Shown here piece by piece: positions 1-64,000 of a DNA stretch of 64,000 nt. A program made the position numbers and the translations under genes. How positions within the stretch are numbered: position 1 is the stretch's first letter; the number at the start of each line of letters is the position of its first letter. The notes beneath the pieces were generated by a model. It had not been told where the DNA came from. It saw only the letters and a list, made by a program, of their open reading frames with translations, and ran no database searches. Source of the DNA: Trichoplax sp. H2 (taxonomy: Eukaryota); assembly GCA_003344405.1 (NCBI GenBank), contig NOWV01000131.1:1-64000 (forward strand), given 5' to 3'.

Positions 1-255
1 GATTCCCGGATTTCCGGGCGGGGCCTCAGGTTATGCATCAAGACAACAAGAAATATTTGTTCCTTAGCCTGATCTTTACAATTTTTCTACTTTCTTTTGT
101 CGGTGTGGAGATCAGGACAATGAACAAATGTTAACTGTTGTCTCGTCGTCTTGCAAATATACCCGATTCAAGCTAAATCAAACCGTAAACAAGTTGCACA
201 CAACGTATCGAGATTGCACCTTTTCAATCGACGCCAAATCAAACAGCCCCCCAAA

Positions 256-3200
256 ATGGCTAAAAATACTACAACTGTCTCAGATTTACGCCAGGAAAGA
301 TCCAATCCACCATTTTCTATCAATGATATGACAGAATTTTATGATGGAGGGTCGGAAGCAACGAAAAAACGCAAATTGATATGTAAGTCAAGCAACGTTA
401 CTGTACTGTACTTCGTCAATTCATCATGCTTTCATACTTTGGGCGGTAACGTTCTTTCACACCTCTTATTCACAATCAGAAAAGTTCTGCTAGAGTGCTT
501 CTACTGTAATTTCTTCCACGGAAAGTAATGGAGTATTACAGATAAAAGATAGCAAGCTTGCTTGATAAGCTCAAAAGAGAACAAATTCAAAGTAATGCAG
601 TATTGCAGATCAACGATAGCAAGCTTGCTTGATAAGCTCACAAGAGAACAAATTTAAAGTAATGCAGTATTGTAGATCAATGATAGCAAGCTTTCTTGAT
701 AAAGCTCACAAGAGAACAATTTCATTCACTGGTTTTATGCGCTCTTTACGTATTGTATCCAATCACCACCTGTATTGAAAATAAAATGGATTAAATCGAT
801 CTCGCAGCTTAGGAGAGCATCATCAACCAATAATTCCAATATCGATTTCATGATGCCATAATACGTTTCATACTTTACCTTGAATTATCAATCTCTCTTA
901 GTCAATATCGTCATTTGTTGAATCTGGAATCTGATTCTCAGACTCACGACAAATACACAACAAATCTGGAAATGATAGTACAGTAATAATATCGGAAATA
1001 TCCCAAGGCGTAACTGAACGTAATAGTAAAACTGCTATACAGATACCAGCAGTAATAATCAAAAGTAATTTCTGCACAAATTTTCGATATCAAGCAGAGT
1101 CATACTCAAGCAGTGGTCTGTAATAATATACTGTACTGTATATTCACGATGTTGCACTTTGTCAACTCATGAATCTATCAAATGTAAATGTATATGCTAG
1201 CATAATGTACATACTAGTATATTAACGTTTCTAACAATACTAACTACATAATTACAGCCTCTTTGATATTAAACAACCCCGCATTTAAATGGCTGGAACG
1301 CCATTATTGGACTCGAGACGAGGCATACAGCAGCAATGTTCAATGCTTAGCAGAAGTTGCAAAAATTCTAAGAAAGCATAAACTCAATGTTGATGATTTT
1401 ATGCATTACTACTGGCTTGTCAGGTAATCCTATAATTTAAAATTTAGTCTCAGTAATCATAAAAATCGAATTGCTGTATGGATATACGTCGACTAAATTT
1501 TACTAGCTTTTTATATACCTGCAAGTAAAAGTTGGTTACCGTATCGTGATAAAGTCGTTGGTTGGTTAAGACTAAATAATGGATAATATTACTAATCGGG
1601 CACGATACTTTTATATATTATTCTTTAGCACAATAGGAGAGGTTGTAAGTTTCGAAATGCATCTTACTACATGGAAATCTGCTTTGCAGGTATTCTATTG
1701 AGATATATCACACAAATACACACTCGTACACGCTTTTACTTATCCAATACAATCAACGTTGACACGTTGACAGTCACGAATGAATACTATTCACTGTTTG
1801 TTACTGTTCGCGTTAAACATGATCTTGAAATCGGCAATATACTATACTATATTTTTTTAGATATATACTATACTGTAGTATACTGCTATTAGTGCTATAC
1901 TGTACATTGGCAATGCATGTGCTATACACTGTGCGGTATTATTTTACGCTATGTCGAATTTGTTTTGTGTAAATCTAATGCATTAGCACATTCTAGAATA
2001 TAAAATAGAATAGCCAACATGATAGTTCTCAGTAAGTAATTTTCCTCGTAAAAATATCAACGCAGGATCAAGGTACATCTGAACAACAAAAGAAATGGTT
2101 ACCGTTAGTTGATAATTTTAAAATCGTCGCAACCTATTGCCAAACCGAACTTGGTCACGGTAATCAACTATTAAATATACTATACAATCGTATTTCAACA
2201 TCTGATATCCTACAGTAAAATAATACAGTTACTCTTATTTATTTACTTGTTTCGTGATTAATTGAAGCAATTTATTCTTATTCTTAACGCTAAATGGATA
2301 TTCGTATTTTACTTGTATTGGAATTAGGTACCTTTATTCGAGGATTTGAAACAACTGCTACATATGACCCGAAAACTAGAGAATTTATCTTAAATACTCC
2401 TACTTTAACGGCTACAAAATGGTGGATTGGCGAAGGTAAGTAATCAATACCATTATCTTATCCTTCTCCAATTTTAACGAAGAGAACGCAATCACTAAGT
2501 TAAATTTATATGACGCAAGTAACAATATTAGGTCCCTTATTTACGTATTCATGTTTTGTTTAGTGGCTAAAACTGCCACTCATGCGCTTGTGATGGCTCA
2601 ATTGTGGACTCAGAATAAGTGTTATGGCCCACACTTATTCATTCTCCAGGTTCGTAGTCTAGAAGATCATACTCCTCTACCTGGAATTACCCTAGGAGAA
2701 ATGGGCGATAAATTTGGGTATAACAGCGTTGATGATGGCTTCATGCAATTGAGTAATGTAAGAATACCTCGCGATCAAATGTTGATGAGGCATTCAAAGG
2801 TAAGTAAAGATATACAGTAATCTGTATACGAAGGTAACTCGACCCGCGTTATGATTTATGTAAATATTTTATATATTGTTGTATTGTAGGTTACACTTGA
2901 CGGAAGCTTTATCCCTCCTAAAAATCCCAGACTAACTTACGTAGCTATCACTTTATATAGATGTCAATTATTGATGTTATGCTCTAACTATTTAGCACGA
3001 GCATCTACGATTGCCGTTCGCTACAGTGCAATACGCCGTCAGACTGAAACAAAACCTGGGTGCCGTACTTATTTTCATACTCTTTTATGACATAGGATAG
3101 ATACCATTAACGATATACTAAGATTATTATATAAATCTGTTTTAGTTACGAACCTAAAGTCTTAGATTATGTAACTCAACAAAACAAACTATTCCCTCAT

Positions 3201-4854
3201 ATCGCTGGCGCTTATGCTCTTGCATGCACTGGTCATTACATGATAGATTTCGGTAAAAGAGCTACTGAACGGATAAAACTGGAAGATCTAAGTGTCCTAG
3301 CCGAGGTTAGACAAATTTCTGATTTCATAGGATATATACAAATGTTAAATAATACCTACATGAATGAACAAAAGTAATAACGATTTTGTTTTTATACTAG
3401 TTCCATGGAATTAGTTCTGGTTTAAAAGCCTTTTGTACAGAGATGAGTGTATCTGGTATTGAGGTATAGTAAAAGAACAAACGCTATACGTATAACTTCG
3501 AGTAGCCCAATTCTAATTCTTTTTAATGATTGAGACGCGCTTGCGGCGGGCATGGTTATTCATCGGCCTGCGGTATAGGTCATATTTATAATAATTGGTT
3601 AGCGTCTTGCACATACGAAGGCGAAAACACTGTTATGTACCTTCAGTCAGCTAAGTAAGTTTGTAAATTAAATAGACTAAGAAAGACATTTATAAAAGTA
3701 AGAGAATACATTAAATTAACAATTTTTTAGATATTTACTTCGTTGTGTCAAGAATCCAAAGTCTGCACCTTTAGGTGTATCAGCAGTCTTACATAATCCA
3801 CCAGGTAAACACTGGGATGTTAAGAATATGCAAGATCTAGAGAAGACGAATACAGTACTAGAAGCTTATAGAGCTAGAGCATATAAGTAAGTAATCGACA
3901 CAAATACCATAACTAGCTCTATCATATCATTAACTCTGCAATCTTTGACAGAAAAGTAGCTATTGCTGATAAATACCTTCGCGAATTACAATCTGGTGGC
4001 GATACTAGTTACGATGCTTGGAATAAATCCGGAATTAAATTAGTGGATTGCGCAAAGGTACTTATAACTGTTTAAAATATTTTAGTTAATCTCGGCTTTG
4101 AGTTTTTTCTTCACTATTTTTAAATACTAAGTCTATACTATTTTCTGCTCGTTCTACAGGCATTTACTCACTATTTCGTAATAAAGACATTCTTTAATAT
4201 GATTGAGAAATCGCGCTTGGGACAATCTTGTCATCTACAGTTACATAGACTATCTATTCTGCTAGCTTTACATGGCATAGATCAAAATACTGGCGATTTT
4301 ATGCTCGTAAGTATTCTGAATAAATTTACTATTAACACAAACATAATATACATAATTATCGTTGGCGATAAAGATCGTATCATTGTACTTTATTAATCGT
4401 CGCAAGTTAAAACTAAGCGAGCACTAATTGAAATTATAACATGTATTTTATCAGGACAACTTCATCGATTTTGAACAAATCAAACTCATTCGAGTAAAAA
4501 TATTAGAACTATTTAGTGAAATTCGACCGGTCGCAGTTTGTTTAGTTGACGCATTCGATATACCGGATCAGACGCTACTATCTGTTCTCGGTAGATATGA
4601 TGGCGACGTTTATAACAAACTATTCGAATGGGCAAAAGAGGCGCCTTTGAATAAAACTCAAGTTCGTTATCTATTAGTAGTAGTCATAGATTGTGTGTTC
4701 GTTTATTTAGCTTAGGAAAAAACATGGAAGAAAAATGCTCATCGCTATTAATTAAACAGTTATTATAATTGATTTGATTTAATTGTTATTTATATTGTAG
4801 GTACATTCATCATATGATAAATACCTTCGGAACCTGCTTACAAGCAAGTTATAA
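256..4854 (+). CDS. ACOX1: Peroxisomal acyl-CoA oxidase (ACOX1-like), multi-exon
   Basis: Spliced exons read [16 protein letters not shown].. (256-382), [11 protein letters not shown].., [93 protein letters not shown] (catalytic Glu motif) and [11 protein letters not shown]. The last exon (4801-4854) reads [17 protein letters not shown], a canonical PTS1. One acceptor near 3530 looks defective (see findings). Confidence 0.93.
548..720. repeat. Tandem repeat, ~67-bp unit, about 2.6 copies, in ACOX intron 1
   Basis: GATAGCAAGCTT(G/T)CTTGATAAGCTCA.AAGAGAACAA recurs at ~548, ~616 and ~682. Confidence 0.85.
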
Positions 4855-6095
4855 AGAGTTTATGTCGCTGAATTATCTTCGGATAATATTTAAGATAGAT
4901 CTCAAGTTATCTGTTATCTTTGGTCACTCAGCTAAAGGCTTGATCTTAATGATCATACTCGTATGGATTACATCGTACAACAAAATATCATATCTCGATG
5001 TAACTCGATATCTTAGATACAAATAGCACATTTACGTTTAAGTACTAGCGATACTGTTAGCCTTTTGCATTAACCTAATTGTGGTATTTCTATACAATTT
5101 GATGAGTTAATAGTTATAATCTATTGATTGAGCATGAAAGTATTTACGCTCTCGTTTACGTTTTTATACTGTCATTATCCACTTATAATAACAATCTTAA
5201 TAAAGAGAATAATTCAAGTATAGTTTTTCTTATACTTGTATTGAATGATTGCACCCGTTGCATCTATTGCATCTGTTGTATATGGACCGTTAATATCAAT
5301 AATACAATAGTACTTTAAATATGTCTTTCTTAAATTTTTTACTTATTAAGTCGTTCTTATAAGTCATAAGTGAAATTTAATCTAACAATGATAAATGCAT
5401 GTATCTGTTTATACCAATATAAATATATTCCATATCTTTCAGTGAACTCTGTATACGTGTTTTATTGGTATGAATAGTAAATGTAGTAGAATTACTATGA
5501 CTTACTATCGGGAGAATTGAAAGCGTTTGTATAACTTTACCTCATGAATATGGTAGAATACGTATATATATAATTTGATATCGTTCAGGATTAAGCGGTT
5601 AAATACTGTTAGCAACTATATAATCTAATAGTTAAAAATTACGATAGCATGTATTACAATCCTTCTGTTTTGTATTAAATGAAATATCGTGTAAGGTCGT
5701 TGTGGTTAAACATACTCATATCTAATAAATAATTTTAATATTAAGTTTACTATTTTCACGACTTGGAAGTACTAATTATAATTAATGTAATACTAACTCT
5801 ATGGAGGAAGCTCTATTCGTGCATTGTAAATGAGCTTCTTTACAATTAGATTTTTGCAGAACATACTGCAGTAATTGCTTGATAAATATAGAAATATATA
5901 CTCTATAGGATCAAAAACTGGCTATCAGTTTATTCATTCGATATAAAACAGGAACATGCTTGCAACTACTGATCACCAACGCATACCTTAGATTGGTTAG
6001 TCTCGTTATAGAAATATCCCCTGCCTACGTGTAAAAAATATAATCATCTATAGTTTGACTCCATTTATTACAATCATGAGAATCCAAATAGAGTC

Positions 6096-6244
6096 AAAAA
6101 AGCCATCGGTGACGGCGCAGTGCGTTTATCCGGTTCCAGTTGATTAGAAGTACCGAAGAGTACGTATCAACGGATTCGGGAAGTCACTATTTGCCAGAGT
6201 AAATAATTCACATGAACGAAGTAACGCAATAGCTAAGCACCGAC
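6096..6244 (-). ncRNA. Candidate RNA polymerase III (type-3 promoter) structured ncRNA, ~150 nt, vault/Y/sbRNA-like architecture
   Basis: Minus strand reads GUCGGUGCUUAGCUAUUGCGUUACUUCG...GGAUAAACGCACUGCGCCGUCACCGAUGGCUUUUUU. Terminal stem GUCGGUG/CACCGAU, second stem UGCGUU/AACGCA, inner hairpin AUCCG-UUGAU-GUAC/GUAC-AUCAA-CGGAU. T6 terminator at 6101-6096; upstream TATA and PSE-like elements at canonical distances. Confidence 0.7.
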
Positions 6245-6265
6245 AAAAGTACAAAGGGTCGATTG

Positions 6266-6323
6266 TATTTATATATTTTCTTATAACGTTAATTGCTTTA
6301 GTTATGGGATTCGCATGACGTCA
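6266..6323 (-). promoter_or_regulatory. Type-3 Pol III promoter: TATA box, PSE-like element and CRE/ATF site
   Basis: Minus strand: TATATAAATA at 6275-6266 (-31 from the G at 6244), ATCCCATAACTAAAGCA starting at 6310 (-66, similar to the vertebrate U6 PSE core ..CCGTAACTTGAAAG), and palindromic TGACGTCA at 6316-6323. Confidence 0.65.
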
Positions 6324-7542
6324 CAGCCGACAGTTTAATGCCGGACAGTAATTTTTACTTCTGTAGGAGCTGTACACTGTACAGTACTGTACAGTTCGGT
6401 AGCTCGCCATTCGTATTGAAGTACTCAAAATTTCGTTCAGCAAATCTCGACTGTAGGTTAAAGATTCATTTGGCAATCGTCGATACTATCTAACTGTTCT
6501 GTACTTGAGTAGCCCCACATGCCGTGGAAGTAAAAGTATAGATCGATAGCGTGTAGCACTGTCCAAGGACTATCGTATAAAAGTATTGGTGACTGCGCCT
6601 AGCGTTCAAACTAATCCAAAGATCAGAAATTGTTTCCCATAAGCAATTTTTGTTTGTTTTTGATACGAAGTAACGCTTTGGCAATGAGCACTAACGATGG
6701 GGAGCGAAGTTTGTTGTTATTATATATTGAGTTTGAATATATAATTTACTTCAGTTATTATACGATATGAGGTGAATGGAATACAGCATAACCTCCATTT
6801 GAGGTTGCCATGGAAATAAGAGAGTAAACGCCTGAGACTTTATCCTGTACTGTATACTGTATGTATTAGTTGGTACTGGATGGAGATCAAGAATGTAAGT
6901 GAAGTAATATTGCAACGCACAGGACGTCTAGTGAAATGAAGGATCGTAACTTATCATACATGTATTAGAAAGGAAATGAAGATTGCCATAAAATAAAGTA
7001 ATAAAATCAGTGTCTTTTTGAGCTACATCCAGTATAAGAAAAAGCGACATTTCAACATCTTTACTTTTCTCGTCACTCTACAGTAGTATGTACACTAGCA
7101 CATTGTTCTGTACAGTATTAGTGTACATACTACTGTAAAGTAGCGCTTGTCAATAGGCTGCTTAAACCAGAGTCCAATTTTCACTATTTACTATAGGCCT
7201 AGTTTTCAAAAGGTTGAGTTTGCCCAGGCAACTTTTCTGACCATAAGGCATGTCAACACTTGCCCGGCCCAGATGTGGGAGGTCCAACAATGACGTGATG
7301 ACTAACCTAGTAGAATTTCCAAGCCAACCGCCAGCATAGCACACAGTATAGGCTTTTACCAGTGTTTTGCTACACAGAATACATATCATGGGATAGACCA
7401 GTGTAGGCTTAGTTTACAGGTATTAGTACTCTGCTTGCACAGCTCAGTAGCATCGATTGCACATTCTTGCTACAAAGGTTGCTGTCCACATCTTGGTTCT
7501 TGATCGGTTTATTTGTCATATTGGCTCTAAAAGGATTGAAAA

Positions 7543-10500
7543 ATGGCATATTCAAAGGTAATAGCACGATTTTAAGCATAATAAATCAATTGTTGATACT
7601 GTAGTTTACAGTTGTAATTGCAATACACACGATGGCTTAGAGGATTGACGAGATCGAGAAGGAGTGATTGCGACCAGCGGATCTGGTCTCAATTTTGCTC
7701 GAAATTGCTAATAATGTTAGCAAGATATTACTGTAATTAAGTTTAAAAAGGCTTATCAGTAGGGATTCTAATAATAATTTCATCTTGCATCTTTGTGCAG
7801 TTTTGGATAGTTGTTCTCTGTATAATGGAATGTTGTTTTTCTACACTTATCAATCATCATCAGGAAGCTATTGCTATCTGCCTGGATGTAAGCCCTTCTA
7901 TGTGCTATGCACCTCAAGGCCATGCTAGCAAATTGGAAACTTCTGTCAATGCGATTAATATGATCGTATCTCGAAAGGTATACATTTAAAAATGGTATTG
8001 GTAGAATGCAATAGAAACTAAATCAACTCTTATTACTCTATTTTTAGATGTTCTCTCAAGGTCATTTAGCTAATAAGGATGAATTTGCTTTAGTCTTATT
8101 TGGAACCCAAGGTAAGCAATACAGCAATGTAATTCCGACCAGTCTCTTCCCACATAATGGATGCCAGTGACATACTCTATTTTCTATCTTACTCTTGATG
8201 AATAAGATACAAAGTACTGTACTCATGCACTGTCTTACCTATATGCTTAGATTGAGATAATACTAATTGGTAGCTAATGGAGTTCTTGCAGATTGCATGT
8301 ATGGTGATTTTATCGATAGAGCTAATCGACGAGATTACTATTACTGTATAAAACTTTGGAAAGCACAGCTTGTATTGCAATAGAGTATTAGATACAAATT
8401 AAAATTCTACAATACTGTACTGATTATACTACAGTCGCCTTGAAAGAAAATGAAAACTAATCTACATCTATTTTTGCATTCATATTGTGTTCCACTTAAT
8501 TACGATTTTCTGTCGCAGCTAGAAAGAGAATTGACAATTATATTGCCTGTTCTACTAAAAATGCCCTTAGTGTAATCGACATTTTCGTGCATTGCTTAGA
8601 GAGTGATAACGATCTATATGAAGATGGTCAATATGAAAATATTAGTGTGGTTAGACCACTTGGACCACCTGATTTAAATTTTCTACGATACATTCAAACC
8701 AACATAGCACCAGGTAAGAATAGAAGCCATTCTATTTCAATATTTATCAAATCACGAAGTTACTAGTAATGGTACAAAATTTATTATTACGGTAATATTC
8801 AAACTAGATATACATGTTTTATTAAATTTATAGGAGATGAAGACGCAGATTGTATCCCACAAACGCATGACATATTTGCAACAGTTAGCATCTGTAAAAT
8901 TTAGATTAAAAATGAATGTAACAGTATTAGGCATACTAAGAAAAAATATGGACACGATTGACTAATAAACACGAGGATATTTGATAATGTCCATTGCAGT
9001 CATTACGTTGTTGGTGGTCCTGCTGTACTTGTGCAATTTTTCTTAACCTTATTCGCTTATTTATAGTCCTGGATTCCATAATAGTTGCTATGGATTTACT
9101 TAAAAAGTCAACCAGGTACAATAGCACTTTACTTTATCGTAAATGATAAGTACATAGGTAATGATGCTGATGAGCTACAATCTCCGAATTGAAATAGGAG
9201 TTGACTATCTGTCTCTTTCAATATTGTAATTTACTATATTCCATCATTACATATTTTCTTGTCTATGCTACATGTTATATGACGATATATTAAAATGAGT
9301 AAGTTACTTTTTTTTAATACAGTGGGAAGAAGTTTGGAGACAAGCGAATAATCCTCTTTTCTGACCTCGGTTCCCCATTTGCTGATGACCAAGTAGAAGC
9401 AATTACCGAGGGTTTGAAGACTTTAGGCATACAGTTGACCGTAATGTGAGAGATATGTATAAATTTATTAAAGTCGTATCATGAAAAATGGACTTTAATA
9501 TCAAAATATAAAATTATTTTCTCTAAATTACTGTATTTGCTATATTGTATTCAGAGGCCCTGATATTGACGACGACAACGAAAATGAAGATGATGACGGT
9601 GATGATAATGATGATAGCCAGAATTATACTAATAACGACGGTGCACAGAGTTCTAAATCTCAAAAGAAACATCTTACCTTTCATGGGAAAGAAAAAACTC
9701 CTCAGCAGGTAACTTAGAATTAATGGTAATAACATAAATTACCAATGATATAAGTATTACAATGGACTATGTGCGCTTTATAACATTGCAGCATAAACTT
9801 ATCTTAAAATAATCAATATAATGGTTTTAGATTGCCGGCGAATCAACACTGAAAAAGATATTAGAAATAGTTGATGGAGATTCTCATTCATTAAGGTCAG
9901 TTTATATGGTAGATAACTATCAATTAAAAACTGCTCGTAGCTATTGGCTGTCCTATCAATTATGCGAGCTGTTGGCTAACCTTTGTTTCCGATATATATT
10001 ATATAGGAGTGCGTTGTCGACCCTTAGCTTTTTTCAAAAGCGGTCAATAAAAATGACCACTGTTTTCCGAGGGCCTCTAGAAATTGGATCGAAACTTAAA
10101 ATTAATACCTACGCTTATATAAAGGTATTATCACATCTAACACCTGAATACAGTACTCTGATTTACGATCATCATATCATTAAAGTAATATGAACTGTAT
10201 TAGTCATTTTCTGTTTTTCTGTAATAATGAAAAGGTACGAGAATCTAAACCAGAATCGTGGAAGAAACTATCAGCAATATCCGAGGCGTCAAATCAACCC
10301 GGTGATATGAAGGTAAAAATTGAAAGATCATATCACTTAAATGATGAAGATGAGACGGAAATTGAAAGAGAAAATTTAGCTAAAGGTTAGTTATATTGTA
10401 GTAAATGTTAAGATTAAACAAGGTAAGGCATTTTCAAAGTAATAACTCTGAATGTTCTTGTTAACAATTAATTTGTTATATAACACTATAGGCTATAAAT

Positions 10501-13355
10501 ATGGTAAAACCATTGTTCCATGGCTCAAAATTGACGAAGAAAGTATGAAGCTAAAGGCTGCTAAATGCTTATCAGTACTTGGATTTACAAAATCTGAAAA
10601 TGTGTGTGTGACTATGTACCCATACACTTGAATTCCTTGTCATTGTTAATCTTTTCATCTACAGTTGAAAGTGTTGAACAATTTTTTGTATTCCGCAGGT
10701 AAAAAGACATTGGTTAATGGGAGATGGTGTAGTAGTTTTTATGCCTGCACCAAACGATGAAGTATGTTCATCATTTTTCATATCTGGTCGTATGGTTTGT
10801 GTTAAAATGTGTCATTCATGCCTAAATTTTTAGCCTGCTGGTGTTGCATTTTCGGCCTTGGTTCAAGCTCTATATGAAACTGATAAAGTGGCTGTTGTGC
10901 GCTACGTCTATCGTAATAATTCTCAGCCGAAACTTGGAATTTTATTTCCCCAAATAAAGGCAACTTATCGGGTAATCAGAAAAGCTAAATTGAGATATAT
11001 TCTATTTCCATACAGCAACTGCAACTCGCTGACTTCTTTATACAGTTACAGAATTGTAGATTAAAGTCTTGTAATTATAACAGAGCCTCTTGTTTATCCA
11101 ACTGCCTTTCATGGAAGATATTCGCCAATACACATTTGCTTCGTTAACCACAAATAAGAAAAATGTACCTACAGGTATGTTTATTTCTATGCACAAATAT
11201 ATAAATTTACGATCTATCTCTCATTTACGTGATGTTCTCTATGCGGAAGATGACTTCTCGTCTACTTTTTACTAGATGATCAGTTGGACCTTGTTGATGA
11301 TTTAGTAACTTCCATGGATTTATCTCGAGCCTATCGGTACAGTATAGACTACGTTGCATTGCTATTATTTGTAATAGATCTATAGGATAGCGATCGTTGC
11401 ACTGAAATCAATTGACTAAAATCGATTTCGCATTAGTGATGACGATGGAGAACTTATCGAAGCCCTTAAGCCTAAGTTGACTTTCAATCCGGTTCTTCAA
11501 CGTTCTTATCAGGTATGTACATATAAAATAATACAATTTTTAAAGCATTTATTCTTGAAAATAAAGTTATTTTGCACTAAACTATGACCGTACTATTTAA
11601 AGTAGCATCCTTAAATTTTATGCCTATTTGTTTATTATCTGAAAGTGTATACAACACCGCGCCCTCAATCCTGATGATGCGCTTCCTCGACCTGATCCAG
11701 TTATAACGAGGTACTAATTAAGATTATTTCAACCACAATATAAAATTTCGTCTTAAAACATCGGGGTTTCTTTATCTTAATTGTTGCTTCTTAATATACA
11801 ATTTGACAGGTATTTATCTCCTAGTCAAGATGTAACGGCAACATGCGCTTCTCATTTTCAGAAAATAAAAGTTCGTATCATTTCGTTATTCTTTCATCCT
11901 TTCTCTGGAATTCTGTAGTACTAAATCACTCCATATATTTAGGATTCCTTTGGTATAGTTCACGTACAGAAGAAAAAAAAACGCGACGATGGAACAGCGG
12001 CTAGTATATTTAAAGATAAGTAAGTTGCCAGATGCAAGATGCATATGTTTAAGATCGTGCTGTCAGATAACATACTTGCTGTATTAAATAAATTACATGA
12101 CGTTTAATTTAGTTAGTATTTGTCAATTTCAGTATTGACCTCGCATTGGAACTCGATACGTCTTCTAAACGTGCTAAGGATTCCAATAGTACTGCAGATG
12201 TTGACTTTAGTATTTCAAGTTTATCAAAAGAAAATGTGACGGAAGTAAGTTTATCATCCTTATAAGAATGCAAACTAAAAGCTGATATACTAACCTCAAT
12301 ACTACTTTCGTATTTTAAGGTCGGTACCGTTCAACCAGTGCAAGATTTTAAGGCCATGATAAATCAGAAAGATGAAGATCGATTCGAAGAAGGTACAGAT
12401 TATCGACGGGTATTAATTTTGATATTTAGGGTCTTTAAATGCTATATTAAGAATTGGTACCCAATGAACACTTTAGCCTGCAAACAAATGAAAAGTCGCA
12501 TCTGGCAGCTTGTGATGGATTCAATTGGTTCGCAGTTGTTCCCTAAAGCTATGGATTGTTTAAAAGCTTTAAGAGAAGAATGTGTTAGGGTAAGTAATAA
12601 ATTCTAATATTGCCTTGCATACTGTATGTTTTTATATAATTAATAATTATTGGATTCTGTTACTGCTATTTAGCTTGGCGAGCCTGCTGTATTTAACCAG
12701 TTTTTACAAGATATGAAAGATAAACTTTCTAACGCATTTGGAAGAGATTTCTGGTTGCTTGTCGTTGAAGGTTGTGACCGGCTGTATTTACTATAGTTAT
12801 TACAGAACTTACATGTCGTAAAGAGATGACTATGAATTGGCTATTGCTTACATTAAAACATACGATAACGTTTCGCTATACAATGATTTTTAAATTATAG
12901 GAGAAATTACGTTGATTAGCGTTCAGGAGTCTTCCGAAAGTGACGTAACTGTTGCTGATGCAAAATCGGTATTTTCACATATTTACTTGTACTATACTGT
13001 AACTTATTCACCATAGTTCTAAATTTAATCATATTCCATCTTTATGCCTTGGAGTTACTATTTACAGAAGTTATTGGAGTGATTAATTTGTTTATGGTTG
13101 TGAGTTGTAATCACATTTACCGATTGGCTTTCAATTTTAAAATAGTTCCTTAAAAGCACTGACACTAAGGTTGAAGATAACACTAAGGAGACTACTGAAG
13201 AGGATGCTGATGATTTGGTAGGTGAAATTTCGATACCATAATGCCTAAGTGTTCTCTTTAAGGCCAATAGTTAATTAATCTACAACATAATTGTCGCCTA
13301 CATTCGTGAATTTTTCTAAAATGTATCTTTGTTTCATTAGTTGGAAATGATGTAA
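7543..13355 (+). CDS. XRCC5: Ku80 (XRCC5), non-homologous end-joining DNA end-binding subunit, multi-exon
   Basis: [18 protein letters not shown] (vWA start), [128 protein letters not shown], and C-terminal EEDADDLLEMM* (resembles the DNA-PKcs-binding tail). Confidence 0.95.
8852..9066 (+). other. Probable U12-type (minor spliceosome) GT-AG intron in Ku80
   Basis: 5' splice site GTATCCCA (U12 consensus GTATCCTT) and branch-site TTTTCTTAAC ending at 9047, ~20 nt before the AG at 9065-9066. Splicing restores the frame ..DEDADF|LDSII... Confidence 0.7.
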
Positions 13356-15461
13356 AAAAGCGCTCAACGTGTGAATACGACGAAATTACTTGTTATGAGT
13401 TACCTAGAGCAGGAATTGCAATGATATCAATTGTACCATTCACCTTCACCATTGCCATTACTAGCTAGTTTTTTACTTAACTACTTTCTAATGTATCATT
13501 TTATTAGTAATATTTCAATCTCGAAGAGTAAAAAGTCGGATTACTATAGTATTCCGATTTACATTATACTTCTAGCTTGTTATGAGTTACCCTAACATAT
13601 ATTACAAAAACTTGTAATCTGGAACTGAATTAGTTTTGTAGTTGCAGCTTAACGAATTCTGCTTATACTGTATGGTCATCAAAATCTATTGCTATGTAAC
13701 ATGTAAATGATCGGCAGCAATGCATACATGCCAATGTGTAGTTTTTATTATTTCGATAGAACTTCGTTCAAAGTAAGTATTAGGCTGTTTATTGATGTTT
13801 TTTCCACTACGTTGAATTGATATTTGCTGACGATGGATGGCATGCATATGTTGTAAGATACTACAGTATATTGTACCTAGCACAAACAAACAAATAAAAG
13901 AGCTGCCAAGACTTTACTCCTGTAGTCGTAAAGGCTTATGTTTATGTAAGTACGAATTCTTGACCCAGTGACAATCGAATGATGAAGTAGAATTGTTTCA
14001 TTACGTTTCTCGTTGTAATTCAAGCTGATTTATGCCTAATACTGGACAAGGTATGGACTTTTGCAGCTTAAAGTGAAAATCTAGTCTTAGTACAATTATT
14101 TGTCGATCCCTTGACTTCTTTATACCATCTTGCTATCAAGATACAATACAAAATCTTGTAAACCTATCACGACTAAGATAAGTGATAAATTAACTTTGTA
14201 GGGGCTCTATGACTAAATACGTATATCATACATGCATAGGTTCATTTTGGATCAAGTAATTCTTATTTGATAATTAGTTATTAGTGAAAAGTTTGTTAAA
14301 TTAAATAACATAAGCGTACATATATACGCGCATGTTGCGGCTAAAACTATGTTATACGTATGTGATGTATGAATATATAATATACCGGTAATTTATCAGA
14401 GAAACATGGCCCACCGCCCACGTAATAACTAAATCATTGATAGTCCTATACAACCTGATAATTTAGTATCCGAGAATACCACACAAGCAACTAATTTTCA
14501 ATGTTACATCACATAAGTCTATGCAACAATTTCCATCTTGTATTGATATGTGTGTAGAGACAGGAATAGAACTAATAACCTTCAATTGGTAGACACTATG
14601 GGTAGATATACGTAAGTTGTCGTATGTAACTGCACAATATTATATCATATTACGACTTATTTCTATTTGTTAGTCGTATACTATATAATCTATGATATTA
14701 TATTGATATACATCTATACACATTGCACCTACGTAGTCGCCCAAATAATGCTTCTTTAGGTTTACGAAAATTTTAAATAATTTAACAGTGTAGAATTATG
14801 TTTAAATTTATTAAAGTTTACCTACTTTAAATTGTTTATTATAGAAATAGAAACCAAAACAGTACTGATACTATTATTATTGAATATGCGTATTTAAAAT
14901 AAAAGGCATTTCAACTAAAATTTTAGAGGCATTAGAATTGGTACTATAAAAGAAGAGACTATAGTAACGATATCATTACTACTGTAGCTCTAAGTAATAA
15001 AATGCTGGTAAAAATTTTTAATATAAATTGGAAACTAACGCGTATATACGTTCCTTAAAGCATTATGTTGCTTACCAGGTCTGTCGCTACTAATTATCGA
15101 TGAATGCTTATCTGAGTTAAATACCCAATTTTTAAAAATACAATATCAATAGAATACTATAAGTATAATAGCTTATGGTACAGTTGACAATGATTAGATG
15201 ATATTAATATTCTACGATACTGTACTCATGTTTGAAAGGCGTCACAGTAAACACCTACGTATCTCTGTATATATTTTCTACCATAGTGCGAGTATATGAT
15301 GTACAAAGATTAGCATATAATTAATTTTTGGTATGAATTCAGACACGACTGTAATTTAACTTTCTAAATATTTTACTAAAATGCGTATATCTGGATATAT
15401 TGACAGCTTAATGACACGAACATTGCAAAGACTAACACTCGCACGCTACGGTTAGATACAG

Positions 15462-17952
15462 TTATACCTTCGATGAATTTAAATCGATTGTCATGTTGCA
15501 ATAACATACAGTCTTATCGCCTTTCGTCAACAAGAAGTGAAGCTTTTGTGGATCTTCATGATTTTGGAATGTAGTTACTTCAAGTTGTTGGTTTTCTCGA
15601 CAATGATTTACGTAACAAATGTCAAATTCTCTAACACAATTTGGGTTGAAATCATAGGTAAACCCGGTATGATAAGCTGGTGAACGCTTATAAATTGCAT
15701 TTGCCGCTGTATCAAAGCAGAAAGTTATATAGCGAGTGTTCGTAATTATATGGTGGTGATCTAAATCGTCATAGCGTGAATAAAAGGTGTGTTTATATGC
15801 ATCTTTAGGTATTTTTGATGGCACATTAACCTATTTGTAAAGCGATAAGATGAAATGAAAAGATAATAATTAGTATAGTATACCTAATTTTAACAACTTC
15901 GTTCACCCGCATTTATTATTCATATAAAAAACGACGAGCATCTTATGTCTACTTAATTCTTCTAACTGAGAACACTACTTGCAAGTATCATAATACTGTT
16001 AATTATAAATATTAACTATTTATTAAAAGACTGATAACATCCTAACCTCATGTGGTTCGAGTTTGTTGCGATACTCTGAAAATGTTTTCTGATGCCAATC
16101 AGTAAACGGAACACCTTTACCATCTTTCATACTAAAGTTAACGATGTTACTTGCAACGGATATTAATACTTTATCGTCTAGTTGGAGATCTGTATTGACA
16201 ATAAAGGATGACTTGCCTAAACTGAGTAGCTTCAAATCATGCTTAAGATCTTGAAATTGGCCGATTTTGAATAATTCGGGGTCGATTTTTACCCGATGAG
16301 TAAAGATAACTTGTATAGCATTTTCAAGAAGATGACCTTTCAAGTAGCCTTGAGCAAGATAACAGTTTAATCGTGAATTGGAAATTGCCTCCTTTACATA
16401 CTGAAGAATTACATTGTTAAAGCGATCGCGATGGAAGCCCACTGAGGGAATGTCAGTATAGACACGAATATCTGATTCTGTGTGCATCGGTAATTGCCAC
16501 TGTGGCAATTCACCAGCAATTTCGCGATCTAAGTCTAGATATCCTTTGCACACAATCTCTTCTCCACATTTACCAATACATAGAATACGATTAAGTTCTG
16601 CATTCTCATAAACAGAAATATCAACGGTATCGCCTACAGAAACATTTCCGGTAACATCTAGGTGTAACTCTTTAATTTGAGCTAAAGAACTCATTCGTGT
16701 AGCTACCTGAAATTTTTTTGACAACATAGCGCTGCGAATGCCGTGTTGGCAGTAACTTAACATCTGAGCCCAATTTACGTTTCGATTTTCATCCAAGTCG
16801 CTAGGTCGTACCTCCACGGATGATATCATGCATGGTTCGGATGGCAAGCCTAATTTTTCTAGATTTATCAAGTTATGTTTAAGGTCATCACGAATTTGAG
16901 AGCTACGCAATTCCTCTGTAACATCATCCGATATTGCGTGCAGTTTATGATCTTGAGTAACTTCAGTCATAGTTTCAACTTTACATAGCAAGCTTTTATC
17001 ATCGCCAAGAGTCATTTCACATAAGGTCTTGAAGGCATTCTTGTTAAAATTTGTCAGCTTAACCATTGCGCTACCAAGTAAACCATAGTGAAAATTATAA
17101 AAATTGGGATCAATCGTCATTTTCACTGATTTTAAGAGAGGTTTGGTACCATCTTTAAATAGTCCAAAAGTCTCATTCATAAAACGAGAACTTAGGGCAC
17201 CAGCAAGATGGCCAGTATTGGGTACATTGGCCTTACGATTTTGATCAAAGAAAAAGTTGACGCCAGACAATGAGCCGGGATACTCAGCGGAGGTGGCTGC
17301 AGACCGAAGACCGTAAGCACTCCATATCGATGGCGTGAGCCTGTTGATTTTGCCTGCAAATTGAGCATCATTCTATGTGTTATTGAGGGTGAGCATCGAA
17401 AAGCTTGTTGGGATATTTCTAGTATTATTGTTAATAAATGGTATAGTACGTGAAGTAAAACGAGCCTGAATATACTGTACTAGTAATTAATTGATTAATC
17501 GATTGATTTGAACTTTAAGTGATATTCTTATTGGTCATCATTACATTATTCAATTGTAAGAAATAAACTATGATGCGTATCATTCTTTTAATTATTATGG
17601 TAAAATAACTAACCGTAAGTAGAAGAAACATACTAATATAATGATCTTGTAATAAGAAAATAAAGATAGCGTAATATCGATGACCAACTACTGTACTGTT
17701 TACCGTACGTTAGATGTGGCCTACGTGCAATGAAATTTCGCATAATTTGATACAATACATAGTGTTAACACTGTAAATAGTATTGGTATACTACGGAATA
17801 GCATAAGATAATATAACAGAAGTAAAAGGTAAATATTACTGCTAACAGATGAAGATCATAAAAGGATTTGTTTGATGGTCGAAAATAATCTAACCTCCAG
17901 AAAGGCGATAAGAGAATGGAAGGACGACGGTAGACGCTCGCAACACTTGCAT
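15462..17952 (-). CDS. Tandem hotdog-fold acyl-CoA/acyl-ACP thioesterase-like protein (~577 aa), predicted mitochondrial presequence
   Basis: Exons 17952-17895, 17353-16047 and 15830-15462 join in frame with GT-AG sites. Motifs VRPSDLDENRNVNWAQMLSY and SRYDDLDHHHIITNTRYITF resemble the R-x-x-D-x-D-x-x-x-H-V-N-N motif of 4HBT/acyl-ACP thioesterases; LGKSSF..IVNFSMKDGKGVPF is also hotdog-like. Exon 1 assignment is less certain. Confidence 0.7.
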
Positions 17953-20900
17953 ATTTCAAACAAATCGAAACGGTCTATAGTTATACTTCACAAAACTGTT
18001 GCTGAAACTGAAAAGATAAAAAACAGTGATATTCGTTAGTTATCAATAGATATCCTAGCCAACTTATTATAAGTTGTAACGGTGTGATTATGATTTGATA
18101 TTAATTCATCGTTTGGATCGAAGCGTCAATCGTAGTAGCAGTCTTGCTATGATGAATTCAACTATCCTCTAGGATATGGTTTGTAAAGTTGATATTTTGA
18201 AACGAGTTGTAATATCTCTAATGATGTACAGCCTAATTGTAGACTTTAATCGGAGTCGATGGGATTAATAAACTCTCTCTTTTCCTTTTAGTCATCCGTG
18301 AAGGGAGAAAGCCTCCGTCTCCTTTTTGTCGCTGTCTATTTTAGTCTCCTGATACGTACTTTGGTGGTCGAAAGCTAGTAACTTTGCCCGCGACTGTAAT
18401 GGCGTGTTGTCGTACTGTGATATGTATCTATCTGCTTGTCTATTCTGCAATTTATAAGTCCTAAAACCAAGAATTTATCCATCATCGCAGTGACTATTGG
18501 AAAATTGTTCAATTTTTGACTTGCACTCAAAATAATCATACACAGTTTATCGATAGATTTATCTTTGATAATAATAATACTATCGACTACTTAGTCGCTA
18601 ACGATCGATACAATAGAATTCCTTTACGTAATCTTGACGAACGCCAAGCCAGTAAGAATTTTAATGGCAACATTGGTATCGAAGTGGACTCTGCAATATG
18701 ATTCTATTTGTGCATTTAAACCAGGCCATGCAAGAGCTGCCGCAGACTACCAGAAGGTCTTCTATTAACCCGTGGAGCTGCTAACATACTGTACAATACA
18801 ATATGAGAGATATACAATGCCCATCGGATCAGCATGACCATTAGCCCTAACCATTTTGCATAAATTACTTTGTCACTGACCTCTAACAATTGGCTTTCTA
18901 TCCTCAGGGCTTTAATTAATTTATTTACTGTAATTAGCGACGGGTAATCGCAATCAATTGGACAGTAAAAAAAAAATGGAGATTACATCATCTTAAGCAT
19001 CATGAATAGAGTGGACTAAATTTTTTTTTTTGGGGGGGGGGAAAGACAAAGATTGCAGGGATTGTCTAGTGGTTACTCTATTTCAAAAGCTACAGTCTTT
19101 CTCTATACTGTAAAGAAGTACGAATGCGGCAAAGCCTAATGTTTGATTAAACAATTTCATCGTATTTGCTTGGTTACTAAAATAAATAAATAAAATTCAA
19201 AGAGAGCAGATCCTTCCAGTACCGTACTTAACAGCGATGTCCATATATTCGTATTGCAATCATATTTTGGTACTGACCATGAAGAAAATCCTCTACCACT
19301 TTGAGTTGACAGTGAGTAAAATACAGCGCTAATTACGCGCTATGTAATACTACTACTGTACGATAGCAATTGCAAAAGAAATAACATACGGTACAATGAT
19401 CAGTTATATAGACAGGTACTCATTGCAACTGGAATAGCTAATCAATGTAAATTTCATCTTGACTTGCATATTGAGAAGGGAGTCACTCATGAGCTGATCA
19501 AAGAATAGCAAAATTCTGAAAAATGAAAAAACTTTTGCAATCAAGTCCAATAGACAGACCACCGATAGATATATCTGTAGACTTGCGATTAGAGAAATGG
19601 GACAATTGATTGTATTACAAACACATTAAGGGCCGTTCATTTACCCATAAAAATAGACCGAAGAAATTTCTTGCAAAATGGTTTGTTGCCTGCTCACCAA
19701 TCAATCCGTAATGTGCCAACGTATGGAGTAATGTCGACCTTATTTGATGGTTCTTAAGCAGAGAAGAACATCACCACCCACTCCATGTCCACCATTATTG
19801 CATTGACAGTTGAAAAACAATGACAGCAAATTCAATCTCTCCAGGGATTTGCAACACTGAGTAGGAAATCATTCAAAAGTAGTGGAATAACGTGAATAAT
19901 AATAGTGATATAATTGCTAATTGTTGGACTTTTTGTTCTCCTAGTCCGTAACAGCAAAGGGGCATTTCCATCCTTGTGTACACACAGCGCATTGTGTGTT
20001 AGGATACATTACAACAGGCTCTAATCAATTATTATACTGGAAATGTACAAGATTGCCAAGCACGACAAAGAAAAAATATTTTTTTCAGGGCTGCTAATTA
20101 ATCCAAGTTGGGGGGGGAGAGAAAAATTTTTTGACAAGCGTACATTCAACTTTCTTGTCAGAATGTAAAAAGAATGTCGTGGTTTCCAAGAGTGCTTGCT
20201 TGGACGACAAATCAGCCCAAGCTTACAAGGTTGCTTATTTTAGCGACTGTTAAAATAACATACTGGCCGTGTCAATTTTAACGGTTCAATATATCCTTCT
20301 TACTCTATGGATGCGTGTCATCAACGATGGCATAAATCAAAAAAGTTTTTTTTTGAATACAAATAAAAAAATACCTAGGTCGCGAAGTAGAAAGTTCTCC
20401 ATCATGCCATGACGGACGGCTACATTTTATCATTATCAACAAGATAGGTTTTTCTTGACTCTCAAGTGGATGAGAAGTATTTAGTGGTGTTGTGAAAGCA
20501 AGTGGTGAGGATGCCATGGTGATCGCCATCAAGTAATGTGCTATGAAAGCAAAAAATGATGATCACGTACTTGTAAAATCCAAGGAGAATCTGCTTCAAA
20601 CTCATATTACCATGCCAGGCATTACTGTATCACGCTCAAAGGATCTGTTGCATCTTGGCGATGCGATTAGACTTGCAAATTGGCCTACCCCCAAAACGAT
20701 AATCACCTCTATGACATGCGATCGGAAACTTGGGGAAAAAGAGCAAGTTGCTAGACGAATACAACTCGATACTTGCTGATATTTTATCTGCTTCTACTCG
20801 CAATCCCAACAGTCGCAACCATTTGCAATCGCTTCTACAGTACTCCGCAATCATGATCGAGTTTACTGTAGGCGCTGGCATCCGCAAACTACCCCCCCTC

Positions 20901-22117
20901 CATTTTTCCTCAACAAGAGCGACACGGACTCCTGTAGCTTGCAAGTGTTTCTCAAAAAAAAATGAACTAATCCAACACAGAAAAAGAGTTGAAAATAGCC
21001 ACTACTAGTATCAGACCTGTAAGAAGTTAGCCGTTAGCTTGAGGAAAGAGAGATGGCAATTTCAATTTTCAAACTTGCTACCCGCTTCCAAATTTTCCCA
21101 GCTGGATCTTGTGCCGACCAATGCCGTACCTTCCGTGCGACTGTCGCTGGTCCTGAGACAGATCGGTTGAAATACGGTGCCGTATGTCACATCCGTCTGT
21201 CTGTTGCTGTGGAATGGGCGAAACTATGGGACTACAGTACAGTCTGTACTAAAAGGAAAGAAAGAGGGAGGGACGCCATAGGAATCGCTTTACGTCCCTG
21301 TCGCTTCTTTCTTTTTCTTTCTTTCTGTTTTATGCTGTAGAAGTGCAAACCAATCAGTTTCATCTTTTCCAGGGGCTATATGTACCGTACTAGACTGTAT
21401 GGAGACATACTACCATCTGATTATCTTGTCTTACTGTTATTTTACCACATCGTTTTCAATTTTTATTGGATGGCAATCGATCGATACGACAGCTTGAATA
21501 GAAAAATAGGCAATGAGTTCTTTTCCAACTACGCAAGGCCTATCCGTATATCAGTTCTTTGCACGGTGATTTTTAAGGAATACCGCCCCAGACCAGACTT
21601 GGGGAAATTTTGATGGAGTAATACAGTACAGCAGTAAATGGCGTTGGAGACATTTTGACATATAAACACATGAACAGTAGCGATCCATTCAATTTGCTTT
21701 CAAACTGTCCCTACAGTGAACTTCATAGTAGTCGTATCACTAGATGCAGTATAGTAGTGCTACCGCAGAGCTTGTCAATGCATGAGGTGAAAAATAGACG
21801 GAAACGATATCGCAATGCGTAGCAAGCAGCAAGCATGGACTGAATACGATCAGAATTATCAAGAGCCTTGGGGAATTTTGTTTGCTTTTATTGGTGGGCT
21901 GTCCATTACCTGACATCAGTAGTGGATCTGGTATTCCTAGTCTATTTCTTTGTCATTCACTAGTATAGTTGAGACGGGCTACTATTTACTGATCTTGGTA
22001 TTGGATTTACCAGTTGTAATGTTCTCAAGGTAGCATCCTCAACCTTCCTCCTCATAATAATTTAGAAATTCAAAATTCCCGACATTCTACTCCCGACTAG
22101 GTAGAACATCGTTGTGT

Positions 22118-22529
22118 CATACTGTCGCCATAGTCCTTCTTTGCCTCTGGTATAAGTCTGTTTGCACCATGGTTTGTACAGACTGTATGGACTAATACAG
22201 TACAGTATAGGCAATGTGGAAAATATGTGTCCTTTGTAGTATAGGTTGTACACTACACTGCAGTGAAACATCTTCTGCTCACATTACAGTATTGCGAGCC
22301 AATACAAAAGTGGACACCTTTTGTACTGTACATACTGTAACCGTAGTCCTTCTAGTAGAAGTCTGTTTGTACTACCATGGTTTGTACAGACTGCATGGAC
22401 TAATACAGTATTGGCAATGTGGAAAATATGTGTCCTTTTTAGTATAGGTTGTACACTACATTGCAGTGAAAAATCTTCTGCTCACAGTACAGTATTGCGA
22501 GCCAACACAAAAGTGGACACCTTTTGTAC
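22118..22529. repeat. Direct duplication, ~210-bp unit, 2 copies
   Basis: CATACTGT..TAGTCCTTCT...CCATGGTTTGTACAGACTG...GGCAATGTGGAAAATATGTGTCC...TATTGCGAGCCAA.ACAAAAGTGGACACCTTTTGTAC occurs from ~22118 and ~22331. Confidence 0.9.
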
Positions 22530-23484
22530 ATCCTGTACAGTACTGTACGACTTGTACTGTACAGTACAGTGGATGGCTGTACTGGTACAGTACAGTACTA
22601 TAAGTACAATGAGCAGTACTTTGTACTGTAGGTACTTTTGAATTCATTTTTTGCTAATATCATGGTTGATCTTCATTGCATTACTGAAATCTTATGCTCT
22701 AGTTATATGCCTGGAGCTTACTGTACAGTACTGTACATGTTTATGTCTATCTTGGAAGTTCATAGGCAGTCCATTGTGCAATTGAGGCATAACCTCATAA
22801 GCTATAGCGCCTTGACAACACTCTACGAAATAGGAAATTTCAAAAGGTCTTCTTTTAGTAGTCCGTGACAGTACACTACAGTTCTGTATGGCCGTCTTTA
22901 ACAGTACAGTACTGTATACTGTACTCTGCTCTACGCTGTACTGTACACTGTACGGTACTGTAAAGTATTTGGGAAATTCAAGTGATATTTTTCTCCATTT
23001 TTGAGGGGGAATCAAAGACTTTTTAATAATTACACCTGTACACGCTGTACTATTGATCCCTCGCTCGTTATACTTTGCGTTGCGTTTGCCAGCGATACCT
23101 TTTACTAATTTCTATGATTCGATTTACAACTACTGTACTGTAGACTACTGTATCACCGCTTCCTAACAAACAGCGATTGCCATTAATCTCTTTCTTGCAA
23201 TTTGATCAACTGCAAACTCAGCGTAAAAACAACAATAACTCAAGCACTTTCGACTACGGCACATACGGTACTGTATTGCCTGGAGGCATTCAAGAGTATT
23301 GCAATCCTTTCTCTCATTCATCAAGCAACGACTACTAGAAAGAAACCAGCTTTCCTTTCTCAGCAGTCTTGACAATACTGTACTGTACATCAGGTCATCG
23401 CCATTACAGTCAACAAGACTGATACTGTATTCGTTGCAATGGACCAACCAAAAATGCCAAATATGAATAAGGAGACCGGATCGA

Positions 23485-24165
23485 GCCCGATGACACCACC
23501 ACAGGCCGCATCACTCCACCAGTGGGTAGTGGGGACTGGTTGGGACGACTTGGACAATAATAGCCACACGTATTCAGTGTTGCGGGCCCGATGACACCAC
23601 CACCACCACTCCACCAGTGTTTAGTGGGGACTGGTTGGGACGACTTGGACAATAATAGCCACACGTATTCAGTGTTGCGGGCCCGATGACACCACCACCA
23701 CTCACTCCACCAGTGGGTAGTGGGGACTGGTTGGGACGACTTGGACAATAATAGCCACACGTATCCAGTGTTTTACGGGCCCGATGACACCACCGGTGGG
23801 CGGGCGGGCACCACCACTCCACCAGTGGGTAGTGGGGACTAGTTTGGAGTACTTTGGACGACTTGGACAATAATAGCCACACGTATTTTGTTACGGGCCC
23901 GATGACACCACCACTCCACCAGTGGGTAGTGGGACTAGTTGGGACGACTTGGACAATAATAGCCACGCATATTCAGTGTTACGGGCCCGATGACACCACC
24001 ACTCCACCAGTGGGTAGTGGGGACTAGTTGGGACGACTTGGACAATAATAGCCACACGTACAATTCAGTGTTGCGGGCCCGATGACACCACCACCACTCC
24101 ACTAGTGGGTAGTGGGGACTAGTTGGGACGACTTGGACAATAATAGCCACACGCACTCAGTGTTA
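23485..24165. repeat. GC-rich tandem array (minisatellite), 7 copies of an ~88-118-bp unit
   Basis: Unit GCCCGATGACACCACC(ACC)nACTCCACCAGTGGGTAGTGGGGACT(G/A)GTTGGGACGACTTGGACAATAATAGCCACACGTATTCAGTGTT(G/A)CGG starts at 23485, 23586, 23681, 23779, 23897, 23985 and 24077. Confidence 0.95.
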
Positions 24166-24361
24166 CAGTCTTCAGTCTTCAACAATGACAACCGCCGTAT
24201 TTAGCCTATAATCCTCGGCTTGGACAATTTAAGGTATTGTGAACATGCGCATGCTACCCTATCACATAACAAAGTTATGATGACAACGTTGGAAAGACCA
24301 ATTGTGCTCAACCCCCCCCTAGGCGAAGAATTGTTCTTATGCGAGGCGATTCAATCGTTCG

Positions 24362-24402
24362 TTCTCTTTCTCTTCGTCGTTCAGTTGCAGCGTGATAGCT
24401 TG
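24362..24402 (+). promoter_or_regulatory. Probable non-coding first exon of EF1A-1 with a 5' terminal oligopyrimidine (TOP) tract
   Basis: TTCTCTTTCTCTTC..GATAGCTTG|GTAAG donor, with an acceptor TACAGTAG at ~24879 just before the ATG at 24903. TOP leaders and a 5'UTR intron are typical of animal EF1A genes. Confidence 0.5.
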
Positions 24403-24884
24403 GTAAGCCTTGACGATGTTACTCGTTAAAATCGCATTTCAATCTTTGTCATCACCAGTTTTTTTGCATTTTTAACCTTACTTTTTGCGACTATCATGAA
24501 TGTACGATAGCATCAACGTCATTTTTCCTACAAGTCGATGAGATGAAGATGATGGCAATTTTTTAAACTTGACGCATCTTTCATTCTCCACATGTCGCCA
24601 TCTTTTTTTTAATTGCTAGAGCCTGTAGAAATGCATTTTTTATTGTTCCAATGGTAAAAAATCAGTTGGAATAGTCAGCTAGCTTGTATTGTAAAGGATG
24701 ACACTGGATCAAAGTTGTTTTTCAAGTAGTTGTTTATGTATAAGGAGGAAAGAGAGGAGTACAGTAGTAGCGTTCCTCCGTGATAGAGATTTTTTTTTTC
24801 CCTCTCCTGACCACTTTGTCATCCGGAGCTTAAAATATCCCACTAAAGGTTGCTATTTTTTCAATCTATAGTACAGTAGGCTGA

Positions 24885-26569
<1,685 letters not shown>

Positions 26570-28197
26570 TCAATCCTGATGCCCCTGATATATTTAGATT
26601 AATAAAAAGTGTAATACAATATCGTAGATGATCATGTGTAATTGTTACAATTTTATTATGCTGTACTGCTGTTGCTGGCCTAAGCGTAAATTGACTTATC
26701 TTTCAGTCTGACAGAGTTATCAATAAAAAGGTACTGCGATAGTCTTTCGTAATCAATAACTGAGAATCTACCGTTGCTGACTGTTGGTTGGTTGTTGAAT
26801 TCATTTTGAACTTCCTTATTACAGTAATAGCATACTGGTCGCTATTAGAGCGCAATGATATTGATTGGTTATAGCTATCATATAAGGAAGGATACAGTTA
26901 CTGTACTATAGTAAAAATCAATTGGACGATAATACGTTTGAAGCGGAATCGCTTTAGCAACCTATGAAACGTTTAGTGATTACTTATAATTTTTCGACAT
27001 TATAAAAAAGGCATGCAATATACGATACAAAGGGTATTTCGCTTCATGAAGCTTCACGCAATCCTTTACTCCAACAATGGATATGGATTGTAATAAGTAG
27101 ATGATGCCGCGCAAAAGTGCTTCGGCGTTAAACTACAGTACTGTATTGTTGCCTTCATGTAAGTACTATCGTAAACGACAGTATCATTAATCATGATTCA
27201 TGAGCATATAAATACCAGAAAAACATACTGCACTGTAAGCGCGGAACGCCTGTGTACAGTATGTTCGATAAAGAATCTTGGTTATAGGGTGTTACTTCAA
27301 TCAACATCGTGACTGATAATGTCATTACGGTATTAGGCTTTTTTTTCTTTCTTTCTTTTACAATTAATTACGAAAGTATCACAATATCAGTATTTCTCCC
27401 AGCACAATACCCATTGACTGTCATGACTATGTGTAGATGCAACAGCAAATTTATCGTCATGACTTACTAAACCGTACGTAGTGCAAAACACTACAGGCAT
27501 TGAATTATGAAGTACAACGCTGAATCCTGCAAGCAGTGCAATCTATGATGACTGGACTAGCTGAGAAATACAATAATATAGGACACTAATTTTTTATTTG
27601 AAATGAAAGACTCACTTACGTGTATTTATACGTTATTAATTGATACTCAAATTGAATAGATTGCTATCCCATTGTATCACCGTAATAACAACCTGATTAT
27701 ACGCTTATTAGTGTAATCCTATACAAGTATACTGTACATAGAGGAGTCAATATGGACTCTAAAATTATCAGAACACTGATACATTGATGTGAGCTGCTAC
27801 ATGCACATGTGTGTCTGTGTTGCAATGCGCTAAAATTCGTTTTACGTTTTACTGTTGTGGAAATATAAATCAAAAGAAGTTGCAGAAAATCCGATACGCT
27901 AAGTCAATTTAAATGGACTGCATTGAAAGATTGAATGCTATAACAATATAATCAGCAAAATAAAATTTATTTTGAATACACTCCGGAGCAATCGTAGTTG
28001 TACATCATTTTTAAATTCTTAAGACAATTTAATATCGGTTGCTTTATAATTAATTATCACCTTAACCAGATTGTAGTTTACAAATTAATGTAGACGCCAG
28101 ATGCCATTTCGATTGATTAGTAATGGCAACCACCACCTGTAGCATGCAATCATCGCATCCCTTTCATGCTCTTGGTGAATCGTTGTAGGGACCAGTC

Positions 28198-31100
28198 TTA
28201 TACCTTCATACCGTAGATTTCTTCCAAGTCATTAATTAATTGTTGCTTTTCTTCTTCTGGTAAGAATGACGAACGAGCTGCATTAAATGTCTATAATGGG
28301 TGTTTTAATATTCGAAATAGACACAGACAACACGTATACAATTAATCAACATTGATTGCAACTGGATATTTTATTCTAAAAATGAATCAAAAATAACTTA
28401 AGTATTTAATTTAAAAGATCTACCACAAAAAAAAATCATTTAATCATTGACAATTCATCTTACCGCTCGCGTCAGTACTGAAGCACCGTAACCCCATTTA
28501 TTGTAAACCAATTTATATTCATCGGCAACACCAGAATTACAACACAAAGAATCATCGGAGTTTATAGAAAAATTTAGCCCTTCGTTAATAAATCTAGTAG
28601 AAGAACCGAAGTAATGACGAAGTTTCAATAAACTTAAATAATTTACAAATGGAGATAATTTAGGATCTAAATATGATATAATCAACCGTTTAGCGGGATG
28701 ATTATCAAAACTTGAACAGGAACCTGTAAGTATACTAGATGTCGGGCAAACCTGTAATGATGAGAATAGAATAAATCATCACTATAAAAGATTACGTTAA
28801 AATAGTAACAGATTAAGCTAACTTCCAGATGGATTTGTTCTTTCTTGACCCTTTCAAGTAAACTTTCATCTTCCACTAACTGATATCCATGACCGATTCT
28901 TTCAGCGCTTAGCCAATCCAAACTCTACCAATATATCAACATATTATTGTAATAGAAAAATTTCTATTGGTTTCCCTTTCTAATAATGTACACTTTCATA
29001 TCCACTAATAAATTGATTATCGAGATATAGCAAATACTCAGAATTTTATAATACTGTATAGTGTTGCATAAAGAGCTATTAACTCTGTTCAATAGTGGAG
29101 GTAATAGTACGAGTGGATTTGATTAAAACCATTAGGATCATTTACTACATCAAATGCAATCACAAGATAATGTCTATGTCATATATCTGAATCTTAGACT
29201 TAGTTAATGTTAGTATAGTAACGAAAATACACAACAGTCTACATACAATATCATGCCAGATATCATAAAATAATTTAAATTATAAATTATATCGACTACA
29301 GGATATGCATAACACTTTCAGTCCGATTTGTATAAGATAATTAATTATAAAATAAATCAGACAATATACTTCATTTACGATATCTCATCCTTTATTCTAG
29401 TTCAAACTCATGTTACTATATACTGTACTTTATCATTCAACCATTTTAAAACATACACGTTGCCATTTATAATTGTACACTATGGAATACAGTACAGGCT
29501 AGCATGCAAAACAATGGTAATTTACCGGACAATTGAGAAAATCGAATGAATATTTCTACATTCTGTAGTATTTATCGCTGTAGTTTCCTTCTTTTCGAAT
29601 ACGCTAAAAATAGAGTTCACTTCTAAAATCTTATTTTTAGAAGATATTACCAGTCGCATAAAATTAATAAACTTTCATTTAGAGACCATTCTAATGAATT
29701 TTCTAGTGACTCTTGCAATTTTTTTAAGATCAGAAATTTGCCTATTATAGCGAAATTATTAACTATACATCATACACTCTCGGACTCAACCGATAAAAAT
29801 AGCACTGCCTTACTTAATATGACATTGCAATACGTTGCTAGCGATACTAGCAGATTACGAATATTCTGCCAATATGTTGTTGATACCTTAATGTACACTA
29901 ATTCTCTTTATATAGTCTTATGTGTAAATAACGTAACTAACGCCAACCTGGCGAATATTTTCGGCTGTTCCGGCTTCTCCTGCGTGAACTGTTCTATGAA
30001 TACCATATCTCTTGGCTTCCTTTAATATTACAAGGAATAACTGTTTTCATAATGAGGAAGCAAACACTTTCGATCCCAATAACAACATTTGTACAAACTC
30101 ACTTGAAAAGCTTTACAAAATTCATCACCAGGTTTAATACTATCTTCTAGTTCATTTCCTTCTATATCAATACCCACAACTCCTTTTCTATGATACTTTT
30201 TGCATAGTTCAATAGTTTCAGTAGCTGAGTCTATAACATCGAAAATATATAGATTATAAACCCTTTCAACGCAGAAACAATGGCGATAGAGTTTAAAACT
30301 ATCATGGGACAATAAAATGGAAAACTGTGATCAAGTTTTACAACATAATATAATCTATAACAACTGCTACTATGTACCGATATTAATTATTTTTTAATTT
30401 TTACCCTGTATATAATAGTATTGTACTAATTAAAATATTGTGATGTTAGTATCAACAAATATGACAATTAATAATACACCATATACTTGTATTAATATCG
30501 AACTTCAAACCTTGAAAGTAATTTTACCTGGACAACCTCGAAGACAACAAAGAATACTTTTAACTTTGATTCCGTACCGTCGACATCCCTCCTCTAATCC
30601 ATCTACTATAGTAAGTAGCACTTGTTCGCTAGTTAATTTATCGCCTTCTGTCGCGTCATTATTTGATGTTCCGCTGGTCAACAATCCCGGAGCATAACGC
30701 GCCTCAGTATATAAGACACCTTGATTTGCCTGATCTTCACAAAATTCTATTGCACACCGATGAAGGGCATGAGGATCACCACTAGATGAATTTTAATTGA
30801 AAAAATTTAGATATTCTATTGTACTAAGAAGTACAGTAATGCATAAATTATAGTATTACACCGAAATTTCAAGTTTCTAATGTAGTATAGTGAAACAGGT
30901 CATAATTTTGGGCACAGTATACCAGCAGAATAATCAAATGATCTATAAAGTATCCCGTTATTATTAAAATTTATAGAGTCGATAACCGCCATAATAACAT
31001 ACGCGTATATCCACTTAAGCTACTCATTTTTAACCCATATTTAGGCTGCAATAACACCGTATTGTTAAAGTTCAAAGCTTGCCATACCCTATCTAGATTT

Positions 31101-32469
31101 TCTATTGGTAGCTTGTAAGATAGTAAATATTTATAGAATAACTAAACCATTGTTAGTCTCCAAAACTAACATATGTGTATAATGTATGAAGACCTAATAG
31201 GAAATATACTACCATTTCACTCGATCAATTTAGTATCTTATAAGAAGCCTATGCATAGTTTATGAAAGAAGCGATGGTTGTTAACACTAACTGCTGATAG
31301 TATTCATATAAGACGCATGAATAATGAATATCTTGTAATTAATGTAGATTAACCGACGAACTAATGGATAAGAGAAAAAATAGAGATTTTTAGGCTCACC
31401 TAATAACCGGTATGAAAACAGCAAATGGCTCCAAAAATTTCTTTAAAGATCGGTCTGTCTCGTTGGCACAGGAAACGAATTCTTTAAATTGTCTTGCATT
31501 GTCTACGGGCAATTCAATACCTTTACTCCTATAATTAAAATCATATTCATCAGTTATTATTCAAATTTGGTTACTCAATTTACAAATTTGACCGAACTAT
31601 CTAACTGAAGCTATTAATAAGCAATGCATGTAAAGAAAAAAATAGCATTGTTCTGAATTATGGCGAAGCAAAATTTAATATTTAACGAAGTATACGTCGT
31701 AAAGCTTAAAAGTCTGATACTTTAAATTGTTAAATCCAGTATGGCTATTTGCTCTCTTGCAACTGTAATCAATTTATAATTTATAAGCAGAATATGCTGT
31801 AGTTACCGTAAAAATTTGAAATGTGGTATTTAACCTATTTACGAAAATCATTTCAAATACTGAATGTCATGTTTAAAATGTACCATGATCACTTATATTT
31901 ATAGTACTAGTACCTATGATTGTGTCTATACCAACAATCTAAATATACTTACCTAGCTAAATCTATTACTGTTTCAGCACGAAGCGCTCCGTCCAAATGA
32001 TTATGCAGTTCGACCTAGTTGACATACGCGAATATGTATTACATGAGTAGATATGTGCAGCTTCTAAGTTGAAATGGCAAATAATTGTATGTGGGCAATC
32101 AATTTTATCAAGACTTTAGAAAATCAGAATTTTATTAAAAATTCAAAAAGAATGATAATTATGTACTTTAGATTGCATTTCTCAACGACCGCTCGAAAAT
32201 TACTATCTGATATTGTACTATGCATAATAGTATGCGGAACTGGGCAATTAGCCTATTAAATACATCACGAATACCAATCTTTAACTGATATCACGCAATG
32301 TGGTGTTAGTTAACACGCTTGTGACACTAATTACATATGCACAATGTTAAATAGAACTTAGATATTACAGTTAATCTTATTTGGATTAAATTAATAAATG
32401 ATCGTGGAGAATGACTTATACGGTACTTACTTTACACTTTAAACTTTGTGAACCTGTAGCAGCCATCAT
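28198..32469 (-). CDS. ADA: Adenosine deaminase family protein, copy 1 (10 coding exons)
   Basis: (M)MAATGSQSLKCK|VELHNHLDGALRAETV (32014-31953), FLEPFAVFIPVI, EFCEDQANQGVLYTEARYAP, GVVGIDIEGNE, GIHRTVHAGE, WLSAERIGHGY, HLEVCPTSS, NFSINSDD, FNAARSSFLPEEEK..YGMKV*. All Zn ligands and the catalytic Glu are present. Confidence 0.92.
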
Positions 32470-32639
32470 TCTTATTCTACCTCATTTTAAAATATCATGA
32501 TATATTGGGTTAGTTGAGATCGTTATCTTAACTAAGATGATAAATGCTAGCTAATGCAATGCAATTAATAATAATTGCTATATTGCAAACTGAGTTTTAG
32601 CCATCAGCCGCCCGTACAACACTACTTCAAAAGAGTAAT

Positions 32640-34200
32640 TTATTGAAATTATTTGCAATCGTCGAATAAAATCTGTTTTTGTAATGGTTGTACTAGGAAT
32701 TGGAAAAACTGTCAGCAAATGTGAAGTTAACTACCATGAGATTTCATTGCATCGTTAGACCATAAAGTATTGCAAAATGAAGTAATCCATAACGATACCT
32801 CACGTATTTGCTAATATAACTATCTCATACGATGATCAGCTATGGAATATACGAATTACAGCAGCGCTAACCTTTACAAAAGTAGTTAACAATCTTGAAA
32901 CTATTTGCAATTATAAAATAAGACTAGTTTACAGTACAGTTATGCTAGAAGCCAGCGTTCCATAACAGAAGCTAAAAACTGGCATCACATTTGAAATTAA
33001 CTACTGCAAGATTTCATGATATTGTATATCCATAGTCAAAATATTGCAAAATGAAATAATCCACATAGATACTTGTTACAAAATCTCGATTTGTAACGAG
33101 GAAATCTTCCAACAAAGAGACTACACTTTTCTTAGTCGAAACTTTTATTTAGTGCTTCTACTCTTTATTCTACTACCGTACAGTACTGTAACCTCTAGTC
33201 TATACCTTCTTTAAGTATATGACATATTACTATTTATACCTACGCAACATGCACACGAACTAAAACAGGTTTAGGTAGCGTTAGCCAATAACAGAACGAC
33301 AACCCAGCTAAAATGTCGTAAACAAGACTGCAATTACTTAGTCTAAGATCATTGATAGCGTAAAATATATGAAAATTAGTAAGAAACATAGCTCAAAGGT
33401 TTAATACTGTGTGTTATAGGTAAGATTTGGTAGTCCATGTCTGACTCCATGATGCAATGTAATGCAGCAGACCTAACTTTAATTAAGAGCTGGTTGCTGA
33501 TTTTGAAATTACTTACAATCATAAAATAGAATTCGTTTACAATAATTGCACTAAGAGTTGAATACTGTCATCCATCTGAAATGAACTACAGACTGTCCTG
33601 CAAAGTCTCCTCATAATATCCTGTACAATGTACATTCAAAGGATTGTAAAACGGAAAAATCCATATTGATACTTCACCTGTTAGCTAATTCACTCACGGA
33701 CAGCCTACTCAACTATGCAACTTATTACACATAGTAATCCTTGCTAAGCTGGCCAATGATTTTGAAAATTCTTTGTAATTGCAAAATAAAACTTGTTTAC
33801 AACTGTCATCCAATCTGGAATTAACTACTGCAAAGTTAAATCGTATTATATAACTATACGAGAAAGGATTGCAAAACAGAATAATCCATATCAATACAGT
33901 ACTTCATTTCTTTACAGACAATATATTTAACTATGCAATACTATACTGTACACTGTATGTACTGTACATTGTATACTTTACTAAGCAACTTATATAATTA
34001 ATCAGAGTACAGTAGAACCAACCTTCACTAAAACTAGCTCATAGCTTTCAAATTATTTGCAATTGCAAAATAAAACTTGTCTGCAATAGTTGCACTAGGA
34101 GCTGAAAATTGTAATCACATCCAAAATGAATTACTGCCAGAATTTATCCTATTATACAACAATAACAATATTGCAAATAGAAATAATCTATTTTAATATT
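32640..34200. repeat. Degenerate dispersed-tandem repeat, ~5 copies of a ~150-250-bp unit upstream of ADA-1
   Basis: Shared skeleton GAAA.TATTTGCAAT...AAATAA.A...CTAG.A...AACTG.CA...GAA.T.AACTAC...ATTGCAAAA.GAA.TAATCCA..GATAC at ~32645, ~32895, ~33500, ~33760 and ~34047. Confidence 0.7.
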
Positions 34201-34978
34201 TTTAGTTCATCGTTGACTTACTGTATTTATTCATGATAAAATTTTTACCTTTAGTTGCAAGAAAGTTGAGTACTAGAGACCCTGTACCTAAAGAGAGACT
34301 GGTAAAAACTCTCAATTTTTGTCTTCACAGTCACAAATATCGTTCCAAAAAGGTTAACGTATCTAATTGGTGCAGATGGACCCAAAATAGTTGCCAGTCC
34401 ATCCGTGTCCGCGTCCAATCAGATACGTTCTTGCTTTACCGCCTTTACGATATGTTTAGACATGTTTTTAGCCAGGACTTTGCCAGTCTCTCTTTAGGTA
34501 AAAGGCATCTTTATTTATTTATTTAATTAATTACCTGAATGCTGCATAGCTCAAGAAGATTGCAGTTAGACGAAGTTCAGCATCTCCACCATAAAGGTTT
34601 TATTACCCCTACAGACGTAAGATCGGTACTATACGGTACAGTGTACAGTACGCAGTATTGTAGAAAACTGTACTGTACTCAGTACTGTACACTGTACGGT
34701 ACGGTATGTGGGACGGGACGGACGCGACTGGAACAGCGGCTCTTTCAGCTCCTGTATTGTACGCTGTACAGTATGCTCCTGCAAGCTTGCACAGTATCCA
34801 TGGAGAACATGGCTGACCTGGTTAATAAAGGAAATTTCCATTCACCTTAATTACATAAGCCTGTTGTAAGTTTTAATTTATCGTCTATATTATCATAGAC
34901 TAATGGTTGAAGCTAATTGAAGTATATTGTACTACGTGCTGGTTACAGGAGAGTAGGAAGTATCTTCAACACCACGAA

Positions 34979-37209
34979 ATGGTGCATAGTTTTGTTATCC
35001 ATAGCCTTTTACCTGGAACTTGCAGAGTATTCTATTCCATCACATTCTGCAGCGATAGCAAAGCGGTAAGTGATGATCATCGTCATGGTTATTATAATAA
35101 TTAAAACAAGTAGAATGTAGAGGCAAGATGCTTAGTTGCTTTGGACTACGCTAGCATTTATATAACATCCATATTCTAAGTTAGTGATGAATTAATCATT
35201 GAACGCCGTCGACAATTTGATGCAACTTCCGCTATTTTACGTGTATAATATTACTAAACTAGTTGCAATAATATCCTTTACTACATGGAAATATAAGCCT
35301 ATAGAGTTCAACAACATATGCTACGATGGCCTGTTGATATGCAATACTGTATAAGAATACAGTAAATTATAACTTCACGAAGCATCTCTACCATCCACAT
35401 GTTCGCTATTAACCAGAGTTACGCGTACATCGAAATACGTACGCATATCATAGAATACAGTATAGTAACCAATGACTTCTAGTAACTCTTGTAGTAATCC
35501 GTTCAAATTTTCTAAAAATTGATTGTTAATTAATCTTCACTACATGGCATTTATTTCGAAGTCCTTTTTGAATGATTACCACTACTGCACAGTGAGTGTA
35601 CACGGCTCATAGTACAGTGTACAGTATTCGAGTATAAATTGATTGATTTTATTCATTTATTAAACATCCTACTGTAATAGGCCAGTTTGCCATGCTAACT
35701 GAATTTTCACTCTATTACAATAGAATGGACACGTCGAAGATCGCAGTGGCCGGAAAGAGAAATTACTAGCCATTGCTCAACGTGTACAATCGGAATACTC
35801 ATTCAAACGAGTTACACAAAGGAGCGACCTTTATGATGAATTATTGGTGGCATCAGCAGAGTATGACTAATTAATTAAAGAATATATGTGTAGTATATTT
35901 ACTCATACGTAATTATCGATTCGGCTGTTCATTCTATCAGTATTTATATCACGACTTATCGGCTACTCTGGTAAAGTATGATGCATTGCGTAATTAGGTA
36001 TATAACATATCTATATATTATAGTTTAAAATCGATAACAATTTATGTCAAATACTAGTCTGTTACGGCCTATAATTAAAAGTATCTCACATACATACTTA
36101 GGGAATGCACTTTCGATTGATTAATAGTCATCTGTTGCCTATGATGTGTTGCTACTGTTACTATATTCATAAAATTTCAAATATCTTAAATTAATACACA
36201 GATATGGTTTAAATTTGGAAGGAGGCGCCTTTCGATCACTTCGTGGGGAACCATTCAAAAGCGAAAAGGCTATCCTTTGGCTTGGACGTGACAAGTTAGT
36301 ATTCCCATTTAATCGAACCATTAATTCTAGCAAAATATTGCTGATTTGATGAAAATATATAAAATAGATTTAAGATACAATTTAATTGAGCTACGCGTAC
36401 GAGAATGTTAAATATCTCTTAATATATTAGCTTGCAAATGGAATAATTTTTGTAGTGCCTTTAACTTCATACCGTACTGGTACTATTGTGTCAACGCTTA
36501 CGAGGATAAAGTTCTTTTATGTAGCTACACTTAGTATTCTTATTACCTACCCTATCAAAAATTTCAGGTTATATTAATATATCAAATCGTCCAGTATCTC
36601 GCCTATTATTTTACTTACAATTTGCTACAGATAAAGAATTAATCAACTATGGAATATTTTTTATTATTAATTAATACATGTGGTTGTGAAAAAAGTATTT
36701 AATGGTAAAATTGTAATTTCAATTATAACCTCATTAATTTAAAAATAGCAATGGATTTGCATTGGTATGCGATACTCATGAAAATCGCATGTTGGCTGAA
36801 AACACTTTGCGATTGCTTTGCAAATTCCTACAACCCCATATCAAAAACACTTCACAAGGAACGGAGGTACGTATATGATACTGTAGATTATATTTCTCAT
36901 TCTTTGCGGTTCTGTATATACTATCTTCTGTATTTTTAACTTAATGTATACAAGTAGATGATGATCGTCATACTCAGATTCTTATCTATTTCATAGCCTG
37001 TTCTATTGGTGGATCGTATAGCCGCAATAGTTAACCGATTTCTGCCCAACGGGCAGGTAAGACTGTGTGTGTCCTGGTTATTTCTCTAATGTTCACCGCA
37101 GAAATTACGTATTAATTTGAAACAAATATTTCTTCTGTAGCTCTTATTCTTAAATCATCGAATAATAAGACACTTTGAAAAAGAATTGGAGATGCTACTA
37201 TCAGCTTAA
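34979..37209 (+). CDS. AP5S1: AP-5 adaptor complex subunit sigma-1 (~187 aa, 6 exons)
   Basis: Exons 34979-35065, 35724-35860, 36202-36294, 36749-36866, 36997-37056 and 37141-37209 splice in frame: MVHSFVIHSLLPGTCRVFYS..RKEKLLAIAQRVQS..GGAFRSLRGEPFKSEKAILWLG..GFALVCDTHENRMLAENTLRLL..DRIAAIVNRFLPNGQLLFLNHRIIRHFEKELEMLLSA*. This closely parallels the recalled human AP5S1 motifs (MVHAFLIHTL, GFALVLDAHENLLLAEGTLRLL, RFLPHGQLLFLN). Confidence 0.92.
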
Positions 37210-38453
37210 TAAATGTATAAGAGGATTATAATTTGGTATTGACCTCAAATACTGGATGTGAAAAAGCTGAAGAAAATTCGTTAAAGACTGTATAGTTTAT
37301 CATTAGAATAAACCATTCTACAATTTATTACCTTTAGATTGAAGTTATGCAAACAACAATGTTTGTGCTGATCTGATTTAAAATTCAAGATACTGTACAA
37401 ACAACTTGAATTATTACTAAAATTTAACGACATGTACTTTAGTTCTATGTACAATATATTATTGATGAGCAGCATTATATATTTTTGAAATGGAGATCAA
37501 ATTGAAAAAAAATGCCCAACAGTTTGAAAATTTTGCTTTCACATTCAATTGTAGCTATTTTGGGAGCTATTTTCGACTGTATTCATTAAAATTATTGATT
37601 GCTCGTGTTTCGGTAGCTTCGTACTCGTAAAGAAATTTAAAATTGTAACTAATTGGTAGCGCAATAATGAAACGTTAAAGTAATTTCGATAAGGCGATTT
37701 TAATAAAACAGTATTCCTTGTCTTTATCGAAAACTTTATGTCTAAATCTTCGGCTTTAAATGATATATGCGTACAGTATGTACGACGTATTTAGATATCA
37801 CTGAGCATTCTGTGGTATTCTAAGAGTCGATTTTGTATGTGTAAACTACAATTATTAAATTTTCAGTAGTTTCTGTTATAGTGCAGTCATACGCATACTA
37901 CTTTAATCCAAATTTGTAGATACGTCGATTAATAGGTCATAATAAGGCAAATGTAAATATCTAAAAATTGAATCCACCATAAATTCACAAAACACCGTTA
38001 CTAACATTAGAAACATATGACGTATTAAACCATTGTATCCAAGGTAATCGATAAAACTTTATTATAAAGTGAATCAGACGTAAATGTTCCTTTCGAAATT
38101 GATGCCCTTCAATTCTACTTAAGACATTTGATTACAAAATTATCACTGTACGACACCATATCATCACACAAGAATTGAGGCTTTCTAACCAGAAATTGAT
38201 TATTATGCCCATAATTATAACAAAATGCCATACTTGACTAATTTAGCATCATTTACTGTGTAATGGTACTGATTGACTAAGAATCATAATATTATTCACC
38301 ATGTATCCATTAAGAAACATCAGATAAAATCAATAAATCAGCACATTCCGTTTTTAGACGCAACATTAAAAATCCAATAAATTACAGGAAAATGATCAAG
38401 ATAAGGGACAGTACTATATTAGTTCGAGAAACGGTAACTGGTTTCAATGTCCT

Positions 38454-41400
38454 TTAACACCTCAATCCATGTATTCTTTCTAAATCTGCGATTAACTGTT
38501 TCTTTTCTTCTTCTGGCAAGAAACACGAACGCGCTGCATTGAATGCCTGTAAATTAAAGTGAAATCAACGCAATTAAGAGATTATATAAATATCAGAAAT
38601 TCACTAGATATTATGTAAGAAAGATAAATTAATCATACACAAAATAGTACAATCGTTATTGCACTACACTACTTATACAGGAATATGGCATTAATTTACC
38701 GCTCGGGTTAATATTGGTATATCATAACCCCAATCATTGTAAACCAAATCATATTCATCGGCAACTCCAACATTGCAAGACAGCGAACAATCACAATTTA
38801 AGGAAAAGTTTAAGCCTTGATCGATAAACCTAAAATTTTAAACGTAGATTATAAGCAATATAGGTGCGTACGACAGAGACGTAGAATACAACTGATTATC
38901 AATTATATCAAAGATGATTAACCGCTTAGCTGGATGGCCAGTAAAACTATGACATGAACCCGTAAGTAAACTAGAAGTTGGACAAAGCTAAAAGTAAAAA
39001 GCGAGTATAAAATTGTTAAAACAATCCTTTAATTCAGGAAAAGTAATTTAATTCTATTTCTAACTTCAAGATGAATTTTTTCATTTTTGACTCTGTTAAA
39101 CAATTTTTCATCCTCTACCAAATGATATCCGTGACCTATTCTCTCAGCACTTAGCCAATCCAAGCTCTATGCATTGTACATATATATAGAAGATTTGAAA
39201 ATATAAAGATTCCTGATAGCACTATTGCTCACAAACCATCCTCTACTTAATATTGACTTTCTATAACTATATCAACACAGTAATTTTAAAAAATTGTCTA
39301 CAGAATCTCATACTAAAGTGTATTCCCAATCAGTCAACCAACATCAACAATAAACTATAAAATTAAATAAGGATAATCTGATGTTTCGATTTGGTATTCA
39401 TGTATAATCCTTAACTGATACCTGACGGATGCTTTCAGCTGGACCTGCCTCTCCCGCATGAGCGGTCCTATGAATACCGAATTTTTTGACTTCCTACATA
39501 ATGTATTTATAAGCATAACATTTTTCATGATGCAAATGATTACCAGTATAAAAATGACTCGCTCAACCTTCTACACGTCTGGTATCCTGAGAGCTATTGT
39601 AAATTTGTAATAATAACACCAACAACGAAAATTTACCTGAAAGGCTTTGACAAATTCATCATCGGGTTTAATAGGATAATTTCCTTCATCTCCAGCTAAA
39701 TCAATACCAACAACTCCTTTTCCATGAAATTTTTTGCATAATTCAGCTGTTTTTGCCGATAATTCTAGACAGTGAAATATGCAGACCTAATTCAGTTATC
39801 GTAGCTTATCGTAATAATAGTTAATCTTTAAAATCTATCTCTATGCATCAATAAACCATCTAGATTACAACGTTTGATACCACTCAGTTTTTAACTAGTT
39901 TATAATTTAGTTAGTGTAATCTACTTTAGCACTTCATTGTCTAGCAGTGCAATATCGATACTGAATATGAGTTAAAACAACAAATATATCGAAGTAGAGT
40001 ATAGTGAGTTACAAATACTGCATATGTATATCCCAATTATATATACATAGCAAAGGCAAACTGTTTTAAGGCTTTCAATCATCCAATGTAAAATATTTTT
40101 TCAAATGCAAGTACCTGGAAATGGTCGAATGCAGCATAGTAAGCTCCGAACGGTAATACCATAACGTCGAGACCCTTCAGCTAGGCCTTCCAGAATAACC
40201 TGCAGTGCTCCTTCATCCGTTAATTGATCGGTATTTTGAATAGTATTTGATGCTTCACTACTCAGTAGCTGGGGGGCATAACGTACTTCAGTGTACAAGA
40301 CACCTTCATTTGCTTGATCTTCACAGAATTCTATTGCACAACGTCGTAAAGCAGCAGCATCTCCTCTGTATTTGTATATATAAATACACACATACAAGAT
40401 AAATGTATCGGTTAAATATAACGACAGAAATAATCAACATTCTTAAAGAGTTTTCTCAATATTGCATCTTAGGCATGCATTAACACCTTTTGTATGATGC
40501 TAAATGAAGCGCTCATTTAATCTGTCCGAGCTAAGTTGCGATATGTGGTAGCTACTACCCATTCTTTAGCTTTAAAATTAATGAATTAAATCAATTATAT
40601 TACCTGACAACTGAAAGGAAAACGGGAAAAGGTTCAAGAAATCTTCTCAAAGATCGATCCTTTACATCTACATTCTCGCAAGATACAAGCTCCTTCAGTT
40701 GTCTTACATTGTCGAAAGGTAATTCAGCTCCTTTGTTTCTGCATTAATATCATTTTATAAAATGTACCATTCAACTTATACCATACTTGTAACGAATGAT
40801 ATAGCATATCAAGGAAAATGTAATGTATCATTAAAAATAAGTATTTATCATACGATTGAAGTCATCTTTGTACACAATTTACATGCTTGTACTTTATTAG
40901 AAATCAATTATAGCGTTACTCCAAGAAATACAAGATTTTACAATTATATAAATAACAGTATTTATTGACGTAATATTTCATCATTACCTGGCCAATTCGA
41001 TAATAGTTTCTGCCCGAATGGATCCATCCAAATGGTTATGCAACTCTACCTGTAAGGTTAGTCAATTTATAGTAAATACGGGTAAACAGTAAATTCGTAT
41101 ACTTTGATACAAATTCTTAATAAAAGTCTTGGTCATTTAAAGTCTGAATCAATGCACACAAGTGTTAAATATAGCTCAAGCATTTCAATGTAATGAAAGC
41201 ATCATGAATAGCCTTACTAATTACTTATCAATTAAAGTAAGTATTTGTAATATCAATGACTGCTATCGCAATCGTGGAGTCTCACTTGTTAGTCGATCAA
41301 GGATATTCTAGATACATAGCGATTGATTACTCGATAGTCTATCATTTAGGATTACCAATGTAGTCATTCATTAAAGTGATAGCTATAAGTCGATTATCGA

Positions 41401-42161
41401 TCGGTAGCCATTATAGATCAGTTAGAAAGTCTAGCTTGGAGTAATTATTACCACAAATAACGTACTGTATCAGCTGCCATATCGTACAGGAATAATTGCA
41501 GCTATGATACTAGGCCATTGCTATTATTAACACTGCATGTAATAATTGTACGTTACATGCATTTATCATAATCAGTCTAGCGTAATTTACAGCAGCTGCT
41601 ACTCTAAGCAATTTATACTATCACCACAGATTTAGGATTCTAGGTCATCTACGAAGCCTGTACTTGATCTAGGGTTCCGGCGAAAGCCTTTCAAATGACT
41701 ACGTACTCCATTAGGCATGATGTAATCGGCGGTCAAAATGAATTACAACACCGTACCAAAGGCTATGGCCGACAGCATGGCGTACAGACCCAAACAGTTA
41801 AAACTGAAGAGCCCTCCATCCCGCTAATTGAATCAGATTGAAATATTCTATCGGACAGATCATATTCGGTTGATATCCACCACTACGCGATTGCAGAAAA
41901 TTGTTGGAAGATTTGCTCAATCTGTTTAAAGTATTGCAAAGCAAGTCTTTGCAAGCTTGTACTATACTGTCATTCGAACTAACAGCTAGCCGTGCACCAT
42001 CATTGAAGATTATTTACGAGTCAATGTATATCGATCTATACAAGTAAATCAATGCAAATCGCCTACAAAGCAGAGACACTCAGACACACTTAAAACCTGT
42101 CTTATGCATATCAATGTTTGCTTACCTTCCATTTGAGACTATCTGGACCTCGGGATGCCAT
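38454..42161 (-). CDS. ADA: Adenosine deaminase family protein, copy 2 (altered C-terminal DD motif)
   Basis: MASRGPDSLKWK|VELHNHLDGSIRAETII, EFCEDQANEGVLYTEVRYAPQLL, GVVGIDLAGDE, GIHRTAHAGE, WLSAERIGHGY, HLELCPTSS, NFSLNCDCSL, FNAARSCFLPEEEK..HGLRC*. Confidence 0.92.
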
Positions 42162-42540
42162 CTTCTGAAAATGTCGAACGTTGAGGAGCTCTTTACTGCA
42201 GGACTTGCTCAATGCTCAGCTGCTCACTCTCAATTGTAGTCATTAAGGAAGCTACAGTACAGTATGTACTGTACAGTACTGTACTGTACTGTACCGTATC
42301 ATGGACCACTCGAGTCAGATTATTTCCGATGGCACTCCTTCGTTCAAAAATCAAAGTTGTATTGCGTAGCTGTAGAATATTTATATATATATATGTATAT
42401 ACCCGTAGAAGGATATCTCCACATATAGAATGTATCTAGTTCGGGCCTGATTGAACTTACTCAATTATATCGTTTCAGGCTGCCATCGAAATTAATCAGA
42501 CTGTCGATGTAAATTAACTACAGTAGTCTGGTGACCGATT

Positions 42541-42595
42541 GACCGTACCGTACCGCTTAGTACGGTACGGTACGGTACGGTACGGTACGGTACAG
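42541..42595. repeat. Pentanucleotide microsatellite (TACGG)n with adjacent inverted (CCGTA)n
   Basis: GACCGTACCGTACCGCTTAGTACGGTACGGTACGGTACGGTACGGTACGGTACAG read directly. Confidence 0.85.
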
Positions 42596-44828
42596 TTCGC
42601 TAATGAAACGGACCAGAAATGCAAAATGCAAGATGGCGAAGTTGTTGAAGTTAAAAAGTCGTATCATTATAATTCATTAGTATAGACTTGCAAGTCCCTG
42701 AGCTAGACATGATATCAAATTCTCTAGCTAAGATTTTTGATAATATCGTGCATTTTGGGTTCGCTCGAGTATTTACAGTTTGTACACAAGGCTATTTTGC
42801 AGCCTTATTTTGCAGATTTCTGTACAGCAAACTACTGATTCATCTCTTACAGCTCGTCAATTTTTTAGCTCTCTATGCTTGCACTTGTACCATCTTGCAT
42901 CATGCTTCTAAAGTAGTAAACAACTCCGTGTTACTGTACATGGGGGCGGGTGGGGGGGGCTGTTCTGGCCAGTTAATTAATTAATTAATTATACTCGTAT
43001 TACATACTGCCATATTATTATTATTATTTATTTATTTATTTATCGTATATGACATATATACTGTAGACGTACAGTAGTGTATATATAACATATAATACGT
43101 CATATACACTATTCTATTGATCCAGTAGTAGTACTACACACTGTCATCACTCTCAGACAGACGGACTTTTCTTACTCAATGAAGCCGGAAATTTCTGTAT
43201 CGAAAAAAGACTACTGTAGTTAGTATGGATCTTCCATGGCTATTTTTAAATCACTGGTACTAATTTAAGTAGCGTTTAGAATCTTACAGAACTATTTTCA
43301 ATCAGAACTTTATAACAGATAATAATATTCAATGTAGCATTACTTCATTGAGAAAATATCACTCAATCCAAAATCAACCGTCTGTATACTAAAGTACTGC
43401 CATAACGAAGTGTTGCGTAGTATATCTTGAAGAGATGACTTTGGAAATAAATGTCTGTCTGTGCAACAGTAGTTTTTCTCCTTTCCACGGCATCTACTGT
43501 AGTTCAGTTAAAACAACAAGTACAGAATGGTCGATTTCCCAATGTGATTACACTATTTTCCATGGCCAAATTTGAGTGAAAAATTAAAATTATGATTCGC
43601 TGAAATTTCTTGATAAAATAGATATGTACGGGTAGGAGTATGTCTGCAGAACATGATTACGATGATGAAATCAATGTCAATACACAAGTAAATAGTAAGA
43701 AAACTTGTTTCAATACTGTGGTATAAAGTCCTTTAGTACACACTTTGATACTTTAATCGAACTGGATTCGATCGTAATTTTAAAAATTAATTATTATTAT
43801 TATGTTTTGGATTTTGGATTGAAGTTGGATTGGAGTCGGATTGGACAAGATGAGTTGTCTTTGGATTTCGGAATGAATAAGAAGGAAGCGGTAAAACACT
43901 GCTGTACAGTAAAATTCTACCTCTAGAGAAAGAGACTAGTGTAATGAATTACACATACCCAATTCTCCATTTGTATCATCATTGCTCAGCGTCACTAAAT
44001 CGGGATGTATGGATTACAGTTTAGTATCAAAATTGTTAGAAATGATATTATTATAATAATATTATGACGACATCTATATTTGACACACTTTGACATGGTC
44101 TACTGAGTGTATATATATATATATATATATATTGTAGCTTGGACTACTAGAAACTGGGACTACCATACTACAGTAAATCTCTTCATTGAAGAATTAATTG
44201 AAGAGTCCCTCTCTCATTCAGAAATTTTCCCACATAAATTGATCCTACTGTTACAGTAGTCCATGACAGTAACATAATACACAAAGGAGTACACGATTTT
44301 GGCACGACAGTGATCGTAGTTGTCGCTATGCCTTCGGGGAATTCCACCTTTCTCTCCAAGCAACCAAAAATGGAAAGAATAGCTTTTCTTCGATGAAGAA
44401 TGCCTGTAGAAAGACAGGCAAAGTAACAGAAGACGCTGACAAAAGCAGCACTGTGCAGTAACTAAGCTATTGACGTTTTCTCGCCTGTGGCTCTATTGAG
44501 CGATTGTTATTATCGGCATGACCGACCACTGCGTCGGAAAGCCAAGCATAAGCAGATAGACAGTCGCATAAGTACATCGCATCAGGATAAATGGCATTTG
44601 GCCGACCGTGGATATATTGTCGTTTTATCAGGGAGTGGTCTTTCCTTTTATACAGAAACCCAAATAAAAGATAGGATATAGGCATCAAGTCAGAGAAATT
44701 TGGGTCCTATTTGCCGCTCTCCGGTTACACGCGACTCCCTGATTGAAATACTCTACCGGTGGTTGTAGTTTTTGAGGGAAAATCCTGCAGTACCTACACT
44801 TGACTGAAATCCAATCAATCCTAGTAAA

Positions 44829-46523
<1,695 letters not shown>

Positions 46524-46893
46524 TCAATCCTAATGCCTCTACATATTTAGACTAACAAAAATAGAATAAGATAATCGTAGATAACTGTGTGTAATTGTTC
46601 CATTTTCGTTGTGCTGTACTGATGTTATATACAGGCCTGAGGGTAAATTGATTTGTCTTCAGTTCGACAGAGTTATCAATAAAAAAGTACTGCGATAGTC
46701 TTTCGTATTGAATAAATGAGAATCTATCGTTTCTGACTGCTTGTCATTTACCAAATTATATTGGAGTTCGCAAAGTCACTAAAACTTGTATAGTTATCAA
46801 TTGATTTGTGATCATTTAATCTACTGTACTCTAGTCAACTTGTAGACGTATTCTATGAAGAGCTTTTCATGCTTTGGCTACTCGAGCGCAACG

Positions 46894-47153
46894 ATCGTAG
46901 TAAAATCAATCAATGTGAATGATAGATATAATTAAGTGCGTTAATCAGTATTAGCCACTTGTAAATTATGTATAAAGTATTATTCATTTAATAGAATTTG
47001 CACTATTAATTATTCGTTAACATATCAATAGTGCAAATTATATTAAACGAATAATTGTCTATACGTAATTTACAAGTCGATAGATAATACTGATTAACGC
47101 ATTTAATTAATTATATACTGTATATCATCCACATTGATTGATTTTACTACGAT
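46894..47153. repeat. Long imperfect inverted repeat (fold-back), ~260 bp
   Basis: Nested pairs: ATCGTAGTAAAATCAATCAATGTG / CACATTGATTGATTTTACTACGAT, TGCGTTAATCAGTATTA / TAATACTGATTAACGCA, ACTTGTAAATTA / TAATTTACAAGT, AATTTGCACTATT / AATAGTGCAAATT around a short central loop. Confidence 0.92.
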
Positions 47154-47301
47154 GTTCAGTACAGTTCTTACGTCGTGTGATTATGATACAGTATAAGTAA
47201 GCATTATGTGTAAGAGTACGCTTAAAGTGTCGCACTGTCATAATAGCTTACAATTTCCTTATCGTCGCTCTTAATACTCTGCCTTTTAATGAACTACTGG
47301 T

Positions 47302-47608
47302 TAATGAATTGATCGTTAACACAATCTACGAGCTAATAATTGTAGGCCTAAATTAAACGTACAAGAAATCACAAAAGGTATCTGCTGGTAGAGCACCCTT
47401 GGTGATACAGTAGTTCTAGAGATATAACGAACGACAAAATAACTACTAATCTATCTAATGAATTGATCGTTAACACAATCTACGAGCTAATAATTGTAGG
47501 CCTAAATTTAACGTACGAGAAATCACAAAAGGCATCTGCTGGTAGAGCACCCTTGGTGATACAGTAGTTCTAGAGATATAACGAACGACAAAATAACTAC
47601 TAATCTAT
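47302..47608. repeat. Near-identical tandem duplication, ~154-bp unit x2
   Basis: TAATGAATTGATCGTTAACACAATCTACGAGC...GGTAGAGCACCCTTGGTGATACAG...AATAACTACTAATCTATC at ~47302 and ~47456. Confidence 0.92.
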
Positions 47609-48509
47609 CCAATTAATTATTAGACTCCTTTAAACTATTCAAGCAACATAATTCGTATTGACTTTCATAACATGATGCAAAGCACTGCGCTATAGTTTAC
47701 ACGACAGTACTGAATCATATATAAGCAGCAACAACAGAACTAGTACAGTGGGCAAGCTAAACATGCAATTATCGCTTAATTAGAGTCTAATGATTATTGC
47801 CAATGTTGCATCGTAGACGTGCTGTAATTCTTGATAACTCTACTAAACTAGCTATCGTACATAATCTTCTACACAGTATTTTCAGATTTAATACTCGTCT
47901 ATTTCATCATTAAACACATTGTCTTGGTATTACATAATCCTTATCATGGCGTACGCTGATGTTTATATAGCTATTTAGCACAGTATAAACTACAAACATA
48001 CGTTGCCAGTATTCGTATATGTATTCCTAGAAATATACTAAAACTAATTTTAGGTGAAAATTAGCCAAAAACAGTTAGATTAAATCTCTAGAGTCAAATT
48101 TAAATGCAAACATACTCGTATATAAATCATATTTCAACTAGTCAGTAAGTTAACTTGACAACTTCAAAAATATTCCCATGTAGTTGCCGTATCATTTAAT
48201 AACCAGGCTATAGTTTACAAGATCACAGTAGCTATAGTTACTACTATCGATACTACACTATCTATCATTTAGATTGGGTAACAGTGGTAGGGCATAATTA
48301 GTACAACCAGTTAATGTTCTTATGTACTGTAATATGGTACATTTATTGCAACAGCTACTAACGACTTTGATTTTGCTTACATTAATTTCTCTTATTATAC
48401 TGTAGATGTATAGAATAATCAAGTAACGCTTGCCTTTTAAGAATATGGCGATTTCCACATCATATAGTTTTAAAATTATGATTGGTGTACATTAGTCATT
48501 GTAGATATT

Positions 48510-49290
48510 AGCCCTTTCGTACTGTAGGTATCTTCTAACTCGCTCATTAATTGCTGTCTTTTATCCTTTAGTAGGAATGAAAAAGAAACTGTACTAAAGA
48601 CTAACCATACATACAGATATAACAATAATTTCTCATCTTTTCAAAGGTATTAAAACAAAGGTTATTTTCTAAAATTTAGAGAATGTGACTGGTGCTTAAA
48701 TAAAAGGCAAGCGGTACGAATTGCGTAAATTCAGAAGTCAATCTTTGCAAAACCTTCCGGTTAATGTTTCCCAATGATTCGCAATTCTTTAACGATGGGA
48801 TATTTACTAATTGTAACGAATTTATTAATTACCTATTATGCATTCTTAGACTCAACCGATAGAAATAACACTGCTTCAAGTAATAAGCCATCGCAAGATG
48901 TTATTAGTAGTACTTGCAGATTATGAATACTTTACCTCTATATTGGTAGTAATTCAATGTAATCCGCCTTTATATAGCCTTACAAGTGAATAACGGAACT
49001 AACGACAAACTGGTAAATATTTTCAGTTATTTAAGATTCTCTTGCGTAAACTGTAGTATGAATCCCAAATCTTTTTTGGTCTCCTTCAATATTACGAAAT
49101 TGCCGCATTTATAGCAAGAATCAAACATAACCAATTTCATAATAATATTGTTAGAAGACTTACCCGAAAAAGCTATCAAATTTTATCACCAGGTTTAATA
49201 GTATGTTCTTGTTCATACCCTTTCGTATTAATAATCACAGCTCCCTTTCCATGATGCTTTTTACATGATTTAAAAATTTCAGGAGCTAAA
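48510..49290 (-). pseudogene. Adenosine deaminase pseudogene fragment derived from ADA-1
   Basis: Decayed exons: ..GIHTTVYARES*ITENI (versus HRTVHAGEAGTAENI) with a frameshifting A-run and in-frame TAA, and last exon VFSTVSFSFLLKDKRQQLMSELEDTYSTKG. Intron sequence (..GACTCAACCGATA.AAATA.CACTGC..) aligns with the ADA-1 intron at ~29580-29950. Three internal exons are missing. Confidence 0.85.
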
Positions 49291-49449
49291 CATGTAGCGA
49301 TTAACTTAACTAGGTGTTATCAGTATAAGATCTTTTAACGCTAGGGCAATGACAGTAGTACTTAAAAACTTTCAATGAGCTACAGTAATAAAATTGAAGA
49401 TAACAATCAAGTATTATAACGTAATATAANNNNNNNNNNNNNNNNNNNN

Positions 49450-49971
49450 AATTATTATTATTATGTTTTGGATTTTGGATTGAAGTTGGATTGGAGTCGG
49501 ATTGGACAAGATGAGTTGTCTTTGGATTTCGGAATGAATAAGAAGGAAGCGGTAAAACACTGCTGTACAGTAAAATTCTACCTCTAGAGAAAGAGACTGG
49601 TGTAATGAATTACACATACCCAATTCTCCATTTGTATCATCATTGGTCAGCGTCACTAAATCGGGATGTATATATATATGTAGTAGCTTGGACTACTAGA
49701 AACTGGGACTACCATACTACAGTAAATCTCTTCATTGAAGAATTAATTGAAGAGTCCCTCATTCAGAAATTTTCCCACATAAATTGATCCTACTGTTACA
49801 GTAGTCCATGACAGTAGCATAATACACAAAGGAGTACACGATTTTGGTCCGACAGTGATAGTAGTTGTCGCTATGCCTTCGGGGAATTCCACCTTTCTCT
49901 CCAAGCAACCAAAAATGGAAAGAATAGCTTTTCTTCGATGAAGAATGCCTGTAGAAAGACAGGCAAAGTAA
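49450..49971 (+). other. Gap-flanked near-identical copy of 43790-44426 (EF1A-2 upstream region); probable alternate haplotype or misassembly
   Basis: Between N-runs at 49430-49449 and 49972-49991 the sequence repeats ATTATGTTTTGGATTTTGGATTGAAG...GACAGGCAAAGTAA with a few SNPs and an ~110-bp indel at the (TA)n tract. Confidence 0.85.
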
Positions 49972-49991
49972 NNNNNNNNNNNNNNNNNNNN

Positions 49992-50816
49992 AACCATACA
50001 TACAGATATAACAATAATTTCTCATCTTTTCAAAGGTATTAAAATAAAGGTTATTTTCTAAAATTTAGAGAATGTGACTGATGCTTAAATAAAAGGCAAA
50101 CGGTACGAATTGTGTAAACTCAGAAGTCAATCTTTGAAAAACTTTCCGGTTAATGTTCCCCAATAATCCGCAATTCTTTAACGATAGGATATTTACTAAT
50201 TGTAACGAATTTATTAATTACTTATTATGCATTCTTAGACTCAACCGATAGAAATAACACTGCTTCAAGTAATAAGCCATCGCAAGATGTTATTAGTAGT
50301 ACTTGCAGATTATGAATACTTTACCTCTATATTGGTAGTAATTCAATGTAATCCGCCTTTATATAGCCTTACAAGTGAATAACGGAACTAACGACAAACT
50401 GGTAAATATTTTCAGTTATTTAAGATTCTCTTGCGTAAACTGTAGTATGAATCCCAAATCTTTTTTGGTCTCCTTTAATATTACGAAAATGCCGCATTTA
50501 TAGCAAGAATCAAATATAACCAATTTCATAATAATATTGTTAGAAGACTTACCTGAAAAAGCTACAAAATTTTATCATCAGGTTTAACAGCATGTTCTCG
50601 TTCATACCCTTTTGTATTAATAAACACAGCTCCCTTTCCACGATGCTTTTCACATGATTTAAAAATTTCAGGAGCTAAACATGTAGCGATTAACTTAACT
50701 AGGTGTTATCAGTCTAAGATCTTTTAACGCTAGGGCAATGACAGTAGTACTTAAAAACTTTCAATGAGCTACAGTAATAAAATTGAAGATAACAATCAAG
50801 TATTATAACGTAATAT
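49992..50816 (-). pseudogene. Second near-identical copy of the ADA pseudogene segment (48603-49429)
   Basis: AACCATACATACAGATATAAC...GTATTATAACGTAATATAA is repeated after the second gap with scattered SNPs. Confidence 0.8.
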
Positions 50817-52883
50817 AAGCTACAAGTATTATTTATTTGCCATATATATAAAATATGCGCATACTGCATAACATTCATAAATTAGATACCAGTCTGATGT
50901 CCTATCACTGTAAAGACGAGTCCTGCTATTCTGCAAAGTCGACAACTGTCTCTTCCTGCTTTAATAGCGTCTACCTACTTAGACCTTATTTAGACTGAAG
51001 TGTTATGGCAATTCGTTGACTGGTTATGATATATGACATTTTTGATCATATTGCTTGAGATTAGTACTTAATGGTTTTGAAATGTTGTGGATCGTTTTTC
51101 GACGATCATCAATTCATAAACTAATCCCTGTGAAAATGTAACATTTATGTTATGTAGCAATAATTTGTTCAGCCTCTATTACTCTCCAGGTTCGATGACC
51201 GATAATAACCACAATTTAGAGCTTGCCATGTTTTATCCAGGTTTTTCTGGTAATTTATAAAGCAGTAGATAACGTACTTGGAGGAGATAGACTCTTTAGT
51301 TTTTCCATGGATCAATCTAACCTCTTAAAATAGTATAAAGAAGCAATTAATTTGCTTATAAAAGCAAAATCAATGGCACAAGGCATTTTTGCGATTTATC
51401 TCCCCTTTGCAGAATTGATTTCATAATTCCTAATGTAAATTAAGCCTTTCGAACTCTATTTGTGATGACAAATTTTCAGCTTACGGAATTTAGTTTGGAA
51501 TTGGTTTAGAACCAATACAGCCACTTTTAGCGTAGCTATAACCTTTTAATTGGGTTATATGAAAAAAGAAAATATACTCAATTTAACCTCGTTAGCGCCG
51601 ATACTGGCACGGCATATGTTGATCAATATCATAGACTATTAATGCAGTATTCCATGATATTTTACTATTTAAGTAATCCTTGCAAATAAAGTACCCCTAG
51701 CGGCAACTCATGCTGATTATGGTTGTAATGTTTCTTAAGACACACTTAGAAGATCAGTAAATAGGATCGCAGTCATATAGCTCCGATTGCCTTCTTGTTG
51801 TACGTCCTTAGTCTTTTACCATTAGTAGTCCCTCTACTAACCACAAACTAGGTGTACAATAATTTAATCGTTGCGTCTAATCTAATAAGCAGTAAAGAAA
51901 CACTGCTCTGCGTGCAGCCAAGACTCCAGTCGATTTTGAAGGAAGTAACGAATCAATCGACTGACTGCAGTAAATACCAGAATGAATTCTCTCCATGCAG
52001 TAAAGTCTCCGGCTGATTTTAAAGGAGCATCAATCAATCTATTCGATGCAATTAATAACAGTATTCATTTTTTGTGGTCGCTTATATGGATCTAATGAAA
52101 AGGCTGGAGACACATTTACAGCGTCTTTGTAGCATGATCCATCCGTATTTTGGATACAACAGCTATAATCAAGTACTAAGTCAACATTGAAAATGGAATG
52201 TTGCTCACTTTCCTTTATTAATAATACGGTACAAGCAAACGCACTTTAGTTAGATACTCACGATAAAACAGCACGAAACTGAGAACATGCAGAGAGAGAG
52301 AGCTCTAAAAGAAAAGAATCCACCGAGCTGTGGTGGTAGTATGGAGGTCGTACGAGAAAACTACACGGAGATGAAAGAAAAAGCAGGTAGGGGAAAGGCC
52401 TACTGCTTCATAGGGAACGAGCATCGATCTCAAGTAAGATATTCTACAAAAATTATCAAACACCCTACAGCTGCTCCTGATCCTTAGCGTACTTATTGAC
52501 TAAGTCGAAAATTTTTGAAAGTCGATTTGGCACTGAATAGGATAAAGGTACGCCCAACTATCACCAGTAGGATGTTGCACTAGTCATATTTACGGGATAT
52601 TTATTTTATTTTATTTATGTAAGTATTGAAAACTCTTCCATAGGCAAAGTATACTGTACTACCACCAGAAAATTGGCCATCCACTGAATATAACAACAGT
52701 GCAAGTCCGCCAAGGGAACGTCTGCTAGTAAGGAATAATATGGCGCTAAAGCCGCTTTATTCTTAATTGCTATTCTACTATAATGTAGTACAAAGACGGC
52801 CGCGGTACTATTAGCATGTCCATACTACATCCACACCCACCGTCTATTTTTACATTATTGATCTATTCCTGGATTTCGAGGAC

Positions 52884-55800
52884 ATGCGTCCTACGCTTTC
52901 CTTAACCCAAAAGGTAAAATCTCCAGTTGCTGTCTCGCATTGCTGCCTTTGAAAGCCCGCAGTTATCTGGAGCATCGTAGGCTAGCTAAAATCTCATCAT
53001 CAATCCAAATTGATTGCAACCAAGGACCAATTTACCCATCTTTATGGCTGTCAATATTACAAATACTTTAAAATGCAAGGTGATCAACTCCAATCTATTG
53101 ATGACTCATATGGTATTTGCTGTCCAACCATTTTGTTTATAAATTGTTTGTTAATCAATCTGAAATCATGCTTTAAAACAATCATCAATGCTCATTAAAG
53201 ACAAGGCTTTAAAAACTGTATGATCTCAATTCCTTACTAGTAATAAGTGAGAAGAATATCTCTACCAGTTTTATATCGATGAAATGACAACCCATGATTG
53301 ATATCTGCCTAAAAAAATAAATGAATAATAGTGTCATACCTGCTTAGTGATCGCTTCCATCTTATTTATTTGCTCTTATTTCTCTACAACCACGCTATCA
53401 AAATGCTTGCATTATCGACAACAGTAGCAATATTCACTTGGAATAGAGTCATGGATTGCTAAATTTGTTTGCCTAACCTATACAGTAGTGTAGTAACTTC
53501 TTAAAGCTATTGAACCATCTCTTCCAGCAAGTACGTAGAACCTATTGAAAAAAAAATAGAATAGCCTTCCATCGTTGATTTACAATCAGCATGAAATGGA
53601 GATTCAGTGCTTTTCACATTCCATCATCTCTCTTCACGTAGTACGAGAATGATACTGTACAAGATAGTTGATATTATACTTTATAGATCAATATCTTACA
53701 CACTTTGCACGTTACACTTATGTTCTCTGATTAAGAAATTAAATAATCAACCTTTCAATAGAGACGTGAAGTAAGTTTATCGATTCGATTTGAAAGCCTC
53801 AATGAAACGACGGCGTTATAGCAAAATAAATAATATCTGTCGTTTCACTAAGACGGTCTAAAGTTATGATAAAGTACCTACTACCTATTGTAGTAAATCT
53901 GATCAATTGCACGAGCTAGTTCGACTCAGCAATTCCATCCTGTTTACTATACTACATGTACTATTAGAGTTATATACTCTACACTTTATAAAGCTGCTTA
54001 CTGAATTTTGTTCCATTATCCTCGTTGCACTTAATAATTCATGAATCTCCAAGTACTCTACAATAGACCTATACAACAGTATAGACCAACTATTAGCATA
54101 TCTGCTCTCAATAGACTGTACTTATAGTAGAATAAAATAAAAGTAACATAACTACCCCATTAGAAGCTTAATCGTAGTCTGTGTGACCGATCGTATTAAG
54201 ATCGATTAAGATTGATCAAAGGGTTGGTAATTAACTTTAATCTATGCAATATCAGCAACAGCCGGTGCTGATTCTTTTACCGACTTGAGTACTTTCAGTA
54301 TTATTATTTTCCATGAAACTTATACATATATATATATATATCATCCTTGGACTAGGTTGAACTACATACTCACTTCGATGGCGCTCTCCGTGCAGAAACA
54401 GTTGTAGATCTAGCCAGGTATGGAAGGATAGGCCTTCAACTAAAAATCATAAATAGAGAATAGCTTTATACTAGTGATTGTACGCGTATACGATACTGTA
54501 TGTGATAAACTGCGATCAAAGTAGAAGAGAAATTTATATCGCTGTTCAGATTTCAATCAAGCTTGATGTTGTAATATCTTTAGAATTTGAACTATTCGCT
54601 TTTCATGCAGCCATGAGCGAGTAGGAACTGTGCTGCAAACTTAATACATAACCGAAATAGATGAAATACAAGTAGAACTGCAATAGAGTACAGCTTGAGC
54701 TACTATACTGTGCCCTATATACAGTATCGTGTGATAGATGTCATATATGTCTTAACAAGCCCGTTCATCATGTAAAATGTGCTGTTTATTTTCGCCGATT
54801 TATTCGGTCATTCTCCTTGAATAATTGAATTGATATTTAATTTAAATAGAACCAAAGGTATCGAATTGCCTGTCGATAATGCTGAACAATTGAAGGAATA
54901 TGTATCCTGTGCCAATAAAGAAGTAAAATCTTTAACAGTATTTTTAGAGGCATTTGGTATATTCAATTCGGTTATCAGGTACAGTAATGCTCTTTTTAAA
55001 CAGTAAACAGTCATGACCCTTAATGACAAAGCTTACTCCTTTAAACATAAGTGATATCTCACAGCGATAACACTACCAAAATGAATAACTGTTTGTTAAT
55101 GGTAATAATTTAATGCCTGTTCTATCCCCAACTCTTCTTCGCGCTATTTATTCCATACGAGTACGCAATATTGATATGTATTCTACCTTATCTCGTAATT
55201 TTAAATCCCAATTAGAAATTAGCCGATCTACTTTAATCCAATTCTACTTTCATCTAACAGACCTATGCAATATTGATTGAATTCAATGTTATGGTTAGAA
55301 CGTACACTTTTAACGTCTGTAGAATGTAACAGCTAACCAACACATTATTAGCTCATACTGTCTGCATATATTTGAAATTTAGAGGTGATCGGGATGCCCT
55401 ACGACGCTGTGCTCTTGAATTCTGCGAAGATCAAGCAAATTATGGTGTTTTGTACTCTGAGGTACGCTATTGCCCTCAGTTTATGTGTGGTCAAAAACCA
55501 AACGTGGAAGGAGATTCAGAGCAATACTCATTAACAAGTGATGAAGTAGTTCAGATTTTATTAGATGCTTTTGCCGAAGGATCCCAACGCTACGGTATTA
55601 AAGTTAGGAGTATTCTCTGTCTCGTTCGACCGTTTCCAGGTATCACTATAATATATGGAGAATGTTAATCTTGTATTATGAGTCATCCTTAATGAAATAT
55701 ATATGATAATGAATGTGAGGCTAAATACTTTGCTACCCTCACCATGTTTACTTGCAATTCTAAAACTACTTATTAGGAATTAAATAAAGTCAATCTATTC

Positions 55801-57115
55801 CAATATAAGTAGAAGATAATGACATCGTATAATCTTAATTTAATGATTTGACATTTAAAGTGATCAAAAATATCTATACAGTCTTGATAATACGTTTTAC
55901 TTCACAATTTACCCTTCAGAGTGGGCAGCAGAAACGGTTGCTCTTTGTAAAAAATATTATGGTAAGGGTGTTGTTGGGATTGATGTTGCTGGAGATGAAA
56001 CGCTTTACCCGATTGTGGCTAATGATGAATTTGTCAAAGCATTTCAAGTAAGCTACCAAGATCAGAATTTATTTTCACGTACGTGTATCGATACTAAGAT
56101 TGTGTGAACCAGGATTATAACTATTTTACCCTCGATTATACAATTAAAGGAAGCCAAGAAATTCGGTATTCACAGAACTGCACATGCTGGGGAAGCGGGA
56201 CCAGCTCAGAACATACGAGAGGTATAGAATGTATTATTACTATGCTGAAGACTTTGACAATATTGATTAGATAATAGATTACTTAGTTCAAACTAAAAAA
56301 TCCTCCAGGTTTTGGCTAAACTAAACAACTTGTCACAGGATATTTATGTTCGTACTCGATAATTTGTTTCTCTACCTATTCATTAACACTTATAGTCCTT
56401 GGATTGGTTAAGTGCTGAGAGAATAGGCCATGGTTATCACTTGGTACAAGATGAAGAACTGTATAATGTGATCAAAAAGGAGAAAATTCATCTTGAGGTT
56501 GTAATTTAATTCTTGAAAAACAGTCAAATTGTATGTTATCCTTATATTTGGAGTTGTAATTTTACTCTGTATTCTACAGCTGTGTCCAACTTCAAGCATC
56601 CTTACCGGATCTGTGCCAAGTTTTAAGAATCATCCAGGGAAACGGTTTGACAGTGTTAATAGCTTATAAAAGTTGAAGTTATTATAAGATTTTATAGAAT
56701 TTTACAATCATTGTGTTTATTTAAATTTTTACATCTTTCAGGTTTATTAATGATGGATTCAATTTCTCTATAAATTCCGACGACTCTTTATGTATTAATT
56801 CAACAGTTGCTGACGAGTATAACTTAGTTTATAATGAATGGGGCTACGACTTCCCTGTACTAACAAGAGCGGTAATTAATTTTTCCACAATAATCGTTAC
56901 ATATAATAAGTATAATAAGACAGTAGGCGAAGATTTTGTCATTAATCTATTACTTACATATTAAAACAATTCATTCCTTGGCATTCTAGTTATTATCAAT
57001 CTTACCTGTCTGCTATTTTTTACAGGCGTTCAATGCAGCCCGCTCATCGTTCCTACCAGAGGAAGAGAAGAGGCAATTAATTGAAGACTTAGAGACAGTA
57101 TACGGAATGCGATAG
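52884..57115 (+). CDS. ADA: Adenosine deaminase family protein, copy 3
   Basis: Probable first exon MRPTLSLTQK|gt (52884-52913, less certain), then VELHTHFDGALRAETVV (~54356), EFCEDQANYGVLYSEVRYCPQ, GVVGIDVAGDE, GIHRTAHAGE, WLSAERIGHGY, HLELCPTSS, NFSINSDD, FNAARSSFLPEEEK..YGMR*. Confidence 0.9.
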
Positions 57116-58223
57116 TGTGATGGCTACTGCTGCCCTTCTATTTCTAGAGAAAATCTCTGTTGCTAAATTTTAGTGATAAAAGTTTATTTCAGCAAGATTT
57201 AAACGTCTAGAACCACGTATTTGCTTTTTAATTCTAGTCTGCACAATATCGCTGATACAGATTTATTACTAAAATAAAAATGTACCAATCTTAAAAATAA
57301 CATAATGGGAATTATGATTACATTCACAGTTATGCCTACTATGTACGGTATATACTGTATGCCTATATAACAATCTTTACATTGTGCGTAATTACTCTCT
57401 AAGTTACATGTACGTTTGTAATTTGGTCTTAGTTGCTTTGTGAACTTCACATTACGATATTATAAAGATCCTAATACGATACTGTATCTAGCCTTTACTA
57501 TGGTCACCGTCCCAGATAGCCCATCTTCCGTCTTCATCAAAATTTAGAACGTGCCTATACGCACGTCAAGTACGTAAAGTGTTATTGCGGAATTCGGAGC
57601 AGCATTGCTACATAACTGCTGTAAAACTATTACTGTAAGCAATACTGAGTACTGTAATTGCTAAGGAAGTTATAACTACTATACCGTACATAGAAAACGC
57701 CCGTAAAGCTTGATTACTTGCATTAATGTAAGCTAGTAGCGAAACTCTCATCTATCGTAATTGCATTTTATATTTATTACAATTGAGCGTATTTTTATAC
57801 GCCCTTCAATAACATTTTATACAGCATAAAGCAATCGTCCCAAAGATTGTATGTTTCCAAAATTTGTTCAATCATTAACACATTTTGGTATCAATAGCCA
57901 CGAAAATATGTTATATGACATCATATACTCATACTGTATAATCAAAGAATATTAAATTTTAAAGACACAGGCACAGTATTATGTCAGAATGCTGCATAAA
58001 GCTGTAACAAATTCATAACAAGCAAGGAAGTTATATCAGACATTAGGTATCAATATTTGCAAAGTATATCTTACGTCAACATCTAATCATAATAATTAGA
58101 AGACTTTAATACGAGTAGATAAATAATATCCAGCGTAGGAGTGGATATAGGGATATAACATAAATAATTTTCAACCTATTAATAGAAATAGCTTTCTCAT
58201 TGCATATTTCCAGTAAATACTTT

Positions 58224-61200
58224 CTAATCTTTCGGGCTTAATTCCATTTCTTCTTCACTATTATATACTCGTTTGTTTAGACGAAAGTAAGCTTCTATCT
58301 CTTCTAAAGATTTCCCCTTCGTTTCTGGAAGTGCATAATAGACATAAATAACTGCAATGATTGAAAATACGGCATAGAGCCAGAAGGTACCGTATATTTC
58401 CATCGTTTTTGTCATTTTATCATAAAAATAAGTTACTATAAATGCTGTCAACCAATTTGCTATCATAGCTAAGCCACTACCAACTGATCTTATGCGAATA
58501 GGTAAAAGTTCAGACATGCTTAAAAATGGCACAGCTCCCCAACCTAAACCGAATGATACTAAGATAATTGCAACGGTAGCAACAGCAAGCCAGCGGAGAT
58601 CTCCTGCTGCCTCAGAAATAATCATTAAATGATAAATACCAAAACAAAAATGACCTACGGCCATACCAAGACCAGATGTAATTAGCATTTTCCTGCGACC
58701 AAAGTAATCAACCGTGTATAGGGTTGATATCGTCGATAGAAGTAGTCCACCGACCAAGATAACGCTAATCTAGATAGATAAACCGATAATGTAAAACGAT
58801 GAGTATTTCACAAGCATTTCCAAAGAACATCGTACAGCCTTGAAAGGGCTCTTTGCTGGTTAAAATAAAGATTTAGCCAATACATAAGCTAGGTAGCACA
58901 CCCTCGGATACAGTCAATATCATTACCTCATTTTATCTGTATACTAACGAATTTCTATATCTATTGCAAATTTTTTTAACATCTTTAACTATGTACTCTA
59001 TTCGGGATACGGTATATAGACCGAAAGAAGAGCTCTACCTGGTTTAAAGATAAAGGGATAGTACTATAGTACCTCCGTTGCACATATTCTGTTACTAATG
59101 GAAATGCTTATTCGCTATCAAGAATTCGCCATTTACACTTAAATGACGAATTGACCTGACTACTCATTCGCTATTCTGCATTTCTAGTCAATATCGAAAT
59201 ATATACCATCAGATTTCAATATACTGTAATCAAAGCAATTGAGAGAGAAGCATATTATATATGATAAATATTATAAAATATGCTACGGCTAGCAAAATAA
59301 TATCAGTCACTTGAACCTTGGTATCAATACTAATAATAGAATAAATGCCATAAAATCTACTGCAGCTATGAGATATGTAGCTATTTGTGCTAAATTAATG
59401 AGCTGATAAGAGAAATAGATACGGTATAAATTTCCTTTGGTCTATGATATACATTAAAAGTAATCATTTATGCTCAGAATCACATAATTAAAGAGTTAAT
59501 ACGTATAGCTATAAGAGACTTTCAATACCTGCATTATAAATTATACTAATAAAAGAAACAGATATCACAAGATCTACCTCTACGCTTACGATATCTAATA
59601 AAAGAAATAAACTTTATGAAATTTTTTGTAATCGTAAGACCCTTTAAGATATATATGTTAACAAAAGCTATTAATATACTAAGAATGTTAGGAGGCTTTA
59701 ACTCGTAAATCCTTTGAAAAATAAGCTGCATTGATTTTTATTCGATATATCTACTTGCAGCGCATAGTAGTTATTCTATATACTACTACTATAAGGCAAA
59801 TCTACGAAATCTACTGAATATTGCGGAAACTTGCTTATTAATAGCAAATAAATCTTACGCAAAGGAATCAAAAATGAGATATCCACTCTTAAAATAGAGT
59901 AGTAGTGGCATAGCAATAGCAATTGGATCTTACAAATGGCAATCAGAAATTAAATTTCCAATCTTAAAGTATTAACGAGATATAAAATAGGGCATAGCTA
60001 ATATGAATCATTTGTGATGGTAACTGATTGTGAATATAAAAAGAGCAGGGAAATTTAATTGTTGCATAAATGACTGTAAACACTACCTCATAGCCTGCGG
60101 AAATTCCAGTTCTTTGAATAATTGAGACACCATAAAAAATGAAAATATTGATTCCCGACGTTTGCTGTAGTATCATTAACATAATGGATATCATAAGAGG
60201 CTTTAATACTGCTGGCTGACGTAACTCAGAACATTTTAATTTTTGATTATCGTTAAGACTCTGATCGATTGCTTGTAATTCAGGTCGAATATCTTGATCA
60301 TCTCCGCGTAGCCATCTAGTAATATTCCAAATAGAAAATGGCAATGTATCGTTAGTAAAGGGAGATACAGTATTCATCAAGAAGATCAAATTTTAACCAA
60401 GAGCTGGGGTATACAGCTACAAATAACCATTATTCGTTGTTGATAGTTCTATATTAATAAACTAGCTCGAGAGTTTCGATATTTGTAATGAGCATTACGG
60501 AATTGATATTAGATTGCTTATTATACATCATTTTGAAGTACAAGTCAAATATAATGGCTTATAAACGATTTGAACTTGAGTAACATAGGAACTCAGCCGT
60601 TTGTGAAGAAGTTATAAGCTATATCCCAGATAGGTAATTTAATCACAAAATTCTATAATATAATTATATCATGGAACTGTCTTACTTAAGCGCATAAAAT
60701 GCTTGGTAGGTTCGACCCTGTGATAATAACCATCTTGGTGTTTCAGGCAAAAACGCCATAGCGATGGATAAGATAGTTAATAGTACGACACTAACTAACG
60801 CCAAGTAATTCCAGTTAAGAATTAGTGAGAGAAGAACGCATAAAAAGTTACCACAAATAGCGGCTAAAAATGTTGCTGAAACTAGTCGCCCACGAATAGA
60901 TGGAGAACAGGTTTCTGCCACATAAATCTTAAAATAAAATAGGATTATAAACATCAGTAATATGACGCTAATCAATCTTATAAAGTCTTCAACTTCTTTT
61001 GCTAATTGAATTATAGTCGTTTATACATTAAAGTCTACATTTAAAAATTATCGCAAGAATCACAACGTAGAGCACTGAAAGTTAAACCAAATACAACGAC
61101 AAAAACAATGTAATTACCATAAATCTCTAGTACATGAATCTTAAAAAATGAATAAAATGATTTCGAAATTTCCAATCAAGTTAGAAAAATCAAATTTATA

Positions 61201-62543
61201 CACTCTTTCACTTCTTACTAACTCAATTTACATTCACTTATAGTATGGTTATGAAGAAATCATTACAATTTCAAAATTAGGCTTAAACCCAGAGTGCTTG
61301 AGTTAAGTATCATAATCACAAACAGGAATCGATTAATGCCAACATCAGTATTACTTACTGGTGCAGCCATCGCTGCTAGAATAGCTCCAATGCCGGTAAA
61401 TGTACGACCAATGATTAAATAAATTTTGTTTGGTCCATACATAATAAAACACCAACCTAAAACAAACGGAGCTGAGCAAACAACTAAAGTTGATCTTCTG
61501 CCCAAGTAACGAAGGAATAAACTGCCGATAATACCACCAATGATGCCACCAACGGAAAATAATGACTAAATGATGTAGATTTAATGTTTGATAAGTGCTG
61601 AATTATCAAGAACGGCACAAGCAGAATTTACTTTACATAGATTTAATTGAACAGATATCAAGTAGATGCTTTAATTAAAAAGTGAATTACTTTTGTCTAC
61701 TATCCAGTTGTCAGGACAAAATAGTAAACGTGCAATGAACTTTAGACCGATTTTAAATCTATAGACTGTAATTAACCTTGGATAGCTTTATTTCTATGAA
61801 TATTAAGTCAATTACTGTTACATGAAATAATGCAAGCTCGAATAATATCCTGTATTGAATTGTGAGGTAAAAAAGGGCACAAGTATACTTTGCCTTGGAT
61901 AGATTTAAAGGCATTGGACGTCAAGAGAATATTATTAACAGCAAATAAGATGATTCATATTCTTATACTATTCCGAATTGAATCGGCCATCTTAATGTGT
62001 ATACGTAGATTTAGTTAAATAAATGTCAATTAGGCTATCTCGAAATAAAAATAATTTGCTCAATTCTATCCAGTATCTACCTACAAGGTAGAATGGGCAA
62101 AAGTATAGATACTTTCGACAGATTTATTTCATCGAGTAATTCATGATCGTATACTACGGTCCTTGCGCTATTTGTGGCATTGCCTATGGTCTACTAGACG
62201 AAGATCTATATACACATATATAAATCGGTGCAAAGTGTATTATACTTGCACCATTTTCGCCATGCTATCGCATACAGAATATCGGTATAATATACTTTCG
62301 ACAAATTATGGAGAAATGAAAACAAGGATTGTAAAGCAATAAGACTACAGATTCTTCACTTACCCCAAATAAGCTAACATCCAAATTGGTCAAGTATCGA
62401 TCGCCTAAGAGTTTATTTTGCAATTGTGGAGTGGCTTGCGATGAATATTGCGTAGCAAATCCGAAATTAACGTTGGCAATGCAAGCAATTGATGTGACTA
62501 GAATTTGTTGAGCTATTCCACGTGATAATTTCTCTTTACTCAT
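58224..62543 (-). CDS. MFS sugar porter, GLUT8/SLC2A8-Tret1-like facilitated hexose/trehalose transporter (5 exons)
   Basis: MSKEKLSRG..FGFATQYSS, LGRRSTL..GRTFTGIG, YVAETCSPSIRGRL, LPETPRWLL, LQQTSGINIFIFY, VDYFGRRKML, FGLGWGAVPFLSMSELLP..R, NWLTAF, LPETKGKSLEEIE (sugar-porter signature motifs). Confidence 0.92.
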
Positions 62544-64000
62544 AATTGATCTTCTGTAGGATGATATCTCTTCAATAAAATGATAATGGATTGCTAGAAA
62601 TAAATTACTAGTGTTGGCTTTTATTCTTGATTTCTTTCGTAATCAGGATAGTGCCAGCAGAATCTGAAATGAAGCAAAAGAAAATGATAGGAAATTTTAA
62701 ATATCCTATCCCATTTTCGGTGGTAATTTTTATCTACTTTCTCTACCCTATTCATTCACTATCACTTAAAATCAAATGATTTAGACGAGCAAAGGAGAAC
62801 TACAAGTATCTTCATCACCCGTAGTTCCACATTTACAATATCAAGAAGAAAGTGTCGACAATAGATTGAATACTTTAAGGATTATATTCTTAAGTTACTA
62901 GACATCATTACACAGTTAAAAGCAAGAGCAATTCATCCTTCTATTAGATATACCCAACTGCTAGAGGATAATCCCATTTACTGCACCTTTATCATGTCTT
63001 ATTTCATGCTACTACCACATAGATAATTTGATTGAATACTTTAACGATTACATTCTTCAATCACGAATAAAAATCAAAAGCAAAAGTAATTTGCTCTTTT
63101 CTATCAAATCTACCCGACTGCTAGAAGGGTATTTCTATTTGCATCTTACCTTATTGGGGCTACTACCAAATCAATAATTTGATAGATTAAAGCAGAGAAA
63201 GCTGAATGTATTTTGTTCAAAGTTTTGTTCCAAAATATCATACCAGACACTTATCTGAAGATATCGATTGAATATTTCTACAACGTTATTTTTAGCTACT
63301 TTAAATCTAGCCATCAATAGCTTAAGTTTACTCTAGGTATTATCATTGCTTTACATTTAAACCACTCATCAAGATCGTTATTGTATAACGAGAGAAAGGA
63401 ATGCTGCAGTTGAACTAGTAAACACTGATTTAGGTATGAGAAACTTGATTTAGCCTCAAGGTAAAGCACCTTATTCTAGAGTTTCTTACTGAATAATAGG
63501 AATAAAGAGTATGATGACGAAATAATCATGACTAAGCTAAATTGGCTTGTTAACTAAAAAGGCCATCTCCTAAACATGGTCATAGCGAGATGATATTGAG
63601 AATACTAAATAAGCTGAAGTCTTTCAGAACTTGGTCATGAAAATGATCATGTTCTACAATAATAATCAATTATTTACGATCTTTTAGAACATAGTCAGGA
63701 AGCGATCAAGTTGAAGAGTTATTTAATAGACCAAATGTTTTATGTAATGGATGGAAAAATTCTTTCAGAACATCATCATAAAACGATCATGATAAAAAAT
63801 GACTTAACAAGCCAAAAATATCCCGAGTAATAAATAAGAAAACTCTTTCATAACAATTGAAGAACCATTTAATAAGCCAAAATATCCTGCGTAATAAGTT
63901 AAAAAAAGTCTTTTTAACAGGACCATAAAATAATCATACTGAATAAATAGCTAGAATTCTTTGAACATGGTCACAAAACGACCATATTGAAGAATTATTT

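Follow-up and report, generated by a model that had tools for sequence, protein, structure and literature searches.

The interval between the acyl-CoA oxidase and Ku80 genes of Trichoplax sp. [quoted passage not shown] The pair lies in the window, by which we mean the whole stretch of 64,000 nucleotides that was analysed (contig NOWV01000131.1 of assembly GCA_003344405.1, positions 1 to 64,000), and we recognized it from promoter elements, RNA ends and family resemblance in the DNA sequence. What is new is a candidate pair of placozoan vault RNAs, in a phylum where such RNAs had been sought and not found; it is not a new kind of RNA. Using Pfam, we located an acyl-CoA oxidase exon at 4443-4715 (+) and Ku domains at 8503-8766 and 12269-12607 (+); coding sequence resembling Ku80 begins with an exon near 7840-7989. 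The small RNA locus falls within the intergenic stretch of ~3 kb between the two genes, on the opposite strand to both. Farther along the window, a 385-aa ORF at 16026-17180 (-) has 93% identity to a Trichoplax sp. H2 protein.

The vault particle is one of the largest ribonucleoprotein complexes. The vtRNAs are described as Pol III transcripts of 80-150 nt with a panhandle fold, whose conservation does not go beyond box A, the TTACTTCG that flanks it and a poorly retained box B; for invertebrate vtRNAs, too, box B is described as poorly retained (PMC8824774). Their genes combine internal type-2 elements with an upstream TATA box and proximal sequence element (PSE) and with a proximal CRE-like element that is conserved across species (PMC7058938). 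Vault RNA has been validated experimentally in mammals, frog, fishes, sea urchin and Trypanosoma brucei (PMC7058938, PMC8824774) and predicted in Lottia, Helobdella, Fasciola and the cnidarian Hydractinia (PMC7058938, PMC8824774, PMC11067881), in Hydractinia from an Rfam scan (PMC11067881). For Trichoplax, the noncoding RNA survey of Hertel et al. (2009; PMC2655684) gives MVP as present and vault RNA as expected and not found by homology, with Y RNA and 7SK also missing. The same survey locates the Trichoplax snRNA, RNase P, MRP, SRP RNA and tRNA-Sec genes elsewhere, and it describes a clearly recognizable PSE in the snRNA genes that is common to Pol II and Pol III genes (PMC2655684). Within the excerpts of the Trichoplax and placozoan vault literature that we searched, no placozoan vault RNA is reported; Stadler et al. 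2009 (Evolution of vault RNAs) and Mosig et al. 2009 lay outside that scope and may bear on the point. Going by the 2009 survey (PMC2655684), Placozoa fit the description in the original prediction, which had spoken of a lineage where such RNAs are poorly documented.

One of the two genes, copy 1, had been predicted as an unannotated Pol III small RNA gene. When we read the minus strand, the CRE, the PSE-like element, the TATA box, the start at G6244, the 149-nt unit and the T6 run all stood where they had been placed (Table 1), and a motif search of the unit found no internal TTTT. With a PSE-like element ~60 nt and a TATA box ~30 nt upstream, a purine start and an oligo-T stop (T6 in copy 1, T4 in the second copy described below), the layout resembles that of the type-3 Pol III genes, namely U6, U6atac, 7SK, RNase P/MRP RNA, Y RNA and tRNA-Sec. 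The distances of the PSE and TATA box are like the usual vertebrate type-3 positions. Unlike the type-3 genes, the units lack the hallmarks of the corresponding RNA bodies (ACAGAGA; a cloverleaf; in copy 1, GAUC) and have no Rfam match to them. The absences claimed for copy 1 were borne out, in that a motif search of the unit found no ACAGAGA, GAAAGUCCCC or GAUC, and ARAGORN found 0 tRNA genes in the window. The second copy contains one GAUC.

A diverged copy (copy 2) lies 451 nt upstream of copy 1 on the same strand. We found it through the recurrence of TTACTTCG at 6673-6666. Its predicted start, G6695, is 31 nt past the first T of its TATA box. The 5' end of the unit reads GTTAGTGCT...GCGTTACTTCGT and AACGCTAGGCGCAGTCACCAAT at the 3' end leads into TTTT at 6582-6579; a motif search detected no internal TTTT. 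A covariance model built from both copies, R1, did not reveal a third copy in the window. Apart from the two copies, its top match there (13.4 bits, E 0.26) had neither a promoter nor a vault motif on reading and was rejected. Copy 2, and the 3' block that the copies have in common with the Rfam Vault consensus, were absent from the original prediction.

Table 1. Features of the candidate vtRNA gene pair, in positions of the window
Feature	Position	Strand	Remarks
Copy 1, transcription unit (predicted)	6096..6244	-	149 nt, +1 G6244 to T6
Copy 1, T6 Pol III terminator	6096..6101	-	read from sequence
Copy 1, 3' block GCGCCGTCACC	6108..6118	-	GCGC.GUC common to copy 2 and Rfam Vault consensus
Copy 1, box-A-like TAGCT + GTTACTTCG	6217..6235	-	+10..+28; vault 5' hallmark
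Copy 1, TATA box TATATAAA	6268..6275	-	from -31; 8/9 positions kept in copy 2
Copy 1, PSE-like element ATCCCATAACTAAAGCA	6294..6310	-	from -66
Copy 1, PSE core kept in copy 2, ATAACTAAAG	6305-6296	-	
Copy 1, perfect palindromic CRE TGACGTCA	6316..6323	.	-79..-72
Copy 2, transcription unit (predicted)	6579..6695	-	~117 nt, +1 G6695 to T4 at 6582-6579
Copy 2, 3' block GCGCAGTCACC	6588..6598	-	aligned with copy 1 and Vault consensus
Copy 2, GCGTTACTTCG block	6666..6676	-	motif search
Copy 2, TATA box TATATAA	6720..6726	-	from -31
Copy 2, PSE core ATAACTGAAG	6749..6758	-	composite PSE-TATA pattern
Copy 2, degenerate CRE-like TCACCTCA	6768..6775	-	-80..-73; 2 mismatches
Block with both genes	5986..6854	.	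869 bp; missing from some DNA of one sample

We compared the frequencies of the motifs in the window with expected counts or shuffled sequence. The composite pattern ATAACTRAAG-N18-24-TATATAA matched twice in the window, at copy 1 and copy 2 only, and in 0/100 shuffles. The recurrence of the PSE core and TATA spacing at copy 2 supports the type-3 promoter geometry first proposed for copy 1. By our hand count, the gap from TATATAA to GTGCT is a fixed 28 nt in both copies. TAGCTNNNNNGTTACTTCG, with up to one mismatch, had a single match in the 64,000 bases, at +10..+28 of copy 1 (expected 0.01; 1/100 shuffles matched). This segment is the one that had been likened to the box-A segment of vault RNA, a likeness that gains from its uniqueness in the window and from the description of TTACTTCG as a vault trait (PMC8824774). 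Matches to GCGTTACTTCG with up to one mismatch were confined to the two copies (expected 0.51; two or more such matches in 9 of 100 shuffles). The window contains TGACGTCA a single time, a count that by itself is unremarkable (expected 0.64; at least one in 48 of 100 shuffles). The 13-nt PSE core of the original prediction, allowing three mismatches, is not enriched in the window (21 matches versus 23.35 expected), and the octamer ATTTGCAT, considered as a distal element, has six matches in the window, none near the locus.

Two wider scans gave candidates that we rejected. A metagenome scan with TATATAA-N22-34-GTGCT-N6-12-GCGTTACTTCG returned two loci that are GC-rich, bacterial-looking and without a T run, and we attribute them to chance. 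A contig scan with the canonical 19-nt vault box-A segment returned one locus, in a Bacteroidota MAG, which reads as protein-coding and has no Rfam match at E<=1; this, too, we ascribe to chance.

Alignment of the two copies revealed an uneven pattern of conservation. Identity was 8/9 in the TATA box, 8/11 over RNA positions +1..+11, 15/20 over RNA positions 12-31 and 18/28 in the 3' part of the RNA, against a background of 26% +/- 9% measured on random 24-mers of the region. By the same measure, the spacer between TATA box and start (8/23), the 40 nt after the terminator (5/40) and the 58 nt upstream of the CRE (19/58) are at background, and the central domains of the two RNAs differ by large indels. 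Since flanks and spacers have fallen to background identity, the duplication must be old enough to have randomized unconstrained sequence, and retention of the promoter boxes and RNA ends therefore requires selection on both copies after the duplication. From this comparison we conclude that the two copies are apparently old paralogs with selectively conserved promoter boxes and RNA ends.

We next consider the fold, for which paired ends, a second helix and a long inner hairpin had been proposed. In copy 1, GUCGGUG (1-7) can pair with CACCGAU (134-140) and UGCGUU (17-22) with AACGCA (119-124), and the predicted fold, with a minimum free energy (MFE) of -40.8 kcal/mol (z -2.68; 1/200 shuffles folded as well), contains the long inner hairpin at 66-115. 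The proposed pairing is thus possible and the hairpin is found, but the MFE fold of copy 1 omits the end-to-end stem; a fold constrained to form the stem is 4.5 kcal/mol weaker, and the pair probabilities are ~0.01. For copy 2 the minimum-energy fold is the panhandle itself, and the fold as a whole is no better than that of shuffles (z -0.11; 91/200 folded as well).

When the 16 pairs of the panhandle were scored over both copies, 31 of the 32 cells formed standard pairs, compared with 18.8-53.1% in slid controls. Two pairs changed in a compensatory way from copy 1 to copy 2 (C3-G138 to U-A and U17-A124 to A-U), and one was broken in copy 2 (G4-C137 to A.C). The covariation count was reached by 121/500 shuffles and, with two sequences, carries no statistical weight. 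Of the 7 pairs in the helix that competes with the end-to-end stem in the copy 1 minimum-energy fold, 3 are lost in copy 2, according to the alignment as read by hand. It is therefore the comparison with copy 2, not the energy of copy 1 alone, that supports the end-to-end stem. A scan for bacterial promoters and terminators re-found only the 3' hairpin of copy 1 with its T6 run, and this hairpin is not kept in copy 2 (hand-read alignment).

An indication of family came from copy 2. Among 4227 Rfam families, Vault (RF00006) matched 6695..6581 over model positions 1-99 of 99 with 17.5 bits (E 0.11), about half the gathering score of 34 bits and hence below threshold. Position 1 of the model falls on G6695, the +1 predicted by TATA spacing. 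Vault was the better of only two Rfam matches for copy 2, the other being a 7.9-bit U4 fragment on the opposite strand. In copy 1, we obtained 0 Rfam matches at E<=10, whether the whole unit or its 5' part alone was used, and the window as a whole gave 0 matches at Rfam gathering thresholds. When 6000-6400 was compared with Rfam at E<=10, four weak matches were returned, none of which falls on the copy 1 RNA; the highest-scoring, snR64 on the opposite strand (18.3 bits, E 0.64), we regard as chance.

The Vault consensus has GGUUACuUCg at its 5' side and gGCGCUgUCC ahead of the 3' strand of the terminal stem, and TTACTTCG is present in it too. In both copies, GUUACUUCG and GCGC.GUC follow the order of these consensus blocks and occupy the corresponding structural positions. 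As copy 2 was found through TTACTTCG, its Vault score is not independent of the GUUACUUCG motif, and much of the score must come from that block. Beyond the TTACTTCG motif, there is additional evidence in the 3' block, the stems and the way the ends coincide.

The vault 5' block, box A followed by TTACTTCG, is represented by GCGTTACTTCG in both copies and by TAGCT-N5-GTTACTTCG in copy 1. Of box A, just the initial TAGC survives, in copy 1 alone, and the second half of the box is not kept. A motif search for canonical box B found no GGTTCGA, GTTCGA or TTCGA in either copy; the Vault model aligns GUUUGAA of copy 2 to box B. Because canonical box B is absent and the second half of box A is degenerate, the promoter looks almost purely external (type 3). 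It is possible, if rather doubtful, that the missing placozoan vault RNAs are to be found on such a promoter, an almost purely external one of U6 type (CRE, PSE and TATA) with box B lost.

In sum, the units (149 and ~117 nt) fall in the 80-150-nt length range of the Vault family and share with it the 5' block of box-A start and GUUACUUCG, the GCGC.GUC 3' block, a panhandle with a variable centre, a T-run terminator, upstream TATA, PSE and CRE elements and an arrangement as tandem diverged paralogs, in a host that encodes MVP (PMC2655684). They differ from the family in a score below gathering for copy 2 and no match for copy 1, in the lack of a canonical box B, in a box A whose second half is degenerate, and in the long extra hairpin of the 149-nt copy 1.

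The original prediction had named a vault-like, a Y-like or a new Pol III RNA as candidates. Like Y RNAs and nematode stem-bulge RNAs, the units would encode small Pol III RNAs with paired ends, internal loops and a 3' U tail, but they differ in that neither the Y_RNA nor the sbRNA model of Rfam matched either copy at E<=10. The 7SK model gave no match at that cutoff in either copy, and the U6atac model matched neither. Of the models singled out for comparison at the outset, then, Vault matched, in copy 2 and below threshold, whereas copy 1 matched none of them; the vault-like option is strengthened by a full-length match, and the Y-like option gains nothing. We also rejected telomerase RNA, U7, snoRNA, 7SK and U6atac, since their motifs are absent or their genes are located elsewhere in the genome according to the survey (PMC2655684).

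The units might still be real type-3 Pol III genes that specify a different or placozoan-specific small RNA, either Y-like or of a new class, in which case the likeness to vault RNA would come down to short motifs and the product would have no association with vaults. A sub-threshold Vault match in one copy and none in the other, together with the absence of canonical box B, is what this explanation would lead one to expect. A terminal stem, internal loops, a variable centre and a U tail are, moreover, common to Y RNAs and other type-3 products, and the Y and 7SK RNAs of Trichoplax are likewise reported as missing in the 2009 survey (PMC2655684). We nonetheless consider it unlikely. Vault was the best of the only two matches of copy 2 among 4227 families and covered the full length of the model, no Y_RNA, sbRNA or 7SK match at E<=10 was obtained for either copy, copy 1 contains no GAUC, and GUUACUUCG and GCGC.GUC are ordered and placed as in the Vault consensus.

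Sequence variation offered a further view of the vault RNA gene pair. We compared four sequencing runs as contigs; X1, X4 and X10 span the whole 2.6 kb and behave as DNA, and the very small run X3 contains one 443-nt contig over 6030-6464 and no discrete transcript. Within 6030-6464, the four runs differ at ten sites (an insertion behind 6046, and positions 6054, 6251, 6252, 6256, 6266, 6267, 6335, 6338 and 6382). The copy 1 RNA and positions 6268-6334 contain none of the ten; five are in the 17-nt stretch between TATA box and start. Assuming independent and evenly spread sites, the chance that all would miss both the copy 1 RNA and the 56 nt from TATA box through CRE (6268-6323) is ~0.002. 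Nor do the three runs that extend over 6383-6949, a region reaching beyond the genes, show any variation there. As the sites are linked and 6383-6949 is invariant as well, the pattern is only suggestive of constraint on the copy 1 RNA and its promoter.

In run X1, one contig (depth 33.8) links 5985 and 6855 through seven other letters, and another (depth 37.8) contains 5956-6904; the flanks have a depth of ~58-64. DNA that lacks the 869-bp block with both genes thus exists in the sample, and the locus is therefore dispensable on at least some chromosome copies. Its contig of 949 nt has single-copy depth, which indicates that the locus is not a dispersed repeat. At 5986 and 6854, we found neither terminal inverted repeats nor target duplications of the kind expected at transposon ends.

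A form of the locus without both units would be unsurprising if one or both were silent relics (pseudogenes), or if AT-rich motifs had come together by chance, and no stable RNA were made. In copy 2, the decayed CRE, a terminator of only T4 and a fold no better than shuffles point the same way. Relics or chance arrangements would not be expected to keep promoter boxes and RNA ends while flanks and spacers sink to background identity, and they sit poorly with two compensatory stem changes and with composite motifs so far from chance. We therefore judge this explanation very unlikely.

The conserved blocks could instead be cis-regulatory DNA of Ku80 or the acyl-CoA oxidase gene (ACOX), made up of the CRE, TATA-like and other factor sites, with no small RNA genes at all. 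This would account for a palindromic CRE ~1.5 kb upstream of the first Ku80 coding exon and for an X3 contig that covers 6030-6464 in place of a discrete RNA. It leaves unexplained why the ends pair and change in a compensatory way, why a T run follows exactly after the 3' stem strand in both copies, and why the gap between TATATAA and GTGCT is fixed and the Vault match full length. We regard it as extremely improbable.

Under the favored interpretation of two vtRNA genes, Pol III would read each gene from an external promoter of U6 type, with the PSE core ATAACTRAAG ~60 nt upstream and a TATA box at -31. A CRE stands in front of the copy 1 promoter and a decayed one at copy 2, and what may be a remnant of box A lies inside the RNA. 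From what is known of type-3 promoters, SNAPc on the PSE and TBP-Brf2 on the TATA box would recruit Pol III, and CREB/ATF bound to the CRE may modulate copy 1. Transcription would start at G6244 and G6695, each 31 nt past the first T of its TATA box, and stop in the T runs. The 5' and 3' ends of each transcript would pair into a panhandle, with GUUACUUCG and GCGC.GUC near the stem and a central domain free to vary. By analogy with animal vtRNAs, La would bind the U tail; the panhandle RNA might then be bound by TEP1 at the MVP vault caps, with a free pool in the cytoplasm.

A credible candidate pair fills a gap from the 2009 survey of Trichoplax (PMC2655684) and extends the Vault family to a fourth data point of non-bilaterian grade, after the cnidarian prediction (PMC11067881). 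The pair also suggests an ancient origin for the unusual mixed promoter with its CRE: if the assignment is true, the CRE-PSE-TATA module of mammalian vtRNA genes would be at least as old as the common ancestor of placozoans and bilaterians. Paralogs with such different centres (149 and 117 nt) may also differ in role, for example as a particle-bound RNA and a free regulator. The pair is a concrete target for study in an animal with very few cell types, where a natural form of the locus without both genes would provide a ready-made loss-of-function test in a very simple animal.

In X1, a DNA run and one of four sequencing runs that we compared with the window as contigs, one contig joined position 5985 to position 6855, with 7 other letters in between. 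This contig had a depth of 33.8 and occurred alongside a full-length contig with a depth of 37.8, while the depth of the flanks was ~58-64. These contigs point to an 869-bp presence/absence variant (5986-6854) that carries both small RNA genes, namely copy 1, the candidate vault RNA gene, and copy 2, its diverged candidate paralog. A search of the ends of this block for inverted or direct repeats found none.

Variation among the four runs was also examined around copy 1. Half of the variable sites between 6030 and 6464 (5 of 10) lie within 6251-6267, the 17-nt spacer that separates the TATA box from the predicted start of copy 1. From a very small run (~5 million letters of contigs), we recovered one 443-nt contig that covers 6030-6464 and spans both copy 1 and its promoter. 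Compared to the window, this contig differs at 7 bases and carries an 8-nt insertion, and none of these changes falls in the copy 1 RNA or the promoter boxes.

On the plus strand, 6068-6176 gave a weak match to snR64, a box C/D snoRNA family, that runs antisense to copy 1 across its 3′ half. The match scored 18.3 bits (gathering score, 38) with an E value of 0.64, and we took it to be due to chance.

Other features of the window are listed in the table. Since word depth at 6305-6391 exceeded that of the flanks several-fold, and this is where many joints between contigs begin or finish, the ACTGTACAGT-type motif is dispersed in the genome.

Repeats and open reading frames (ORFs) in the window
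Feature	Position	Strand	Length
Short palindromic ACTGTACAGT-type repeat	6376-6395
Short palindromic ACTGTACAGT-type repeat	6847-6861
Short palindromic ACTGTACAGT-type repeat	42255-42295
Long single-exon ORF	16023-17372	-	385 aa counted from first ATG
Elongation-factor-like ORF	25622-26569	+	315 aa
Elongation-factor-like ORF	45576-46523	+	315 aa

The long single-exon ORF shares 93% identity with a hypothetical protein (600 aa) from Trichoplax sp. H2. Two unnamed proteins show ~58-59% identity to this ORF, and one of them contains PF13279 (thioesterase-like). The atlas also linked the ORF to thioesterase-like clusters, which were most frequent in molluscs. Judging by inspection of their sequences, the remaining two ORFs look like translation elongation factor 1-alpha over its C-terminal two thirds. 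Encoded on the same strand with ~20 kb between them, they seem to form a tandem pair of diverged genes.
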